From Escherichia phage 121Q, in sequence record NC_025447.1: a stretch of 64,000 nt of DNA; one strand, written 5' to 3'. This document shows positions 1 through 64,000 of the stretch, in pieces. The notes under the pieces were generated by a model. It worked only from the letters and a program-made list of their open reading frames with translations, made no database searches and was not told where the DNA came from. Each line of letters begins with the position of its first letter. Positions within the stretch are counted from its first letter, which is position 1. The translations under genes were made by a program, and so were the position numbers.

Positions 1-8849: not shown

Positions 8850-9535
8850 TTAAAGATTTAGATAGAATTTTATATGTACTAAGGGGTGTAATTACATTAC
8901 ATCCACAAATCAATCGAATTGAAAGTACATTTCAGTTGGAGTCAAGAGAAACTCCATATTCACATATATCAAATGTAGTTGGTTCACTCAGTACTGAAGA
9001 CTCGTCTTACGATATTTGTGTATGTGAAGTACAACCAAGTTCGGATCTTGGATTTGCTATTTTTGATAAAGAACAAAATCTCATTAGTATGTTTCAGTGC
9101 AATAATCCTTTTTGGAAAACATGCCTGTATCCAGAGTGGGCTATGCTTGATCCAACCAAGAGTACCATTAAAGTTTATGACTCTAAAAATGATGAAGTCG
9201 TTATTGATTTGGATGAGTCAATGTCAGAGGAAGAACACTTTCAGCTAATGATGATGCGTGCTATGCCTGAGTACAATGCAATGATTAACACTGTGCAATA
9301 CATTAAGGATACTATGCCATCATTGCGTACACATGAGTTTTGTCATCCTGTATTGTATGAACATTTGGATTTAGATTTCAGTACTATTAAATTCAAAGAT
9401 AGTATTATAAAATATATTCAAGAAAATGTTAAATTTAATTTCATTAGTACTATGAACAATAATCCAAAAACGAATTTTAGGCATCAGTACAATGAATCTT
9501 TTTCTAATGGTCGTGATACCAGTTGGTGGAAATAA
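8846..9535 (+). CDS. hypothetical protein (TTG start)
   Basis: ORF in track. Confidence 0.4.
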   Translation: MIKDLDRILYVLRGVITLHPQINRIESTFQLESRETPYSHISNVVGSLSTEDSSYDICVCEVQPSSDLGFAIFDKEQNLISMFQCNNPFWKTCLYPEWAMLDPTKSTIKVYDSKNDEVVIDLDESMSEEEHFQLMMMRAMPEYNAMINTVQYIKDTMPSLRTHEFCHPVLYEHLDLDFSTIKFKDSIIKYIQENVKFNFISTMNNNPKTNFRHQYNESFSNGRDTSWWK

Positions 9536-9536
9536 T

Positions 9537-9800
9537 ATGAATATCCAAGATAGATTACAATTACTGTACACTATTGAACAGGCTGCTTTTGAACTTGTTC
9601 GAAAAATATCAGATGAACTACCTAAAGGAACTAAAGTTCGTGTACGTGAGATGAATTATTTTTCTGGAGTAATTGAAGAACAAGTACTAACAGTGAATAA
9701 AGTAACATACTATGAATCTGAGTTGTCTATTCAGTGTGAATCGGATGATGGATTAATATCATATTATGGAACTGATGTAGATATAGAGGTAATAAAATGA
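9537..9800 (+). CDS. hypothetical small protein
   Basis: ATG 9537 with RBS GGTGGA, directly after previous stop. Confidence 0.45.
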   Translation: MNIQDRLQLLYTIEQAAFELVRKISDELPKGTKVRVREMNYFSGVIEEQVLTVNKVTYYESELSIQCESDDGLISYYGTDVDIEVIK

Positions 9801-10939
9801 CCCTTTTACAAATATATGAAGATTTAATGCACTTATGTAATACAAACGATGCGTTTTTTTATGTGGATCATAAAAGTCCTGCTGGTGGTACGTATCGTGT
9901 ATTCAGTTATCGTCTAGCATCATACACTGATTTCATGCAACCAAATGCGTTGGAAACCCGTGGCTCTATGTGGGAAATTGATGAAGAAGGTGACATGATA
10001 CGTTGTGCAGCACGTACAATGAAAAAGTTCTTCAATGCTTACGAGAATCCTGCTACAATGTTCCCTGCTAACACCACATGCGATGACATTGCGGTAGTTA
10101 TGCCTAAGTTGGATGGTTCGATCATCAGTACTTATCGTGATAATGATGGTGAGATTCGTTGTAAATCACATACTGCATTGTATTCTGACCATGCGATTAA
10201 CAGTACTCGACTTATTAACGAGAACCAGAATTTGTATCAGTACATCGACGAAGCGGAACGTTTAGGTTACACAGTTAATATGGAGTATACAAGCCCAGAG
10301 TACCGAATTGTATTACCATATCAGGTAGAACAACTGTTTGTACTGAACGTTCGACATCGTGTGAGTGGTGAGTTGCTATGTGGTAAAGCACTACGTGATA
10401 AGTTTCCATGCCTTGCACAGTACAGTACTAATATGACCGGAAAAGATATTCATCACACTTTTCCGGTACGAAATACCTTCCGTGAAAGCGTGGAGGAAGT
10501 TCATAAAATGCTTGATATTGAGGGTTTTGTGTGCATCCTAAATAATGGGACAATGTGTAAAATAAAGACTGACTGGTACAGTTCATTACATCTTACAAAA
10601 GATAGTATTATTATTGATTCTCATTTATATGAAGCCGTATTAAATGGTTCAAGTGATGATTTAAAACAATTGTTCAGTACTGATGAATATGCTATGCAAA
10701 AGATATTAAGAATGGAACAATTGGTATTTTCGTGCTATAATGCATTACAAGATGAAGTAGAAAGCTTCGTCAAGGAACACAAGCACTTGGAGCGAAAGGA
10801 ATTCGCAATGAAGGTTCAGGAGTGTTTAACTAATGAACTGAATCGTCAGGGCTTGGCCTTTGCAATGTATAACAATAAGAAAGTTGATTACAAAGAGACT
10901 CTTATAAAATACATGAAAATTGTACTAAAGGATTTTTAG
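9797..10939 (+). CDS. rnlA: RNA ligase 1 (T4 Rnl1-like)
   Basis: 380 aa; recalled T4 Rnl1 similarity along the length (TYRVFSY, KLDGS nucleotidyl-lysine motif, IKTDWY, GSSDDLK). Confidence 0.85.
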   Translation: MTLLQIYEDLMHLCNTNDAFFYVDHKSPAGGTYRVFSYRLASYTDFMQPNALETRGSMWEIDEEGDMIRCAARTMKKFFNAYENPATMFPANTTCDDIAVVMPKLDGSIISTYRDNDGEIRCKSHTALYSDHAINSTRLINENQNLYQYIDEAERLGYTVNMEYTSPEYRIVLPYQVEQLFVLNVRHRVSGELLCGKALRDKFPCLAQYSTNMTGKDIHHTFPVRNTFRESVEEVHKMLDIEGFVCILNNGTMCKIKTDWYSSLHLTKDSIIIDSHLYEAVLNGSSDDLKQLFSTDEYAMQKILRMEQLVFSCYNALQDEVESFVKEHKHLERKEFAMKVQECLTNELNRQGLAFAMYNNKKVDYKETLIKYMKIVLKDF

Positions 10940-10969
10940 TACTATCTAGCCTAAGCACAAGGAGAAGTG

Positions 10970-11224
10970 ATGGCTAAACCTAAGTATAAAAATGACGGTT
11001 CCCTTTCTCCGACTGAGTTCAGGAAAATACAAGAAGAAATCGATGAATTACAGCACAAACGCTCAATGAAAGGTGTGAAGATAAGTAAGAAACGAATCGA
11101 GAATACCTTCGGATGTAGTAGTACTGAATACAAGAAGAAAAGGAAACCAAAAGGTGTTAAGCCGAGAATACATGATGTAACTCGCTATACATCGAAACGT
11201 GAAAATAAATTTGATCCACTATAA
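10970..11224 (+). CDS. small basic protein
   Basis: RBS AAGGAG; Lys/Arg-rich. Confidence 0.45.
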   Translation: MAKPKYKNDGSLSPTEFRKIQEEIDELQHKRSMKGVKISKKRIENTFGCSSTEYKKKRKPKGVKPRIHDVTRYTSKRENKFDPL

Positions 11225-11233
11225 GGAGTTCAT

Positions 11234-11464
11234 ATGAAAGTTGAAGTTCAGCATAGTATTGTTCAGGATATGTCAGTAGTTAAATTTCTTTCTCTGAAAG
11301 ATTACTTCAGATGTATCAAGTTCCTAGAAGAATCTCAATTACAGTGGACCCCATTAAAGTACAGTTCATCCAATGATACAGCTAGTATTCGTTGTGATGA
11401 ATCTGTACTTGTGAAAATCTCCAAACGATTTGGAGTAGGAAAAGTTAATGAGCACAGTAAGTGA
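11234..11464 (+). CDS. hypothetical small protein
   Basis: ORF in track with RBS. Confidence 0.45.
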   Translation: MKVEVQHSIVQDMSVVKFLSLKDYFRCIKFLEESQLQWTPLKYSSSNDTASIRCDESVLVKISKRFGVGKVNEHSK

Positions 11465-11702
11465 CCTAAAATACTACAACAAAACTGCGGATACGTTTAT
11501 TACTCATTTATATGAAGAATTTAGTCGTATCCGTAAGGAATATACAGGTAAATGTATTTTATATAGTTCTTATCATAGTGGTGGAATTGAAAGTGCTTAC
11601 ATTACTAAAGTGAAGTTTTCTGATGACTATCAATTACTCTTTGAATTAGATGATTGTTTCGTTATTGAAGCTTGTTTGATAGTGGATGTTCTAGATAATT
11701 GA
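11448..11702 (+). CDS. hypothetical small protein
   Basis: ORF in track. Confidence 0.45.
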   Translation: MSTVSDLKYYNKTADTFITHLYEEFSRIRKEYTGKCILYSSYHSGGIESAYITKVKFSDDYQLLFELDDCFVIEACLIVDVLDN

Positions 11703-11708
11703 GGACAT

Positions 11709-12023
11709 ATGAATAAAGAACTTGCATTTGAGAGGATCGAAAAGTTAAAGTACATTGAAAAGGAACTAATAGAATCTGTCGAATCAATGGTCGAAGATTA
11801 CGTTTTCGATTTTAAGAAAACATTGATTGGATGTAAAGTTAAATGCTGGGATCATACAATCAGAGAATGGTTCAGTACTATAATTCTTGATGTTAAAGTA
11901 TCGCGTACTGCTATTGGTAATTTAGTAAATGGTGAATGCTTTGTATACACTGAATACAATAACGGAACAAGAAACCTTTCAAGAGGATGGCACAAACTCG
12001 AAGATGTAGAATTCATTGAGTAA
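11709..12023 (+). CDS. hypothetical small protein
   Basis: ORF in track with RBS. Confidence 0.45.
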   Translation: MNKELAFERIEKLKYIEKELIESVESMVEDYVFDFKKTLIGCKVKCWDHTIREWFSTIILDVKVSRTAIGNLVNGECFVYTEYNNGTRNLSRGWHKLEDVEFIE

Positions 12024-12035
12024 CAAGGAGTAATA

Positions 12036-12968
12036 ATGCCAACTATTACACTGACAGTTGGATTACCTGGGTGTGGCAAAACCACATGGGCAGTTCAAGA
12101 AATTAAAAATGCCAAATCGAAGACTATCAACATTAACCGTGATGACATTCGAGAATCAATGGCAGGGTCACATGATGCATACAAATTCAACGACGCTAAT
12201 GAGCAGTACGTAACTAAAATGCAGTTCAGTGCAGCAAATTCAGCAGCAGAGAATGGTTGGAACATCATTGTGTCCGATACGAACCTTAAACAACATTTCC
12301 GTGATGAATGGAAACGTTGGGCTAAAGATAATGAATACGACTACAAAGAAAAGAACTTCTACGAAGATTTCGTACCTAATGAAGATCGTGGTGCAGATGT
12401 TCATGTTTTCTTTAAGATTAAAGAGTTCGTAAAACTTTGTAAGAAACGTAACCTCATGCGTGAGCGTTCAGTACAAGATAATATCATCGACACTATGGCA
12501 GATACGTACTATTATAGTAAGGCCATGCACATTGGTTACTATGGTAATTCACGAGAAGCTGCTGTTATCGTTGATATTGACGGTACTCTTGCTCATAAAT
12601 GGGGTCGCAATCCTTACGATGAAAGTACTGTTCTTCAGGATACACCAGATGAAGAAGTTATTTTGTCTATTATCGCTGAAGCAGTTTTTCATAAACGCAA
12701 GATTATCGTCATGAGTGGGCGTACTGAAGGGTGTCGTGCTGATACCGAACAGTGGCTTAAGAATTGGGGTATTCCTTACGATGCATTGTTTATGCGAGAC
12801 ATAGATGATAAACGTCCCGATGATGTTGTAAAATTCGACCTGTACATGAAAAATGTGGTTGATCATTACGATGTTAAAAAGGTTTATGATGACCGCGATC
12901 AAGTTGTATTCATGTGGCGTAAGCTACTTGGCTTGAAAGTAATGCAAGTTGCAGAAGGAAATTTCTAA
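12036..12968 (+). CDS. pseT: polynucleotide 5-prime kinase / 3-prime phosphatase (T4 PseT-like)
   Basis: P-loop GLPGCGKTT at N-terminus, HAD phosphatase motif DIDGTL, C-terminus QVAEGNF like T4 Pnk; 310 aa. Confidence 0.9.
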   Translation: MPTITLTVGLPGCGKTTWAVQEIKNAKSKTININRDDIRESMAGSHDAYKFNDANEQYVTKMQFSAANSAAENGWNIIVSDTNLKQHFRDEWKRWAKDNEYDYKEKNFYEDFVPNEDRGADVHVFFKIKEFVKLCKKRNLMRERSVQDNIIDTMADTYYYSKAMHIGYYGNSREAAVIVDIDGTLAHKWGRNPYDESTVLQDTPDEEVILSIIAEAVFHKRKIIVMSGRTEGCRADTEQWLKNWGIPYDALFMRDIDDKRPDDVVKFDLYMKNVVDHYDVKKVYDDRDQVVFMWRKLLGLKVMQVAEGNF

Positions 12969-12973
12969 TACAA

Positions 12974-13000
12974 AAGGGATCATATGTTGGTCCCTTTTTC
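12974..13000 (+). terminator. rho-independent terminator
   Basis: AGGGATC...GGTCCCT stem plus T-run. Confidence 0.5.
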
Positions 13001-13017
13001 TTTTAAGGTATATTATA

Positions 13018-13194
13018 ATGAATGTAAAAACACAGATGTTGTTACAAAAAGAATACTTAGAAAATATAGAAATGTTCTATAGATTGTCTTTATACGAAAA
13101 TAAAGATAAAAAATATAACTTTTCTAAACAACTAAACACAAGTACTAATGATTATCTATTTTCATCAATGTTTTATGTGAGAGGTTTATTATAA
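13018..13194 (+). CDS. hypothetical small protein
   Basis: ATG after terminator with RBS AAGG. Confidence 0.35.
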   Translation: MNVKTQMLLQKEYLENIEMFYRLSLYENKDKKYNFSKQLNTSTNDYLFSSMFYVRGLL

Positions 13195-13454
13195 TGGATA
13201 AATTTCACACAGATATAACACAGATAGGTAATCTTATCAATAGTCTAATTACTGATTTAGAAGAAAAGTATTTAGGTCGAAATGTATACGTAGAAATGTA
13301 TGAAACATATGGTGTTATTGATATGATTTATTACAGTGCATTGAAGTGTGAAATACGTTTAACAGTATGTTTGTTTGAAAAAAATACATTCAACAGAAGT
13401 ACTGCAATTCGCCAAGTTGGAGTTGATGATATAGAATTATACGAGGAACAATGA
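13194..13454 (+). CDS. hypothetical small protein
   Basis: ORF in track. Confidence 0.45.
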   Translation: MDKFHTDITQIGNLINSLITDLEEKYLGRNVYVEMYETYGVIDMIYYSALKCEIRLTVCLFEKNTFNRSTAIRQVGVDDIELYEEQ

Positions 13455-13705
13455 TGTTTGAGCAAGACTTAGAGATATTCAAAAGTCATATTGATTACTT
13501 GACTATATTAGAAAATGATTTAACTACAAAGTACAAAGGTATTCGTGTTCTGTGCTGGTATGATGATTGGGATTATAAACGTGAACTCACTATTGATCGA
13601 ATTTATTTCAGTGACGGTGTACTAAATGTACATGGTGTAAATGATTTTGGTCATTCATATACATATTCTAATAATGCTAAATTTAAAAGGATCTACAATG
13701 AATGA
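13451..13705 (+). CDS. hypothetical small protein
   Basis: ORF in track. Confidence 0.45.
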   Translation: MMFEQDLEIFKSHIDYLTILENDLTTKYKGIRVLCWYDDWDYKRELTIDRIYFSDGVLNVHGVNDFGHSYTYSNNAKFKRIYNE

Positions 13706-14000
13706 ATATTATCATAATTTATTCGATTACATAAAACTAATAGATGATCTTTCTTTCGAATTTCTTAGTACTGAAAAAGTTCTTGAACCTCTCTATTATG
13801 ATTGTATTAGTTCACTATCTTTAGATGAAAAAGAGATATTATCAAATAATTTACCGTCAACCGTCTGTGTAATCAATGGTTCCAAGGCTGTGGTGTCTGA
13901 GGTTAATTTTCATAAATCACTTAATACAATTGTTTACAAGTTCGATAACACTTGGATCAATCATGTAACCAGTAATATTAAATCTGTGAGATTTTTATGA
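13698..14000 (+). CDS. hypothetical small protein
   Basis: start refined to ATG overlapping previous stop. Confidence 0.4.
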   Translation: MNEYYHNLFDYIKLIDDLSFEFLSTEKVLEPLYYDCISSLSLDEKEILSNNLPSTVCVINGSKAVVSEVNFHKSLNTIVYKFDNTWINHVTSNIKSVRFL

Positions 14001-14293
14001 ATATAAAAAAATTATTTGAACAAGTAAATTTATTGTACTGGTGTTCAGACGGTTCAGATAAGGAATATAGTGAAGTTTATTTAGAACTGTTTAGAACTGA
14101 AATTCATTATATTCGAAGATACTTAATTGATAACAAAACTAAAGTACAAGTAAGATACCATAATGGTACTTTAAAGGATGGTATAATTATTGGATTGATA
14201 GTTGCACGATGGTCTAGTAATATTAAAGTTGCAGTAAGATTAATGACTGATGATGGTGTCTACACAATAGAAGCTAGTGAGATTATATATTAA
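13997..14293 (+). CDS. hypothetical small protein
   Basis: ORF in track. Confidence 0.45.
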   Translation: MNIKKLFEQVNLLYWCSDGSDKEYSEVYLELFRTEIHYIRRYLIDNKTKVQVRYHNGTLKDGIIIGLIVARWSSNIKVAVRLMTDDGVYTIEASEIIY

Positions 14294-14599
14294 ATGGATA
14301 TACAAACATTCAATAAGCTAAAGTACTATGATAATGGTTTTGCATTAATAATTAACGAACTTGATGGGATACCATACGAATATCATAATCAATTAATGAA
14401 GATAGTAAAATGTATATGTGAAGAATTAAAAAGTATGTTTAAAAATGAATATGTTTATGATTTAGGTAATAGTAGCAAAAAACTATACATAAAAAAATTC
14501 TGGGGAACGCATTGTGGTTTAATGGTCGATTTAGGTTTAAGTTTAGACGATAATTCTGAATCATGTTCATTATATATAGATGAAATGCGAATATCATGA
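14294..14599 (+). CDS. hypothetical small protein
   Basis: ORF in track. Confidence 0.45.
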   Translation: MDIQTFNKLKYYDNGFALIINELDGIPYEYHNQLMKIVKCICEELKSMFKNEYVYDLGNSSKKLYIKKFWGTHCGLMVDLGLSLDDNSESCSLYIDEMRIS

Positions 14600-14656
14600 G
14601 ACGTATCAGAATTCGGTGATATAATTTGATTACATCACCAATGTGGAGAAGTTGAA

Positions 14657-14983
14657 GTGAATGGTTCGTTTTTAACAATTTTAGAAAAGACATCCGAGAT
14701 GCTTTCTAGTTCGTTAATGCACATTTTCAGTACTAATAATTTATACAATACCCAGGTGTTAGATTCAATTAGTAATAACTATGTGGTAAGTATATCTGAT
14801 GAAATATGTCCATTTAATGCGTATACGAATTATAGTGTAGAAGAGTTTCATATATCCGAGATTCGATGTGGTTTTGGTGCTTGGTTAGTTCTAAATGAAC
14901 GTTCAGGGACGTCTTTATACATCGAAGAAATTGATAAATTTATATACAAAGGAGTAGAATATGTTAACCCCAATCATTCTTAG
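14657..14983 (+). CDS. hypothetical small protein (GTG start)
   Basis: ORF in track. Confidence 0.4.
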   Translation: MNGSFLTILEKTSEMLSSSLMHIFSTNNLYNTQVLDSISNNYVVSISDEICPFNAYTNYSVEEFHISEIRCGFGAWLVLNERSGTSLYIEEIDKFIYKGVEYVNPNHS

Positions 14984-15590
14984 CAGTGCATATGTAATCG
15001 GTATTATTATTTCTGGTATGCTTGCATATAACTATAACAGAAGTGTTATAGGTTATGTAGTACTTGGTACAGTACTAAGTCCAGTGATTGCTATTGGTCT
15101 TCTTGTTATGCTAGGTGAGAAAAATACAAACTTCTTTATTACTAAAGAACTTGATAAAATCACCCCAGCACCAGAAACAGTTATTCCAGAAGTTAAAGAA
15201 GAAGTTAAAGAAGTTGAAGTGCAAATGCAAGTTAAAGTGTATAATACACTTGAAGAAACTGACCCTAAAGTTGTAGTGAATGTAGTTCCAGTCGTTGAAG
15301 ATGTGAAACCAAAAGCTCCTAAAGCACAGAAAAATACTAAAACTGCAAAGAAAGCTCGTTACACTAAAGGTAAGAACAAAGGTAAATCTAAGGATGAACC
15401 ACAACTAGGTGTTCATGACCATACTGCACAAATTGCAACGGCAGCGACCGCAGCAGCAATCGTAACATCACCAATCTACAACAATGATGATTACAGTGAT
15501 TATAGCCGTCACAGCAGTTCTTCCTCTGATTCTTGTTCCTATGATAGCTCTAGTTCTGATTCAAGTTCATCTTCTGGAAGTTGTGATTAA
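14961..15590 (+). CDS. membrane-anchored protein with Lys/Glu-rich middle and Ser-rich tail
   Basis: two N-terminal hydrophobic segments; low-complexity C-terminus. Confidence 0.45.
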   Translation: MLTPIILSSAYVIGIIISGMLAYNYNRSVIGYVVLGTVLSPVIAIGLLVMLGEKNTNFFITKELDKITPAPETVIPEVKEEVKEVEVQMQVKVYNTLEETDPKVVVNVVPVVEDVKPKAPKAQKNTKTAKKARYTKGKNKGKSKDEPQLGVHDHTAQIATAATAAAIVTSPIYNNDDYSDYSRHSSSSSDSCSYDSSSSDSSSSSGSCD

Positions 15591-15919
15591 TGTCAATGAA
15601 ACCACTAATTCAACATAATATTTTTTATAGGTCATTATTCAAAATTCAAGATGATTTTTATCAGACGTTGAGTAATGATCTTATAGGTAAAACTGTACGA
15701 TATTCGGAACAATACATCAAACGTATGACAAGTCAGTATATTGACCCTGAATACGAATACGACATTGAACACATTAATCCCAATACTAGAATGAAAATCA
15801 TTGAGATATTTAAGAATGGGAGAACTATAGGTGCTGAAATTGAGTACTTGAATTGTGATTGTTACATAGATACAGAGTTGAGTTTGGATTATCTTGTTTT
15901 AGTGGATGATGAGGAATAA
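15590..15919 (+). CDS. hypothetical small protein
   Basis: ORF in track. Confidence 0.4.
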   Translation: MSMKPLIQHNIFYRSLFKIQDDFYQTLSNDLIGKTVRYSEQYIKRMTSQYIDPEYEYDIEHINPNTRMKIIEIFKNGRTIGAEIEYLNCDCYIDTELSLDYLVLVDDEE

Positions 15920-15921
15920 TT

Positions 15922-16137
15922 ATGATAACATTTTTCGCAATATATGGATTTGTAGCATTTGTTACATTTATAACCAACTTTCTAGTACTTAATTGGGGTT
16001 GTTTTAAAGATGAAATCATGATTATCATGAATCTCCAAACAGCAGCACTGATGGCTATTATTTGGCCTGTAACGTTAGTATATATTTTTATTTCACTTAC
16101 CCAAGATATTATTAACAAATATAAGAGAAAGAAATAA
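15922..16137 (+). CDS. small membrane protein
   Basis: two hydrophobic segments in 71 aa. Confidence 0.45.
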   Translation: MITFFAIYGFVAFVTFITNFLVLNWGCFKDEIMIIMNLQTAALMAIIWPVTLVYIFISLTQDIINKYKRKK

Positions 16138-16388
16138 TGTTCAACAACGACTTATCACATTTGCGATATCTTATGTCTTTGGCTGATGATTTTATAAATG
16201 ATCTGAAGCCAAAATATATTGGTCAAGAAGTACGATTAATAAACTCCAGAGGGTATGGAAAATATATTATTACTGATATGTATATTAGTGGTGGTGAATG
16301 GCGTTTTAAAATTAATACTTATCTTAAAGATGGTTCTTTTGCTGGAACACAAGTTACTAAACACACTAATATTATATGGTTGGAGTAA
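16137..16388 (+). CDS. hypothetical small protein
   Basis: ORF in track. Confidence 0.45.
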   Translation: MFNNDLSHLRYLMSLADDFINDLKPKYIGQEVRLINSRGYGKYIITDMYISGGEWRFKINTYLKDGSFAGTQVTKHTNIIWLE

Positions 16389-16390
16389 TA

Positions 16391-17134
16391 ATGAAACATT
16401 TCTTAGAAGTAACCGTACCTGATGATAAAGATTTATACATTGTAGGTGATTTGCATGGTAATGGTAAACTATGGGATGCTACAGTGAAAGAATTTGGTAT
16501 TACACACAATGATTATGTTTTCAGTGTAGGTGATATTATCGACCGTGGAGAACAAAATTCAAAGCTCCTTTTTGAATTTTTGTTCGGAGAAAATCGTTAC
16601 ATGATTGCAGGTAATCATGAGATGATGTGCGTTGATTCGGAAACACTTCGAGATTGGTATCATTGTTGGATAAGTAATGGTGGTGATAAATTCCTTGATG
16701 AAGTTGGAGGAACAGGCATTCAATTCTTTCGTCAGTACTTAAAAGATCTCCCTATGATTATCCAAATCAATCACCGAGGCTTGAAGATTGGGTTAGTTCA
16801 TGCTGGAGTTCCGTTGGAATATACAACATGGGAACGATTTGTTAATGGGACAAAATCACTTAGTGCTGATATAATTGATAAGTGCTTGTGGGATAGGAAA
16901 ACATTCGATTATTGTAGAACGAATAATACCTATTATGCACCTAAGTTAGATGGAGTGCATTGTGTCTTTAGTGGACATACAGCAGTTACTGATCCACTCA
17001 TTTATGGTAATCGCATTTGGATTGATAGTCAGTTCTTGACGGGTGACTTAACTCTCGCTACTCCACAAAGTGGTGGGATGAGATACTTACGTAAAGAAAA
17101 AGATGAATACTCATTCAATCGTTTCAAAAGGTAA
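16391..17134 (+). CDS. Ser/Thr protein phosphatase-type metallophosphoesterase
   Basis: GDLHGN, GDIIDRG and GNHE motifs in canonical order. Confidence 0.75.
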   Translation: MKHFLEVTVPDDKDLYIVGDLHGNGKLWDATVKEFGITHNDYVFSVGDIIDRGEQNSKLLFEFLFGENRYMIAGNHEMMCVDSETLRDWYHCWISNGGDKFLDEVGGTGIQFFRQYLKDLPMIIQINHRGLKIGLVHAGVPLEYTTWERFVNGTKSLSADIIDKCLWDRKTFDYCRTNNTYYAPKLDGVHCVFSGHTAVTDPLIYGNRIWIDSQFLTGDLTLATPQSGGMRYLRKEKDEYSFNRFKR

Positions 17135-17139
17135 TAATT

Positions 17140-17409
17140 ATGCATGATGTAGTTAAAAAATATTTGAATGATAGATATATTATGAAAAAATCTATTAATT
17201 CTATCCTAAAAGATCATGCTAATCAAATACGTGAGATTCTATCAAATAAACTTATTGGTTGTTCAGTTGAGTTCAATTACAAAAAGAATGTAGTGAAGAT
17301 TGGAGTTATTAAACGTGTAGTTGCTGTTTATGACCAAAATGTATATGTTGAAATTGAATATGATGGTAAATTATCACAATTAAGTACTGAAGATTTAACA
17401 TTTTTATAA
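17140..17409 (+). CDS. hypothetical small protein
   Basis: ORF in track. Confidence 0.45.
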   Translation: MHDVVKKYLNDRYIMKKSINSILKDHANQIREILSNKLIGCSVEFNYKKNVVKIGVIKRVVAVYDQNVYVEIEYDGKLSQLSTEDLTFL

Positions 17410-17419
17410 GGAAATAGAA

Positions 17420-17647
17420 ATGAAAGTAATTCAAGTTATGGTAGAAAAATACCAAACTGAAGATGGTCGTATTTTTGATTCAGCTAAACAAGCTGAACAC
17501 CATGAACGTATTATTTCGGGTGCACGTAAAGTGTGTCCTACATGTAGTGGAACACAACAAGTACCGTCAGAAGATTACCGCAGCTTTTATGCTTGTCCAC
17601 ACTGTGATGGGAAAGGCTATGTAGAAAAACAAGAGGTATGGAAATGA
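17420..17647 (+). CDS. small zinc-finger protein
   Basis: CPTCSGT and CPHCDGKG motifs. Confidence 0.5.
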   Translation: MKVIQVMVEKYQTEDGRIFDSAKQAEHHERIISGARKVCPTCSGTQQVPSEDYRSFYACPHCDGKGYVEKQEVWK

Positions 17648-18057
17648 AATTGTATTGCTTAACTAATATGTACTGTCAAGGTGTCCAAGCTGGTATTCAA
17701 GCATTCCATGCTGGTGTTAAACTAATTAAAGAATATGAAGGTACTGCTTTCAGTACTATTATTGATGAATGGTACTATGAACACGAAACTATTGTAGTTC
17801 TAAATGCTGGTGGACATGATAAATTAAATTCTTATTATAACAACCTTAGCAAACAGGGGAAAGTTCCGTTTGCCAAGTTCAATGAAGCTGGATTGAATGA
17901 TGCTATTACCTGTGTAGCAGTACTGTGTACGTCTGAAATGATTGAAGACATGGCTGTTATGCGTATGAATCTTCCTGCTGGTGATCAACTAATGCAAGTA
18001 AAATATGGTGCATTGTTTGACACACTAAAAGCAATCAGTACAATGAGGACTATTTGA
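17638..18057 (+). CDS. hypothetical protein
   Basis: ORF in track. Confidence 0.45.
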   Translation: MEMKLYCLTNMYCQGVQAGIQAFHAGVKLIKEYEGTAFSTIIDEWYYEHETIVVLNAGGHDKLNSYYNNLSKQGKVPFAKFNEAGLNDAITCVAVLCTSEMIEDMAVMRMNLPAGDQLMQVKYGALFDTLKAISTMRTI

Positions 18058-19256
18058 TGGATTTTCCAGAGAAGTTATTTGTTGCACGTTCCTATGTAAA
18101 CCACAACCAAGTTGATGGTTTTATTATCGATGCAACAAAATCACATACAAAAGCGTTTGAAACAAAGAAAGAGAGAGCAGAGTACTGGGCAAAGAAGAAC
18201 AATCTTCCATCGTTATATATTGACAACGTTCCAACTACTGGATTTTGTGTAGTTGATAAATTAACAATTCATGCACGAGAAACATATTTCACAATCCGTC
18301 ACCCAGAAGGATTTGAATTTATGATTAGTGCCAAAAACATGAATGATTTAATTATCAATAACGATATAATCAAAGGTGTTTTTGTAGACCCAATGTTTTT
18401 CAACAATAACTTAGAATTAATTAATGGTAAAACAAAAACATTTGCTAAGTTAGTTGAAAAAGAAAATAAAAAAGAACAACAAAAAGAAACTGTAGCAGGT
18501 CTTAAAGTTGGTGATGGTTTCACGTATCTCAAAGAAGATTACTATTACTGCGGTAAAGTACATGCAATTTGTATAAAGAAAACTAAAGAATTTGCATACC
18601 CCGACAAAAGTTCTGTTTATCATTTACTTTTTAACAGTACTCGTGGAACTTATGCATTGAATCAACGTTTGGATAATTACAATCTGGAACCTCGTGCACT
18701 CTTGAATAAGAAAACTACGGCAGATGAAGAAATTAAACTTGCTAATGAATTTTGGCAAAGCTATAGAACAAACAGACATAATCCATTAGGTGAATCTAAC
18801 ATTCCAGTACTGGTACACAATAAATCATTTAAAGCAAAAGACCTAAAAATTAAATATGAAGAAATAAATGTTGATGATCTTATGAATAATGGACGTTTCA
18901 ACGAGAACGTACCATTTATGACTAAAGATAATGAACAATCTTATCGCGTATTTTTTGGTGTAAGTAATAATACAACACGTAGTTATTATGGACGTAGCGG
19001 GGATTATAATATTCATTATAATGATAAATTTGAACGCTTTAGTGCATACCCAGTTCAAATTGATGATAATGGAATTATGTCAATGGATGTTGATATTAAT
19101 GAGCACACATCATTTAGTACATGGAACGGTTATCGTTCACCATTCTTCCCACCAAATGAACGCAAAACATCAAGTTCTCGTTACTACCAAGATAAGCCGT
19201 GTCACGTTCAACTATCAATTAGTAATCCACTTTATATTGGAAAGTATTATCTATAA
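18057..19256 (+). CDS. hypothetical protein (400 aa)
   Basis: ORF in track; ATG overlaps previous stop. Confidence 0.5.
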   Translation: MDFPEKLFVARSYVNHNQVDGFIIDATKSHTKAFETKKERAEYWAKKNNLPSLYIDNVPTTGFCVVDKLTIHARETYFTIRHPEGFEFMISAKNMNDLIINNDIIKGVFVDPMFFNNNLELINGKTKTFAKLVEKENKKEQQKETVAGLKVGDGFTYLKEDYYYCGKVHAICIKKTKEFAYPDKSSVYHLLFNSTRGTYALNQRLDNYNLEPRALLNKKTTADEEIKLANEFWQSYRTNRHNPLGESNIPVLVHNKSFKAKDLKIKYEEINVDDLMNNGRFNENVPFMTKDNEQSYRVFFGVSNNTTRSYYGRSGDYNIHYNDKFERFSAYPVQIDDNGIMSMDVDINEHTSFSTWNGYRSPFFPPNERKTSSSRYYQDKPCHVQLSISNPLYIGKYYL

Positions 19257-19267
19257 AGGAATATACA

Positions 19268-20686
19268 ATGAGCATTTTAGCAATTCTTGAAAGCATTAAA
19301 AATACTAGCAGTACTCTGGGCAAAAAGGCTATTCTTGAACAAAATAAAGATAATGTAACTTTGCAAAAAGTTCTGAAATATACACTCGATCCTAGTATTG
19401 TAAGTGGGTATAAAAAGCTACCAGACGCTGATAACGTGTATCAACATATGACATTGGATGAAGCTATTGATAAACTAGAATGCATCTATAAGCGTGCATT
19501 GACGGGACATACAGGGCGTGATTTCATTGCTTCAGTACTAGGTAGTGTGAGTCCAGATGATGCTGAAGTTCTTCGTAAGATGCTTACAAAGAACTTAGAT
19601 TGTGGTATTCAAGAAAAGAACTGCAATGATGTATTTGGTAAAGGATTTATTAAAGATGAACCATATATGCGTTGTTCTTTGCTTGATAAAAAGACTGTTA
19701 AGAACATCAACTTCAAAGGTCATGGTTATGCTGTCTCCGAGGTCAAGATGGATGGTCAGTACTTAAACCATGTAGTCATTAATGGTGCTCTTACCTCTTC
19801 CTCCCGTAATGGTAAACTATATGACTTCTTAGGTTGTCGTGATGGTGAGATGGCAGGTCTTGCACATCAAATTCAAATGAATGATGAACGTTTTAGTAGT
19901 GGTGTCGTCTTTATGGGTGAAGGTCTAGTACTTGATAATGACGGTGAAACTATTCTTCCACGAACAACTGGTAATGGTATCATTCAGAAGGCTGGTAAAG
20001 ATAGTATTAGTCAGAATGAAGCAATGCGTACTGTATTTGTACTATGGGATGTTGTTCCGTATGATGCATTCTGTGAAGGTACATGGAATGTAAAACGTAA
20101 AGAACGTCGCGAACTTCTTGAATCTGCCATCAATGTATTGGGTAGTGATTTTGTACGTATGGTGAAATACCGTAAGGTTCAAAACATTAAAGAAGCATTT
20201 GAGTACAATAACGAACTCATGGATCAGGGTGAAGAAGGATCAGTACTGAAATGTGAAGATGGTATCTGGAAATCACATACATCTCCTAAGCAGTTGAAAG
20301 TAAAACTAAAAATGCAATTGGATTTGCGTATTGTTGGTTTCAACGAAGGTGAAGGTAAGCGTAAAGGTTCACTTGGTTCTTTACAACTTGAAAGTGCATG
20401 TGGCACACTGAAGGTAAATGTAGGAACAGGTATCCGTGAAAAAGATGCAGAGTGGACATTCAAAACCATTTGGGAACGAATGCAAGAACTAATTGGTAAA
20501 GTCGTTACCGTTGAGTGCAATGAGATTGTAATCGACAAGCGTACAGGTGAACCATCACTATTTTTACCAGTGTTTATTGAATTTAGATTTGACAAAAACA
20601 CTTGTGACGATTATACTCGTATCTTAGAAATTCGTGATAGTGCTGTTGAGGTGTTCTCTAACAGTATTATTGAAGCACTTAGCTAA
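19268..20686 (+). CDS. ATP-dependent DNA ligase (T4 gp30-like)
   Basis: N-terminus ILEQNKDN like T4 ligase; KMDG adenylation motif; 472 aa. Confidence 0.85.
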   Translation: MSILAILESIKNTSSTLGKKAILEQNKDNVTLQKVLKYTLDPSIVSGYKKLPDADNVYQHMTLDEAIDKLECIYKRALTGHTGRDFIASVLGSVSPDDAEVLRKMLTKNLDCGIQEKNCNDVFGKGFIKDEPYMRCSLLDKKTVKNINFKGHGYAVSEVKMDGQYLNHVVINGALTSSSRNGKLYDFLGCRDGEMAGLAHQIQMNDERFSSGVVFMGEGLVLDNDGETILPRTTGNGIIQKAGKDSISQNEAMRTVFVLWDVVPYDAFCEGTWNVKRKERRELLESAINVLGSDFVRMVKYRKVQNIKEAFEYNNELMDQGEEGSVLKCEDGIWKSHTSPKQLKVKLKMQLDLRIVGFNEGEGKRKGSLGSLQLESACGTLKVNVGTGIREKDAEWTFKTIWERMQELIGKVVTVECNEIVIDKRTGEPSLFLPVFIEFRFDKNTCDDYTRILEIRDSAVEVFSNSIIEALS

Positions 20687-20705
20687 TCATTTATTGGAGG
20701 TAATT

Positions 20706-21497
20706 ATGAAATTTGTTGTAACATCTGACGTACACGGTGGAACTGATTACCTCCATAGCGGTGATTACAGTGATGTAGTACTGATCATTGCTGGGGACTT
20801 CGATGAAGTTAAACGCAGTCGTTACCGTACTGGTATCGAATCACTGTGTAAGCAGTTCAAAAATGTAGTACTGGTTCCAGGTAATCACGAATATTATGGT
20901 TCCAATATCATCAAAACGCATAAAGTACTATCCAATATGCAGGATGAGATTCCTAATTTTATCTTTTTGCAAAACAAATTTGTATGGCTGGATGGAGTAC
21001 TGCTTGTTGGTAGTACTCTGTGGACAGACTTCGATAAAGGTAATTCTTTGACGAAGTTTGATGCTCGTCAGAAGATGAACGATTACAAACATATCCGTCA
21101 TGGAACAACATCAGAGCCTTGGCGTAAAAAACTGACACCTGATGATACTGAGTTTATGCATCACAAAGATAAACAATTTATCAAAAATTCTATTGACACA
21201 GTTCGCTTTATGCATGATAATGATTTCAAGGTCATCGTGATTACTCATCACGCACCAAGTTATCAAAGTGTTTCACCAAAATATAAAAATGATTCACTGA
21301 ATGGTTGTTACTGTTCCGATATGGATCAGTACATTGAAGATTTGGGTGCTGATGTTTGGATTCATGGTCATGTTCATAGTAGCTTTGACTACCACATTGG
21401 TAAGACACGTATCATTTGTAATCCACGAGGCTATGAATCGTATAGTGGATCTTGTGAGAATTTTGATTACAATCCTAAATTTGTATTTGAAATTTAA
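20706..21497 (+). CDS. calcineurin-like metallophosphoesterase
   Basis: SDVHGG, GDFD, GNHEYY and GHVH motifs; RBS GGAGG upstream of ATG 20706. Confidence 0.7.
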   Translation: MKFVVTSDVHGGTDYLHSGDYSDVVLIIAGDFDEVKRSRYRTGIESLCKQFKNVVLVPGNHEYYGSNIIKTHKVLSNMQDEIPNFIFLQNKFVWLDGVLLVGSTLWTDFDKGNSLTKFDARQKMNDYKHIRHGTTSEPWRKKLTPDDTEFMHHKDKQFIKNSIDTVRFMHDNDFKVIVITHHAPSYQSVSPKYKNDSLNGCYCSDMDQYIEDLGADVWIHGHVHSSFDYHIGKTRIICNPRGYESYSGSCENFDYNPKFVFEI

Positions 21498-21509
21498 TGT
21501 GAGGATACA

Positions 21510-21893
21510 GTGTCATTGATTTATTTTGAACTACCAGAATATACCAATTATCCAAGCCGAGTTATTTGCTCAGTTTATAGTAATGCATATCATCACTTGT
21601 TAGTGAATAGTAATAAAGCTGTGCATTATTATCGAAATAAAGAACCACGTACATTAAAGAATCGTTATGGTTTTGACCCAACTAACACTGAAGTTGAACT
21701 CTGTGATCTGTTTGGGGAAGTAATGGTGGTGTTGAAACGAGATATTCATCTTTTCCATACATACAAACTTAATCAGTACTTTATGGAAACACTGTCTATA
21801 CGTTCCCATGCTCCGATGATTAAAGTTGATTTGAATTATGTTGATGATAAATTGAAATATGATTTCATAAATTCACTTGTTTATTTGGAGTAA
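21510..21893 (+). CDS. hypothetical protein (GTG start)
   Basis: ORF in track; RBS GAGGA. Confidence 0.4.
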   Translation: MSLIYFELPEYTNYPSRVICSVYSNAYHHLLVNSNKAVHYYRNKEPRTLKNRYGFDPTNTEVELCDLFGEVMVVLKRDIHLFHTYKLNQYFMETLSIRSHAPMIKVDLNYVDDKLKYDFINSLVYLE

Positions 21894-21894
21894 T

Positions 21895-22299
21895 ATGAAT
21901 ATACGTTCAGTACGAATATTTTCATTTGTTGATATGAATGAAAAACACTCTTATGTGTTTGAAACTGTCAATAAGTTAAATCCTCATACGGCAAAAATGA
22001 TTGAAACCATGAAGATCTTGAGTTTTCATATAGAAGTTTACTATCTTCATGACGATTCTGTTTTTGTATATGATGATGGATGGTATGACGGTGTGTTTTA
22101 TGATGACATTAGCACTACTGCTGATTACTACTTTCTAGTGAGTAACCCACTATTCAGTACTAAAACTTTGTTTGACATTACCGATACAAGCGTGTATGAT
22201 ACAAGTCATGTTGAGTTACTTAAGTTTGATCCAGTATTATTCAACAAAGAAACGGCGTATTGGATGACTGATTTCTTTTCAAATATTCCAGTAAAATAG
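21895..22299 (+). CDS. hypothetical protein
   Basis: ATG with RBS GGAG. Confidence 0.45.
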   Translation: MNIRSVRIFSFVDMNEKHSYVFETVNKLNPHTAKMIETMKILSFHIEVYYLHDDSVFVYDDGWYDGVFYDDISTTADYYFLVSNPLFSTKTLFDITDTSVYDTSHVELLKFDPVLFNKETAYWMTDFFSNIPVK

Positions 22300-22302
22300 T
22301 TT

Positions 22303-22331
22303 GGACATTTTAAATCTTAGTGATATAATAC
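22303..22331 (+). promoter_or_regulatory. sigma70-like promoter (TTGGAC, 17 nt, TATAAT)
   Basis: hexamers and spacing read from sequence. Confidence 0.5.
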
Positions 22332-22363
22332 TCACTACAACGAAATAATAGAGGAAATTAACA

Positions 22364-23059
22364 ATGGTTGAACAATTCATGTTTGGTGGTTATGCTAATG
22401 GCGAAGTACGTAACATTTCTATTCCTTACGTAGTTGAGAAAGTTAATGGTTCAGAACGTACATATGATCTAGCATCTCGTATGATGCAAGACCGTATCAT
22501 TTTCCTTGATACTGATTTCAATGATCAAATGGCACATATCATCAAACAACAATTGGTGTGGTTAGACTCACAAGGTGATTCCCCTATTACATTCTACATT
22601 AGTTCACCAGGTGGTTCAGTACACGCAGGTTTGGGTATTGCAGACGTTGCTAAGTCTTGTATTTCCCCAATCCGCACTGTAGTTATGGGTTATGCGGCAT
22701 CAATGGGTTGCTATACACAATCTGTTATTGGAACTAAAGGTTTCCGTTTAGGTGGTAAACGTTCATACTTCATGTGTCACCAAGTAAGTTCTGGTACACA
22801 AGGTCTAATTACAGACCAGAAGATTTCCCTACAACATTCTGATGCACTGAATACATTGTTGACCAAAGAAATTGCAGAAGCAGTAGGCGTATCACATGAA
22901 CAATTACTAAAAGATGCTGACCGCGATTTGTGGTTAAATGCAGAAGAAGCACTTGAATATGGTGAACATGGTTTCATTGATGGTATTATTCTTGGACCAC
23001 GTAACGAAGAAGGCAAGTACTTAGTTAAGCGTCGCGGCGGTGTGGAAGAGTGGGTGTAA
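22364..23059 (+). CDS. ClpP-family serine peptidase homologue
   Basis: SPGGSVHAGLGI...GYAASMG matches ClpP core. Confidence 0.65.
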   Translation: MVEQFMFGGYANGEVRNISIPYVVEKVNGSERTYDLASRMMQDRIIFLDTDFNDQMAHIIKQQLVWLDSQGDSPITFYISSPGGSVHAGLGIADVAKSCISPIRTVVMGYAASMGCYTQSVIGTKGFRLGGKRSYFMCHQVSSGTQGLITDQKISLQHSDALNTLLTKEIAEAVGVSHEQLLKDADRDLWLNAEEALEYGEHGFIDGIILGPRNEEGKYLVKRRGGVEEWV

Positions 23060-23107
23060 GATAGATTTTGATGCCTCAATATGGGGCATCATCTTTGTGG
23101 AGATTAT

Positions 23108-23398
23108 ATGAAAGTACTAGTACGTAATAATACGGAAGTAGCAAATGTATTAGAAGATTCCGATTTTATTAATGTTGCGTTCGATCAAATTAGTGCAGTA
23201 GCACTTGAGTTAAAAAATGTGGATGAATCTGAGCGTGTACTAAATGGTTTTGCAATTGTACTTGAATTAATGAAAGAAGTACTAATTAAAAAGAACATTA
23301 ATCCAGTTGATGCGGTTCAACATGCAGAAGCTGTGCGTAAAGAACACGGTACATTCTCTGACAAAAAATACATTCAAACTGATGAGGTAAAAGAATAA
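23108..23398 (+). CDS. hypothetical small protein
   Basis: ATG with RBS GGAG. Confidence 0.45.
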   Translation: MKVLVRNNTEVANVLEDSDFINVAFDQISAVALELKNVDESERVLNGFAIVLELMKEVLIKKNINPVDAVQHAEAVRKEHGTFSDKKYIQTDEVKE

Positions 23399-23399
23399 T

Positions 23400-23846
23400 A
23401 TGTCCAATGCACAATATAAAGATGGTTATGACGCATACAAAGCAAAAGTAGTTCTAAGTGCTGAACAGCTAAAAATGCAGCATCCATTATATCGTCAGGG
23501 CTATCGTGCAGCACAAGCAGAAGCAATGAAGAAAAATAATGTAACTTTCCCTACTACGCTATATGATATTCCTAAACGTCCACACATTTTTAAAGCTGAA
23601 TGGACTGATATTATGGCAGCGACAAAGCGTCCACGTTTTGCTAAATTACACACCGATGAAGGTCGCTGGTTGCTAATGGGGATTATGAAAGCAGTTGAGA
23701 ATCAATCTCATAAGATTGTTCGTTATAAAGATGTTGTTGCTATGGTTGATAAAGCATTTGACCTTGTACTTCAATATGGTTATGATGAAGGTGTACTAAC
23801 TGTTTCTGATTGTGAAAAATATCAGTACACCCCATATCAAAAATAA
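23400..23846 (+). CDS. hypothetical protein
   Basis: ORF in track. Confidence 0.45.
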   Translation: MSNAQYKDGYDAYKAKVVLSAEQLKMQHPLYRQGYRAAQAEAMKKNNVTFPTTLYDIPKRPHIFKAEWTDIMAATKRPRFAKLHTDEGRWLLMGIMKAVENQSHKIVRYKDVVAMVDKAFDLVLQYGYDEGVLTVSDCEKYQYTPYQK

Positions 23847-23857
23847 TATTACAAATA

Positions 23858-23885
23858 GGAATCCAGTACTGGATTCCTCTTTTTA
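23858..23885 (+). terminator. rho-independent terminator
   Basis: AGGAATCCAGTACTGGATTCCT perfect palindrome plus T-run. Confidence 0.7.
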
Positions 23886-23970
23886 TTGCTGTATATCAAT
23901 TTTCATCGATCAAAAAATGATCTATATAAGCTAAATACCCAAGGAATCATTGTTACTAGGGTAGGTGAAT

Positions 23971-24519
23971 ATGCAGCAATATAATTTAACTGAAGAACAA
24001 AGTGATATTTTTTATCATCATATGTTTTTAATTGATGAGTTTGCTTTGAAAATTAATTCTGAAGCAATTGATATATTGAAGAAATGGTATTCATGTTATA
24101 ATAAAAACAAAAAGTGGTATTGGTTTAATAGAAATTTAAAGTCATTTTTAAAAACAATAACACAAGTTGATAGTGTAGAAATGATACATAGTTCAATTGG
24201 ATATAGTTATTTGACTAAACACAATAATACTATGATGTTATCCGGTTTTAAAGTTGAAAGAATTTCAAAGCTTACAGGTTTATCATTAAAAACAATTTTA
24301 TATGATATAGAAAAGATTTGGAAAACTATAGAATTCATGCACAAAAATATGTCATTCATATATAGAAATTATGATATATTCACTGAGGTACGTCAATATC
24401 ATAATAAACCTTATGTATTGAATGAAAAGTACTATAATCATATGGAAGTTTGTTCTAAACTCGTTGATGATTGGAATCTAGAGGGACATAATGAAATACA
24501 CACACCTAAGTATAGATGA
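23971..24519 (+). CDS. hypothetical protein in a very AT-rich islet; possible HTH
   Basis: ORF in track; composition visibly more AT-rich than neighbours. Confidence 0.4.
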   Translation: MQQYNLTEEQSDIFYHHMFLIDEFALKINSEAIDILKKWYSCYNKNKKWYWFNRNLKSFLKTITQVDSVEMIHSSIGYSYLTKHNNTMMLSGFKVERISKLTGLSLKTILYDIEKIWKTIEFMHKNMSFIYRNYDIFTEVRQYHNKPYVLNEKYYNHMEVCSKLVDDWNLEGHNEIHTPKYR

Positions 24520-25015
24520 TACTAATATCTGGTTAGATAACATAATCAAGACATTAGAATTAATTAAACTTACATTACAAAAAACTACTGATATTGAAAT
24601 TAATATTAAACAAGAAATATTAAACTATTATCATAGAAACAAATATAGCACGTTTATCTCTAAATTAATTTATGGATTATATGATATTGAAGATATTTGC
24701 ATCGGTTACAGTACTGGTATTTGCTTCACTGTTAATGGTTTAAAAAATGATTTAAATTTCAGACTTTCCGATGAAGAGCAAGATTTTCGTAGATTTTGTG
24801 ATAATATTATGGATACAGACAAAATTACATTTGTGATTGAATTAAATCAAACATGGTCTACATATGCAGATAAACCATTTGAAATTAATGAAACAGATGT
24901 GTTAAACTATATTCGAGTTATGAAAATTCATGATTTGTGTAAAAACGCATTGTTAAGTATTGGAGCTTATAATGAAACATACGACTTGGTTGAAGATAGC
25001 AGAAGTAGTTGCTGA
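24491..25015 (+). CDS. hypothetical protein (AT-rich islet)
   Basis: ORF in track. Confidence 0.4.
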   Translation: MKYTHLSIDDTNIWLDNIIKTLELIKLTLQKTTDIEINIKQEILNYYHRNKYSTFISKLIYGLYDIEDICIGYSTGICFTVNGLKNDLNFRLSDEEQDFRRFCDNIMDTDKITFVIELNQTWSTYADKPFEINETDVLNYIRVMKIHDLCKNALLSIGAYNETYDLVEDSRSSC

Positions 25016-25451
25016 GGAAAGTAAATGTATTTCACAAAAAGTTGGTTGTGTTATTGTTAAAAATAATAGAGTATTGAGTACTGGATACAATGGAACGCCA
25101 TCTAAGCAGCCAAACTGTTGTGATGTAAATCAACATTTAGTGAACGATGGTCGTTTTCAAGACTGGGTTGATGATGCAGCAAAACATGAACATCATGAGT
25201 GGAGTAATATTCATGAGATCCATGCAGAGATGAACGCTTTACTGTATAGTTCTCCTACTGAACGCCAAGGAGCAACTCTTTACACAACTCTACAACCATG
25301 CTATACTTGTTCTAAGTTAATCGCAGGTAGTGGGATTACCCGTGTAATTTATCACAAAAGTTATCCACGAACACCACCTGAAGCGATTAAAGTACTGGAA
25401 GATGCTGGGATTATTGTTAACTGCATTTATGACAAGGGTATGAATCAATGA
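24972..25451 (+). CDS. cd: dCMP deaminase (T4 Cd-like)
   Basis: ESKC...STGYNG N-terminus, zinc motifs HAEMNA and PCYTCSKLI. Confidence 0.8.
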   Translation: MKHTTWLKIAEVVAEESKCISQKVGCVIVKNNRVLSTGYNGTPSKQPNCCDVNQHLVNDGRFQDWVDDAAKHEHHEWSNIHEIHAEMNALLYSSPTERQGATLYTTLQPCYTCSKLIAGSGITRVIYHKSYPRTPPEAIKVLEDAGIIVNCIYDKGMNQ

Positions 25452-25702
25452 CATTTATGATTGTTGGATTTCTATCAATATTAGTATTATTTTTTATAAC
25501 AGTAATGTTTGTTATTGATGATAATGACATTTCTCAACGAAACTATGAAGTGCGTTTTTCTGCACAAAACAACAAGTACTACATTGTAAACTGTATACAC
25601 CGTAGTGAGAAAAGGGTAACAAGTAGATTTGGATTTACCATTTATTATAAAGACCGAGTAGAAGCTGACATGATTTGTCAGAAGCTTAATACTGTAGAAT
25701 AA
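25448..25702 (+). CDS. small membrane protein
   Basis: N-terminal hydrophobic segment. Confidence 0.45.
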   Translation: MTFMIVGFLSILVLFFITVMFVIDDNDISQRNYEVRFSAQNNKYYIVNCIHRSEKRVTSRFGFTIYYKDRVEADMICQKLNTVE

Positions 25703-25733
25703 AAAAAAAGGAGCCACAAGGCTCCTTTTTTGT
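25702..25733. terminator. bidirectional rho-independent terminator
   Basis: A-run, GGAGCC...GGCTCC stem, T-run; sits between convergent genes. Confidence 0.7.
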
Positions 25734-26110
25734 TAACCAGGGATGTTACAATAATACAAATCCCAAGGGTGATATTTCATTTCTCCAGTACTCAATTTAA
25801 TTTTATGAAACTGGAATGATTCGGCAAATGCACTATCATCAATCTTAATACAAAAAGTATTTTTTGCTAAAGTTGGTGCAATCTCTAGTGCAGTTTTAGT
25901 TGCATCTAATCTGATTTTATCTTTATCAAAACTTGTTATAGTTACAAAACGATAAACATTAAAATCAGTGTCGATAAGATCGTAAACACAACTAGAACGT
26001 TGATTAAAGATGTTCAAGTTATATTTCAATTCACCGTTTATATTAGCGGCGGTTACACAAAAGCCGCCGATATTGAATGGTAATTTACCTTGTGCTGCTA
26101 TAGCTTTCAT
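25733..26110 (-). CDS. hypothetical protein on the minus strand (125 aa)
   Basis: ORF in track; RBS GAGGAAA upstream on minus strand. Confidence 0.5.
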   Translation of the reverse strand: MKAIAAQGKLPFNIGGFCVTAANINGELKYNLNIFNQRSSCVYDLIDTDFNVYRFVTITSFDKDKIRLDATKTALEIAPTLAKNTFCIKIDDSAFAESFQFHKIKLSTGEMKYHPWDLYYCNIPG

Positions 26111-26238
26111 ATTTTATTTCCTCTTATTAATAAACAACTACTTTTACAGATTGTTGTACCTTTTATATTTACACCGTCAACTAAATATCCACCTAAAGTG
26201 AATGGAAATTGGTCTTGTCCTGCGATTGGTTCCCCCAT
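26107..26238 (-). CDS. small minus-strand ORF (43 aa) resembling the N-terminus of the downstream 125 aa protein
   Basis: hand-translated; RBS AAGGAG 9 nt upstream; stop overlaps next start (ATGA). Confidence 0.35.
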   Translation of the reverse strand: MGEPIAGQDQFPFTLGGYLVDGVNIKGTTICKSSCLLIRGNKI

Positions 26239-26357
26239 TAAGGGCACTCCTTATAAAAAAGCTTTACATTTGGTATGGGTTTGTGATAGAATCTTCACAG
26301 TGATTGTACTAAGGGGATTATCAGATGAGGGAAATTTGAGTTAAGTACAGAAAAAGT

Positions 26358-26386
26358 TTGACTTAAGTGTTTAAGTACTATATTAT
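26358..26386 (+). promoter_or_regulatory. sigma70-like promoter (TTGACT, 17 nt, TATTAT)
   Basis: read from sequence; precedes the 26420-29475 gene block. Confidence 0.45.
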
Positions 26387-26419
26387 TTATATCTTCCTAA
26401 CCAAAATTAAGGATTTGTT

Positions 26420-27028
26420 ATGAAAAGACTATGGCTTGAGGTAGTACAAGCAGTAATGCTTCTGATGTTGATAAATTTTCCAGCCAGTGCTGGTGTTGAA
26501 AGTAAAAATGTGATAAAGTACAATCCTGAAACACGTAATGTATATTTCATCTCAGATATTACGGATGGGTCACTAAAGCGTATGATGGAGTTGTATGATA
26601 AAGAACACTATGATACCATTACCATCACATCGCCAGGTGGTGATTTTGATGCTGGGATTAAAATGGCAAACTTCGTTAGAGACAATGGTATAAATTTAAT
26701 TGTTTCTAGGTATTGCAACTCAGCATGTACTGTGGTATTCTTCAGTGTAGCTTTTGAAAAGCGATACATGATAAATCGCTCAGTACTGGGACTTCATAAC
26801 ATTTCTATTAAAAGTAATGTTAAAGACGGTGATAATTCTTTTGTATCAGTTAGGCAGCTATCAACTTTTACTGAAGAAATGGCAACTAAAGTAGGTTTTC
26901 TATTTACACTATATTCTGCAAATGGAATTCCACCAGACGTTCTATATAAAGTTAGCCGTTCGCGTGGTGAAGATGTTGTAATATTAACAAAACCAGAACT
27001 GGTTTTTTACGGTTCAGTCAAACAATAA
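26420..27028 (+). CDS. secreted ClpP/SppA-fold (peptidase-like) protein
   Basis: N-terminal signal-peptide-like segment; ITITSPGGDFDAG...SRYCNSACT resembles ClpP/S49 core. Confidence 0.45.
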   Translation: MKRLWLEVVQAVMLLMLINFPASAGVESKNVIKYNPETRNVYFISDITDGSLKRMMELYDKEHYDTITITSPGGDFDAGIKMANFVRDNGINLIVSRYCNSACTVVFFSVAFEKRYMINRSVLGLHNISIKSNVKDGDNSFVSVRQLSTFTEEMATKVGFLFTLYSANGIPPDVLYKVSRSRGEDVVILTKPELVFYGSVKQ

Positions 27029-27098
27029 AAATAATTAAAATAACAGGATGATTATGATGTACTTCCTTTGTTATTAATTATATTGAGATTATATAACT

Positions 27099-27359
27099 AT
27101 GACAAACATCCAAAATTTGACATCTATTATTTTTTATGCTACAGTAGTGATGTATATTACTGTACTTTTCCTAACAGTTTTCATTTACAAAGATTACAAA
27201 AATGGCTTTATTGATAACACAACAATGAAGTTCAATTCAAAGTTTGAAGCAATAATTTATTATGTTCTGGCAACATCATATTTGGTGTGTCTAATGTTAT
27301 TAGGTACATTGATTTATATTTTATATACAACTTTATTTGCAATTGGAGCTATTTTATGA
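27099..27359 (+). CDS. small membrane protein
   Basis: two hydrophobic segments. Confidence 0.45.
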   Translation: MTNIQNLTSIIFYATVVMYITVLFLTVFIYKDYKNGFIDNTTMKFNSKFEAIIYYVLATSYLVCLMLLGTLIYILYTTLFAIGAIL

Positions 27360-27952
27360 CATGTATCATTGCACACACTGATGGTGTAACTTCTTTTATT
27401 GCAGGGGACAAACTGGGAAGTAACGGGTTCACAAAGTCCGTTCAAACTGAGCCTAAAGTATTTGAGAAAGAATTCATTAAAATCAATGATGATGCTGGTT
27501 TGACCCGTACAAAAGAAATTATGGCGATTGGTTACACCACATCATTCCGTATGGGTCAACTTCTTACTTACAGTTTGAATCTACCACAGCAAGATGCAAA
27601 TGAGACGTTTCCACAGTACTTAGTACTGAAAGTTATTCCTATTATTCGTCAAATGTTCAAAGAGGAATGGGGTTCTCGTGATCCTTCACAAGAAGTAGGT
27701 GGTGGACAGTTCATCATTCTTCACAATCATACAATTTATGAAGTTCAAGAAGATTTTTCAGTTCTTCAACCGAAAACACGAATCACCGCCGTAGGTAGCG
27801 GAACATATCATGCTATTGCAGCAATGCAAGCATATATTGAAGTTGAAAATGAATCAAAAGTGCCACTACATGAACGCATCAAATCAATTTTTAAAATTGT
27901 CAGTGATAATGTAACTAGTGTAAGTGCCGAGTTTGATGTTTTAAAGTATTAA
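27356..27952 (+). CDS. HslV/proteasome beta-subunit-like Ntn-hydrolase peptidase
   Basis: Thr directly after initiator Met; IAGD and AVGSGTYHAIAAMQA resemble HslV IAGD and GSGG...A signatures. Confidence 0.55.
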   Translation: MTCIIAHTDGVTSFIAGDKLGSNGFTKSVQTEPKVFEKEFIKINDDAGLTRTKEIMAIGYTTSFRMGQLLTYSLNLPQQDANETFPQYLVLKVIPIIRQMFKEEWGSRDPSQEVGGGQFIILHNHTIYEVQEDFSVLQPKTRITAVGSGTYHAIAAMQAYIEVENESKVPLHERIKSIFKIVSDNVTSVSAEFDVLKY

Positions 27953-27970
27953 AATTATAAGAGAGAATAG

Positions 27971-28165
27971 ATGATGGCATACACAATTTATGAATGGGTT
28001 TTGAGTTTTTTTATAGTTTTTTCTATTGTTGTAATTTATAACAATGCTAAATGCTTATACAGGGACTTGAAATCCAATGGTTATCACAAAGATAATAATT
28101 TTATGTATGCCTATCATATTGGAATAATTCTGTTATTATCAATATATTTAATTGGTTTTTCATAA
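27971..28165 (+). CDS. small membrane protein
   Basis: hydrophobic 64 aa ORF. Confidence 0.45.
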   Translation: MMAYTIYEWVLSFFIVFSIVVIYNNAKCLYRDLKSNGYHKDNNFMYAYHIGIILLLSIYLIGFS

Positions 28166-28174
28166 GGATCGAAT

Positions 28175-28927
28175 ATGATATCAGAAAAATTTATAAGTAA
28201 TGAAGGTAAAAAAAGATTACTGATTATATCTGGTGCAGGACTTTCAGTCGAAAGTGGGATGGAACCTTTTCGATTTGATGATGGTTTGTGGGATACATTT
28301 AAAATTAATGATGTATGTAACATTGCTAGTTTAACTACAAAATATCATGTTGTTCATTCTTTCTATAATACATTGCGTGTAAAATTGGGACAATGCGAAC
28401 CAAATGCAATGCATTATTTTATAAAATCGTTAGAAGAACAATATGGTGATTGCTTCCTTCATATGACTTCTAACATGGACGATCTTTATACTCGTATTGG
28501 TGGTCATGAGCTTAAACTTCATGGAAACTTGTGCGAAGTTATTGAAAATTATAGTATCAATTCTGATGATTATAATGTTATTAACTGCGGATACGAACCA
28601 TACATACCAAAACATGATGTTTTTGCTAAACCAAATGTGGTAATGATTGGAGAATATCATCGTTATGTTGATGGTATACGCTTACCAATTTACGAAGAAC
28701 GAAATAATGTGTTGAAATCTCTTAATGAAAATGATACAGTTATTGTAATTGGTAGTAGCGATACAGTACTAGTATGGTCGAGATTAGCAGCAGCATTACC
28801 ATGTTATAGTGTTAATGTTAACATTCGTAAAAATGATAATGATTTTTTGTTTAATGAAAAAGTTATCAAGCCAGCAACCAAAGCAATACCACATCTAGAG
28901 ACTATAATTAAGGAACGTATGAAATGA
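28175..28927 (+). CDS. Sir2 (sirtuin)-family NAD-binding protein
   Basis: GAGLS..SGM..FR, TSNMDDL, LHG and VIGSSDTV match Sir2 motifs. Confidence 0.6.
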   Translation: MISEKFISNEGKKRLLIISGAGLSVESGMEPFRFDDGLWDTFKINDVCNIASLTTKYHVVHSFYNTLRVKLGQCEPNAMHYFIKSLEEQYGDCFLHMTSNMDDLYTRIGGHELKLHGNLCEVIENYSINSDDYNVINCGYEPYIPKHDVFAKPNVVMIGEYHRYVDGIRLPIYEERNNVLKSLNENDTVIVIGSSDTVLVWSRLAAALPCYSVNVNIRKNDNDFLFNEKVIKPATKAIPHLETIIKERMK

Positions 28928-29475
28928 GTGTTAAAGAAGTTCCCTTTGGTGAATATGGCTCACGTGCAAATTTTGTATTTTGTTATTTCTTTGCAAGAAA
29001 ATGTAACCCTTACAAAAACTATGAGTTGAATGATATACCAGAAGTAAATTTAGTTTTACTACAATTACGATGGGATGGTCTTCTTGGTGGATGTGGTGGA
29101 ACCGTAGAAAGTACTGATATCTCACTAGAAGATGCGTTGCGTCGTGAAGTTCAAGAAGAAATGGATTACAATATTTTTGTTTCCCATCTTCGACCACTCA
29201 AAACTTTTGAAATTTACCCAGGTGCAAACAGTCATAGTTTTAGCTATGAAGTAAGCTATGACGAGTTGAAACACATTAGAGATGGATACACTAATGCTAA
29301 ACATGCGAGTGCTGAAGTTGCTGGTGTAAATTTATGTCATATTTCTCGTTATTCTAAGGGACAAAATCGAGAAGCGGGATATAATAATCTTATGACACAG
29401 AACTTCATCGGTACAGCAAAACAAGAATTGGAGTATCTGGTTCAAAAAGAAAACTTACTAATTAGTTATCTATAG
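28924..29475 (+). CDS. Nudix-like hydrolase (atypical Nudix box)
   Basis: GGCGGTVE...RREVQEEM resembles the Nudix signature but spacing is imperfect. Confidence 0.4.
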   Translation: MSVKEVPFGEYGSRANFVFCYFFARKCNPYKNYELNDIPEVNLVLLQLRWDGLLGGCGGTVESTDISLEDALRREVQEEMDYNIFVSHLRPLKTFEIYPGANSHSFSYEVSYDELKHIRDGYTNAKHASAEVAGVNLCHISRYSKGQNREAGYNNLMTQNFIGTAKQELEYLVQKENLLISYL

Positions 29476-29484
29476 GAGTTTAAC

Positions 29485-29805
29485 ATGTCTTACGCAATGT
29501 TTTTGGATGATATTCGTGATGCAAATCTATATTATCCAAACCAAGATATGGTGGTATGTCGTGACTTTAAAAGTGCATGTGAATATGTTATTGAAAATGG
29601 AATTCCAGCATTTGTATCATTCGACCATGACTTGGGTGATGTGAGCGAAGACGAAAAGACTGGATATTCTTTTGCTAAGTTTCTTATTGATTATATGTTT
29701 GATAATAATATTAAAGAACCGTTTGAGTACTTTGTTCACAGTAGTAATCCTGTTGGTAAAATTAATATTGAAACATACTTAAACAATGGATTTAACGCAT
29801 TATGA
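29485..29805 (+). CDS. hypothetical protein
   Basis: ORF in track with RBS. Confidence 0.45.
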   Translation: MSYAMFLDDIRDANLYYPNQDMVVCRDFKSACEYVIENGIPAFVSFDHDLGDVSEDEKTGYSFAKFLIDYMFDNNIKEPFEYFVHSSNPVGKINIETYLNNGFNAL

Positions 29806-30104
29806 TTCAAACACACATCAAAAGTCTTATTTGTACTGTTCTGTTAGGTGCAGGAGTTCTTTGGTTCGGACAGTATCACGAGAACACTAAGCGTACCAAC
29901 ATTCACTACAATACCGCAGAAGTTGTTAGTTTAGGACAATGTAGCGAGTCCAAATGTTCATTCATGTATAAAACCCAAAGTGGTGAAGTACGTAATGGAC
30001 TATCAAGAGAACCAGTTTCAATTGGTCAACTTGTTTACCAGGAGTGCTGGGAAGAAAAGGTTCGAGGTTCACGTTGCTATGTTGAATACGAACCAAATAT
30101 GTAA
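29802..30104 (+). CDS. membrane-anchored small protein
   Basis: N-terminal hydrophobic segment. Confidence 0.45.
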   Translation: MIQTHIKSLICTVLLGAGVLWFGQYHENTKRTNIHYNTAEVVSLGQCSESKCSFMYKTQSGEVRNGLSREPVSIGQLVYQECWEEKVRGSRCYVEYEPNM

Positions 30105-30164
30105 TAATCCGAGTCAATAACATTAGTCGAGTACAAGGATGTACTCATAACTCAAGGATGTTTT

Positions 30165-31604
30165 ATGAAAAAATATACAATTGACACAAACGTACTACTA
30201 TCTGACCCTAATGCATCTATTGCTTTTGATGGTGCTGCAATCATTCTACCATTTACAGTACTGGAAGAATTAGATTCGATTAAGAGTCGTAATGTAGATG
30301 TTTCACGCGATGCTCGTGTTGCTATTCGTAACATTGAAGCAATTATTGCAGATGCATCACATGACGAGATTAGTAGTACTGGTGTTAATATTGCTGATGT
30401 TCATACCAATATGAATCCTGATAGCAAATTGTTTGTTATTACAAACGAAGAAGCTGAGGCACTAATTCGTACTAAAGGTACAGAAGAGAAAGTTCAAACC
30501 CTTCTCAAAAGTACTGTACCTGATGATAAAATCATTCTGGTAGCTTTAGCAACAGAATCAGTACTGGTAACTCGTGATATCAACATGCGTATCAAAGCAC
30601 TAAGTTATGGTGTCGAGGTACAAGATTATCGCCATGATATTGTTATTGGTGATAGTGATTTGATTCACATTGGTCAACACCATCTGGAAATCAATTTTTG
30701 GGAAGTATACAGCAACTTAACCAATACTAATATTCAATCCGAACAAGTTGGTCGTCGTTTGTATCATTACATTTCTAAAAGCTTGATTGAACATCTGCTT
30801 CCACAAAATCTATGCATCGGTGATTATCTATATGATGATGCTGACGTATTATTTGTGTACGAAGGACAATCAGCAATTGAGGAAGATGATGGAACACTAA
30901 CACCAGAAGATATTTTGGTATTCCAAGACATTGGACAATCAGTGTCTTTACGTGCTAAAGTATGGGATATTAAAGCAAAGAATATCCAACAAGCACTCGC
31001 CATCAACAGTATTCTCGATCCTGATGTACATCTAACAGTACTGCTAGGTTCTGCTGGTACTGGTAAAACACTAATTACAATTGCTACTGCATTAGAATTA
31101 GTACTGGAAAAACGTAAATACGACCGAATCATCTTCTCTAAAACTCAAGACTCACAGTTTGAAGATATTGGTTTCTTGCCAGGTTCAGAAGCAGAAAAAG
31201 TGATTCCATTCTGTGGAGCCGCGATTGATGCGTTAGAGTTTCTTCATAAAGATGATGCCAATCCACAAGGTAGTATTGAAGAGATTATGAAACGTAATGT
31301 TATTCAATTTAAAGCACTAAACTTTGTACGTGGACGTTCATTCACCAACACTATTCTAGTAGTTGATGAATTCCAAAACATTACACCTGCACAAGCAAAA
31401 ACCATCTTGACACGAGCAGGGTTAAACTGTAAAGTAGTAATTATGGGTAACTTGAGTCAGATTGACAGTAAGTTTATTAGTCCTGTTAACAGTGGTTTGA
31501 CATATGTAACTGAGAAGTTTAAAGACTGGGCAGGTTGTCGTGTCATCGAACTAGAAGGTGTTGTTCGTTCACCACTGGCTGAATTTGCTGAAGAAAATAT
31601 GTAA
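30165..31604 (+). CDS. phoH: PhoH-like ATPase with N-terminal PIN-like domain
   Basis: Walker A LLGSAGTGKT and Walker B VVDEFQN; 479 aa. Confidence 0.8.
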   Translation: MKKYTIDTNVLLSDPNASIAFDGAAIILPFTVLEELDSIKSRNVDVSRDARVAIRNIEAIIADASHDEISSTGVNIADVHTNMNPDSKLFVITNEEAEALIRTKGTEEKVQTLLKSTVPDDKIILVALATESVLVTRDINMRIKALSYGVEVQDYRHDIVIGDSDLIHIGQHHLEINFWEVYSNLTNTNIQSEQVGRRLYHYISKSLIEHLLPQNLCIGDYLYDDADVLFVYEGQSAIEEDDGTLTPEDILVFQDIGQSVSLRAKVWDIKAKNIQQALAINSILDPDVHLTVLLGSAGTGKTLITIATALELVLEKRKYDRIIFSKTQDSQFEDIGFLPGSEAEKVIPFCGAAIDALEFLHKDDANPQGSIEEIMKRNVIQFKALNFVRGRSFTNTILVVDEFQNITPAQAKTILTRAGLNCKVVIMGNLSQIDSKFISPVNSGLTYVTEKFKDWAGCRVIELEGVVRSPLAEFAEENM

Positions 31605-31672
31605 TATTGTATGGGACATAATGTCCCATACATGATATAATGTTGTTATCATAATACAGAAGGAGATATAAA

Positions 31673-31861
31673 ATGGCTAAACAACCTAAGAAACAAGAAC
31701 CAGTAGCAAAAGTTAAGAAAGAGAAAGTTATTCAATCCAAAGAACAACGTATGTACGAACAACGTAAGAGTGAAACCCTATCCGGTCTACAAGCTCTACG
31801 CAAGCAAGGTGTACTAACTCGTGCACAGTACCGTGAACTAGTAGCTCAGAAAGGTTTTTGA
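31673..31861 (+). CDS. small basic protein
   Basis: RBS AAGGAG; Lys-rich. Confidence 0.45.
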   Translation: MAKQPKKQEPVAKVKKEKVIQSKEQRMYEQRKSETLSGLQALRKQGVLTRAQYRELVAQKGF

Positions 31862-31966
31862 TTCATTTGAAGCAATATTGTGGAGTTCTTAATAAATACT
31901 TTTATAAGAATAATAATACTTTTTATTAAATTAAAAAGAACTCCATGTGTTATTTCAGTTTTTCGT

Positions 31967-31991
31967 CCCTGTCTTTTGGCAGGGATTTTTT
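31967..31991 (+). terminator. rho-independent terminator
   Basis: CCCTG...CAGGG stem plus TTTTTT. Confidence 0.6.
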
Positions 31992-32087
31992 ATATCTATA
32001 TCTTGACAAAAGGAACAAATCATGAGAACATGTATTAAAGGAAGAATGACTTTCCATTAGGTTATTTTAACTTAAAGGAGATTTCAT

Positions 32088-32645
32088 ATGTTTTTTGACC
32101 AAACATTTACGTTGTATCACGATTCTGGTAAAGTTGAGATTGTAGACGATCTACTTCAATACATTGCTGACCATCAAGGGATAGATCGTTTCCACAGTAA
32201 GATGAAATTTGATTTAGCAGAATTCAACAAAAAGAATCGTGAAACTTTTTGGAAGAACCGTTTCTATTACGAAATGTTCCCAGAAGAGTTTGTGGGTTAT
32301 TATCTTTGTACTGAAAAAGGATTACTTGTATCTCCTGATTTACTTATGGGTGAATACATGATACTCTATAATGAGTACTGGGAACATAAACGTAAAGCTC
32401 GTGATACGGAATGGCGACATAAGCGTTCGTATATGTACAAACATAACCACTCCCGATACAAGCGTCCTAAGACTCAACAAGAGCGTCGTATGGCTTGTGC
32501 AGTACTGAAGGATGAGGGGGAACCTGATATACGTGGAAGACGTAAGATGCGTTCATTACCATCGTATTGGGACGATATCAGAACAAGACATAGTACTGGC
32601 TGGAAATACAGTACTAAACGTAAACATCAATACAAAGGGAGCTAA
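32088..32645 (+). CDS. hypothetical protein with basic C-terminus
   Basis: RBS AAGGAG. Confidence 0.5.
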   Translation: MFFDQTFTLYHDSGKVEIVDDLLQYIADHQGIDRFHSKMKFDLAEFNKKNRETFWKNRFYYEMFPEEFVGYYLCTEKGLLVSPDLLMGEYMILYNEYWEHKRKARDTEWRHKRSYMYKHNHSRYKRPKTQQERRMACAVLKDEGEPDIRGRRKMRSLPSYWDDIRTRHSTGWKYSTKRKHQYKGS

Positions 32646-32663
32646 TGCTCCCTAATTTTATAG

Positions 32664-33002
32664 GTGAACTTTATGAACAAAATTGACGTTACTGTAGTGA
32701 TTGGTTATATTGAAATTGAACCGTGTGGCATTGATACCTTTATTGACACTCTTAATAAGTATCGTGCTGAATATAACGGTCACATTAGTCTTTCACCAGA
32801 CAGTGGTTACGGCGGTTTTCATGGATACAATGTAATTTGGACCAGAGAAGAAACTGACGAAGAATATAATACACGAATTGAAGCTGAATCTAAAAGATGT
32901 GAAGAAATTGAACGTCAAGAAATGAAACACTTAATGAACAAGAAATCATTAAGTACCGAAGAGAAATCTAAACTGCTAAAATACATCAAGGATTACATGT
33001 AA
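32664..33002 (+). CDS. hypothetical protein
   Basis: ORF in track. Confidence 0.45.
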   Translation: MNFMNKIDVTVVIGYIEIEPCGIDTFIDTLNKYRAEYNGHISLSPDSGYGGFHGYNVIWTREETDEEYNTRIEAESKRCEEIERQEMKHLMNKKSLSTEEKSKLLKYIKDYM

Positions 33003-33649
33003 TGAAAAATGTAACTCAAGAAAAGATTCTGTACCTTGCAAAGTACAATGGTGGTTTCAATATCATTAGCCGTGAGTACAGTGGTAATTTGGCTAAGTTG
33101 ATTGACAGTTTGTTAGAATTTGATTTCATTAAATGGGAAACTAATGAACTTTGGTACGAATATGCTGGTCAGAAATGGGAAAGTGATTATGATAATGCAA
33201 TACATTCATACACTATCACCAAAGCAGGTGAAGTTCGATTAGCCATTATGCGTTGTGCATATACTTACAAAAATCATAAAGGTGAAGAAAAACATATTCG
33301 CAGAAATGAAGAGCTATTACTTCTTATGGAAGCAGCAAAAGTTACAATGCATGATTTGTTCCACCACCCACGTTGGTATGAAAATCTAACAAAAGCAGAG
33401 TACAAAGCTTTACGTTACATTGATGAACAAAACAACACGGTTCAACAAGAACATGCTGAGGATGGTGAACTATCCATCAGAAATGTATTTGAGACTACCA
33501 ATACTGAAAGTATTACTGAAATTTCAGTGCAAATGGCTATCAAAGCTATGGAACTATTCAAAACACAATACGATGGTGTTAATTCAGATGAAGTAGAGCG
33601 TGAGTTCATTACGCGAGTACAAATTGCATTACATAAATCAAAAAAGTAG
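33002..33649 (+). CDS. hypothetical protein
   Basis: ORF in track. Confidence 0.45.
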   Translation: MKNVTQEKILYLAKYNGGFNIISREYSGNLAKLIDSLLEFDFIKWETNELWYEYAGQKWESDYDNAIHSYTITKAGEVRLAIMRCAYTYKNHKGEEKHIRRNEELLLLMEAAKVTMHDLFHHPRWYENLTKAEYKALRYIDEQNNTVQQEHAEDGELSIRNVFETTNTESITEISVQMAIKAMELFKTQYDGVNSDEVEREFITRVQIALHKSKK

Positions 33650-33655
33650 GTTCAT

Positions 33656-33835
33656 ATGAAATTTTTACTTGTACTAATCGCAGTTCTTATGGTATTATCT
33701 TGTTCAGTTAGTAATGGTTCATACATTTACGTATCAGTATTTGAAGAAGCTCCCGACAACTGTGTATTAACTCACACTGGAATTGTGTTAGTTAATGGTA
33801 AACCATCAATCGAGTACTTATGTATAGGTGATTAA
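33656..33835 (+). CDS. small putative lipoprotein (59 aa), not in ORF track
   Basis: hand-translated; signal peptide with lipobox-like LSC. Confidence 0.35.
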   Translation: MKFLLVLIAVLMVLSCSVSNGSYIYVSVFEEAPDNCVLTHTGIVLVNGKPSIEYLCIGD

Positions 33836-33838
33836 ATT

Positions 33839-34069
33839 ATGAAATTATTATATATTTTTATTATTTCTTCTATTGTATTTCTGAGTGGATGTGCTCCTAA
33901 AGTTGATGAGATGGATGCTGAAATCATCCGTCAAGGTTTAACAAAACTAAATCATCAAGGAACACTATACGCATGTCATACTATGCGTCATGGGCAAGAT
34001 CTTAACCTCATGTGCAGGAAGATTGTGAATCGCAAACGTCTTAATACTGTTCCGAAGGATGCACAATGA
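33839..34069 (+). CDS. small putative lipoprotein
   Basis: signal peptide ending in lipobox LSGC. Confidence 0.5.
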   Translation: MKLLYIFIISSIVFLSGCAPKVDEMDAEIIRQGLTKLNHQGTLYACHTMRHGQDLNLMCRKIVNRKRLNTVPKDAQ

Positions 34070-34236
34070 AAGAAGTAATTGACTACAAATGTAAAAATTG
34101 TGGCAAAGATAAGGGTAAGCATTCAGTACAAGGAATGGCTTGCCCGAATCCAGGTCGTGGTAATTTCAGAGGGTTCAGTACTGAAAAGTCTTACGAACCG
34201 GATCATACCAAACCTGTAATGGGTTATAAATTATGA
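34066..34236 (+). CDS. small zinc-ribbon protein (56 aa), not in ORF track
   Basis: hand-translated; CKNC...CPNP; overlapping stop/start on both sides. Confidence 0.35.
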   Translation: MKEVIDYKCKNCGKDKGKHSVQGMACPNPGRGNFRGFSTEKSYEPDHTKPVMGYKL

Positions 34237-34592
34237 GTGATTATGTAGCATTTCTTCATCGCTTTGGAGAAGCTAAAGAAAAACATATTATCCGTATGCC
34301 ATTATATGGTGAAAAAGACTGGTACAAAAGTACTATCAGTGTAGGTGCATTTCGTGACCGTGAAGCTGGATTCTTTCTGGGTAAGCAACATGAACGAGAG
34401 GTACTTTGCTCACTTTGGCGTTTAGATGAATGGGATAGTGAGAACGTAAGAACTGCTGAATCAATGATGGCTATTGTTGGTATTGCGAACTATCAGCACC
34501 CATATGATCTATTACCTACATTTGAACATGCTTCTTTGTTTGACTTTTACAAAGCAGTAGGGTATGATTATAAAAAGAAACGTTACGTTTAA
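34233..34592 (+). CDS. hypothetical protein
   Basis: ORF in track. Confidence 0.45.
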   Translation: MSDYVAFLHRFGEAKEKHIIRMPLYGEKDWYKSTISVGAFRDREAGFFLGKQHEREVLCSLWRLDEWDSENVRTAESMMAIVGIANYQHPYDLLPTFEHASLFDFYKAVGYDYKKKRYV

Positions 34593-34638
34593 CATCAGTA
34601 CTGCCATCGTGTGCAGTACTTTTTAATTGGAGATTACT

Positions 34639-35253
34639 ATGACTACATCGGAAAAGTACTGGTGGATTTTGGGTCATCCTAAATTCATAAACAAAGATAT
34701 GGTTCCAGCTAGGATTGATATTGAACCTCATGATGTGTGTCCAATGACAAATCGAATTGAAGATTTCAAAGCATTGAATACAAAGACTCAATTTTGGGTA
34801 GAATTTCTTTCACCAATGTATATTGAGCAAGACGACGAATGGGTACAAGCACATGATTATCAATTGGATTGTGGTGGTGATACGTATGAAGAGGCCATTG
34901 ATGAATTATACAAAAATGTGCTAAGAACATATGGTGATTATACCCAACAGGAAGCAGATGATAAATTTCATAAAATACATTCATTCAATGCATCACAATC
35001 AATATATAATCCCGCTAAAACAGTTTGGGAGGAACGACACAGTTGGAGTTCATGTGTAATCGATGAAGAAACCAAAGAAAAAATTATCGATGACATAAAA
35101 AATTTAAAAAATACAATCCAAGCCTTGCGTGCATTCATAAAGTCTTGTACAATAGAAGAACAGCAAGAGGCAAAGATACATTTGGAGAGTGAAGAATGTA
35201 AACTTTGGGTTCTAGAAAAATCACTTGAAAAGGGTATAGACTTAGACTTATGA
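34639..35253 (+). CDS. hypothetical protein
   Basis: ATG with RBS GGAG. Confidence 0.45.
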   Translation: MTTSEKYWWILGHPKFINKDMVPARIDIEPHDVCPMTNRIEDFKALNTKTQFWVEFLSPMYIEQDDEWVQAHDYQLDCGGDTYEEAIDELYKNVLRTYGDYTQQEADDKFHKIHSFNASQSIYNPAKTVWEERHSWSSCVIDEETKEKIIDDIKNLKNTIQALRAFIKSCTIEEQQEAKIHLESEECKLWVLEKSLEKGIDLDL

Positions 35254-35618
35254 ATAGTAAATTGGAGAAACTTGTTGAAGAATTACGCCGGATGCCACCT
35301 ATTGAGCAAGTAGGGAACTACAAGCGGTATCGTGTGATTGCTCGTGCACTGGATAAAAAAGGTCGAGTACTGGCAACCCGCACAAATTCTTATACACAGA
35401 CACATCCAGTACAGAAAGGTTTTGCAATTCGTGCTGGACGTCCACAAGGTGAATTTCTCCATGCTGAAATTTCTTGCTTATTAGCTGCACGTGCTGATGT
35501 TCATACTTTACTGATTGCACGGATAAGTAAAGATGGTATTCCTGTACCTGCTAAACCATGTGAAATTTGCACATTAGCAATTATGGAATACGGGGTTAAG
35601 GAAATTATCCACACATGA
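35250..35618 (+). CDS. small cytidine/deoxycytidylate-deaminase-fold zinc protein
   Basis: HAE and PCEIC zinc-ligand motifs in 122 aa. Confidence 0.55.
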   Translation: MNSKLEKLVEELRRMPPIEQVGNYKRYRVIARALDKKGRVLATRTNSYTQTHPVQKGFAIRAGRPQGEFLHAEISCLLAARADVHTLLIARISKDGIPVPAKPCEICTLAIMEYGVKEIIHT

Positions 35619-35839
35619 AGAAAATCGAGCGTTATACAAACCATACTGTTGTAGTTGAAAATGATATATTTTATTATTATATTTTCAGACCTATACATTG
35701 TTGCCAAATAACAACATTCAATAGTGGAAGGTTTTATGACAAGAACTTTCACATTACTGAGTTAGCAAAATATTCCAGTACTGAACACTTTAGTAATCTA
35801 GTATATGTGTACTGTATACCAAACCCAAATAATAAGTAG
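35615..35839 (+). CDS. hypothetical small protein
   Basis: ORF in track. Confidence 0.4.
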   Translation: MKKIERYTNHTVVVENDIFYYYIFRPIHCCQITTFNSGRFYDKNFHITELAKYSSTEHFSNLVYVYCIPNPNNK

Positions 35840-35848
35840 GAGATTAAA

Positions 35849-36208
35849 ATGGCTAAAACTATTTCTTTAAAAAATGAAAATGTAGGACAACGCAAAGATG
35901 GTTTCTTTGGATTCTCATGGACAACATTATTCTTTGGACCGTTCCCTGCATTGTTTCGTGGTGACTTTATTACGTTCATCGGTGCATTTGTAATTTACTT
36001 CATCCTCAACGCAGTGTCATTTTGGATTGTGGGTACAATTGCAATGGTCGTGTGGGCATTTCTTTACAATAAGTACTACACAGTGAATCTCATTAAGAAT
36101 GGGTATAAATTCAATGGCACACATGAAGAAAATGCTGAAGCTGCAATGGCTTTACAAATTGATTTGAATAAAAACAACACAGTTGATAAAAACAAAGATC
36201 CAGAATAA
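35849..36208 (+). CDS. membrane protein
   Basis: RBS AGGAG; hydrophobic segments. Confidence 0.5.
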   Translation: MAKTISLKNENVGQRKDGFFGFSWTTLFFGPFPALFRGDFITFIGAFVIYFILNAVSFWIVGTIAMVVWAFLYNKYYTVNLIKNGYKFNGTHEENAEAAMALQIDLNKNNTVDKNKDPE

Positions 36209-36427
36209 ATGGAAAAATATGACATAATTTACGATTATTATGGTAAGGCTTATATGAAGTGTGGGCGTTATGTTGAACTCTCTAATAGAGAATCAATAGA
36301 TCCCCACACTCTTATAACAATTCATAATTCGTACTATAAAAAAGTTACAATAGCTAATTTCGCTACATACGTGAATAATCCATTATTTCCTTACATTATT
36401 CAGTACTACTGTCGAGTTATAAAATAA
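36209..36427 (+). CDS. hypothetical small protein
   Basis: ORF in track. Confidence 0.4.
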   Translation: MEKYDIIYDYYGKAYMKCGRYVELSNRESIDPHTLITIHNSYYKKVTIANFATYVNNPLFPYIIQYYCRVIK

Positions 36428-36436
36428 GGTAAAAAA

Positions 36437-36847
36437 ATGTTAGCCGATGATTTTATGTCTCTAAGTACCAAGATATTTGATATATTAGGAGATGAAATAG
36501 ATTTCCACCTAAATGATACAACTATACCGTTCGAAGATGGTGGTTATTTTTTTGCATTTGGTTATAAGTACAATGTTGATTTCTCAATTCCGATTCCTGA
36601 TGGAAGTGATTATACATCATCAACATATTTTGAATTTCAGTTCAACGGACACAAAGAGCGTTTACTAACATATAGACGTAAAGGTAATTTCAGTAGACCA
36701 GAGATTATATTAATGGATATTGAAAAACGAATAGAAATTGCAAAGAATAATCCATTCTTCAGTTCTTATGCGTTAAACCAACTTATTGAACTATTTGATG
36801 GCTATCCAGACAGAATACGAGGGTCGTTACGTATCAATGCAGAATGA
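36437..36847 (+). CDS. hypothetical protein
   Basis: ORF in track. Confidence 0.45.
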   Translation: MLADDFMSLSTKIFDILGDEIDFHLNDTTIPFEDGGYFFAFGYKYNVDFSIPIPDGSDYTSSTYFEFQFNGHKERLLTYRRKGNFSRPEIILMDIEKRIEIAKNNPFFSSYALNQLIELFDGYPDRIRGSLRINAE

Positions 36848-37022
36848 AATCTTTAAAAAAGAATACGATGGTGAAAGTCTCTATGATATTCAGAGAGATG
36901 TGCATGAAGCCTTCGATTCAAGATTTAACCCATTAGCTGAACAAATCCCACAAGATGAGTTTGGTTTTCAAGAAGGGACGTTCACAGTAACTATTACATG
37001 GAGTCCAGATGAGACTAGCTAA
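36837..37022 (+). CDS. hypothetical small protein
   Basis: ATG inside track ORF 36786. Confidence 0.35.
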   Translation: MQNEIFKKEYDGESLYDIQRDVHEAFDSRFNPLAEQIPQDEFGFQEGTFTVTITWSPDETS

Positions 37023-37125
37023 ACTTGTCATAGGTTGCAGTGCACTTGCTGCATATATGCTTTTTTCCGCACCAACCAATGTATTACTGCTAATTTGGGC
37101 AGTTGTTATATTAGCAGTACTTTAA
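37009..37125 (+). CDS. tiny hydrophobic peptide (38 aa), not in ORF track
   Basis: hand-translated MRLAKLVIGCSALAAYMLFSAPTNVLLLIWAVVILAVL; followed by terminator. Confidence 0.3.
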   Translation: MRLAKLVIGCSALAAYMLFSAPTNVLLLIWAVVILAVL

Positions 37126-37148
37126 AAGCACCCTTGTGGTGCTTTTTC
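37126..37148 (+). terminator. rho-independent terminator
   Basis: GCACC...GGTGC stem plus T-run. Confidence 0.5.
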
Positions 37149-37285
37149 TATTTGTGCAAATAAAAAGCAATGTGACTTTTCCTTGATATAGGTCAAGAGA
37201 AATAACCTGTTCTGACGCTATAATGTTGTCTGGTGATATTAAATATCTTCACCCCCAGATGATTTCAAAATACAAGGAATGTACA

Positions 37286-39091
37286 ATGCAATTAGATAAA
37301 TTATATACCGATGTAACAAATTTCCTAAATCAGAGTAATACTGATCTTACTAATGAAAACGCTAATAAAGATGCAAAATGCGTCAATACACATAGAGATT
37401 TACTAGCAGGTATTCTATCTAAGCATTATTCACAAGATGTTATTCCCACCGAGTTAATGCAATGGCATAATGATGGATATGGTCATATTCATGATTTAGA
37501 TTACTATATTAGCCCATTGACCAATTGTTGCTTGGTTAACTATCCTGATATGCTTAAAAACGGCTTCACTATTGGTTGTGCTAAAATTGAAGAACCAAAA
37601 AGTTTCAGTGTAGCTTGCACAGTACTGACACAAATTGTCCAAGCTGTTGCCAGTTCCCAGTATGGTGGTCAATCTTTGGCTCACATTGATGTCGGATTAG
37701 AACCTTACGTTCAAAAGTCATGGGATAAGCTGTTAGAAAAACAAAAGAAATATAATCTAAGTGATGAATTCATTGAAGAAGAACTACGTAAAGAAGTGTA
37801 TGATGGCTGCCAAACATTACTTTACCAAACTAATTCAATGATTAGTACTAATGGTCAAGCTGCATTTATTTCTCTTAGTTTAGGTCTTAACACTTCTAAA
37901 TTTGGCAAATTAATCACTGAACAGTACTTAAAAGTCCATGAGAATGGTTTAGGTAAAGATAAGATTACTCCAGTGTTTCCTAAAGTAATTTTCTTTTTAC
38001 AAGATGGTATAAACATGAATACCAACGATAGTAATTATGACCTTAAACAGTTAGCTATGCGTTGTGCATCAAAACGAATCTACCCTGACTTTGTTTCAGT
38101 ACCATTAAATCACAAAGTGACTGGAAGTAGTAGTACTGCTGTAACACCGATGGGCTGTCGTTCATTCTTAGGAAAATGGGAAGATTCAAATGGAAATGAA
38201 CAATACAACGGTCGTTTCAATTTAGGTGTGGTTTCTATCAATTTACCTCTAATTGCTCTTGAGAGTACTTCTGACGGAGAGTTTTTTGATAAGATAGACG
38301 AGCATATGAATATTGCATATCGTGCTCAGATGAACCGCGTAGAGCGTTTAAAAGGCACTAAAGCAAAGCAAAATCCAATTTTGTTCATGGAAGGTGCATT
38401 AGCACGTTTAGGTGCAGAAGAAACCATTGACAAGCTATTTTACAATGGTTATGCTAGTATTAGTATTGGTTATGTTGGACTTGTTGAATGTTCAGAAATC
38501 CTCACTGGTTCTATCAGTAAGGAGTTTTGTATGTCAGTACTGAATTATATGAAAGTAAAATGCGATGAGTTCAAAAAAGAGAGTAATATAGCTTTTAGTC
38601 TATATGGAACTCCAGCAGAGTCACTTTGTTATAAATTTGCACGTTGTATTGAAGCAAAATATCCTTCAGTACTAAAACGTGATTACATCACAAATTCCTT
38701 CCATCAACCAGTATGGGTAGAAAGTTCTCCATTTGATAAATGGAGTTATGAAGAAGGCTTTGCTTACCTAAGTAACGGTGGAAACATCAGTTATGTTGAA
38801 TCTCCAAACTTAGCAAACAACATTCAAGCACTTGAAACATTAGTTAACTATGCTTACACGAAGATACCATATTTTGGTATTAACCAACCAGTTGACCATT
38901 GTTATGAATGTGGCTTCCAGGGTGAGTTCAGTGTAGATAAACATGGTTTCCACTGTCCGGTATGTGATAATCGTAATGAGAAGACAATCTCAGTGATTCG
39001 TCGTGTTTCTGGTTACTTGGGTAATCCTTCTTCGCGTGGATTCAATAAAGGCAAACAACAAGAGTGTTGTGAGCGTATTCAGCACAAATAA
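37286..39091 (+). CDS. nrdD: anaerobic ribonucleoside-triphosphate reductase NrdD (class III)
   Basis: N-terminus NENANKD like T4 NrdD; C-terminal glycyl-radical region RVSGYLGNP; no intron; start set at ATG with RBS AAGGA. Confidence 0.9.
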   Translation: MQLDKLYTDVTNFLNQSNTDLTNENANKDAKCVNTHRDLLAGILSKHYSQDVIPTELMQWHNDGYGHIHDLDYYISPLTNCCLVNYPDMLKNGFTIGCAKIEEPKSFSVACTVLTQIVQAVASSQYGGQSLAHIDVGLEPYVQKSWDKLLEKQKKYNLSDEFIEEELRKEVYDGCQTLLYQTNSMISTNGQAAFISLSLGLNTSKFGKLITEQYLKVHENGLGKDKITPVFPKVIFFLQDGINMNTNDSNYDLKQLAMRCASKRIYPDFVSVPLNHKVTGSSSTAVTPMGCRSFLGKWEDSNGNEQYNGRFNLGVVSINLPLIALESTSDGEFFDKIDEHMNIAYRAQMNRVERLKGTKAKQNPILFMEGALARLGAEETIDKLFYNGYASISIGYVGLVECSEILTGSISKEFCMSVLNYMKVKCDEFKKESNIAFSLYGTPAESLCYKFARCIEAKYPSVLKRDYITNSFHQPVWVESSPFDKWSYEEGFAYLSNGGNISYVESPNLANNIQALETLVNYAYTKIPYFGINQPVDHCYECGFQGEFSVDKHGFHCPVCDNRNEKTISVIRRVSGYLGNPSSRGFNKGKQQECCERIQHK

Positions 39092-39099
39092 GGTAAATT

Positions 39100-39432
39100 A
39101 TGGATTTAAAGCCAATTGTGGTTAACAAATACAAAGAACCGTATGATGTGTATATTGGACGTGGGTCTAAATGGGGAAACCCATTTACCCATATTAAAGA
39201 TAAACAAACTAAAGCCGAATTCATTGTTAGTACAAGAGAAGAATCAATTGAAAAATTCAGAGAATACATTATTGAACGTATTTCTTGTGGAGAAGTTAAG
39301 ATTGATGAATTACTTGAACTCGCAGGGAAACGCCTTGGTTGTTTCTGTAAACCCAAATCATGTCACGGCGATGTTCTTGTCGAAATAGTGAGTGCAATAT
39401 TAGATGAATTACCAGACGATAATCAAGGATGA
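39100..39432 (+). CDS. conserved phage protein of unknown function (DUF4326-like, recalled from memory)
   Basis: IGRGSKWGNPF and CxCxxxxCHGDVL motifs. Confidence 0.5.
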   Translation: MDLKPIVVNKYKEPYDVYIGRGSKWGNPFTHIKDKQTKAEFIVSTREESIEKFREYIIERISCGEVKIDELLELAGKRLGCFCKPKSCHGDVLVEIVSAILDELPDDNQG

Positions 39433-39874
39433 TTTAGTAAATGGAGAGGGCGTTCGCTGCTCTTTATTTGTTAGTGGGTGTTCGCACGGATGTGATGGTT
39501 GCTTCAATGAAGAAGCATGGGACTACCGAAGTGGACAAGAGTTCAGTACTGAAACAGTTGAGATTATACTACAGGAACTAAAAAAACCATATGTTAGTGG
39601 TTTGTCACTTCTAGGCGGCGATCCATTAATGAAAAAGAATATAGATGAAGTTTTAAATCTATGCAAAGTAGTTAAAGAAACTTATCCTAGTAAAACTATT
39701 TGGTGCTGGAGTGGGTATACTTTAGATGAGATTATGAAAAATCATGCTAAAGATATACTTCAGTACTTAGATGTATTAGTTGATGGTAAGTTTATCGAGT
39801 CCGAAAAGAATTTAAAATTACCTTTCCGTGGTTCAAATAATCAAAGAATACTATATAAAAATAAAGATTTTTAA
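39404..39874 (+). CDS. nrdG: anaerobic ribonucleotide reductase activating protein NrdG (radical SAM)
   Basis: MNY start, FVSGCSHGCDGC cysteine cluster, 156 aa like T4 NrdG. Confidence 0.9.
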   Translation: MNYQTIIKDDLVNGEGVRCSLFVSGCSHGCDGCFNEEAWDYRSGQEFSTETVEIILQELKKPYVSGLSLLGGDPLMKKNIDEVLNLCKVVKETYPSKTIWCWSGYTLDEIMKNHAKDILQYLDVLVDGKFIESEKNLKLPFRGSNNQRILYKNKDF

Positions 39875-39877
39875 CAT

Positions 39878-39901
39878 AAGCACCCGTTGGGTGCTTTTTT
39901 G
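39878..39901 (+). terminator. rho-independent terminator
   Basis: AGCACCC...GGGTGCT stem plus TTTTTT. Confidence 0.65.
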
Positions 39902-39908
39902 TTATGTA

Positions 39909-39916
39909 TATAAATA
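39909..39916 (+). promoter_or_regulatory. T4-type late promoter box TATAAATA
   Basis: exact TATAAATA ~35 nt upstream of the tail-fiber gene start. Confidence 0.45.
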
Positions 39917-39950
39917 CATTAACTAATATCTAATTTATAAGGGATATATA

Positions 39951-42647
39951 ATGTCAAAGAAAATATATGGTGGCTTGGATGTCACACATAATGTGACAGT
40001 TAATGGTAAAAGAACAATACAAGGTATCAATGATCAAGTATTTGATGCTAATGGCAATATGGAGCTAGATACTTATTCAAGAGATGAAGTACTAGATATC
40101 GTCAGTATGATGCCAATTTCCCATTATGGGTCACAAAACTATCTTCCTGCTGGTGTATCTGGTGATTTCAATGGTGCATCTGAAAACCAGTCCCAACGTA
40201 GAAATAAAATTTTATTAGAAAACGATGGTACACTCGTATTATTACGTAGTGGTACAAACGGTAGTGTTGAGGGATTATATTATTCATATTTGGCTAACGC
40301 ATTATCAGTTGATGACATGAGCCGTACAATTAACACCAGTCGTCAATACAAGCCTGGTTTTTTCGGTTCAAATCGCGTCGCAATTGGCTTATACAATACT
40401 GATCCAAATATTTTACTCGGTAGATATGTAGACACTTCTAACAGTACTAATGGATTGTTTATTTCTATTACTAATGGTACATTAGATGATAAATTACATA
40501 CTGGTTTTTTTGTAAATCAAGCAGATATTTGCCCTGAAGGTGGTATAGAATTTGCAATGATGGCTGAAGATGGTTCAATCTATGTCTTTAGTGTTCTTAA
40601 TGAAAATAACCAACTACAGTTAGTTGTTGTCCGAGTTGTATATAATATTAGCAATGGAACATATACGGCAACTCGTATTACAGGATGGACTACAAAAACA
40701 TTCTATAATACAACTTATTCTGCACAGAATAACATGGTTATTACTAATCAAGTAACTTCAACTAATATAGCAGATAAGCCTTATGTGTATGTACCACAAA
40801 ACCTACGTGGTATTGGGATTTATATGACATCCATTGATTTGTATGTTGCACAGCAACCAGGAACACAGAACTTTCGTTTTAGAATGAATGGTGATGCATG
40901 GTTTACAATGGCGACATATAATGCCCGACCACAACATAGCTACAGCTTTGCATTTAATATGAGTACTAAACAATGCACCCTAGACGCTGGGAATGACATA
41001 GGTTCATATCAAGCACCATTGGTTATAACCAATACTGGTTCTGCATTAGTGCCTACAGGTAACGTTTTAAATAATGATCCATTATATAATCATGCTAATG
41101 CAAGAAACATTTATAGTTCTTATTTTTACTTAAGTTCAGGTGAAGCTTTTTGTACTGTGTGTCCAAACTTAGCAGAACCATTACTTATGCAAAAAGCAAA
41201 GTTTCCTATACAAATTGTTTATAGTATGATTAACGTTCGTGCAGTACAATCAACTGATTTTAAAGGTGGAGTTGTTAGACCATCCTTTGGTTCAGCAGTT
41301 GGTTCATTTATTAATGGTGTGGAGTTGTTACCAGATAATAGTACTAAACAATATTCACGTGCGTCTGGTAGTGGTGGGTTTAGACCATCATATGCAGTTC
41401 ATAAAAGTACTCCTAATTTTACATTTAAATCATTATCTTTAGGAACCATACAAGGTTATGAACCTACAACTGAACGTGGTTATGTAGATGATAATGCCAA
41501 TAATAGAATTTTCATTAGTAGTATTTCAGGTTCAACTGTAACAACTAATGGCGGTATTTTTATGGTTGGTCAACGTTATTCACAATCATTTTCATATGAT
41601 AAAAACTTAAATGGTACTGGTGTTATTAGTGTTACACAATCAGTTCTAGATAACTTTAGAAATACAGAATATGCTAAAGTTCTAAGTGACTGGAACTTAT
41701 CTTCACAAGCTTATCGTGATATGACATTATTTGTTCCACAACAAACTGACATTCCGGCTTTTGTTATGTTGAGTACTATAACAAATGACTATAAAAACTA
41801 TATTAGAATTGCTGAAGTTAACGTTAATACTAGAGTTGGAAATATAACATCTATTACCTTTAAGCGTTTAGTACTAGAAAATACATATGGTGAAAACTTT
41901 ACACCTAATGGTAATGGTTCGATTGCATCTTCTTCTGTTGGGTTAACAATTTATGATGGTGGTTCATTCTACTTCATTGGTGGTTCTGACCCATTAACAC
42001 ATCCAACAATAGGAAATACAGCAACTCATCAATTTAGAGCATATGTAACTAAATCAACTGCACAATTTACAAGTTTTGTTATTACTGGTTCTCATGCCAG
42101 TTATGAACAAGGAAGACAACCCACTGCGTTGCCTGGTATTGGATTTGGTATTTTTGATCCACTGGATTATACAAATAAAATGTCATTTCAAAAATATGGA
42201 ACAACGATAGCCGACTATAATAACTGGACTCCACAAGGTAGCCCAATTAACGTAGTATCACAAGACGTTGCTCAAGGGTTTATTGTTTATTTTACAGAGG
42301 AAACACCAGTTATACTATCAGGTAAGTCTTTTACACTACCAGTTTCAAATATTGATTTGAGAACTATAAAATCTAATCCAGCAAATACAACATTTTATGT
42401 ATATGTTAAATTAGAACAAGGGTTGGCAAACTACTACATAACTACTGATGTTATTTCCGAAACAGGAACAACTGCATATAATATTTTTTGGATAGGTACT
42501 ATTCAAACTAACGCAATTCAAATCGAAACTATTAATATACAAAAACGTTCACGTTTAGATATATTTGGTGCTTCACTTGAATCAGCAGGTTCATCGTTCC
42601 CAGTTAGCTACGGTCTACCATCACAAACAGGAACCATAAACTGGTAA
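39951..42647 (+). CDS. tail fiber / receptor-binding protein, paralog 1 (898 aa)
   Basis: Asn/Ser/Thr/Gly-rich; N- and C-terminal modules shared with the next two ORFs; late promoter upstream. Confidence 0.5.
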   Translation: MSKKIYGGLDVTHNVTVNGKRTIQGINDQVFDANGNMELDTYSRDEVLDIVSMMPISHYGSQNYLPAGVSGDFNGASENQSQRRNKILLENDGTLVLLRSGTNGSVEGLYYSYLANALSVDDMSRTINTSRQYKPGFFGSNRVAIGLYNTDPNILLGRYVDTSNSTNGLFISITNGTLDDKLHTGFFVNQADICPEGGIEFAMMAEDGSIYVFSVLNENNQLQLVVVRVVYNISNGTYTATRITGWTTKTFYNTTYSAQNNMVITNQVTSTNIADKPYVYVPQNLRGIGIYMTSIDLYVAQQPGTQNFRFRMNGDAWFTMATYNARPQHSYSFAFNMSTKQCTLDAGNDIGSYQAPLVITNTGSALVPTGNVLNNDPLYNHANARNIYSSYFYLSSGEAFCTVCPNLAEPLLMQKAKFPIQIVYSMINVRAVQSTDFKGGVVRPSFGSAVGSFINGVELLPDNSTKQYSRASGSGGFRPSYAVHKSTPNFTFKSLSLGTIQGYEPTTERGYVDDNANNRIFISSISGSTVTTNGGIFMVGQRYSQSFSYDKNLNGTGVISVTQSVLDNFRNTEYAKVLSDWNLSSQAYRDMTLFVPQQTDIPAFVMLSTITNDYKNYIRIAEVNVNTRVGNITSITFKRLVLENTYGENFTPNGNGSIASSSVGLTIYDGGSFYFIGGSDPLTHPTIGNTATHQFRAYVTKSTAQFTSFVITGSHASYEQGRQPTALPGIGFGIFDPLDYTNKMSFQKYGTTIADYNNWTPQGSPINVVSQDVAQGFIVYFTEETPVILSGKSFTLPVSNIDLRTIKSNPANTTFYVYVKLEQGLANYYITTDVISETGTTAYNIFWIGTIQTNAIQIETINIQKRSRLDIFGASLESAGSSFPVSYGLPSQTGTINW

Positions 42648-42658
42648 AGGATTACATA

Positions 42659-43246
42659 ATGGCATTTAAAATAAGAGCAGACCTTAAGGCAATGCAACAA
42701 GTTACAGTACAGGGTAAAAGTACTGGACTTGGTGTATTAGGTAATAATATGACTTATTACCCAACAAATTCAAATGGGGAATGTACATTCCCCTCTATTA
42801 CCAAAGATGAAGTTAACTTTATTGTCAATGGATTACCACTTACACAATACGGAGAATTGTATGATGACGCTAGTCTAAATATTACTTCATCAGGCTATAG
42901 TCTTACATTTAATAGACAGATACCATCATTTATTGGTGGTTATCTTTATAAATTTCCAGCAGTTTCTATTTTTGCTTCAACTGTTTCATCTGGAACACAA
43001 ACACAATATGTATATGCAACGTTAGTTCTCGGTGAACCAATTTATAAAATATCACCAACACAAATACAAGAATCTGAAATTATAATGTTTATTGGAACAC
43101 TGACCGTTGGTACAAGTGGTATTACAAATATAAACATTAATAAAGTATCCAGATTTAGTACATATAGACCTAGTGTTACACAAAAAGGTTCTTCATTCCC
43201 AGTCAGTACTGGAAAACCATCAGAAACTGGTACAATTGGTTGGTAA
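42659..43246 (+). CDS. short tail-fiber-like protein, paralog 2 (195 aa)
   Basis: shares N-terminal and C-terminal (SSFPVSTGKPSETGT) modules with flanking long fibers. Confidence 0.45.
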   Translation: MAFKIRADLKAMQQVTVQGKSTGLGVLGNNMTYYPTNSNGECTFPSITKDEVNFIVNGLPLTQYGELYDDASLNITSSGYSLTFNRQIPSFIGGYLYKFPAVSIFASTVSSGTQTQYVYATLVLGEPIYKISPTQIQESEIIMFIGTLTVGTSGITNININKVSRFSTYRPSVTQKGSSFPVSTGKPSETGTIGW

Positions 43247-43262
43247 ATTAAGGAAAAGAAAG

Positions 43263-45992
43263 ATGTCATCAAAACGAATTATAGGAAGTGCCGAGATCCT
43301 TGGGAACTTGGCAATTGGACAAAGGTACGCTATGCGTACTTTTAATGGAACCTCACCGAATGCCAATACTGGAATTGTTCAATATCCAATATATAAGCGT
43401 TCAGAAGTTCAAAGTATTTTAGATATGTTGCCTATATCACGTGTAGGAGAAATGGATTACTTGCCATTAAACGTAAGTGGGTCGTATGAAGGTGCTACAC
43501 CTATGTCAAGTGACCAAGTAGTTCAGCCAACAATTATTGAAGATGATGGAACCGCCGTTGTTCTGCGTAGCGGAACCAATGGTAGTACTAAAGGTTTTTA
43601 TTATTCATTTATACGAGAAATCAGAAATATAACCATGATTTCACAAGAAAGTGTTATTTCAACCAATTCAATGTATAAACCTTCAATTATGAGTAGTACA
43701 GAGAATATTAAGTATTTTATTGGCTCTAATGGTTATGAAATGCTTGGATGTTTAAGTACAGAAGATAATTATATTTTTACTATAACTAATGGTACATTCA
43801 ACGAAGTATCACATATTCATGCTAAAGTACCAAGTACTTCTTTTGGTAATGATATGCCTATATATACTCATATTGTTGGAACAAAAGTATATATTTGGTG
43901 TAAAGATAAAAGTGTTTCTAATTTAGGATTAGCACTTTCAATTTATACAGTAGAGCTAAGTGATGTGAAAGCAAGCTCAATGGCATCATTAACAAAAGTT
44001 ACTGGATTATCAGGGCAAACTGTTCGAAATACAAGTTATTCTGCATCTAATAACATAAGAGTGTTTGATAGATTATATAGTGTTGGTACTAGCTCGGATT
44101 CATTATTCGAAGTTACATCACCAGTCTCACGTGTAGAATTTTCGGATTATACAGACTTTAATATACAAGCAAACGTTAGTACTGATTTATCCAAAATACG
44201 TGTAACTTTATACCCAACCCATAGAATGGTTACACCTTTATATATTTCAACAGTGTATGGTACTGGTATCAGTTTTGTTTATAATATAAACTCAAAATCT
44301 ATGTCACTAGATGGTTCTGCTCGTGCTCCTGCTACAGTTTCATATGATAATGGATTTCAAGTTTCTAACCCATTTGAAATCAATATGGTCAACTTTACTG
44401 GGACAACTGCTGCTGGTGTATTAGGAAACGCAGGTGGTTTATGTCAAACCAAAGATGGTTTAGTATTTGCATCTAAATTTAGATGGAGTTCAACTGAATT
44501 TTATGGTCTACAACGATATAAGGTTAGTGGTACACCGTTTGATTCATGGGTTGCTAGTACTAGATCCGCAAGTAACGTTATAAATGCAAACGTTTTACCA
44601 GTTTTTGGTAGTGCTGTTGGTGCAAACCTATTAGGTGTACGTTTCATCGATAATAGAAAAATATTATTAGCATGTTCTGGTACGTATGATGATGTAACAT
44701 ATAATTATAATAATACTGTTTTTTCTGAAATAGGCTCACAACCAACATATCAATATAACTCAGTTCAAAATAATACTACATTAAATGGTTTTGCACCACA
44801 ATCTAATCGTAAACAAATAGGTGATGATTTTACATACACTGCTATGATTTCTCTTGTTGATACCGATGGTAGTGTTAGATGTTATGGAACATCATTCATT
44901 GAAGGTGTATATAAAACAAGTGGTGGATTATTAAACCCAGATACTTTAGAATTTGATGAAACATATACAATAGAACCAACGGTATTAGAATCATTAAAAC
45001 AAGATATTTTTGCTAATCTAGGAAACTCTGGCATTGTTGGTACACTATCTGGACAAATTGTATTATATTATGTACCTGATAATACTTTTTCTAAATCCAT
45101 TGCAGTAGTTTCAGCATATAATCTTAACAATAACCAAGGTTATGCAATCTATGCCGAAGTTGATGTTGTATTATCTGGAACTAACATAACTTCAGCTACA
45201 TTGGTAAGTACTAGATATGAGACACTTAGTTCTGTTACCGGAATTATTACTGAAGCATATATGAAACGTTGTACTGGTCTAACAGTTGCTAAATATTCAG
45301 GATTTGGTTACATTGGTGTTGATGCAGTTCATCAATTTTCACAACCAGGTAATGCACAATTTAAGATGATGATAGCTAAAACAGTAGATGGTGTCATAAC
45401 ATCAAATCGTTTTTTATCATCTAGTTACATCCAACTCGGTGCAGCATATCAACATGGTGTTATTCCTGGTGTTGGTTTTGGATATTACAATTTTCAAGAT
45501 TCTGACTATCAAACCAAATCTGTATTCAGCGTTTTTGGTACAACATCTGCTGAAATGGATGGTTTAATTAGCGGAAATGGTAGCGTTAAAGAAAAGATTG
45601 TGGTAGTATCACAAGACGTTGCACAAGGATTCTCAGTGTACTTTACACGTGAAGTCCCGGTGTTTTTAGGTGGAATTTTCGACAGACTACCTATACAAAG
45701 TGTAGATTTAAGTACTGTAAAAAGTAATCCAGCTAATACTACGTTCTATTTGTATATACAAATGAACAGGAATACTAAGAAAGCTTCATATGTTATTAGT
45801 ACTGAAACAATTGATGAATCTTTAACTAGCACTTACATTGGTAAGATAGTTACTGGAACTTCAGGAATAACTTCAATTGATACAGAAAAAGTAACTCGTT
45901 TTTTGACATATCGTCCAAGTACAACGAAACGTGGTTCAGCGATACCTGCCAGTACTGGTGTACCATCAGGTCCAGGTACACGTTGGAAATAA
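43263..45992 (+). CDS. tail fiber / receptor-binding protein, paralog 3
   Basis: start refined to ATG after previous stop with RBS AAGGAAAAG; N-terminus aligns with 39951 ORF. Confidence 0.5.
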   Translation: MSSKRIIGSAEILGNLAIGQRYAMRTFNGTSPNANTGIVQYPIYKRSEVQSILDMLPISRVGEMDYLPLNVSGSYEGATPMSSDQVVQPTIIEDDGTAVVLRSGTNGSTKGFYYSFIREIRNITMISQESVISTNSMYKPSIMSSTENIKYFIGSNGYEMLGCLSTEDNYIFTITNGTFNEVSHIHAKVPSTSFGNDMPIYTHIVGTKVYIWCKDKSVSNLGLALSIYTVELSDVKASSMASLTKVTGLSGQTVRNTSYSASNNIRVFDRLYSVGTSSDSLFEVTSPVSRVEFSDYTDFNIQANVSTDLSKIRVTLYPTHRMVTPLYISTVYGTGISFVYNINSKSMSLDGSARAPATVSYDNGFQVSNPFEINMVNFTGTTAAGVLGNAGGLCQTKDGLVFASKFRWSSTEFYGLQRYKVSGTPFDSWVASTRSASNVINANVLPVFGSAVGANLLGVRFIDNRKILLACSGTYDDVTYNYNNTVFSEIGSQPTYQYNSVQNNTTLNGFAPQSNRKQIGDDFTYTAMISLVDTDGSVRCYGTSFIEGVYKTSGGLLNPDTLEFDETYTIEPTVLESLKQDIFANLGNSGIVGTLSGQIVLYYVPDNTFSKSIAVVSAYNLNNNQGYAIYAEVDVVLSGTNITSATLVSTRYETLSSVTGIITEAYMKRCTGLTVAKYSGFGYIGVDAVHQFSQPGNAQFKMMIAKTVDGVITSNRFLSSSYIQLGAAYQHGVIPGVGFGYYNFQDSDYQTKSVFSVFGTTSAEMDGLISGNGSVKEKIVVVSQDVAQGFSVYFTREVPVFLGGIFDRLPIQSVDLSTVKSNPANTTFYLYIQMNRNTKKASYVISTETIDESLTSTYIGKIVTGTSGITSIDTEKVTRFLTYRPSTTKRGSAIPASTGVPSGPGTRWK

Positions 45993-45998
45993 ATTTAA

Positions 45999-46025
45999 AG
46001 CTCGTCTATTGACGGGCTTTTCTTT
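45999..46025 (+). terminator. rho-independent terminator
   Basis: GCTCGTC...GACGGGC stem plus T-run. Confidence 0.5.
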
Positions 46026-46059
46026 TATGTGTATAATTGAATAAAAATAGGAGGAAATT

Positions 46060-46626
46060 ATGGTCAAATCTTTATTACCGCCACCAAAACGTCACAAAAT
46101 CAAAGAAATGAAAGAACAACGTACATTAAAGATGTACATCAATTTAGTTAAGTTACTGTGTAAAAGTCCATCGCTCAAAGCAGAGTTTAAAACTGATGAT
46201 GACCGCAAAGCACTAATTGAGATGAAGTATATGCTCAGTAAAATGTCCTTTTACAAATTTGTAAAAGAATACGCATCTGACCCATTTAGTCCTCGTTGGA
46301 GAGCCAAACCAAGAGAGTATTTTTACGGTGGTTCATATACGGATCTCATTCAAGACACAGTGATGGGAGTTGAATTTGAAATCGATTATGAGCCGAATGG
46401 TGTGGAAAGCTGGCCGATTGAGAAACGTTTACCAAGTGAAGAAGAAATTTATGTTTATGCAAGAAAACTTTCAAATTTCAGTTCAAGAATTACTCTAGGC
46501 AATTTAGATTCATTTATTATTTTCTATACACGTGTTGGTGTAGATAAAATGGTAACTAAACTCAATGAACTTTCATTACAACAAAAACAGATTAATGCAT
46601 ACAAAGACATTACTGATTTATACTAA
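46060..46626 (+). CDS. hypothetical protein, triplicated family member 1
   Basis: RBS GGAGG; shares central motif with next two ORFs. Confidence 0.5.
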   Translation: MVKSLLPPPKRHKIKEMKEQRTLKMYINLVKLLCKSPSLKAEFKTDDDRKALIEMKYMLSKMSFYKFVKEYASDPFSPRWRAKPREYFYGGSYTDLIQDTVMGVEFEIDYEPNGVESWPIEKRLPSEEEIYVYARKLSNFSSRITLGNLDSFIIFYTRVGVDKMVTKLNELSLQQKQINAYKDITDLY

Positions 46627-46638
46627 TGAGGAATGGAT

Positions 46639-47154
46639 ATGTTTTTTGGATCAGTTGGAAAACAAAACAGTACTTTAATTTGGCATGAAATTATCTTTAA
46701 AATTATATCTAAAAGCTACTCACTAAAGGATATTATTACCACAGATAATGATAGACGTATCCTGTTAGATGCAAAATATAAATTGAGCAAACACCCTTTA
46801 CTTTCTTTAATCATTGATTACGTTAATGATTATGAATCTAGTCGTTGGAAGTGGGAAGACGGCGGTTTATTTCGTGGAAAAACATTCTACGGTGCGGAAC
46901 GATATGTTTTCAGTGATACATCAAATGGCGTTAAGTTTGTTATTAGAAACTTTAACTCCAAAGAAAATGATTATCTTGAAAGTGGAGTGAAAGTATATAT
47001 CGATAATAATAGCAATGTACTAACATATGACGAATCACTAATTATGTTACAAATAATGCGTGGAGTTGAAGGTGTAAGAAACAACCTTACTAAATTGAAA
47101 ATCCAGCAAAATGATATACATAATAGACAGAAAATTAAGGGTTTATATAAATGA
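46639..47154 (+). CDS. hypothetical protein, triplicated family member 2
   Basis: ORF in track. Confidence 0.45.
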   Translation: MFFGSVGKQNSTLIWHEIIFKIISKSYSLKDIITTDNDRRILLDAKYKLSKHPLLSLIIDYVNDYESSRWKWEDGGLFRGKTFYGAERYVFSDTSNGVKFVIRNFNSKENDYLESGVKVYIDNNSNVLTYDESLIMLQIMRGVEGVRNNLTKLKIQQNDIHNRQKIKGLYK

Positions 47155-47660
47155 TTTCATTTTTCAAAAAGAAACAAAAAGTTGATGAAACCGGATTAGA
47201 ATCGTTTCTGTGGACTCTTATCATCAAAAAAAGCCCATTGATGAAAGAATATGCTATCAATGATGCTAATAGAAAAACTATCATTGAATACAAATATGAA
47301 TTATCTAAATGTGATCCAATTGTTTATCACTTTGCGAAGTACTGTTCAAAAAATTTATCGGATATCACAATCGACCACGAGTCAGTCCCGATGAGTTTTC
47401 CTTATGGTGATTGGGTAGATACTTTTGATATTTTTGATGGGTCAAATGGTTTCAGTTTCTTTTACTCGTCAAATAAAGCAAATGTTCGTATTAAAACAGA
47501 CATAGGTTGGACACAGCATAGCTCAAATAAAGAAGATTATAATTTATTAGCTGACGTATACCGAAGTGTGAAGAATTCAAAGGATATTGATGAAAGAATT
47601 AAAAAGCAAAATCGTATATCTTTATCACTTGAAACATACAAGTCAAAGTATGGTGGTTAA
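47151..47660 (+). CDS. hypothetical protein, triplicated family member 3
   Basis: ORF in track. Confidence 0.45.
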   Translation: MISFFKKKQKVDETGLESFLWTLIIKKSPLMKEYAINDANRKTIIEYKYELSKCDPIVYHFAKYCSKNLSDITIDHESVPMSFPYGDWVDTFDIFDGSNGFSFFYSSNKANVRIKTDIGWTQHSSNKEDYNLLADVYRSVKNSKDIDERIKKQNRISLSLETYKSKYGG

Positions 47661-47662
47661 CT

Positions 47663-48064
47663 ATGACTACAGTTGATGATATCTATAGCACTATACGCAA
47701 TATGAGTACAGATAGAAAAGTATTTGGCGATAAAGAAAAATCTAAGTGTTATGGTATTGATTCTTTTGATATAATTTCTTATGAGTACAATACAAGTGGA
47801 AATAGTTCACTGAATATCGTCTGTCCTCGTGACCCAGAAAATAATTTTATGTATGTTGAAATTAATAATGATGGAATGTTTTTTACAAAAGTTTTCAAAG
47901 GTGGAATTAATTACGAACCTATTGAATGTATGAATGAAGAAACTTTCTTTCAAGAAGATACAATTATCAATTTAGGTTTTAGTTTTGATGATTATAAAAC
48001 ATTAGAACATGACTTTAATCGTTATTATAATGGTTTCTTAAAGGAGTTAACAATTTATCTATGA
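47663..48064 (+). CDS. hypothetical protein
   Basis: ORF in track. Confidence 0.45.
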   Translation: MTTVDDIYSTIRNMSTDRKVFGDKEKSKCYGIDSFDIISYEYNTSGNSSLNIVCPRDPENNFMYVEINNDGMFFTKVFKGGINYEPIECMNEETFFQEDTIINLGFSFDDYKTLEHDFNRYYNGFLKELTIYL

Positions 48065-49293
48065 ATAACCAATATATTGAACAAACAATAGTGAAACACT
48101 TGGCTGGGTCACAAGCCTACGGAACCAGTACACCTGAAAGTGATACTGATTATCGTGGTATTTTTCTTGCTAATAAAGAATTTATTCTTACACCCTTCTA
48201 TAAGGTCAAAGAGGTAGCTGATAAAAGCGAAGAAGATACTAAATTCTATGAGTTGAATCAGTATTTAAAATTATACACTGAAGCTAACCCTAATATTCTT
48301 GAATCACTTTGGGTTGAACCTGAACACATTGTTGAAAGTACTGAAATTTATGACTATCTTCGTTCATTTAACCAAAAACTTCTTAGTTCCAAGATTGCAT
48401 TTTCATATACTGGTTATGCATATAATCAGATTAAGCGTATGACAAATCATCACGGTTGGATGGATAAAGAGCGTATTGCTGAAAAACGATTAAATGAGAT
48501 TTTAGAAGAACACCCTGTCGATGAGGTTCTTGCGTGGATGTATGATTCATTCCCACAGTATCTTGTTGAACGTTTAGATACATCCAACTTACATCCATTT
48601 AATGCTAAAAAGATTGATTTTGAAAAATATATGCGTGATACATCATTGCAGTTAGTTTCGAAAAATCCATTAAAGCAATATCATTTCGTAAGATTAGTGC
48701 ATAACTACACTACTGAAAAAATTCTTGATCGTGATTTCAATTTATTGAATTTTAATAATGGTTATGAACTAATTCATTACGGAGAAAACATTTTTGCGAT
48801 TGTTAAGAATCCTAATGAAAGCACTATTAACCATGATGGTTCATTGCGTTATTTTTCAAAAGAACGTAGTACTGAAGAGTTGAAAAACAAACCAGAACTA
48901 ATTGTCAAATTTAACGAAAAAGAATATCAGGAAAATAGTGAGAATAGGAAAAGTTATCATAAATGGAAAGAAAATCGTAATGCCAAACGTGCTATTTTAG
49001 AATCACAACACGGATACGATTGTAAACATGCTATGCACACAATCCGACTTTTGAATAGTGCAGAAGAAGCATTACAAAGTGGAATTATTCAAGTTAAACG
49101 ACCAGATGCACAAATGTTGATGGATATTCGTAATGGTAAATGGAAGTATGAAGAAGTATTAGAATATTTCGATGATAAAGTACAATACATTCGTGATGTT
49201 CTATATAAGAAATCAGTACTTCCTAAAAAACCAAACATCAAGTTAGCATCAAAAATTATCATTGATATTAGAGAAATGCAATGGTATAAGTAA
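48061..49293 (+). CDS. Pol-beta-superfamily nucleotidyltransferase
   Basis: N-terminal GSQAYGTSTPESDTDYRGIF matches the hG[GS]...D.D signature. Confidence 0.5.
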   Translation: MNNQYIEQTIVKHLAGSQAYGTSTPESDTDYRGIFLANKEFILTPFYKVKEVADKSEEDTKFYELNQYLKLYTEANPNILESLWVEPEHIVESTEIYDYLRSFNQKLLSSKIAFSYTGYAYNQIKRMTNHHGWMDKERIAEKRLNEILEEHPVDEVLAWMYDSFPQYLVERLDTSNLHPFNAKKIDFEKYMRDTSLQLVSKNPLKQYHFVRLVHNYTTEKILDRDFNLLNFNNGYELIHYGENIFAIVKNPNESTINHDGSLRYFSKERSTEELKNKPELIVKFNEKEYQENSENRKSYHKWKENRNAKRAILESQHGYDCKHAMHTIRLLNSAEEALQSGIIQVKRPDAQMLMDIRNGKWKYEEVLEYFDDKVQYIRDVLYKKSVLPKKPNIKLASKIIIDIREMQWYK

Positions 49294-49307
49294 CATATAC
49301 AAGTGTA

Positions 49308-49499
49308 ATGGTACTAAAAATGCCATTACACTCAATAAATACTCAATATAAATTAACACAAGGATTAAGTATGGCACAACAAATTTTCACAGATATCCAC
49401 ACTACCGGAGTTATTAAATTTCAAAATAATTTTTCTGGTGCTACTGGTGTAGACATTAAAAATGATGGTTTTAACATTGTCAGTACTCGGATCTATTGA
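49308..49499 (+). CDS. small ORF overlapping the next gene; possibly 5-prime part of a frameshifted gene
   Basis: ORF in track; overlaps 49462 ORF by ~38 nt. Confidence 0.3.
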   Translation: MVLKMPLHSINTQYKLTQGLSMAQQIFTDIHTTGVIKFQNNFSGATGVDIKNDGFNIVSTRIY

Positions 49500-49998
49500 T
49501 GGTGAAGATAGTTCTCTTAGTGATTCTGTGATTGCATCATTCGGAACTAATAAAAACAGTTCTTTTATTATATCTGGATGGACTGGAATGACTGATTCTG
49601 AAAATAATGTTAAGATAAAAGCTAAAGCTACTAACGAGAATCATGAAACAGAATGGGTAACATTATATGATAGTGCAAGTAATAAGTTATATAATGTATT
49701 AAGTTCTAATAATATTTTAATTAATCCACTGTCGGGCAATTCTGTTTTTAATATTAATTTATCTGATAGAAATACTACTATTTCGATTGGTGCGGCTCCT
49801 ACTGAAGTTTATTCAATTACCATCCTATTAACACAACAAACAGGTTCAAACCTAGTTAATTGGGGTTCTAATGTTAAATGGTCATATAACAGACCAGTTG
49901 TTCTTTCTTATGAAATTGGTGAAAAAGATATTATTTCATTAGAAACATATGATAAAGGAGTTACATGGTACGGTGCATTAATTAGAGCAGGAGTATGA
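49462..49998 (+). CDS. hypothetical protein, possibly structural
   Basis: ORF in track; Asn/Ser-rich. Confidence 0.4.
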   Translation: MMVLTLSVLGSIDGEDSSLSDSVIASFGTNKNSSFIISGWTGMTDSENNVKIKAKATNENHETEWVTLYDSASNKLYNVLSSNNILINPLSGNSVFNINLSDRNTTISIGAAPTEVYSITILLTQQTGSNLVNWGSNVKWSYNRPVVLSYEIGEKDIISLETYDKGVTWYGALIRAGV

Positions 49999-49999
49999 T

Positions 50000-52789
50000 A
50001 TGTTAAACAATAATATTGATAATATTGTACAACTTCTTTATGGGCATCACAAATTTATTGAAAGAAATACTGGTGATACAATAGACCCAACAGTACAACA
50101 TTATGTGGTGAACAATCAGGGTGTTTTGGCGAACAACCGTCATTTTATTAACTATTCTGCAATGGAAGGTCAACCAAACGGTGACGGAACAACAGAAGGT
50201 CAAAGTCTATTAATTTTAGGATACATTTATGCGTATCTGGCAACAAATGATCCAATGTTTTTAGATAAGGCAAAGTGGTATTGGGACGCATATCATCAGT
50301 ACTTTTATGCTGGACGTGAATTACCAGATCCACCTACACCACTACAATGTAACTGGATAGTTAATGCCAAAGAACCTATATTGGCTAACTGGCCTTTAGC
50401 TGATGATGGCTGGCCCACACATGGTGGTTTCAAGGGAGTAGAATTTACATTTACTAATGGTCAATGTAAAATACCACATGGTGCACCATATTATGGTCAG
50501 TTCTTGGATAAAGTGACATTTGCATTCAAAGGTGCGTTAGCATGGAACCAAATAAATGCTTCAGTAAAAGCATTATTACCAGATGGTAGTGTTGATTGGG
50601 ATACACCAGGTGAACAATATGATGTTGACTGGATTATCGATTTCATGGGTAGAAAAATCGACTGGGATGGTAATATTTTAGCAGAAGGTTTTGACGAATC
50701 TGAAAAAGGAACTGTTCAATTAAAGAATACAACAATTAATGGTGTATATAAATTAAATTTTGCAAATCGTCAACCAGTAGAATATGGTGGTGTGATAATT
50801 CAACGAAATGAAATGCAACACAACCGCCCTCTTCATGTTCCAATTGATTTGGAATTTGCTGATAACGCATCAGATGCAGAATTATGGTTTAGTGATGCTT
50901 CTTATTTGTTATATAAAATAACAAAAGAAAGAAAACATTATTTGGGTTGGAAATGTTCACTACTAACGTGTTATGCTTATGGTGATATTGACTCCAGAGA
51001 TAAATTTTTCAGACAAAGTACAATTGTAACCACACCATTCACTGATGGTATTTCCTATGAATATTTTTATCCTAGTGATGCTATTGCTAAGTTTGGTAGA
51101 AATTCTCTAGGATATATTACTATCAGGCAAGACCAAAGTGCACAAAGTACTATGGAACAACAAGCTATTTGGTTCAGGGTCAATGCTGATTCTAAATTAC
51201 TTGTAGACTATGGTGGTGTATGTGATGATGGTAAGCCGTTATCATTTAAACCAGTACTGGAATTGTCAAAAACAAAAAATGACCATGATGTTGTTCGTTA
51301 TCGTTGTGGCTTACCGGAAAGTAAAGACCAAAATATCACACATTCATTAACACCTTTAAGTGCATTTGTTAGAGAAAAGAAAGCAGATGGTTTCCCTTAT
51401 ATAATTGCTGATAGTAGAATTGTTGTTCCTTATGGTGCAGCTACGTCCGAAATGATATATAGTACTGATATATTAGTTACACGCCGCGATACCATTAATC
51501 AGTTAGTTTGTGGTGAAGATGATGGTGCTGTTATTGGATTTTGGCTATTAGCAACAAATAAGTCTGAAGTTAAATCTTTTACCTATCGTTCATATGAAGA
51601 TGATTACAATATAAGAATTGTAGATGATAATGGTTGGAGATGGTGGTGGATGATTCCTGCAACACACGGGGAATGGACTACAATCACACTAAGTTCCGAT
51701 ACATTACGTTTATCTGGGTATCAGCCAAATCATCCAAGTTCTGACCCAAGACCAGATGCACCAGTTTATAGTGAACTAGAAGATATTACTATTTTACCTG
51801 ATACAACCCCAGTAGATGGTGTTGCTGCAATAATTGATTGGTATTGTATTAATGACATTCCAGAATTATACACGGATGCTGACGGTGATGACTATACTAT
51901 GACATTTTCAATAACAATTGCAGGTGAATCACCATATACTGCACAGTTAGGGGATTGTGTAATCAAGGATTATTTGTTAAACTCATTGCATTACACACCA
52001 GGAACAATACCATTTTCTAACATCACTGACCCGTATGCGAACCAGTATTCAGGATGGCGTGGTTTACCGTATCCAGGTTATCAATATCCTGTGATATATT
52101 GTTTTAAAGACCAGCCAGTAGATAACACACGCTTAGGAAACATGTTAAGCTTTATGAAAGATTCCCAAACATGGTTTACTCAACAATTCGGTACTGTTGG
52201 TCCGTGTGCACAAGCATATGTTTGGAACCGCTGGGATAACTTAAAATATGGTGAACCAGATACATTTACTATGCTACATTGGGGTGATCAAGCATGGAGT
52301 GGGTATGAACCACGTGCGTTCTTTGGGGCTGCCAGAGCATGGCAAGAACTCGCAGAGAGAGGAATTGAACCACCAGCAGATCTTGTTGAATTTTGTGAGA
52401 ATTGGATTCACTTTTTAATTCAATTTCAAAAAGATAATGATGGTCGTTCACCAACAATCTTCAATAAAGATGGCACAGTTGAAGGTCCAGATTGGGACTT
52501 TACAGGTCATATGTGTGGGTTGTGGTTAGCTGGGGCTTGTGCTGCTGGATTGGCTGGATGTAAAATAGAAGGTCTAACAACACTCGCTGATAACTTAGTT
52601 CTCGAACTTCAAAAGAATTATGTTATTGTAAATCCAGGTTCACCAATGAATGGTTCATGGAGTCCAGCAGTTAGAGAAGGTACTGATAATGGTATGTTTT
52701 TTGGTTTCTGGGCAGGTGAGATTATGCGTGGATTGGGATTATACTCAATGTACCGCTTAAACACACCAAATCGTTTCCGTGATTTATAA
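50000..52789 (+). CDS. large protein (929 aa), possibly virion-associated or carbohydrate-active; function unknown
   Basis: long Trp/Tyr/Gly-rich ORF directly after fiber-like genes. Confidence 0.4.
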   Translation: MLNNNIDNIVQLLYGHHKFIERNTGDTIDPTVQHYVVNNQGVLANNRHFINYSAMEGQPNGDGTTEGQSLLILGYIYAYLATNDPMFLDKAKWYWDAYHQYFYAGRELPDPPTPLQCNWIVNAKEPILANWPLADDGWPTHGGFKGVEFTFTNGQCKIPHGAPYYGQFLDKVTFAFKGALAWNQINASVKALLPDGSVDWDTPGEQYDVDWIIDFMGRKIDWDGNILAEGFDESEKGTVQLKNTTINGVYKLNFANRQPVEYGGVIIQRNEMQHNRPLHVPIDLEFADNASDAELWFSDASYLLYKITKERKHYLGWKCSLLTCYAYGDIDSRDKFFRQSTIVTTPFTDGISYEYFYPSDAIAKFGRNSLGYITIRQDQSAQSTMEQQAIWFRVNADSKLLVDYGGVCDDGKPLSFKPVLELSKTKNDHDVVRYRCGLPESKDQNITHSLTPLSAFVREKKADGFPYIIADSRIVVPYGAATSEMIYSTDILVTRRDTINQLVCGEDDGAVIGFWLLATNKSEVKSFTYRSYEDDYNIRIVDDNGWRWWWMIPATHGEWTTITLSSDTLRLSGYQPNHPSSDPRPDAPVYSELEDITILPDTTPVDGVAAIIDWYCINDIPELYTDADGDDYTMTFSITIAGESPYTAQLGDCVIKDYLLNSLHYTPGTIPFSNITDPYANQYSGWRGLPYPGYQYPVIYCFKDQPVDNTRLGNMLSFMKDSQTWFTQQFGTVGPCAQAYVWNRWDNLKYGEPDTFTMLHWGDQAWSGYEPRAFFGAARAWQELAERGIEPPADLVEFCENWIHFLIQFQKDNDGRSPTIFNKDGTVEGPDWDFTGHMCGLWLAGACAAGLAGCKIEGLTTLADNLVLELQKNYVIVNPGSPMNGSWSPAVREGTDNGMFFGFWAGEIMRGLGLYSMYRLNTPNRFRDL

Positions 52790-52790
52790 C

Positions 52791-52819
52791 TTGACATAGA
52801 AAAAGTAATTATGTATAAT
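52791..52819 (+). promoter_or_regulatory. sigma70 promoter (TTGACA, 17 nt, TATAAT)
   Basis: consensus hexamers with 17 nt spacer. Confidence 0.6.
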
Positions 52820-52820
52820 C

Positions 52821-52852
52821 AGAGAACTTCATATGGAGTTCTCTTTTTTTTA
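52821..52852 (+). terminator. rho-independent terminator
   Basis: AGAGAACT...AGTTCTCT stem plus eight T. Confidence 0.6.
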
Positions 52853-52864
52853 TAAGGTGATAAA

Positions 52865-53284
52865 ATGTTAAATGAACGTATTAAAAATGCACTACATGTA
52901 TTGAACCAAGAAGTCAATTCTATTCATAAAAGTACTGACCGTTATAAAGTAATGCATGAAATCAAACAAGAATTGGAATCTATTAATAAGGGAGAGTGGT
53001 GGTATCTTCAGCCCGAATATCAAACTCGTGAATTAAACGATGTTGAAAAAGAAATTGTCAAATTCATCACTACTCGTTATTGTGATACATCAGAGAATGA
53101 TGTATCAGCGAACTTCAATCTTACTAAATTGGAAGTCGAAGAAAAATTCCATTTTGATTGGCTTGATTGGATTGAAATGGTAATGGAACTAGAAGAAAAA
53201 TTCAATGTTGAAGTTGATGAAAAGTTCGAGAATAATGAAACTAAGCTGTATGAACTAGTAGAACATATTCAAAAAATGTTGTAA
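52865..53284 (+). CDS. hypothetical protein
   Basis: ORF in track with RBS. Confidence 0.45.
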   Translation: MLNERIKNALHVLNQEVNSIHKSTDRYKVMHEIKQELESINKGEWWYLQPEYQTRELNDVEKEIVKFITTRYCDTSENDVSANFNLTKLEVEEKFHFDWLDWIEMVMELEEKFNVEVDEKFENNETKLYELVEHIQKML

Positions 53285-53337
53285 AACTATACAATTGTAT
53301 ACTCTAAATAATATCATCAACTATAGGAGATATTATT

Positions 53338-53712
53338 ATGAGTATGTTAGAAATAATTGTTTCAAAAATTCTTATTCCATTTTGGAAACCAATTTCTTTT
53401 GTATTATTAATTGGCGGTTCAGCTTATGCTGGTTGGGAAGCTAATACTTATTACAGTGGATATCAACAAAGCATAGAGCAACAAATAGCTAAAAAAGTTG
53501 ATACCGCCTTGGATAAAATGCAACAAGAAAATGCAAAAAATTACCTTGAAACTAAAAAAATCATGGAAGATAATGCTAAAGTTATTGAAACAAAGGTTCC
53601 TTTTATTGTAGAACGTGAAGTTTATAAGAATGTATGTTTAGATGAAGATGGTGTAAAAGTACTGAATGAACTAAAACAAAATTCTCAAGCAGCGAGGAAT
53701 AAATTCAAATGA
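53338..53712 (+). CDS. putative i-spanin (Rz-like)
   Basis: N-terminal transmembrane segment then charged helical region; next gene is a lipoprotein with overlapping start. Confidence 0.45.
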   Translation: MSMLEIIVSKILIPFWKPISFVLLIGGSAYAGWEANTYYSGYQQSIEQQIAKKVDTALDKMQQENAKNYLETKKIMEDNAKVIETKVPFIVEREVYKNVCLDEDGVKVLNELKQNSQAARNKFK

Positions 53713-54017
53713 AAAAATTATTAGTTCCAATGATTTCTTTTTTAATTATAAGTGGGTGTGCCGAGCAAGTAAAACTACAATCCCCCGCACCAATTAAACA
53801 AGAAATTCTGTTAGAAAGATGTGATGATGATACACCTCTACCACAAAAAATTATGATTGACAAAAATGGTTTTAAAGGTTATGATGGTGCAGAAATTCTT
53901 AAAGTACTTACTCGTTGGGATGCAGTCTACAATGAATGTGCTTTAAAACACGACGCATTGATTAAAACTATTCGTGATTTACAAGGTAAAGATATTAAAA
54001 TCAATATCAAGGAATAA
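53709..54017 (+). CDS. putative o-spanin lipoprotein (Rz1-like)
   Basis: signal peptide with lipobox LIISGC. Confidence 0.45.
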   Translation: MKKLLVPMISFLIISGCAEQVKLQSPAPIKQEILLERCDDDTPLPQKIMIDKNGFKGYDGAEILKVLTRWDAVYNECALKHDALIKTIRDLQGKDIKINIKE

Positions 54018-54018
54018 A

Positions 54019-54630
54019 ATGAACAAATATCATGTTTACTATACGACAAAATTATCACTTCTTGAAGAATTAAATCAACGAAGTACTAAGATGAAACGCT
54101 ACACTTTAAATGGTATTACTTTTCGATATTTCCCACAAAAAGTTCTTACTTTTGTTAAGAATCCAAAATGCGTGGCATGTGGGATTGAAGCTACTGAAGT
54201 ACGCATTGAACGTTCATTATGTTCTGATCCAGTATATGGTAAACCACATTTAAATGTATATGCTGTATGTGGTCTTTATGAAGTTTTAATGACAGTTGAC
54301 CATAATCATCTGGCATCTAAGGGTGGACCTGATTTAGAGTCAAACTTTAATACTATGTGCTCCAGATGTAATCAACTACGTTCGAATAAAACTGAAACAG
54401 TTGATGAGTTTCTTGAGAAAGTTAAAGGTCGTAATCTTCTCCAAGAACATATGAATAATTTCTTTAATGTACAAAAAAAGAAAAATAACATTGACAAGTC
54501 GAAACTACTAGAAGAACGTAGGTTACGTCAAGAATTATGGGAAACTGATCATCTATGGCATGTTCGAGAGTTTGGTCGTCATATGAAAGCTTTGAAAAAA
54601 GAACAGAAGAAATTGAATAAACATGATTGA
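54019..54630 (+). mobile_element. HNH homing endonuclease gene
   Basis: Cys pair CVAC, HNH core VDHNHLASKGG...N...CSRCN. Confidence 0.6.
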
Positions 54631-54643
54631 TATGATATTATAG

Positions 54644-54671
54644 GGACTTGAGTATTCAAGTCCTTTTTTTT
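54644..54671 (+). terminator. rho-independent terminator
   Basis: GGACTTGA...TCAAGTCC stem plus eight T. Confidence 0.65.
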
Positions 54672-54682
54672 GGAGAAAATAA

Positions 54683-55039
54683 ATGAAATCTAAAATCTTT
54701 TTACCGCAGTTAATGTGGCATCTGGCAGAGTTAGATGAAGATGATGAATATACTGACTATGGTACATGGGATGACAGTACTGAATCATTCAATCCAGATG
54801 TTAAGTACAAAATCATTAGTAATGAAAGTAAAGGGCATAGACGATGGACAGAAGAATTTGATCTAGTTTTTCTTGACATGAACACGAACAAATATTATCA
54901 TTGTACGTATGAACGAGGTTTAACAGAAGATAGACCAGCAGAACCATTCAGAAATGAAACTGATGGTGTTAAGTGCTATGAAGTTTCTGTTACCAGAGAA
55001 GAAATTATCACTTATCGAACTTTGTGGAAATACTTGTAA
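54683..55039 (+). CDS. hypothetical protein
   Basis: RBS GGAG. Confidence 0.45.
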   Translation: MKSKIFLPQLMWHLAELDEDDEYTDYGTWDDSTESFNPDVKYKIISNESKGHRRWTEEFDLVFLDMNTNKYYHCTYERGLTEDRPAEPFRNETDGVKCYEVSVTREEIITYRTLWKYL

Positions 55040-55437
55040 TGCTAAAAGAATTAGATTTTTCAAACTTAGAAATCATCAGTGCTGTTAAAAATATCTCTGA
55101 CTTTGGAGATGAGAAGTCAGTACTGGTAACTGTTACATTCGTCAAAGAACAGGATAGCTATAGCCATTTAGATGGTATTGAAGAACTAATTCACAAGACT
55201 AATCTACAAAACGATGGTAAACTCATTAAGCTTCAGGCTTCCTATACGCAAAAATCGTCATTTTTTGTAGACCTAAATAATGTAGTCAAGGTGGTATACA
55301 ATCACCCTGAACACAAATACAGGAACACGACAAGAAACGAGAATGATGCTATAGACTCCAATATCAAAGAGGATGTCGAATTCATCAACACAATTTTTGA
55401 TCGTTGTTCCAAGGATTTGAAAAAGGTATACATGTAA
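55039..55437 (+). CDS. hypothetical protein
   Basis: ATG overlapping previous stop. Confidence 0.4.
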   Translation: MLKELDFSNLEIISAVKNISDFGDEKSVLVTVTFVKEQDSYSHLDGIEELIHKTNLQNDGKLIKLQASYTQKSSFFVDLNNVVKVVYNHPEHKYRNTTRNENDAIDSNIKEDVEFINTIFDRCSKDLKKVYM

Positions 55438-55438
55438 C

Positions 55439-55466
55439 GGGACATAACACATCCTAGTGATATAAT
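55439..55466 (+). promoter_or_regulatory. sigma70-like promoter (GGGACA, 16 nt, TATAAT) upstream of repeat copy B
   Basis: read from sequence. Confidence 0.35.
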
Positions 55467-55523
55467 GTATATTGTAAAATGACAACGGACATTGAAAAAT
55501 GGATAATGAGAACCTACTTCTCT

Positions 55524-56041
55524 TGAAAATGTAAAGGATAGATGAGCTTTACCGTTGTAGCGAACAGCAAAAGAAACCTGTTAGAGTACTGGCATTCAAA
55601 CAAACACGATGTAAGACCACGAATCACGGCGACACGGCTGTATAAAGAACTCCGATAAGCATACAGAGAGTTCCTAGATAGATGTATAAGGTTCGCACCT
55701 TACCAGATTTGCTAAGGGAGTTTAAGAATAGCGGACGCAATTTTACAAGAAAGTTGCGTCCAAAATTTGAGAACAGGTACTACTTTGATCGAATAGAGTT
55801 AGTACTGAGTGCTGTTGATGAAAAGACCAGCGACCGTTGCATATGACTGCGATAGAGAGAAACCGAGCAACCCGCTTTCGCTCTCTAAATTTTGGTACAA
55901 GAAAGATCCGTCCAAAATTTGAGAAATTCGCAATTCGATAATATCCGATGCCATCATCGTCAAGAGAGACTTAATTGTCTCTTTTTTATTACCTTCATTC
56001 CCCTGCGGGGGGATGTAATAGTCCTCAACAAATCCCGTCAA
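55524..56041 (+). ncRNA. candidate large structured noncoding RNA, copy B of the two-copy element
   Basis: same conserved blocks as 856-1310 in the same order; extra insertions; intergenic. Confidence 0.5.
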
Positions 56042-56127
56042 GTTTTTAAAGTACATTATCATTTTCAGAAGGAACTAGTTTACGAAGTAAACGCAGTGAC
56101 TTCTTGAGTTACGAGAGAACGAAGTGA

Positions 56128-56556
56128 ATGAGTAACACAACGAAAATATCCGATAAATCCGAATTAACACAAATGTTATTCAAAGAATATTTTGAGTTTC
56201 AGATAAAAGACGAACAACAATTACCACAGCAATATTTGAAAAGAATTAAAGATCCGTCAGTAATTACTAAAGAAACTAATTTTTATAATAGTATTTTGGA
56301 TTTCGTTAAATCAGTTCATACAACAAGACCTATTGTAGTTTTGTTTTTTGATAAATCTATTCCTTTAGTAGTTCCTGAAAATGTATTTTTTATTTCAGAA
56401 ACTGATTTAAATAATCAAAGTACTGTAAGTAGATTAAGAAATTGCTTACTTGTAGTATGTGATTCTTCTTTGTATAATAACAGAATACTATGGGATAGAA
56501 GTAAACGCAATGCAGTTTCGGAAATGAATCCTGAAATTACCTTTATTATTAACTAA
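56128..56556 (+). CDS. hypothetical protein
   Basis: ORF in track. Confidence 0.45.
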   Translation: MSNTTKISDKSELTQMLFKEYFEFQIKDEQQLPQQYLKRIKDPSVITKETNFYNSILDFVKSVHTTRPIVVLFFDKSIPLVVPENVFFISETDLNNQSTVSRLRNCLLVVCDSSLYNNRILWDRSKRNAVSEMNPEITFIIN

Positions 56557-56588
56557 ATAATAAGAGAATAACTCTAAGGAGAGATATT

Positions 56589-57029
56589 ATGGAAGATATT
56601 AATGATTTACGACACGTAATGGACTTTATCGGAAGTACTGAAGAAGATAATTCATATGATGAAGTACTATTAACTTTTATTGAAAATAGTTTGTTTTTAA
56701 GTTCTGCTGCACATAACTGGCACTTACAATGTCATTTTTATACAAAGCATTTACAATTAGATGAACTATATAAAGAATTACCAGAATATGTAGACGCATT
56801 TGTTGAAGGTATCATGAATAATCGTGGTGCTTTGCAAGTTGGGACTGGTAATAGTTATCGTTTTACACCAATTGAAGATTGTGTACCAATTCTTGAAGAA
56901 TATGTTGAGCAATGCAGAGCAATTCATGATATGCTTGAAGAATCGGGTGATTACGGCAGTGTAAACACATTAGAAGATATTATGAGTTTTGTTGAAGGAA
57001 CACTTTACAAACTTAAAGTTTTACAATAA
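56589..57029 (+). CDS. hypothetical protein, possibly ferritin/Dps-like four-helix bundle
   Basis: AAHNWHLQCHF..H..LDELY loosely resembles the Dps AHWN...F...H..LD motif; weak. Confidence 0.3.
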   Translation: MEDINDLRHVMDFIGSTEEDNSYDEVLLTFIENSLFLSSAAHNWHLQCHFYTKHLQLDELYKELPEYVDAFVEGIMNNRGALQVGTGNSYRFTPIEDCVPILEEYVEQCRAIHDMLEESGDYGSVNTLEDIMSFVEGTLYKLKVLQ

Positions 57030-57036
57030 ACTATAT

Positions 57037-57066
57037 GGAGAGTCGCTATGACTCTCCTTTTCTTTT
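57037..57066 (+). terminator. rho-independent terminator
   Basis: GGAGAGT...ACTCTCC stem plus T-run. Confidence 0.6.
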
Positions 57067-57077
57067 GGAGAAATAAT

Positions 57078-57710
57078 ATGAAATCGCATGAGTTAGCAAA
57101 ATTACTACTATCTCAACCAAATCTAGAAATTTATCATTATGATGCAGAGAGTGACTTGCATTATCAGAATTTTGATAATAAATTAATGGTTACACCATCT
57201 GGTATTTTCACAACGGTAAAACCTACATCAGTTTCTGAAAATGTACTTACACCATACGAAACCCCCCTCTTGGGTCATGTGCAAATTTTCTTTAAGGATG
57301 GTACTATTACTCCAAAATTGGAGGGTTCACATATTCAAACTGTTCTTAGCTTAGAATATGGGTTGGTATTTAACATTCCTTATGAAAAGCCAATTGTTTT
57401 ATTAGGTAAAAATCAATCAACACAATTCTCTAATCAACATACTGTTTGTTATACATCTGATGATATTGATTTCATTTCAGTACTGACAGAATATGATCCT
57501 AATACTTGGCACGAAACATGGAAAACTATGTCATATGATGAAGCAATTGAATGTGGTAAAAATTTAGCCAAAATGTTATTTTCACCGAAAAAAGAACTTT
57601 CACAAGAACAAAATGAATCATTTTCTAAAGATTTTCCTGATTCTGAATTCAATGTTAAAGTATCAACTACCAAAATTGGTGAATTTCTAAATGAAAATCA
57701 AAAAGATTAA
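57078..57710 (+). CDS. hypothetical protein, paralog of the 58080 ORF
   Basis: RBS GGAG; N-terminus MKSHELAKLLLSQPNLEIYH resembles MKAKDLAALLMQNPEMEVYH. Confidence 0.5.
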   Translation: MKSHELAKLLLSQPNLEIYHYDAESDLHYQNFDNKLMVTPSGIFTTVKPTSVSENVLTPYETPLLGHVQIFFKDGTITPKLEGSHIQTVLSLEYGLVFNIPYEKPIVLLGKNQSTQFSNQHTVCYTSDDIDFISVLTEYDPNTWHETWKTMSYDEAIECGKNLAKMLFSPKKELSQEQNESFSKDFPDSEFNVKVSTTKIGEFLNENQKD

Positions 57711-58083
57711 ATTCCACCAGCATTGTTCTATACATGTCTGTGATGATTGTGGTATACAAATGAGTGATATTTATACAGTTTCCTGTAAAGGTTTCAAATT
57801 CACTCATGGTGAACCTGCTTACTGTTATGGTACAGAAGAAGGTGATATCGAGATAGTACTGAAAGAATTGTTCCAGTACTTGCAAAGTGTCGGTCATGAT
57901 GTTACAATACCCACATATTATGAAGATGATTATGATGCACATGTAGAAGAAAATACATATTATAATCAATTCGTTTATGGTAATGGTTTTATCACATACC
58001 TACATGAGAATGGTATTGAGGTAAAAACTAAGTACACCAGTGATGATTATGATGATGATAATTCTATGGAGATTGAAGATTGA
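57691..58083 (+). CDS. hypothetical protein with Cys-rich N-terminus
   Basis: ORF in track. Confidence 0.45.
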   Translation: MKIKKIKFHQHCSIHVCDDCGIQMSDIYTVSCKGFKFTHGEPAYCYGTEEGDIEIVLKELFQYLQSVGHDVTIPTYYEDDYDAHVEENTYYNQFVYGNGFITYLHENGIEVKTKYTSDDYDDDNSMEIED

Positions 58084-58664
58084 AAGCAAAAGACTTGGCA
58101 GCACTGTTGATGCAGAATCCTGAAATGGAAGTGTATCATGAGCACATGCACATTGATGACATGTGTGACGCTTACTATTCACCAGAAAATGTGTCTGGTA
58201 TTGAAATCACCCCTAGTGGAGTATTCATCAGTACTGAACGTATTGATTTGAATTCCCAGCAAGAAATCAAAACTCCACATAATAAACCTCGCATTGGTGC
58301 TATTGACCTAGTATTTCATCAGGACCGTTTGGTGGAATATGATGAAGACGATGGTACTACCCAAACTGATGTTGAGAATGTTGTTTTTCGTTTTTATAAT
58401 GCATACGAAGACCCAACTACTGGAGAAGATTTCTTCCGTGAGCTATTAGAGGATGGGGAAGTTTATGGTCAGGATGGTACGGTTTTTGTACTAGACCCTA
58501 ACTATGAGCCAGATCACAATACATGGCAATTCTATACACCAGAAGATGTAATGGAAGTTAAAGTACTTATGGATATTGACGATAAATGGAATCCTATGTA
58601 TACTTCAATGACATATGAAGAAGCCAAAGAATACTTCGTTTCTAAACTAAACATTACAAAATAA
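58080..58664 (+). CDS. hypothetical protein, paralog of the 57078 ORF (TTG start)
   Basis: ORF in track. Confidence 0.45.
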   Translation: MKAKDLAALLMQNPEMEVYHEHMHIDDMCDAYYSPENVSGIEITPSGVFISTERIDLNSQQEIKTPHNKPRIGAIDLVFHQDRLVEYDEDDGTTQTDVENVVFRFYNAYEDPTTGEDFFRELLEDGEVYGQDGTVFVLDPNYEPDHNTWQFYTPEDVMEVKVLMDIDDKWNPMYTSMTYEEAKEYFVSKLNITK

Positions 58665-58681
58665 TAAGGATTCACAAATTT

Positions 58682-58963
58682 ATGAAAATTGTTGCAAGTG
58701 CATGGATGAAACTACCAGATGGTACAACTGCTTTTGAAGAATATGGCTTTGTTGAAAGTGTAGATGAATTAAAGCGTTTCAAAAGTGAAAATGATGATGA
58801 TGTGTTTGATATTGTATTTGTATATCATCATATTCCTAATGATACTGATTATGAACATTATTATTATCATCCTGATTTGTTGGAAACACTTGTATGCGAC
58901 AACTATCATGAAATTGATGAAAATACAGCTTTACTAATGTTGAGTACCGTATCTCCGGTATAA
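58682..58963 (+). CDS. hypothetical small protein
   Basis: ORF in track. Confidence 0.45.
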   Translation: MKIVASAWMKLPDGTTAFEEYGFVESVDELKRFKSENDDDVFDIVFVYHHIPNDTDYEHYYYHPDLLETLVCDNYHEIDENTALLMLSTVSPV

Positions 58964-58971
58964 GGAGTAAT

Positions 58972-59451
58972 ATGTATAATCTTATAATTATCCGCGAACC
59001 ATATGAATCTGACAACAGTTCAACTGATGGTGAGGTTTTAGTATATCAAAGTTATGAACAAAGTGGCATTGAACATGAATTAAAAGATTATTTACGTCAA
59101 CATATATATCTATATCGTTCAAAACCACATGAACAGTATGGCGATATAATGTTTATCGTAACTCATAATGGTGCAGTAATTGAACATGTAAATATGACAA
59201 ATAACATGTATTTTCATAATTACACTGACACGTCTAAAGAATTAGGAAACGATTTCAATGCTGTTTACAATGCATTGCGTATCAATTTTTTTAAAAATGA
59301 CAAATTCTGTACTGATATTAGATTAGAAGAAGCAAATACAAAAAAGAAACTTTCTCGAAAATACGAGAGTGATAGAAAAAAAGAACAAGAGATTCAGCGT
59401 TTACACGAATTGATGAAAAAATACCCTAATGAGGTACAACATGGCTCTTAG
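58972..59451 (+). CDS. hypothetical protein
   Basis: RBS AAGGAG. Confidence 0.5.
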   Translation: MYNLIIIREPYESDNSSTDGEVLVYQSYEQSGIEHELKDYLRQHIYLYRSKPHEQYGDIMFIVTHNGAVIEHVNMTNNMYFHNYTDTSKELGNDFNAVYNALRINFFKNDKFCTDIRLEEANTKKKLSRKYESDRKKEQEIQRLHELMKKYPNEVQHGS

Positions 59452-59779
59452 AGGTTCAAATCAATATAAATGTATTGCAGAGATCAGGAAGAAAGATGGA
59501 ACACTTGTAGACCGAACATTAAAGGAAGAATATAAAGAACTACGTGATGTGGTGCATAATGATAGTTATGGCGGGATGCGTCGTCAAAAAATTTATGAAT
59601 ATCTAAAGAAAGGTTTAGAAATTCAGGTTAATGGTCTTCATTGTATTCAAACAAAAAATGATCCTGATATTCTACGTTTGTTGAAAGAAGATAAGATTGA
59701 AATGTTTAATGTTCCTATTTCATTCTATGGTAATAAACTAAAATGTAAGCATACTTTCTTGAGGATTAAAAATGGTTGA
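59441..59779 (+). CDS. hypothetical basic protein
   Basis: ATG with RBS GAGG. Confidence 0.45.
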   Translation: MALRGSNQYKCIAEIRKKDGTLVDRTLKEEYKELRDVVHNDSYGGMRRQKIYEYLKKGLEIQVNGLHCIQTKNDPDILRLLKEDKIEMFNVPISFYGNKLKCKHTFLRIKNG

Positions 59780-59996
59780 TTCATTTATGAAAAAAATCTT
59801 TAAAAATTTACTATCTGGATTTGAAAAAGCAGTCCGTCTTATTTTCAGTTCAGTTGTAATGGTTATTACAGTACTGGCATTTTCTCTAGTACTGCATTTT
59901 GTACCATTCTGGTTAGTCTTTATTGTACTTATTGCTCTGCTAGGTGCACATGTTTATTATGTTTACCGTGACGCATTGGATGATGATAACGATTAA
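59772..59996 (+). CDS. small membrane protein
   Basis: two hydrophobic segments. Confidence 0.45.
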   Translation: MVDSFMKKIFKNLLSGFEKAVRLIFSSVVMVITVLAFSLVLHFVPFWLVFIVLIALLGAHVYYVYRDALDDDND

Positions 59997-60002
59997 ATGT
60001 AT

Positions 60003-60029
60003 TTGACCTCACTATGTGGGGTCTTTTTT
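60003..60029 (+). terminator. rho-independent terminator
   Basis: GACC(T)C...G(G)GGTC stem plus TTTTTT. Confidence 0.5.
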
Positions 60030-60041
60030 AAGGAAAATTAT

Positions 60042-60494
60042 ATGCTTATAGAAACAGAAACATTTAAGCGTTTTATAGACGTATGTCGTGATACGTGTTT
60101 TTGTTTTCTTTCATCACAAGAACAGTTCGATGCAATGAGTGATGTGTTAGGATATCGCCGTTCGGTATTGATGTATTTTGATGGTCCTTTGATTGAAGTT
60201 CATGATGATGTGTATTCCCTCCAATATGTATCAATTAACAATGCGTTCATCTTTATTGCTGACACGTACTCAATTGTAGTTGAGGAACGTGGTAAAGGTA
60301 TACCAACAACACACTATATTGATTGTCAAAGAACTGATTGTGTTTATAGTTCTGGACTAATACAAACACCAATTCCCTATCCTAGCATTTATATAAACAC
60401 ACTCCATCAAGAAATTATTGAGTACTGTAATAGTATTTCTGATAGAGATACACAGTATTTTCCTATTGTATTATTGAAAGGAGTTAGAACATGA
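60042..60494 (+). CDS. hypothetical protein
   Basis: ATG after terminator with RBS AAGGAAA. Confidence 0.45.
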   Translation: MLIETETFKRFIDVCRDTCFCFLSSQEQFDAMSDVLGYRRSVLMYFDGPLIEVHDDVYSLQYVSINNAFIFIADTYSIVVEERGKGIPTTHYIDCQRTDCVYSSGLIQTPIPYPSIYINTLHQEIIEYCNSISDRDTQYFPIVLLKGVRT

Positions 60495-60880
60495 GATGGA
60501 AGAAACGTCACATTAAGCGTTTTGAGAAAATAATTAAAAAATATTACTCACATAAGTTAGATCCGATGATTCTTCAGCTAAGGACCAGTATTTTTGATAG
60601 ACGTTATCCGCAGTGTTTAGAATCGTACAGTCGTAAGCGTTCCAAGAATGAATACCAGGTGTATCGTTATGATTTATCTGAATTGTTTTTGAATACTCGT
60701 GTATCAGTACCAATCAAGCTGTACTCAAGGGTAAAACGAAGTAGGGTTCAAGATATTACATATGGATATCTTATGATTGAAATCGACGACCTCAATGAAA
60801 AAACTGGCAGAAATTACAGTACTTTATGTCTGGAAAATCATGATTCAATAAAAAGAATCATAGAAGAGTTGGGAAAGTGA
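60491..60880 (+). CDS. hypothetical basic protein
   Basis: ORF in track. Confidence 0.45.
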   Translation: MRWKKRHIKRFEKIIKKYYSHKLDPMILQLRTSIFDRRYPQCLESYSRKRSKNEYQVYRYDLSELFLNTRVSVPIKLYSRVKRSRVQDITYGYLMIEIDDLNEKTGRNYSTLCLENHDSIKRIIEELGK

Positions 60881-60909
60881 GATTTTTAGTGCTATAATTG
60901 GAGATGAGT

Positions 60910-61254
60910 ATGAAATACATCGATAAAGGTACAGTGGAGACACAGTACTGGAATATCCATATTGCTGGTGATATTCAAACAGCAAGAGAGTACACAAGAA
61001 AGTTTGCGTTTAAGCATGGCTTTTGTGTACAATTAATTCCCTGTGAATATATCTACACTGGCGGTCTTGAAAGTGGGATGTGTGCTCGTATTATTCAGTA
61101 CCCACGCTTTCCAAAAGAAGAAGTATATCTCAACCGAGATGTATTAAACTATGCAAAGGGTTTAGCTGAAGAGTTGTGTCAAAAGAGCTTTACTATAGAG
61201 CGAAATAATGATACAATTTATTATGAAAGTGATGAACCTTTACACAAGAAATAA
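60910..61254 (+). CDS. hypothetical protein
   Basis: ATG with RBS GGAG; TATAAT box just upstream. Confidence 0.45.
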   Translation: MKYIDKGTVETQYWNIHIAGDIQTAREYTRKFAFKHGFCVQLIPCEYIYTGGLESGMCARIIQYPRFPKEEVYLNRDVLNYAKGLAEELCQKSFTIERNNDTIYYESDEPLHKK

Positions 61255-61265
61255 AAGGAAAATAT

Positions 61266-61397
61266 ATGAATGGACTAAAGAAATTTGGTAAAGATTTTCT
61301 AAAATGTATACGCTATACATATGATGCAAACCCAGAAATGACTGCTATTGTGGGTGTGTTTATTACACTCGTTGTATTAAGCTTTATTGTGGTGTAA
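61266..61397 (+). CDS. tiny membrane peptide (43 aa), not in ORF track
   Basis: hand-translated; C-terminal hydrophobic segment. Confidence 0.3.
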   Translation: MNGLKKFGKDFLKCIRYTYDANPEMTAIVGVFITLVVLSFIVV

Positions 61398-61400
61398 CAT

Positions 61401-61604
61401 ATGATTGAAATTAATGCTGATATCTATTGTAGTGCAGCACCAAATTACTTCATTTATGCACTAAGTACATTTGGTGAAACTGAAGGTGAAACTTTTGTTT
61501 TAGTAGAGAATACTACATGGTTCAAAACAAGTAATAAAATTCCGAAAGATGTTTTGGAAACATATGTTCGTATTGAAAATAAAAACATATATGTAATTTT
61601 ATAG
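61401..61604 (+). CDS. hypothetical small protein
   Basis: ORF in track. Confidence 0.4.
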   Translation: MIEINADIYCSAAPNYFIYALSTFGETEGETFVLVENTTWFKTSNKIPKDVLETYVRIENKNIYVIL

Positions 61605-61611
61605 GTAAAAT

Positions 61612-62022
61612 ATGATTGAAATGGAAGGAACTCTGGTGTATGATCCAGACCGTGGCACTATGAAAAAGAAGAAGGACTTCTGGTTAGTACTGCAACTTCC
61701 ATTACAGTTGGTTAGATACTACCAGTACTTCATCAGAACTGATTTACATATTGACGTTAAAGATCCTCAATGGGGAGCACATGTTAGTATAGTGCGTGGT
61801 GAAGTACCACCACATGAAGAGTTCTGGAAAAAATACGATGGAATGAAAGTAAAGATAAAGTTCAATCCTTGTATTGAGATAGTAAAAGATAAAAAGAATC
61901 CAGGTTCATTCTTTATCATTGAATTTGAAGATGATTTCATCACACACATTAGAAACGAACTAGGACTACCAACCAAGTACTTTAAATATCACATAACTGT
62001 AGGTAGAACCTACTACGATTAA
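61612..62022 (+). CDS. hypothetical protein
   Basis: ORF in track. Confidence 0.45.
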   Translation: MIEMEGTLVYDPDRGTMKKKKDFWLVLQLPLQLVRYYQYFIRTDLHIDVKDPQWGAHVSIVRGEVPPHEEFWKKYDGMKVKIKFNPCIEIVKDKKNPGSFFIIEFEDDFITHIRNELGLPTKYFKYHITVGRTYYD

Positions 62023-62190
62023 TGTGGTTTTTACAGTAAATATGTCTTGTAATAAAATAAAAATATGCTATACTACTTAAACATTTGAAAAGAACGTTTT
62101 TGTACTGTAGAAAGTCCGATGAGGCTTTTGCAAATGGCCTCTTTGCCATCTTTGTGATTGCCCATCTTAACAATCAACAAAGGAGGCGTT

Positions 62191-63117
62191 TTGAAACAAG
62201 CGAAAAAAGCACTGAAAACTAAGACTACTTATGGTGTTCTAGTTTGCACAGTACTTGTCGCTGCGATTGGATTTTATGGTTTTTCTCAAAATGATCGTGT
62301 ATCATCATCGGACGAAAGTCAGGTACACAATTTAAAACCACAAGTTACGCAAATTCAAAAGCAGGAATTACCAAAGGTAGAAATATCAAAGGATGTTCCA
62401 CGCGGCGAGAAGCATTATACGGTTCAACCTGGTGATAGTTATTATTCTATTGCTAAAAAGTTTAAACCTAAAAATGTACAACTTGAAGAGTATGTTATTT
62501 TGTTGAAAAATATCAATTTAAATGCTACTCTTCATACTTCTCAGGGTATCTTTATCCCAACAAAAGAGGATTTGAAGAACGTATTGTTACCAGATGTGAC
62601 TGTACTGTTTGATTATAATGATCCAGAAATTGTCAATCACATCAAAGAAGCTGAAGGTTCAATTGAATTTCAGTCCAAGAACAAACGCCGTTTACTTGGT
62701 GGGAAAGTCGGAGTTCCTTTCCACAATTCTAAATTTCATCCCTACAAGGACATGAAAGGTAATTATACAATAGGTTATGGGCATTATTTGGGTAGAAAAG
62801 AATCTGATGCGATTAAGTACAGAAACGGTATTACCAAAGCTCAAGCCAACAAACTTTTAATGCAAGATATGAAAAGAACATATGATGACTTTTTATTATT
62901 GATGCAGAAAAAAGAAGCAGTAAATCTGACCAAAGAACAACAACGTATTCTTTATGAAATGTCCTATACAATGGGTGTTGATAAATTAGCAACGTTTAAT
63001 AAACTTTGGAAAAGTGTGAAAAATGATAACCCTAAGAAATTTAAAAAAGAAATTATGAATTCCTTATGGTATCGTCAAGTTACAAACCGAGCAGATTTGT
63101 TGTTAAGTTCACTCTAA
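62191..63117 (+). CDS. endolysin: N-terminal membrane anchor, LysM-like segment, T4-lysozyme-family (GH24) catalytic domain; TTG start
   Basis: RBS AAAGGAGG 5 nt upstream of TTG; hydrophobic segment; LysM-like YTVQPGDSYYSIAKKF; YTIGYGHYLG resembles the T4 lysozyme core. Confidence 0.6.
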   Translation: MKQAKKALKTKTTYGVLVCTVLVAAIGFYGFSQNDRVSSSDESQVHNLKPQVTQIQKQELPKVEISKDVPRGEKHYTVQPGDSYYSIAKKFKPKNVQLEEYVILLKNINLNATLHTSQGIFIPTKEDLKNVLLPDVTVLFDYNDPEIVNHIKEAEGSIEFQSKNKRRLLGGKVGVPFHNSKFHPYKDMKGNYTIGYGHYLGRKESDAIKYRNGITKAQANKLLMQDMKRTYDDFLLLMQKKEAVNLTKEQQRILYEMSYTMGVDKLATFNKLWKSVKNDNPKKFKKEIMNSLWYRQVTNRADLLLSSL

Positions 63118-63133
63118 AAAAGGTAGGTAAATT

Positions 63134-63466
63134 ATGCTAAAATTAAATATTCAAGGTAATGTTGATTTTACTACAGCAATTCAAGATGCAATTTACGATG
63201 GTGCTAAATGTCTTGAAAAGTTCCGTACTTCAACTGTAATGGATATTGAAGTTCATGTGAAGAAAGAGCATAAGTCTCAATACTCTGTGACTCTAACATC
63301 AGGTAGTAAATCAGTTACTGCCGATGCAGCAGATTTATACAAAGCAATTGGTGATTCATTTGAAAAAATGGAAACTGTATTCAGTAAAGACAAAAGCATT
63401 AAATTACACCGCCGAAACCATCCAGAACACCCAGTTCTTGATGATTTGACAGAAAACGAAGAGTAA
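63134..63466 (+). CDS. ribosome hibernation factor homologue (HPF/RaiA family)
   Basis: colinear resemblance to E. coli HPF recalled from memory (LNI.GN.V..T.A, KLE, DLY.AI). Confidence 0.55.
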   Translation: MLKLNIQGNVDFTTAIQDAIYDGAKCLEKFRTSTVMDIEVHVKKEHKSQYSVTLTSGSKSVTADAADLYKAIGDSFEKMETVFSKDKSIKLHRRNHPEHPVLDDLTENEE

Positions 63467-63477
63467 TATATACTAAA

Positions 63478-63506
63478 GGGACAGATTAATTCTGTCCCTT
63501 TTCTTA
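63478..63506 (+). terminator. rho-independent terminator
   Basis: GGGACAG...CTGTCCC stem plus T-run. Confidence 0.65.
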
Positions 63507-63519
63507 TGGAGTTTTAATT

Positions 63520-63915
63520 ATGAATTATTCCTGGATGGAAATTGTAAAATCTATAATATCAACACATGATATGGACTTACCTGAACACCTAGTTATTAAT
63601 AGATGGTACTATCCATATCCAGATAACCGTTGTGTTGGGATTGGATTTTTTATTAATGAAAAATCTCAATATATTGGATTAATTGAAGATTATACAAAAA
63701 CCAACATTGCGTTCTCTATTGAGTTGAATGTAGATCACATAAAATACTACACTAATAAAATGGACGAAGACGATGGTGATGTTATAATTCCAGCAGAAAT
63801 AGACGAAGCTTCATTTTTTCAGTTATCATTAATTCATGATGTATCTGATATTACTTATGATAATGTGAAAGACCTTTTTATATTGTACAATAAACTGTAT
63901 AATTACTTTTTATAA
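63520..63915 (+). CDS. hypothetical protein
   Basis: RBS GGAG. Confidence 0.45.
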   Translation: MNYSWMEIVKSIISTHDMDLPEHLVINRWYYPYPDNRCVGIGFFINEKSQYIGLIEDYTKTNIAFSIELNVDHIKYYTNKMDEDDGDVIIPAEIDEASFFQLSLIHDVSDITYDNVKDLFILYNKLYNYFL

Positions 63916-63928
63916 TGGAGATAAATTT

Positions 63929-64000
63929 ATGGAATATACAATATGTATAGTTATATGTATCATATCCTTACTAGTCGGGGTTGGTGTGATGATTTATTGT
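63929..64000 (+). CDS. membrane protein, 3-prime truncated by window end
   Basis: ATG with RBS GGAG; hydrophobic N-terminus. Confidence 0.35.
   Translation, partial: MEYTICIVICIISLLVGVGVMIYC

Follow-up and report, generated by a model that had tools for sequence, protein, structure and literature searches.

Two anciently diverged members of the PHROG 18200 family in a variable locus of a RaK2-like jumbo phage

Two genes of Escherichia phage 121Q, here called A and B, encode distant members of a single small protein family. They lie on the plus strand of a 64,000-nucleotide stretch of the genome (NC_025447.1; hereafter the window), separated by a third gene, M. Gene A (57078..57710) encodes a protein of 210 aa with a pI of 4.9, M (57691..58083) one of 130 aa with a pI of 4.5 and an acidic C-terminus, and B (58080..58664) one of 194 aa with a pI of 4.2. 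M shares 20 nt with A and 4 nt with B. The original prediction described A and B as a paralogous pair around a cysteine-containing open reading frame, and all three reading frames are indeed present at these positions, on the plus strand. To judge from their sequences, A and B are genuine but very old relatives, homologous over their full length. Both are members of PHROG 18200, with which they share length class and phage group; because that family has no assigned function, membership is mechanistically uninformative.

The homology of A and B extends far beyond their start regions. BLASTP aligns the two proteins over ~185 residues (E = 6e-11, 24% identity, 46% positives), into a C-terminal W...M(S/T)Y(D/E)EA block. 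Shuffle tests gave z = 17 at full length, 9.2 when the N-terminal 25 residues were left out and 7.6 when only the C-terminal ~55 residues were compared, so the similarity is not limited to the N-terminus. The phrog_18200 profile (191 positions) matches A at E 4.8e-75 (residues 1-171 against profile positions 1-191) and B at E 1.2e-91 (residues 1-194 against positions 1-188). The TPSG.F motif that the original prediction had pointed out is common to both proteins, as are the blocks MK..ELA.LL…P, P…P.IG and VLT…W……M[TS][FY].EA. A likeness confined to the first 20 residues, the outcome named beforehand as speaking against paralogy, is therefore not what BLASTP, the profile and the shuffle scores reveal.

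These data also dispose of a simpler account, that the resemblance reflects chance, low complexity or a conserved 5' translation-initiation sequence. The most striking identity does fall in the first 20 residues, and the same 20-residue motif heads unrelated short proteins. However, the BLASTP alignment, the end-to-end profile matches and the significance that persists without the N-terminus refute this account. Moreover, A and B spell the N-terminal motif in different codons, which places its conservation at the protein level, and we give the account virtually no credence. No third PHROG 18200 copy was found within the 64-kb window.

The window has a G+C content of 31–36%, and the long reading frames between 55 and 61 kb are nearly all on the plus strand. 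By blastn, the region 56500-59500 matches 34 phage records, the best being Escherichia phages SHEFM2K, slurp01, G17, Sharanji and PBECO4. These top matches have 97–98.6% identity, and all are ~350-kb Asteriusvirus/RaK2-like jumbo phages. By these matches, the source phage is itself an Asteriusvirus-like (PBECO4/RaK2-like) jumbo phage. Upstream of A lies a Dps/ferritin-like gene (56589..57029, plus strand; DUF5856, T4 rI.-1-like) that serves as a syntenic anchor in all relatives examined. PHROG 18200 genes always occur in a variable cluster beside this gene and near tk. A role in lysis inhibition has been proposed for T4 rI.-1 (as quoted in PMC3622015). Although it is the constant genomic neighbour of PHROG 18200 genes in every relative examined, the Dps-like protein is unrelated to A and B in sequence, and that role is not transferable to either of them.

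The start sites of both paralogs can be assigned with some assurance. Gene A begins with an ATG preceded by a GGAG at 6–7 nt. An alternative upstream ATG at 57048 sits in the loop of a terminator-like hairpin at 57037-57057, GGAGAGTC-gctat-GACTCTCC, which has a 9-bp stem with 5 GC pairs and is followed by a T-run. Since the GGAG precedes 57078 and the other ATG is buried in the hairpin, the start at 57078 originally predicted for A is right. Gene B begins with a TTG inside the TTGA that also holds the stop codon of M. Homologues that start with ATG match its N-terminal MKAKDLAALL position by position, and this confirms the TTG as the start of B.

Database searches show PHROG 18200 to be a small, predicted single-domain family of about 170–215 aa that is confined to RaK2-like jumbo phages. 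A HMMER profile search of 1.84 billion representative proteins returned 29 matches at E <= 1e-3, 27 of them at <= 1e-10, and all but one 37-aa fragment were 101–205 aa long. Word-indexed searches recovered close relatives only. Among 50,697 phage genomes searched by tblastn, 50 records contain B-like and 32 contain A-like sequences, exclusively in jumbo phages of Escherichia, Klebsiella, Salmonella and Erwinia.

The family divides into two subtypes. In a neighbour-joining tree of 46 sequences, an A-type clade (A of the window, PBECO4 gp054, Hallingskeid copy 1, the upstream copies of 7t3 and Kae01, a partial copy of EJP2, and the sequences P0016-P0021) separates from a B-type clade (B of the window, RaK2 ORF017, Hallingskeid copy 2, EJP2 copies 2 and 3, and the downstream copies of 7t3 and Kae01). 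Each has an N-terminal signature: 'MKSHELAKLLL…FFKDGTITP' for A-type and 'MKAKELAxLLLQxPDxEVY' for B-type proteins. Both subtypes occur together in Erwinia phage Hallingskeid, Salmonella phage 7t3, Klebsiella phage fENko-Kae01, EJP2 and metagenomic contigs. An A-type gene is directly followed by a B-type gene in metagenomic contigs L009 (with a 4-nt overlap) and L012, and likewise, with an overlap or a short spacer, in Hallingskeid and EJP2. The tandem arrangement, together with the presence of both subtypes in distant genera, implies that the duplication is old and predates the split of several genera. Comparison of these gene orders suggests that a tandem A-B pair is likely the ancestral layout.

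Paralogy, as originally predicted, is thus borne out, while the accompanying picture of a local, recent duplicate-and-diverge event is not: the copies belong to two old clades found in distant genera and are usually directly adjacent. Tandem duplication is a known route of genome expansion in jumbo phages (Hua et al., as cited in PMC7247149, the phAPEC6 paper). As in the tandem paralog arrays of jumbo phages, diverged copies of this family stand side by side in a RaK2-like genome, and their number varies among relatives from 1 to 3; EJP2, for instance, has two B-type copies and a partial A-type copy. Unlike such arrays, PHROG 18200 comprises two stable subtypes that predate several genera, and the copies in this phage are not adjacent.

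Gene order around the paralogs varies by lineage. PBECO4, SHEFM2K and phAPEC6 have the order Dps-like gene, A, gp053 (PHROG 10749), M, B. CRJP21 and about eight others have Dps-like gene, gp053, M, B, without A, and RaK2 has only Dps-like gene, M, B. The genes are more dispersed in 7t3 and fENko-Kae01, where an A-type gene (frameshifted in Kae01) stands upstream of the Dps-like gene and a gp053-like gene and a B-type gene lie further downstream, with other genes interspersed. The original prediction's layout, a pair flanking a cysteine-containing gene, is present in the window, but the comparison supports no general significance for it: it is lineage-specific and reflects the absence of a second intervening gene.

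That missing gene is the gp053 homologue, encoded by 351 bp. Each full-length blastn match to the region is split in two and spans 3352 bp in the relatives against 3001 bp of the query, which means that the window lacks 351 bp present in them; it alone is without the gene. Those of the 31 matching phage records that have gene A carry two genes between the paralogs, gp053 and M, and the direct A-M junction, in the order Dps-like gene, A, M, B, occurs in 0 of the 31. At the junction (57669..57710, plus strand), the 3' end of A runs into what in relatives is the end of gp053 and the start of M. The last ~10 residues of A (…FLNENQKD*) correspond to the gp053 C-terminus of relatives (…FLNxNQKD*), which there overlaps the M start, and tblastn matches to A end at residue 200. 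The junction has patchy similarity to the 3' ends of both A and gp053 of PBECO4 and SHEFM2K. With similarity no more than patchy, a clean deletion between perfect direct repeats does not account for the gp053 loss. Separately, we had suspected by eye that gp053 (…LMARLIEAVPEDD…ITYDGALIYS…) is kin to the N-terminal domain of A and B, and rejected this after hhalign (0.2% probability, E 0.37).

The variable slot has conserved borders. On the left is a cassette at 57037..57085 (plus strand) composed of the terminator-like hairpin, the GGAG ribosome-binding site and the start of gene A; the same hairpin and ribosome-binding site precede gene A in PBECO4 and a gp053-like gene in CRJP21. On the right is the region around the start of M. 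Such conserved borders would account for a cassette-like gain and loss of genes. A comparable hairpin-RBS-ATGAAATC cassette occurs at 54642-54690 (families D2 and D8).

Gene A is the most variable occupant of the locus. Its close orthologues are found in 23 phage records, compared with 34 for B. A is absent from about one third of Asteriusvirus records and from RaK2, and both fENko-Kae01 and one metagenomic assembly carry an A-type copy with a frameshift. In phAPEC6 the gene is wrongly annotated as a 168-nt CDS; the reading frame itself is intact. In pairwise comparisons with PBECO4, SHEFM2K and CRJP21, which involve few substitutions, dN/dS is 0.42–0.78 for A (0.42 against PBECO4), 0.12–0.29 for B and 0.06–0.13 for M. 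None of these values reaches 1, and constraint is weakest on A, which fits its patchy distribution.

The middle gene M belongs to PHROG 9509, and its range is restricted to Asteriusvirus, Alcyoneusvirus and, more weakly, Eneladusvirus. The original prediction called it Cys-rich; it is a 130-aa cysteine-containing protein, yet five cysteines in 130 aa hardly make it rich. It has a conserved H…C-x-x-C…Y-C-Y-G motif. Three cysteines, in C-[DE]-D-C-G and A-Y-C-Y-G, and one upstream histidine are conserved as far as RaK2 and Serratia phage BF, so that H11, C17, C20 and C45 are kept in the window, PBECO4, RaK2 and BF. A putative zinc site formed by the three cysteines and the histidine is plausible from this pattern. 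We considered and rejected two Pfam assignments for M: the UvsW N-terminal domain (PF21241) scored 15.0 bits against a gathering threshold of 25.3 (E 0.034), and the 2Fe-2S family Fer2_3 (PF13085) scored 15.7 bits against 27, with only three cysteines conserved across genera. A comparison of M with PDB sequences returned noise only.

We asked whether M and B, and not the paralogs, might constitute the functional unit in this lineage: a translationally coupled pair with M as its putatively zinc-binding CxxC protein, and A as a redundant, decaying spare with no role of its own. In the window, PBECO4 and CRJP21 the stop of M and the start of B overlap in TTGA, and in RaK2 the two genes stand in the same order, again overlapping. 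The tighter constraint on M and B, and the absences and frameshifts of A, point the same way. However, the clusters of Hallingskeid, EJP2, 7t3, Kae01, L009 and L012 all retain A-type and B-type genes but have no M, and no PHROG 18200 member lies within the 5.2-kb stretch around the M-like gene of Serratia phage BF. M is therefore not an obligate partner of the family. Furthermore, A-type genes have been kept across distant genera with dN/dS below 1. We consider an M-B unit of this kind somewhat improbable.

Searches against known families and structures gave little to go on for function. Neither Pfam nor NCBIfam nor PADLOC produced a match above threshold for A, M, B or gp053, and PADLOC and NCBIfam yielded zero families for these four proteins even at E <= 1. 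Against PDB sequences, the family profile had a best E of 0.016, to an unrelated nitrous-oxide reductase. Two Pfam candidates for B were rejected, DUF3051 and DUF3195 (12.6 and 12.5 bits against cut-offs of 27 and 25); DUF3051 matched one of 31 family members at E <= 0.1. Our literature search found no description of A, M or B, and no transcriptome for this phage group.

Structure prediction produced a confident model of B. AlphaFold2 with 31 aligned sequences reached pLDDT 88.4 and pTM 0.76; an earlier model from 13 sequences had a pLDDT of 64.8, and its Foldseek search was uninformative. The predicted fold is alpha/beta overall, with an N-terminal helix (2-11), long beta-hairpins (18-53 and 73-101), a central helix (114-124), further strands and a C-terminal helix (178-189). 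Counting E <= 0.001 or TM >= 0.5 as a fold neighbour, Foldseek found none in the PDB (best E 0.079, TM <= 0.2). In BFVD, only six proteins matched at E <= 0.001, with 20–96% identity, and we take them to be PHROG 18200 members. They include RaK2 H6X3H4 and a 205-aa entry (22% identity) of the length of A-type orthologues. The absence of other fold neighbours applies to the PDB and BFVD. Several local BFVD matches of ~60 residues to small phage proteins had probabilities of 0.5–1.0 at E > 0.05; their length suggests that they may represent the N-terminal module.

Conservation within the family is sparse. In an alignment of 31 sequences, only L9, P44, P65 and W169 are invariant. Near-invariant positions comprise the N-terminal M-K…L-A…P, the T, G and F of the TPSG.F block, and P69; the C-terminal VLT…W……M[TS][FY].EA consensus is conserved more loosely. 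The serine of TPSG is replaced by D, G, A, T or N in some members, and no histidine, cysteine, aspartate, glutamate or lysine is invariant. The lack of an invariant catalytic-type residue argues against a conventional enzyme, but not against a non-canonical one.

Combining these observations, we tentatively propose that A and B bind their partners inside the cell as acidic proteins that are neither enzymes nor virion parts, possibly working as a pair in which B is the core and A an accessory. Both would be soluble and strongly acidic, and would act by binding a host or phage macromolecule without catalysis. Docking would fall to the conserved N-terminal helix-strand module, and specificity would be set by the variable middle. 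A-type and B-type proteins might have different targets or might join in a hetero-oligomer. The core would be B, joined in this lineage by M, and A would be the accessory copy; B is the more widespread of the two, and both are under purifying selection. The hetero-oligomer idea is weakened by the existence of B-only phages, the frameshifted A-type gene of Kae01 and the copy set of EJP2. Nor are the two genes directly coupled in the window, where M lies between them.

A related reading, which takes up the host-interaction idea of the original prediction, makes A and B anti-defence or host-takeover inhibitors, for example acidic mimics directed against a host nuclease or regulator, with the two subtypes hitting different host factors. 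Their small size and acidity would suit this role, as would their restriction to one phage group and a locus that is hypervariable and cassette-like, with genes present in some phages and absent from others and with varying copy number. Both tk and rI belong to the early or delayed-early genes of T4. For the early region and the host-interaction function of the original prediction, homology, fold matches and publications yielded nothing either in favour or against. Nevertheless, no PADLOC or other known-family model matches the proteins, the PDB and BFVD contain no fold match to known inhibitors, and orthologues are fairly conserved across host genera, unlike the fast arms-race pattern of many anti-defence genes. 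We regard this reading as somewhat improbable. It and the M-B unit are both close rivals of the binding-protein proposal.

Virion proteomics bears on whether the family could instead supply virion, assembly or DNA-packaging accessory proteins. Mass spectrometry of phAPEC6 virions identified 62 proteins, among them the Dps-like gp306c (65.8% coverage), so the immediate neighbour of the paralogs is virion-associated. The beta-rich predicted model of B also speaks for such a role. In contrast, the 62 proteins include no orthologue of B, M or gp053 (gp302c-304c), and A-type copies are dispensable in many phages. Because gene A is wrongly annotated in phAPEC6, its product could not have been identified in this experiment, and the virion data provide weak evidence that A and B are non-virion proteins. 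A structural or packaging role strikes us as very unlikely.

The N-terminal module of the proposed binding proteins recurs outside the family. A profile of residues 1-56, searched against 5.8 billion sequences, found a handful of 55–81-aa proteins starting MKSHELAKLLLSLPD.EVY (P0045-P0049), encoded among small ORFs of other large phage contigs. These proteins share with A and B a near-identical N-terminal motif of ~20 residues, a helix plus a strand. Their remainder is unrelated and far shorter, lacking the TPSG, P…P.IG and W…M[TS][FY].EA blocks. We infer from this distribution that the motif may be a portable interaction module. A more ambitious version of our proposal would have A and B form a hetero-oligomer with a fold unlike solved structures, dock through the N-terminus and capture a host hub protein or nucleic acid during takeover, the module being a portable targeting peptide; we think this unlikely.

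PHROG 18200 was already catalogued and is uncharacterised, and the stakes of the paralog finding are modest. What is new is the evolutionary description, with two ancient subtypes, tandem ancestry and a cassette-like slot, and a confident model that lacks PDB neighbours. Should a part in host takeover or anti-defence be demonstrated for A and B, it would be one peculiar to RaK2-like jumbo phages, a group with several members that are being proposed for therapy.

Apart from the paralogs, the window contains a structured RNA element of ~600 nt in two copies, at 55429-56076, ~1 kb upstream of A, and at 736-1328; the second was found by a profile search of the window. The first coincides with an ORF-free stretch (55440-56128) of 40% G+C, compared with ~32% nearby, and a folding z of -4.2. 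A sigma-70-like promoter with an extended -10 precedes this stretch and is conserved with the element. Searches for tandem repeats in 55300-56300 and for tRNAs were negative, our literature search found no description of the element, and a search of Rfam 15 with the element alone gave no match even at E <= 10. In five lineages an A-type gene begins 70–100 nt 3' of the element. Other copies flank unrelated genes, sometimes in antisense orientation, which reduces the association to synteny, with no functional link to the paralogs seen.

Large structured RNAs of unknown function are rare. This one may act as a stable structured RNA, as a transcript resembling a replication primer or in some other way. 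As a multi-copy, covariation-supported class that is absent from Rfam and occurs in all RaK2-like genera, it could matter more than the paralogs. By blastn it occurs at 258 places in 70 phage records, at 4–5 per genome, all in RaK2-like phages, and it aligns across genera far better than the adjoining protein genes. RNAalifold predicted 64 pairs from 13 diverse copies, 37 of them with compensatory double changes. In a test on these copies, 97.1% of cells were paired, compared with 40–50% when partners were slid by 1–3 columns; two-sided changes occurred in 37 pairs, compared with 7–10 in the slid controls, and 0 of 500 shuffles reached any of these measures. A motif scan of IMG/VR added 47 further copies. 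Across 41 non-redundant copies, the structure comprises 96 pairs (92% canonical), 57 with compensatory changes, and spans window positions 55482-56038.

About 1 kb upstream of gene A, the A-type member of PHROG 18200 (57078-57710), lies an RNA-like element on the plus strand at 55429-56076, with a structured core at approximately 55482-56038. Base-pair covariation in this element is strong. Compensatory pairs number 37 of 64 in an alignment of 13 copies and 57 of 96 in an alignment of 41 copies, and across the 13 copies 97% of cells are paired, versus 40-50% in slid controls. An extended -10 promoter is conserved with the element. Every genus of RaK2-like jumbo phages carries it, with 4-5 copies in each genome. 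It had no match in Rfam 15, and the literature we searched held no description of it. We regard the element as a candidate for a previously undescribed class of large structured RNAs. The ~600-nt stretch contains no ORF and is raised in G+C.

A second copy of the RNA-like element occurs on the plus strand at 736-1328, with one ORF on each side (124-744 and 1348-1968). It was matched by nhmmer at E 9e-77 and shares 77% identity with the 55-kb copy. The two copies differ in that the one at 736-1328 lacks both a 30-nt repeat unit and an internal hairpin with T-run, each of which is present in the 55-kb copy. There, the repeat TACAAGAAAGWTSCGTCCAAAATTTGAGAA occurs twice in direct orientation within the element (55744-55773 and 55896-55925, 93% identical), and a partial third copy lies at 56248-56265. 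Among element copies generally, the number of repeat units is 0, 1 or 2.

The region also carries a repeated regulatory cassette (54642-54690 and 57037-57085), in which a G+C-rich hairpin and T-run sit directly 5' of TTTGGAGAAA(A)TAA(T)ATGAAATC, comprising the RBS and start codon. Alongside these we list a further hairpin at 60005-60023. The hairpin-RBS cassette may serve as a recombination boundary for gene cassettes in this region.

In phage phAPEC6 (MK817115.1), gene A is intact (415-1062 in its locus, L014) and is annotated only as a 168-nt CDS (gp305c); it would therefore have been undetectable in the published mass spectrometry search of phAPEC6 virions. The product of the neighboring gene, the Dps-like gp306c, is virion-associated, with 65.8% coverage (PMC7247149).

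A gene A version from a public Logan assembly (P0037) is nearly identical as far as a C6 run within gene A (57262-57267) and frameshifted beyond it, reading into the ORF found at 57241-57354. The cause is a sequencing error or else a site prone to slippage. In fENko-Kae01 a frameshift splits the A-type copy (698-1326 in its locus, L008), and in Serratia phage BF the gene that resembles the middle gene M (L015, 2477-3004) has an in-frame stop codon between its CxxC and YCYG motifs. These two genes may be pseudogenes or sequencing errors.

The A-type N-terminus also recurs in short proteins of 55-81 aa, whose first ~20 residues are the same (MKSHELAKLLLSLPD.EVY) but which are unrelated to A-type paralogs beyond that point. 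Their genes (4001-4198 in L016-L018, 156-kb and 20-kb phage contigs) are found in other large phages, adjoining HNH and DUF2828 genes.

What the first reader, a model, noticed from the sequence alone, without database searches (positions are those of the whole stretch)
62191..63117. Endolysin with membrane anchor plus LysM plus GH24 lysozyme domain, initiated at TTG, far from the spanins
The lysozyme gene combines an N-terminal hydrophobic anchor (like a signal-anchor-release endolysin), a LysM-like peptidoglycan-binding segment and a T4-lysozyme-like catalytic core. The only RBS-supported start is TTG. The candidate spanin pair lies ~8 kb upstream (53338-54017) and no holin is evident next to either, so lysis genes appear dispersed.
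Basis: partly seen in the sequence, partly recalled or inferred. Interest (0 to 1): 0.45.

Follow-up and report, generated by a model that had tools for sequence, protein, structure and literature searches.

The report
Membrane-anchored LysM lysozyme of jumbo coliphage
This is the already described membrane-anchored LysM plus T4-type lysozyme of Rak2-like jumbo phages, probably a tethered lysis enzyme, and its unusual TTG start and a conserved folded RNA leader suggest its production is deliberately throttled.

Summary
Window 62191-63117 (+) encodes a 308-aa protein: a basic N-tail, one hydrophobic helix, a disordered linker, a LysM fold and a T4-lysozyme (GH24) domain with Glu155/Asp187/Thr193. 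It starts at TTG behind AAGGAGG. The window is an Asteriusvirus jumbo coliphage. The same CDS is annotated in PBECO4 and phAPEC6, and Buttimer et al. 2017 described this architecture for CBB_187 and its homologues, so the finding is already known.

What the analysis adds:
- The non-ATG start (TTG or GTG) is conserved across genera.
- An ~80-nt structured leader with covariation occurs once per genome, only upstream of this gene.
- The gene forms a conserved pair with an HPF/RaiA gene.
- Distant relatives carry a ~90-aa cytoplasmic domain before the helix and sit next to homologous spanins.

This favours a stably tethered, Sec-exported lysis muramidase over a signal-arrest-release enzyme.

Caveat: these phages also encode a soluble 162-aa GH24 lysozyme with shown muralytic activity. 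Which enzyme is "the" endolysin is therefore unsettled. Dispersed lysis genes are normal for T4-like phages.

The parts
62047..62074 (+). Candidate sigma-70-type promoter: TTGTAA (62047-62052), 16-nt spacer, extended -10 TGcTATACT (62066-62074)
   Evidence: Consensus scan, 9 of 12 with TG. Such sites are not above chance in this AT-rich stretch. However, TGCTATAAT/TATACT is retained in UE-S1 and in the SE_PL clade, and RaK2 has TTGACA-17-TAAAAT. Inferred, not shown.
62073..62152 (+). Conserved structured 5' leader RNA motif. It contains the invariant core GTAGAAAGTCC (62107-62117) and the P2 hairpin GAGGCT/GGCCTC (62121-62141).
   Evidence: The covariance model R1 hits here at 60.4 bits (E=5e-14). 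It is the only credible hit in the 64-kb window, and there is one hit per related genome. 81-84.5% of cells are paired against 43-62% in slid controls. Eight pairs show compensatory changes. No Rfam family matches. The core motif is unique in the window.
62145..62187 (+). Predicted hairpin that pairs an upstream anti-SD segment (62145-62160) with the Shine-Dalgarno region (62171-62187; SD AAGGAGG at 62180-62186)
   Evidence: RNAfold MFE. The SD is also paired when the whole leader is folded (z=-2.34). SD occlusion ranks 7th of 97 crude gene calls in the window. The shuffle test is only marginal here (z about -1.6, p about 0.07) but strong in the Mimas, Eneladus and EJP2 clades.
62191..63117 (+). 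CDS of 308 aa with a TTG start: membrane-anchored LysM-GH24 muramidase
   Evidence: 100% identical over residues 14-308 to the PBECO4 and phAPEC6 proteins.
62227..62283 (+). Hydrophobic helix (residues 13-31, TYGVLVCTVLVAAIGFYGF): signal anchor, N-in/C-out
   Evidence: Hydrophobicity and flanking charges. Conserved in all 33 aligned relatives. One transmembrane domain was also reported for GAP32 gp180 and CBB_187.
62284..62406 (+). Low-confidence Ser/Gln-rich linker (residues 32-72) with the conserved QVTQIQKQ motif
   Evidence: pLDDT below 50. Motif conservation.
62407..62556 (+). LysM-type peptidoglycan-binding domain (residues 73-122)
   Evidence: Pfam LysM. Beta-alpha-alpha-beta fold in the AF2 model.
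62623..63114 (+). GH24 T4-lysozyme-like catalytic domain (residues 145-308). Glu155 is at 62653-62655, Asp187 at 62749-62751 and Thr193 at 62767-62769. A conserved ~23-aa insertion lies between the Glu and the Asp.
   Evidence: Pfam. The PDB profile aligns residues 188-310 to T4L 17-151. Foldseek. Invariant columns.
63134..63466 (+). HPF/RaiA-type ribosome-associated factor gene, 16 nt downstream; probably co-transcribed
   Evidence: PBECO4 annotation. PHROG S30EA. The adjacency is kept in GAP32, Yen9-03, UE-S1, XbC2 and XaC1, and in distant metagenomic relatives.
63475..63501 (.). GC-rich hairpin terminator closing the lysozyme-HPF unit
   Evidence: Terminator scan. UE-S1 annotates a terminator at the same place.
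53338..53712 (+). i-spanin (Rz-like, N-terminal transmembrane helix)
   Evidence: PHROG 1152, E=6.6e-29. PBECO4 gp061 is annotated 'Rz-like spanin'. Listed by Kongari et al. 2018.
53709..54017 (+). o-spanin candidate (lipoprotein with lipobox IISGC), overlapping the i-spanin by 4 nt
   Evidence: Sequence. Homologous to the lipoprotein next to the lysozyme gene in L024 (E=3e-15).

Best explanation
The gene encodes a type II (N-in/C-out) inner-membrane protein. The Sec system would insert the uncleaved N-terminal helix. This leaves a flexible ~40-residue linker, a LysM peptidoglycan-binding module and a T4-lysozyme-type muramidase in the periplasm.

It most likely serves as a lysis muramidase that does not need a holin to reach the wall. 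It probably works while still tethered, with the linker and LysM letting it reach the murein, rather than being released like a SAR endolysin.

Such an enzyme is dangerous once exported, so its amount appears to be held down at translation. The evidence for that is a conserved weak TTG/GTG start codon and a conserved structured 5' leader that pairs with the Shine-Dalgarno sequence.

Shown here: the domains, the catalytic residues, the conserved start codon, the conserved leader structure and the gene contexts. Inferred: the topology, activity while tethered, the role in lysis and translational throttling.
For: Domains and catalytic triad.

Anchor and charge distribution.

Not a virion protein: phAPEC6 Gp293 was absent from virion mass spectrometry (PMC7247149).

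Toxicity: expression of the CBB homologue inhibited E. coli growth (PMC5259590, data not shown there).

Lysis link: in distant relatives L024 and L104, homologues of this window's i-spanin (E=3e-13) and o-spanin (E=3e-15) lie immediately upstream of the homologous gene (E=6e-45).

Stable anchor: L024, L104, P0078 and P0079 carry an N-terminal domain of about 85-100 aa before the helix; L024 and L104 are 40% identical across it.

Throttled translation:
- TTG or GTG starts in every relative examined outside the RaK2 locus (L008).
- The SD is paired in the MFE and centroid structures; the leader folds with z=-2.34.
- SD:anti-SD duplex z-scores are -2 to -7 in the Mimas, Eneladus and EJP2 clades.
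- The leader motif shows covariation and occurs once per genome.
Against: - There are no expression, topology or activity data for this protein.
- A soluble 162-aa GH24 paralogue with demonstrated muralytic activity exists in the same genomes and could be the main endolysin.
- SD occlusion is only marginal in the window's own clade (p about 0.07) and absent in the SE_PL clade.
- In Rak2-like phages the cytoplasmic domain is missing, so the helix could have become releasable.
- The simple hydrophobicity sum of the helix is similar to those of the P1 and phage 21 SAR domains (comparator sequences recalled from memory).
- In the window's clade, G-F-S|Q after the helix could be a signal peptidase site, although it is not conserved in the family.
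Confidence: 0.45

Rival explanations
1. It is a signal-arrest-release (SAR) endolysin. The N-terminal helix holds an inactive enzyme in the membrane. A pinholin or holin depolarises the membrane, the helix slips out, and the soluble enzyme then degrades the wall.
For: - An N-terminal helix with several Gly/Ala residues and small-xxx-small motifs; its hydrophobicity sum (1.13) is close to those of P1 Lyz and R21 (0.46 and 0.78) (comparator sequences from memory).
- Buttimer et al. proposed this reading.
- No holin lies next to the gene.
Against: - Gly/Ala/Ser/Thr content is 0.37 (family median 0.37) against about 0.53-0.63 in the SAR comparators.
- The catalytic domain is about 110 residues away from the helix, behind a linker and LysM, unlike the SAR endolysins P1 Lyz and R21 (established knowledge).
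- Homologues carry an N-terminal domain of about 85-100 aa before the helix, which argues against release.
Confidence: 0.25
2. It is not the lysis enzyme. It is an accessory periplasmic wall-remodelling hydrolase made before lysis, together with the ribosome factor HPF. The soluble 162-aa lysozyme plus an unidentified holin carries out lysis.
For: - The gene sits among small non-structural genes and forms a conserved unit with HPF behind a sigma-70-like promoter.
- The late-promoter-like motif TATAAATA is absent nearby.
- A soluble muralytic paralogue lies in a late baseplate operon.
Against: - The gene is adjacent to spanins in distant relatives.
- The CBB homologue is toxic when expressed.
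- The 162-aa paralogue lies between the gp5-like hub and gp25-like baseplate genes, so it may be tail-related rather than a lysis enzyme, although it was not found in CBB virions.
Confidence: 0.2
3. The hydrophobic segment is a cleavable Sec signal peptide, so the mature protein is a soluble periplasmic LysM-lysozyme.
For: It has the n-h-c layout of a signal peptide, with five Lys followed by 16-19 hydrophobic residues. In the window's clade, G30-F31-S32|Q33 fits the -3/-1 rule (sequence).
Against: That site is not conserved: other clades have Tyr, Leu or Ile at the corresponding -1 position. Relatives have the helix internal, after a domain of about 85-100 aa. Published TMHMM/Phobius calls for the homologues report a transmembrane domain. 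No signal-peptide predictor was available here.
Confidence: 0.07
4. It is a virion-borne lysozyme used to pierce the wall at infection.
For: [quoted passage not shown] PHROG 13211 (baseplate hub lysozyme) matches the catalytic domain.
Against: It was not detected in the phAPEC6 virion proteome, whereas the hub lysozyme Gp241 was. It has a membrane anchor. The match to hub proteins covers only the shared GH24 domain.
Confidence: 0.03

Closest known systems
CBB_187 / GAP32 gp180 / 121Q gp532 / RaK2 gp506 (predicted endolysin of Rak2-like jumbo phages; Buttimer et al. 2017, PMC5259590)
   Same: The same protein family and the same three-part architecture. The window protein is 100% identical over residues 14-308 to PBECO4 gp040 and phAPEC6 gp293c, and 49-55% identical to the CBB, GAP32 and RaK2 proteins.
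   Different: Nothing at the protein level. The paper does not discuss the non-ATG start, the leader RNA, the HPF pairing or the distant relatives.
SAR endolysins (P1 Lyz, phage 21 R21, phiKMV gp45)
   Same: GH24-type or related muramidases with an N-terminal hydrophobic helix that brings about Sec-dependent export without a holin.
   Different: Here a ~40-aa linker and a LysM module lie between the helix and the catalytic domain. The helix is less Gly/Ala-rich. Relatives have a cytoplasmic domain before it. Release has not been tested.
T4 lysozyme (gene e) and its translationally silent early transcripts
   Same: The same catalytic fold and Glu-Asp-Thr triad. In T4 the Shine-Dalgarno sequence and start codon of e are sequestered in a hairpin to prevent premature lysis (PMC3014915), which resembles the SD pairing predicted here.
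   Different: T4 E is soluble, cytoplasmic and holin-dependent. T4 relieves the block through late promoters inside the hairpin; no ATAAATA/TATAAATA motif is present inside this leader. The Glu-to-Asp spacing is 31 residues here against 8 in T4L.
LysUE1 / CBB_239, the 162-aa soluble GH24 lysozyme of the same phages
   Same: A paralogous catalytic domain that also has an insertion between the catalytic Glu and Asp (E-x21-D). Muralytic in vitro.
   Different: No anchor and no LysM. Encoded in the baseplate operon between the gp5-like hub and gp25-like genes.
Modular Gram-negative endolysins KZ144 and EL188, and Sec-exported Gram-positive endolysins such as Lys44 of fOg44 (the latter from my own knowledge)
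   Same: A wall-binding module joined to a catalytic module, which is rare in phages of Gram-negative hosts. Lys44 is exported ahead of lysis.
   Different: KZ144 and EL188 have no membrane anchor and a different binding domain. Lys44 has a cleaved signal peptide.

Membership tests
GH24 / T4-type phage lysozyme (Pfam PF00959) | Sequence match above the curated threshold | tested here: met
   45 bits against a cutoff of 22.3, E=1.7e-11. 33 of 33 relatives match. The PDB profile hits T4L at E=5e-14.
GH24 / T4-type phage lysozyme (Pfam PF00959) | T4-lysozyme fold | tested here: met
   AF2 pLDDT of about 90 for residues 145-308. Top Foldseek hits are T4L, with target TM 0.66-0.68.
GH24 / T4-type phage lysozyme (Pfam PF00959) | Catalytic Glu, Asp and Thr triad | tested here: met
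   E155, D187 and T193 are invariant in 33 sequences. D187 and T193 align to T4L D20 and T26. The spacing is E-x31-D instead of E-x8-D.
GH24 / T4-type phage lysozyme (Pfam PF00959) | Muramidase activity | not testable with these tools
The only indirect evidence is the toxicity of CBB_187.
LysM domain (Pfam PF01476) | Sequence match above the curated threshold | tested here: met
   22.5 bits against a cutoff of 20.9, but only profile positions 1-17 of 43 are covered. 21 of 33 relatives match, best E=1.3e-6.
LysM domain (Pfam PF01476) | Beta-alpha-alpha-beta fold | tested here: met
   AF2 elements E75-77, H84-91, H98-108 and E119-121, with pLDDT of about 90.
SAR (signal-arrest-release) endolysin | N-terminal hydrophobic helix that directs export | tested here: met
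   Residues 13-31, Kyte-Doolittle mean 1.86, with a basic N-tail.
SAR (signal-arrest-release) endolysin | Weakly hydrophobic helix rich in Gly/Ala/Ser/Thr | tested here: inconclusive
   0.37 here and as the family median, against 0.53 and 0.63 for P1 Lyz and R21 (comparators from memory). The summed insertion energies are similar.
SAR (signal-arrest-release) endolysin | Helix can leave the membrane, so nothing bulky lies on its cytoplasmic side | tested here: inconclusive
   The window protein has only a 12-aa tail. Homologues L024, L104, P0078 and P0079 have a conserved domain of about 85-100 aa before the helix.
SAR (signal-arrest-release) endolysin | Release and activation on membrane depolarisation | not testable with these tools
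   Needs fractionation and lysis assays.
Holin-endolysin-spanin lysis cassette | Clustered with holin and spanin genes | tested here: not met
   The spanins lie 8.2 kb away and no neighbour matched a holin family. Adjacency to spanins is seen only in the distant relatives L024 and L104.
T4 gene e-type translational control | Shine-Dalgarno sequence and start codon sequestered in a leader hairpin | tested here: inconclusive
   Paired in the MFE and centroid structures. Shuffle tests are strong in three clades, marginal here (p about 0.07) and absent in the SE_PL clade.
T4 gene e-type translational control | Late promoter inside the hairpin that gives an open transcript | tested here: not met
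   No TATAAATA or ATAAATA lies between the anti-SD and the SD. The late motif is taken from the CBB paper.
Any Rfam RNA family (for the leader) | Covariance-model match | tested here: not met
   The best hits in 61900-62400 are 12-20 bits, far below the gathering scores.

The most novel reading that the evidence does not exclude
The conserved ~80-110-nt leader is a previously undescribed cis-regulatory RNA. It comprises the invariant core GTAGAAAGTCC, the covarying hairpins P0 and P2, and an anti-SD segment.

Together with an obligatory weak TTG/GTG start, it would gate translation of a membrane-tethered, holin-independent endolysin. That endolysin is co-transcribed with a ribosome hibernation factor. 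On this reading, Rak2-like jumbo phages time lysis through translation of an exported enzyme rather than through a holin.
Probability: 0.3. Interest if true: 0.6.

Novelty: already known. Interest (0 to 1): 0.33.

Why it matters
The protein is a documented oddity: wall-binding modules and membrane anchors are both rare in endolysins of phages that infect Gram-negative bacteria. It adds nothing new as a gene. It does bear on an open practical question, namely how 350-kb jumbo phages time lysis when no holin has been found beside the enzyme. If the tethered-enzyme and translational-gating reading holds, it would be a lysis-control scheme distinct from both canonical holin-endolysin and SAR-pinholin systems. 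The leader would then be a new phage regulatory RNA. It also matters for annotation. Automatic gene callers often mis-start this gene, and truncated starts remove the anchor. This affects anyone cloning it as an enzybiotic.

Tried and rejected
- Rfam scan of 61900-62400 at E up to 10: only noise.
- The conserved GTAGAAAGTCC as a repeated phage promoter: it is unique in the window. The spacing between the upstream conserved TTTCGAAG box and this core varies from 18 to 27 nt with compensatory stem changes, which fits an RNA hairpin and not a -35/-10 pair.
- A T4-style late promoter inside the leader: none found. TATAAATA occurs only 3 times in the window, against 12.6 expected.
- The sigma-70 scan is not above chance in this AT-rich region (17 found, 16 expected). 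The promoter therefore rests on conservation only.
- Holin search among neighbours with PHROGs: 61266-61397, the 41-aa ORF starting at 63929 and the other neighbours hit only families of unknown function.
- A virion role: rejected from published proteomics.
- Looking for the leader motif in distant relatives (L024, L098, L102-L104, L106-L109): no credible hit. The motif is therefore limited to the core Rak2-like group.
- A literature search for Asteriusvirus transcriptomes found none, so the expression class could not be settled.
- The hydrophobicity comparison could not separate a SAR helix from a stable anchor.
Full report
**Identity of the window.** Megablast of 61000-64000 gives 99.8% identity to Escherichia phage vB_EcoM_CRJP21 and 97-99% to PBECO4, phAPEC6, SP27 and G17. 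All are ~350-kb jumbo myoviruses of the genus Asteriusvirus, the Rak2-like group. By tblastn the window protein is 100% identical to both over residues 14-308.

**Check of the observation.** The open frame runs 62158-63117.
- Pfam gives Phage_lysozyme (residues 182-289, E=1.7e-11) and a short but above-threshold LysM match (residues 76-92, 22.5 bits against 20.9).
- Scanned individually, 33 of 33 aligned relatives hit Phage_lysozyme and 21 of 33 hit LysM.
- An AlphaFold2 model built on a 33-sequence alignment is confident (pLDDT about 90) for residues 73-308. It shows a beta-alpha-alpha-beta unit at 75-121, which is the LysM fold, and a helical lysozyme domain at 145-308. Residues 1-72 are low confidence, as expected for a membrane helix plus a disordered linker.
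- The best Foldseek matches in the PDB are T4 lysozyme structures (target TM 0.66-0.68, about 25% identity).
- A profile search of PDB sequences aligns residues 188-310 to T4L 17-151. This puts D187 on D20 and T193 on T26.
- E155, G156, D187 and T193 are invariant in the alignment. I assign E155 to T4L E11 from the conserved E-G motif; the profile alignment does not reach that far. The Glu-to-Asp spacing is 31 residues instead of 8, because of a conserved insertion (SxExQSxxKRRLLGGxxGxxFxNxKFYPY).
- Residues 13-31 (TYGVLVCTVLVAAIGFYGF) have a Kyte-Doolittle mean of 1.86. Five Lys precede them and SQNDR follows, which fits an N-in/C-out signal anchor.
- The spanin pair is real. 53338-53712 hits PHROG 'Rz-like spanin' (E=6.6e-29). 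53709-54017 overlaps it by 4 nt and has a lipobox. Kongari et al. list PBECO4 and 121Q spanins.
- No neighbour of either locus matched a holin family.

**Start codon.** Every relative examined has TTG or GTG at the homologous position, behind GGAG(G/A) with a 4-5-nt spacer. The one exception is the RaK2 locus (L008), which uses ATG. The relatives span other Asteriusviruses, EJP2, Eneladusvirus, Mimasvirus, the SE_PL/PHA46 group, XaC1 and metagenomic contigs. In most of them an in-frame stop lies 9-30 nt upstream, so no other start is possible. In the window the frame stays open back to a TTG at 62158, which has no Shine-Dalgarno sequence. One 319-aa database entry shows that this upstream TTG is sometimes called as the start. 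XaC1 is annotated from a downstream ATG that removes the anchor.

**Prior knowledge.** Buttimer et al. 2017 (PMC5259590) describe CBB_187, with homologues GAP32 gp180, 121Q gp532 and RaK2 gp506. They report an N-terminal transmembrane domain, a LysM-like wall-binding domain and a C-terminal lysozyme domain. They predict it to be the endolysin, compare it with SAR endolysins, and note that induction inhibits E. coli growth. The phAPEC6 paper reports that Gp293 was not detected in virions, whereas the hub lysozyme Gp241 was. The finding as stated is therefore already known.

**Is it 'the' endolysin?** Each Rak2-like genome has three GH24 loci. In UE-S1, a 162-aa soluble lysozyme (LysUE1) lies between the gp5-like hub gene and the gp25-like gene. 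It was purified and shown to be muralytic (PMC12805682). Its sequence carries a shorter version of the same insertion (E20-x21-D42-x5-T48) and has no anchor. It is a serious rival for the canonical, holin-dependent role.

There is also evidence in favour of the anchored enzyme. An exhaustive HMMER scan of 1.84 billion representatives finds only 11 clusters at E<=1e-30, so the family is small. In one distant lineage (L024 and L104, 30% identity over the full length, E=6e-45), the gene lies immediately downstream of an i-spanin and an overlapping o-spanin. These are homologous to this window's spanins (E=3e-13 and 3e-15). That association supports a lysis role.

**Anchor or SAR?** The helix is 37% Gly/Ala/Ser/Thr, which is also the family median. 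The P1 and phage 21 SAR domains are about 53-63% (sequences from memory). The summed insertion energies are similar, so composition alone does not decide the question.

Two structural facts argue for a stable tether. First, about 110 residues (linker plus LysM) separate the helix from the catalytic domain, whereas in the SAR endolysins P1 Lyz and R21 the catalytic domain follows the helix directly (established knowledge). Second, the distant homologues L024, L104, P0078 and P0079 carry an N-terminal domain of about 85-100 aa before the helix; L024 and L104 are 40% identical across it (E=1e-25). It would have to cross the membrane for the helix to be released. By inference, the disordered linker (residues 32-72) could let the LysM and catalytic domains reach the murein while tethered. 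That would explain the toxicity of the CBB homologue. The Rak2-like proteins lack the cytoplasmic domain, so a switch to SAR behaviour cannot be excluded.

**Regulation.** The gene is preceded by a 110-170-bp intergenic gap in every genus examined. Within that gap, GTAGAAAGTCC...GRCTTTGTGCAA is almost invariant while the flanks diverge.
- The core motif is unique in the 64-kb window and matches no Rfam family.
- Folding and alignment indicate a stem UUUC:GAAA that encloses a hairpin (P0) whose sequence and length differ between clades. An A-rich linker follows, and then a second hairpin (P2), often with a GCAA loop.
- On an unfitted MAFFT alignment, my structure has 81% of cells paired against 43-59% for slid controls, and a covariation score of 0.249 against 0.187 in shuffles (0 of 500 reach it).
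- A covariance model built from it finds exactly one hit per related genome. The window hit is 62073-62152 at 60.4 bits, and there is nothing credible elsewhere.
- On the model-fitted alignment, 8 pairs carry compensatory changes (10 of 500 shuffles reach this). That alignment leans towards the structure, and the sequences represent only about five or six clades.
- Downstream, an anti-SD segment pairs with the Shine-Dalgarno region. In the window the whole leader folds at -33.1 kcal/mol (z=-2.34) with the SD and TTG paired.
- SD occlusion ranks 7th of 97 among crude gene calls in the window.
- Shuffle tests of the SD:upstream duplex give z of -2 to -7 in the Mimas, Eneladus and EJP2 clades, about -1.6 in the window's clade, and about 0 in part of the SE_PL clade.

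The precedent is T4 gene e, whose early transcripts hide the ribosome-binding site in a hairpin to avoid premature lysis (PMC3014915). Unlike in T4, I found no late-promoter motif inside this hairpin. If the block is relieved, the mechanism is unknown.

A sigma-70-like extended -10 promoter (TGcTATACT, 62066-62074) is conserved in several clades but is not statistically distinguishable from background. The gene is followed after 16 nt by an HPF/RaiA gene and then by a hairpin terminator. The lysozyme-HPF pairing persists even in relatives at 35-39% identity.

**Verdict.** It is an annotated and published feature of Rak2-like jumbo phages, so novelty is 'already known' and interest is modest. 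The most likely mechanism is a Sec-inserted, membrane-tethered LysM-GH24 muramidase that acts in lysis and is kept scarce by a weak start codon and a structured leader. SAR behaviour and an accessory, non-lysis role remain live alternatives. The conserved leader RNA, the near-universal non-ATG start, the HPF operon and the relatives that carry a cytoplasmic domain and adjacent spanins are, as far as the searched literature shows, new observations that deserve experimental follow-up.

Noticed in passing
window 62073-62190: A conserved structured 5' leader found only upstream of this gene. It has the invariant core GTAGAAAGTCC (62107-62117), covarying hairpins and an anti-SD:SD pairing. There is one covariance-model hit per Rak2-like genome and no Rfam match.
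   Followed up: yes
window 63134-63466: An HPF/RaiA (S30EA) ribosome-associated factor gene lies 16 nt after the lysozyme stop and before a terminator. The lysozyme-HPF pairing is conserved across genera and in distant metagenomic relatives (L102, L103). Why a lysis enzyme would be coupled to a ribosome hibernation factor is unexplained.
   Followed up: partly
L024 1403-3382; L104 3226-5185; proteins P0078, P0079: Distant homologues carry a conserved N-terminal cytoplasmic domain of about 85-100 aa before the membrane helix. In L024 and L104 the gene sits directly downstream of spanin genes homologous to those of this window.
   Followed up: yes
window 62653-62751 (residues 155-187); L101 4152-4640 (-): A conserved ~23-aa insertion lies between the catalytic Glu and Asp (E-x31-D, against E-x8-D in T4 lysozyme). 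A shorter version (E-x21-D) is present in the 162-aa paralogue LysUE1. Its structural role is unknown.
   Followed up: partly
L098 (XaC1) around 401-416; L093 (CMSTMSU) 401-665; protein P0001: Public gene calls for this family are often mis-started. XaC1 is annotated from a downstream ATG that removes the anchor; the likely true start is a GTG behind GGAGG. CMSTMSU is truncated by an apparent frameshift. Some entries start at the upstream TTG (62158 equivalent) and give 319 aa.
   Followed up: partly
window 61266-61397: A 43-aa ORF with a single C-terminal hydrophobic helix lies three genes upstream of the lysozyme. ORFs of similar size occupy the same relative position in GAP32 (gp177, annotated 'membrane protein') and Yen9-03 (g181, hypothetical). 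It matches a PHROG of unknown function and is not a typical holin.
   Followed up: partly
whole window: TATAAATA, the T4-type late promoter core, occurs only 3 times on both strands against 12.6 +/- 3.5 expected. This suggests selection against spurious late promoters in this mostly non-structural region.
   Followed up: no
window 63446-63501: A near-consensus sigma-70 promoter (TTGACA-17-TATACT, 11 of 12) overlaps the end of the HPF gene and runs straight into the strong hairpin at 63475-63501. This is an odd promoter-terminator juxtaposition.
   Followed up: no
window 52865-53284 and 53974-54630: The spanin pair is flanked upstream by an ORF with weak acyl-carrier-protein similarity (PHROG E=1e-7) and downstream by an HNH endonuclease gene. 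In GAP32, HNH endonuclease genes are inserted between the lysozyme and HPF genes.
   Followed up: no

Follow-up and report, generated by a model that had tools for sequence, protein, structure and literature searches.

A diverged HPF/RaiA-family gene follows a lysozyme gene in phage 121Q and related jumbo phages

Introduction

In E. coli, the C-terminal tail of the ribosome-associated factor RaiA (also called YfiA or protein Y) is said to prevent the formation of 100S ribosomes. Structural work compiled in a preprint (10.1101/2025.10.07.680626) indicates that this tail heads toward the site of RMF, and that HPF and RaiA contact 16S rRNA mainly through helix α2 and the β-sheet. In particular, the basic residues at HPF positions 80, 83, 87, 89, 91 and 93 make contacts, and the aromatic residue at position 30 stacks on A790 (preprint 10.1101/2025.10.07.680626).

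Homologues of hibernation factors have been catalogued in phages since 2012–2019, none of them with a demonstrated function. Mizuno et al. 2019 (Nat Commun 10:752) listed HPF in GAP32 and in rV5-like phages (PMC6375957), an observation that Mathieu et al. 2020 repeated for the rV5-like phages. The HPF of rV5 is the sole phage HPF with a published experiment: it was present in the lysate, was absent from 70S and 100S ribosomes washed in high salt, and left 100S levels unchanged (PMC6375957). The authors pointed out that the salt wash may have stripped the protein from the ribosomes, and in their analysis the rV5 gene clusters with gammaproteobacterial HPFs and was acquired separately (PMC6375957).

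In the giant phages of the Asteriusvirus type, the gene that concerns us here is already annotated and published. The copy of phage PBECO4, which is 99% identical, appears in RefSeq as an 'HPF/RaiA family ribosome-associated protein' (NC_027364, ACQ29_gp039); the phAPEC6 copy is annotated as 'ribosome-associated inhibitor A', those of slurp01, Sharanji and vB_Ec-M-J as 'sigma 54 modulation protein / S30EA', and UniProt L7TII8 as 'Ribosomal subunit interface protein'. The Sharanji genome paper counts the HPF-like gene among the translation-related genes (PMC11895373), and the papers on phAPEC6, fEgEco12 and UE-S1 do not mention it; our literature search for jumbo phages together with hibernation promoting factor found no paper. 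As the outcome of a genome scan, the present identification is thus a correct re-identification of an annotated gene. What we add is a modest gain, namely the anatomy of the operon, synteny across the phage group, the RaiA-like layout of the tail, a partial loss of contact residues and a recombinant allele.

Results

Phage 121Q encodes a diverged member of the HPF/RaiA family

We analysed a 64,000-nt stretch of the genome of Escherichia phage 121Q (NC_025447.1; hereafter the window, to whose positions coordinates refer unless another phage is named), which has a G+C content of 33% and carries nearly every gene on the + strand. An earlier note made from the sequence had placed a 110-aa ORF at 63134–63466, had taken it for a homologue of HPF/RaiA that is colinear with HPF throughout, and had proposed an HMM search against the S30AE/HPF family. 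The ORF lies exactly where it was placed (63134..63466, + strand; ATG at 63134, stop codon at 63464–63466), and the search, when run, gave a significant match to Pfam PF02482 (Ribosomal_S30AE), with 37.4 bits (E 4.2e-9) against a gathering score of 23.7. The claim of homology is borne out by this score, by the fold and structural matches described below, by the orthologues and by the independent annotations of other phages. Colinearity extends over the core domain, in which residues 5–87 (63146..63394, + strand; the Pfam alignment range, in keeping with DSSP assignments on a structural model) correspond to profile positions 2–84 of 88 and 83 residues are covered, but not over the last ~22 residues, which fall outside the HPF profile.

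Other searches place the protein near HPF and at some distance from it. Against the PDB, phmmer returned E. coli HPF as the best match (E 8e-4), and profile–profile alignment with hhalign gave a probability of 92% at 29% identity for HPF, compared with 76% for YfiA, with the tail unaligned. Overall, it shares 24–29% identity with E. coli HPF and RaiA. PHROGs assigns the protein to a family apart (phrog_34864), which is linked weakly to the S30EA phrog. On the more specific models it scored below threshold, with 30.0 bits on TIGR00741 (the NCBIfam HPF/YfiA equivalog; cut-off 40.9) and 18.3 bits on PRK10470 (the E. coli-type HPF model; cut-off 125), and it gave no match to the RaiA-specific NCBIfam model, that is, orthology to RaiA was not recovered at the level of sequence. 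Among the orthologues that we scanned, the 121Q allele has the lowest PF02482 score (37 bits, compared with 48–62 for the others), and it is the most derived of them.

Domain architecture separates the protein from two of the three bacterial types. Pfam revealed no second domain, as would be found in the long HPF type of Firmicutes and Thermus (~180–190 aa, with a C-terminal dimerisation domain), and the protein, 110 aa long and extended past the domain by 22 conserved residues, differs from the short HPF type (~95 aa, no C-terminal extension). A single S30AE domain followed by a flexible, acid-ended tail of ~20 residues is the layout of RaiA/YfiA, a resemblance of architecture only. Because the profile HMM, the fold prediction, the structural search and the conserved orthologues agree, the assignment of the 110-codon gene to the family stands, and the evidence supports a real but diverged phage homologue of HPF/RaiA.

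The predicted fold is that of HPF, with some rRNA-contact residues replaced and a RaiA-like tail

We modelled the 110-aa protein with AlphaFold2 from an alignment of ten close homologues (pLDDT 77, pTM 0.64). By DSSP, the model has the topology β-α-β-β-β-α, with β1 at residues 2–8, α1 at 14–30, β2 at 36–46, β3 at 49–56, β4 at 59–65 and α2 at 68–94. The best 38 Foldseek matches in the PDB were all HPF, RaiA/YfiA/pY or chloroplast PSRP1, many of them solved on ribosomes, and the model superimposes on E. coli HPF from a 100S structure (6h4n_x) with a TM-score of 0.82 (normalised to HPF) and an rmsd of 1.9 Å. The weaker matches at ranks 39–49 include dsRBD proteins.

We mapped the rRNA contacts onto the phage protein by alignment, using the contact list of preprint 10.1101/2025.10.07.680626. 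Retained are K78, K85 and K87 (HPF K80, K87 and K89), F30 (Y30) and K29 (position 29), and basic residues have been gained at R93/R94. Replaced in Asteriusvirus are R83 of HPF (T81), R17 (Q), K26 (C), K91 (I) and K93 (L). Three of the basic residues, K29, K87 and R94, are invariant throughout the wider jumbo-phage clade. Judged from the alignment, the rRNA-contact residues of the 121Q protein thus appear to be partially eroded.

The C-terminal extension (residues 89–110, IKLHRRNHPEHPVLDDLTENEE; 63398..63463, + strand) consists of a basic stretch followed by an acidic end. In the AlphaFold2 model, residues 96–110 have pLDDT values below 50 and are predicted to be disordered. The extension is nearly invariant across Asteriusvirus, and the pattern K.L..R...(D/E)EE is retained in the orthologues of Munch-like phages and of Hallingskeid. 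When aligned with the tail of E. coli RaiA/YfiA (the RaiA sequence having been checked against the PDB) and with that of one bacterial RaiA-like protein, it matches both in length class, charge pattern and acidic end; hhalign found no sequence homology between the phage and RaiA tails.

The HPF-like gene is most likely the second cistron of a lysozyme operon

The earlier note had also described the gene as lying beside the endolysin gene, between clean terminators. Downstream, an intrinsic terminator is indeed present (63475..63506, + strand), in which an 11-bp G+C-rich hairpin (63475–63501; −17 to −18 kcal/mol, z −3.8) is followed by a T-rich tail, and in phage Munch a terminator is annotated at the equivalent place. 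Upstream, we found no terminator before the HPF-like gene: only 16 nt, in which folding revealed neither a hairpin nor any stable structure, separate its ATG from the stop codon of the preceding gene at 63117. This spacer holds the Shine–Dalgarno-like sequence AAGGTAGG (63120..63127, + strand), 6 nt 5' of the ATG. Given a gap of only 16 nt with no hairpin between the two genes, co-transcription of the HPF-like gene as second cistron is most likely.

The first cistron (62191..63117, + strand, with its start as in the PBECO4 RefSeq record) encodes a 308-aa protein with an N-terminal transmembrane segment, a LysM domain (22.4 bits in Pfam) and a GH24 Phage_lysozyme domain (44.9 bits), and is conserved in 72 jumbo-phage records. 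The neighbour is therefore a lysozyme, as the earlier note supposed, but calling it the endolysin goes further than the evidence: in the relative UE-S1, muralytic activity was assayed for another lysin, a T4-type lysozyme of 162 aa. In phAPEC6, one of two predicted lysozymes, Gp293, a possible counterpart of the protein encoded at 62191..63117, was undetected in virions by mass spectrometry. Translation of the lysozyme would begin at a conserved TTG preceded by the Shine–Dalgarno sequence AAGGAGG (62180..62186, + strand), and this combination of Shine–Dalgarno sequence and TTG or GTG start is conserved in 12 of the 13 phages compared, RaK2 alone having ATG. According to the Sharanji paper (PMC11895373), phages of this group carry a homologue of IF3, so discrimination between start codons could matter for the TTG start of the lysozyme gene.

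Ahead of the lysozyme gene lies a leader of ~110 nt. A consensus scan picked out a σ70-like promoter candidate (62047..62074, + strand; TTGTAA-16 nt-TATACT with a TG extension) that is retained in the alignment with A4 and Turkey5 (TGCTATACT / TGCTATAAT); it stands as a prediction only, in an AT-rich region in which promoter-like sites are not enriched (16 found, 15.5 expected). Within the leader, in the 5' UTR, sits a conserved hairpin (62106..62132, + strand; TGTAGAAAGTCC...GGCTTT(G)TGCA), a 27-nt element of the form TGTAGAAAGTCC-N5-GGCTTTTGCA for which RNAalifold gives a stem of 10 pairs. The element is nearly invariant in 13 phages of more than five genera, whose lysozymes share only ~50–60% identity, and in 12 jumbo-phage contigs from IMG/VR it is located just 5' of the lysozyme gene, at a distance of about 90 nt in most. 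An Rfam scan of 61500–64000 gave no match. We reject the idea that the element is a general phage promoter, since the 64-kb window holds a single copy, and likewise the idea that it is tied to HPF, since the leader or a related version occurs alongside the lysozyme gene in RaK2 (in diverged form) and in three IMG/VR contigs, all of which lack HPF. It is the lysozyme gene, and not HPF, that the element accompanies; it may act as a regulatory RNA specific to that gene or as a site of protein binding.

Just 5' of the two-gene unit, a 136-aa ORF (61612–62022, + strand) matches the Pfam 2H phosphoesterase family '2H-SAK' with 26.0 bits against a cut-off of 27, and could be an enzyme of the RNA-repair or cyclic-nucleotide phosphodiesterase type. 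A search of four local proteins with PADLOC gave no match.

The gene is conserved in position across several genera of jumbo phages

The 3-kb stretch around the HPF-like gene is 99.8% identical to that of Escherichia phage vB_EcoM_CRJP21, and 96–99% identical to those of PBECO4, phAPEC6, SHEFM2K and other ~350-kb Asteriusvirus jumbo coliphages. Beyond this level of similarity, the same gene order recurs: LysM-lysozyme, S30AE protein, a few small genes, CCA-adding enzyme, NUDIX, glutaredoxin and macro domain. We found the full order in PBECO4, Sharanji, A4, vB_Ec-M-J, Turkey5, EJP2, Hallingskeid (Erwinia), Munch (Salmonella) and GAP32 (Cronobacter), and its front part (lysozyme, S30AE and, where the available stretch reaches it, the CCA enzyme) in Xanthomonas phage XbC2, Yersinia phage fHe-Yen9-04, Serratia phage BF, Pectobacterium phage CBB and Erwinia phage Kaldavass. 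The pair formed by lysozyme and HPF is accordingly kept in Mimasvirus (GAP32, CBB), Eneladusvirus, the Munch-like phages, Kaldavass and Asteriusvirus. Several of the surrounding genes concern translation or RNA, namely those for the CCA-adding enzyme, the NUDIX protein and the macro domain and, in Hallingskeid, an RNA ligase. All of the positional orthologues that we scanned (GAP32, Munch, Hallingskeid and EJP2) are positive for PF02482, with 48–62 bits. At the lysozyme-adjacent position, an HPF gene is absent from RaK2 and from three of the six IMG/VR contigs that extend far enough downstream to show it.

Elsewhere in the compared stretches, two HNH genes are inserted in GAP32 (1252–1865 of its compared stretch), where they split the lysozyme/HPF-like pair, and the window itself contains an HNH endonuclease ORF at 53974–54630 (+ strand). 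A 146-aa ORF of the window (56589–57029, + strand) matches DUF5856 strongly (99.8 bits) and also shows a weak signal of the ferritin-like type.

Relative to Asteriusvirus phages, the dN/dS of the HPF-like gene is 0.14–0.27, with dS up to 0.7, and resembles that of neighbouring genes; the protein is under purifying selection. Since it is so selected, and since it holds a fixed position in several jumbo-phage genera, we infer that the phage benefits from the gene in some way. When 1.84 billion representative proteins were searched exhaustively with HMMER, just 38 passed E 1e-3, and beyond the protein's own cluster the next real relatives, at about E 1e-9, are proteins of Munch-type jumbo phages. 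A 1605-aa protein from outside the window (P0011), which reached E 3e-37 with the family profile, is no relative: its score is summed over ~29 weak 53-aa tandem repeats, and it looks like a translated concatemer. Pattern scans of IMG/VR, with patterns taken from one of our alignments (A1), found no relatives. The protein is far from any cellular HPF and was not captured recently from the host; the gene is old and has been kept vertically within the jumbo-phage group.

The 121Q allele has been imported by recombination

In comparison with Sharanji-type phages, the domain-coding part of the gene forms a sharply bounded patch. Sliding identity over 63134..63400 (+ strand; positions 3634–3900 of the compared Sharanji stretch) is 76–87% at the nucleotide level, the flanks are 98–100% identical, and the tail-coding end is identical. 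Consistent with this, dS against the Sharanji-type phages is 0.58 for the HPF-like gene, 0.005 for the lysozyme gene and 0.014 for the downstream gene. Fast or diversifying evolution of the patch can be rejected, because dS is raised as much as dN (dN/dS 0.14), and the patch is instead an allele imported by recombination. The identical tail-coding 3' end probably served as a crossover site. Further mosaic patches, at 60500–60900 and 61300–61400, show 80–91% identity to PBECO4 or Sharanji within sequence that is otherwise ~99% identical; patchy recombination is common in the region round the HPF-like gene.

Four records of Salmonella phages (SD-15_S21, SD-2_S15, SD-1_S14 and SD-6_S16) are missing 108–179 nt within the HPF-like gene, with end points that vary from record to record. 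The gaps coincide exactly with the divergent patch, two of the four records also miss pieces of the lysozyme gene, and all four genomes are 20–40 kb shorter than those of relatives and carry more, fragmented CDSs. We therefore reject real recurrent deletions and regard the gaps as probable assembly dropouts at divergent regions.

Discussion

The explanation that we favour as a whole, and to which we assign a probability of roughly 55%, is that a diverged, vertically inherited member of the HPF/RaiA family, made from the second cistron of a lysozyme operon, silences 70S ribosomes in the manner of RaiA. By analogy, the phage protein would use helix α2 and the sheet to bind vacant host 30S or 70S ribosomes at the decoding centre, in the channel for tRNA and mRNA, and would thereby silence idle ribosomes and protect them from nucleases. 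The earlier note's suggestion that a phage copy could shut down or protect the ribosomes of the host, for instance late in infection or during starvation, is speculative. Because its acid-ended tail of ~22 residues resembles that of RaiA/YfiA, unlike short HPF, the ribosomes would be expected to be held as 70S monomers, with the tail pointing toward the RMF site, and the formation of 100S dimers would not be promoted. The retained contacts, the RaiA-like tail, the translation- and RNA-related neighbours, the synteny, the dN/dS values, the fold and the profile matches all speak for such RaiA-like action on vacant ribosomes. Against it stand the lost contact positions, the weakest Pfam score among the orthologues, the scores below the equivalog cut-offs and a tail without sequence homology to RaiA, and the main counter-evidence is the ribosome result for rV5, whose HPF belongs to a different lineage. 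Binding to ribosomes, a RaiA-like outcome and a benefit to the phage are accordingly what we infer, where family membership, fold, selection, operon anatomy and conservation between genera are supported directly.

Two other readings keep the fold and change what it does, and we think each of them unlikely. The protein might compete weakly and reversibly with host HPF, RMF or RaiA, thereby averting a 100S shutdown imposed by the host, for example during starvation or a dormancy-type defence, and freeing ribosomes for phage mRNAs. Mizuno et al. proposed such a role for viral HPF and bL31 (PMC6375957); a tail of the RaiA type should collide with RMF, the loss of several basic contacts fits weaker, reversible binding, and RMF is induced downstream of the dormancy-inducing defence DRT2 in phage infection (PMC11100668). 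An occupant of the A and P sites would nevertheless block phage translation as well unless displaced, and the HPF of rV5 had no visible effect on 100S ribosomes (PMC6375957). That same protein was found in the lysate and not in ribosome fractions (PMC6375957), as might be expected if the phage lineage had kept the HPF fold, which resembles dsRNA-binding domains, and turned it from the ribosome to another RNA or protein target. The absence of equivalents of Arg83, Arg17 and Lys26, the isolation of the family (with its next relative at E 1e-9 in 1.84 billion representatives) and the dsRBD proteins at Foldseek ranks 39–49 point the same way. Yet the core α2 lysines and the position-30 aromatic are kept, some contact residues being invariant between genera, every strong structural match is a ribosome-bound factor, and less diverged orthologues reach 54–62 bits on the family profile.

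That the gene is what remains of a captured host gene, in decay and without function, is very improbable. The low profile score and the gaps inside the gene in the four Salmonella-phage records might suggest it, but a dN/dS of 0.14–0.27 at dS values of up to 0.7 and intact same-position orthologues in several genera lead us to reject it, and the gaps, which sit on the divergent patch and have counterparts in the lysozyme gene in two of the records, have the look of an assembly artefact. Still more remote is the reading of the protein as a small flavin-binding protein of the dodecin type. Residues 12–55 match Pfam Dodecin (PF07311) with 21.9 bits, and there are weak NCBIfam dodecin matches; the Pfam score is below the cut-off of 22.5 and takes in only a β-α-β-β sub-motif, compared with the 83 residues that the HPF profile covers. 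Dodecins stack flavin on a Trp, of which the 110-aa sequence has none, and no dodecin was among the best 50 structural matches in the PDB, so that we reject this reading too.

Going further than RaiA-like silencing, the protein may have evolved in phages into a 'ribosome guardian', in which a RaiA-like body caps the decoding centre and the tail blocks RMF, preserving usable ribosomes, with the allele swap as an adaptation to host or defence. We hold this to be quite doubtful. If true, it would mean that the protein is deployed with the lysozyme operon against dimerisation or rRNA cleavage imposed by the host in starvation- or defence-triggered dormancy. Learning whether host ribosomes are silenced, protected or 'un-hibernated' by such a protein would reveal how giant phages manage host translation, and the answer would bear on ribosome hibernation as a possible barrier to phages.

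Comparison with known systems

Among jumbo-phage factors that act on host ribosomes, gp014 of PhiKZ is reported to do so immediately after infection (PMC11895373); it is an unrelated protein, without a homologue in Asteriusvirus according to the Sharanji paper (PMC11895373). The closest counterpart by position is gp183 of GAP32 (GAP32_183), which follows the same LysM-lysozyme and precedes the CCA enzyme, NUDIX and glutaredoxin genes. It is positive for PF02482 and has the same fold as the 121Q protein (TM 0.82), whereas identity between the two is about 24% and a pairwise BLAST match is barely significant.

Of the solved structures, the short HPF of E. coli (YhbH, 95 aa; PDB 6h4n and 4v8h) is the closest in sequence and very close in fold. 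Its K80, K87 and K89 and the aromatic at position 30 have equivalents in the phage protein (K78, K85, K87 and F30), but it ends at residue 95, and the phage protein runs ~15–20 residues further.

In this respect the better parallel is E. coli RaiA/YfiA/protein Y (113 aa; PDB 4v8i and 1n3g), which, like the phage protein, is a single S30AE domain of the same fold with a flexible extension of ~20 residues that ends acidic, and which has a similar overall charge. The two differ in that core identity is only ~24–26% and the tails cannot be aligned, in that the phage protein is without equivalents of Arg83 and Arg17, and in that its gene belongs to a virus and is predicted to be co-transcribed with that of a lysozyme. 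What the phage protein is predicted to share with RaiA in function is a silencing that stabilises 70S ribosomes and would be incompatible with RMF.
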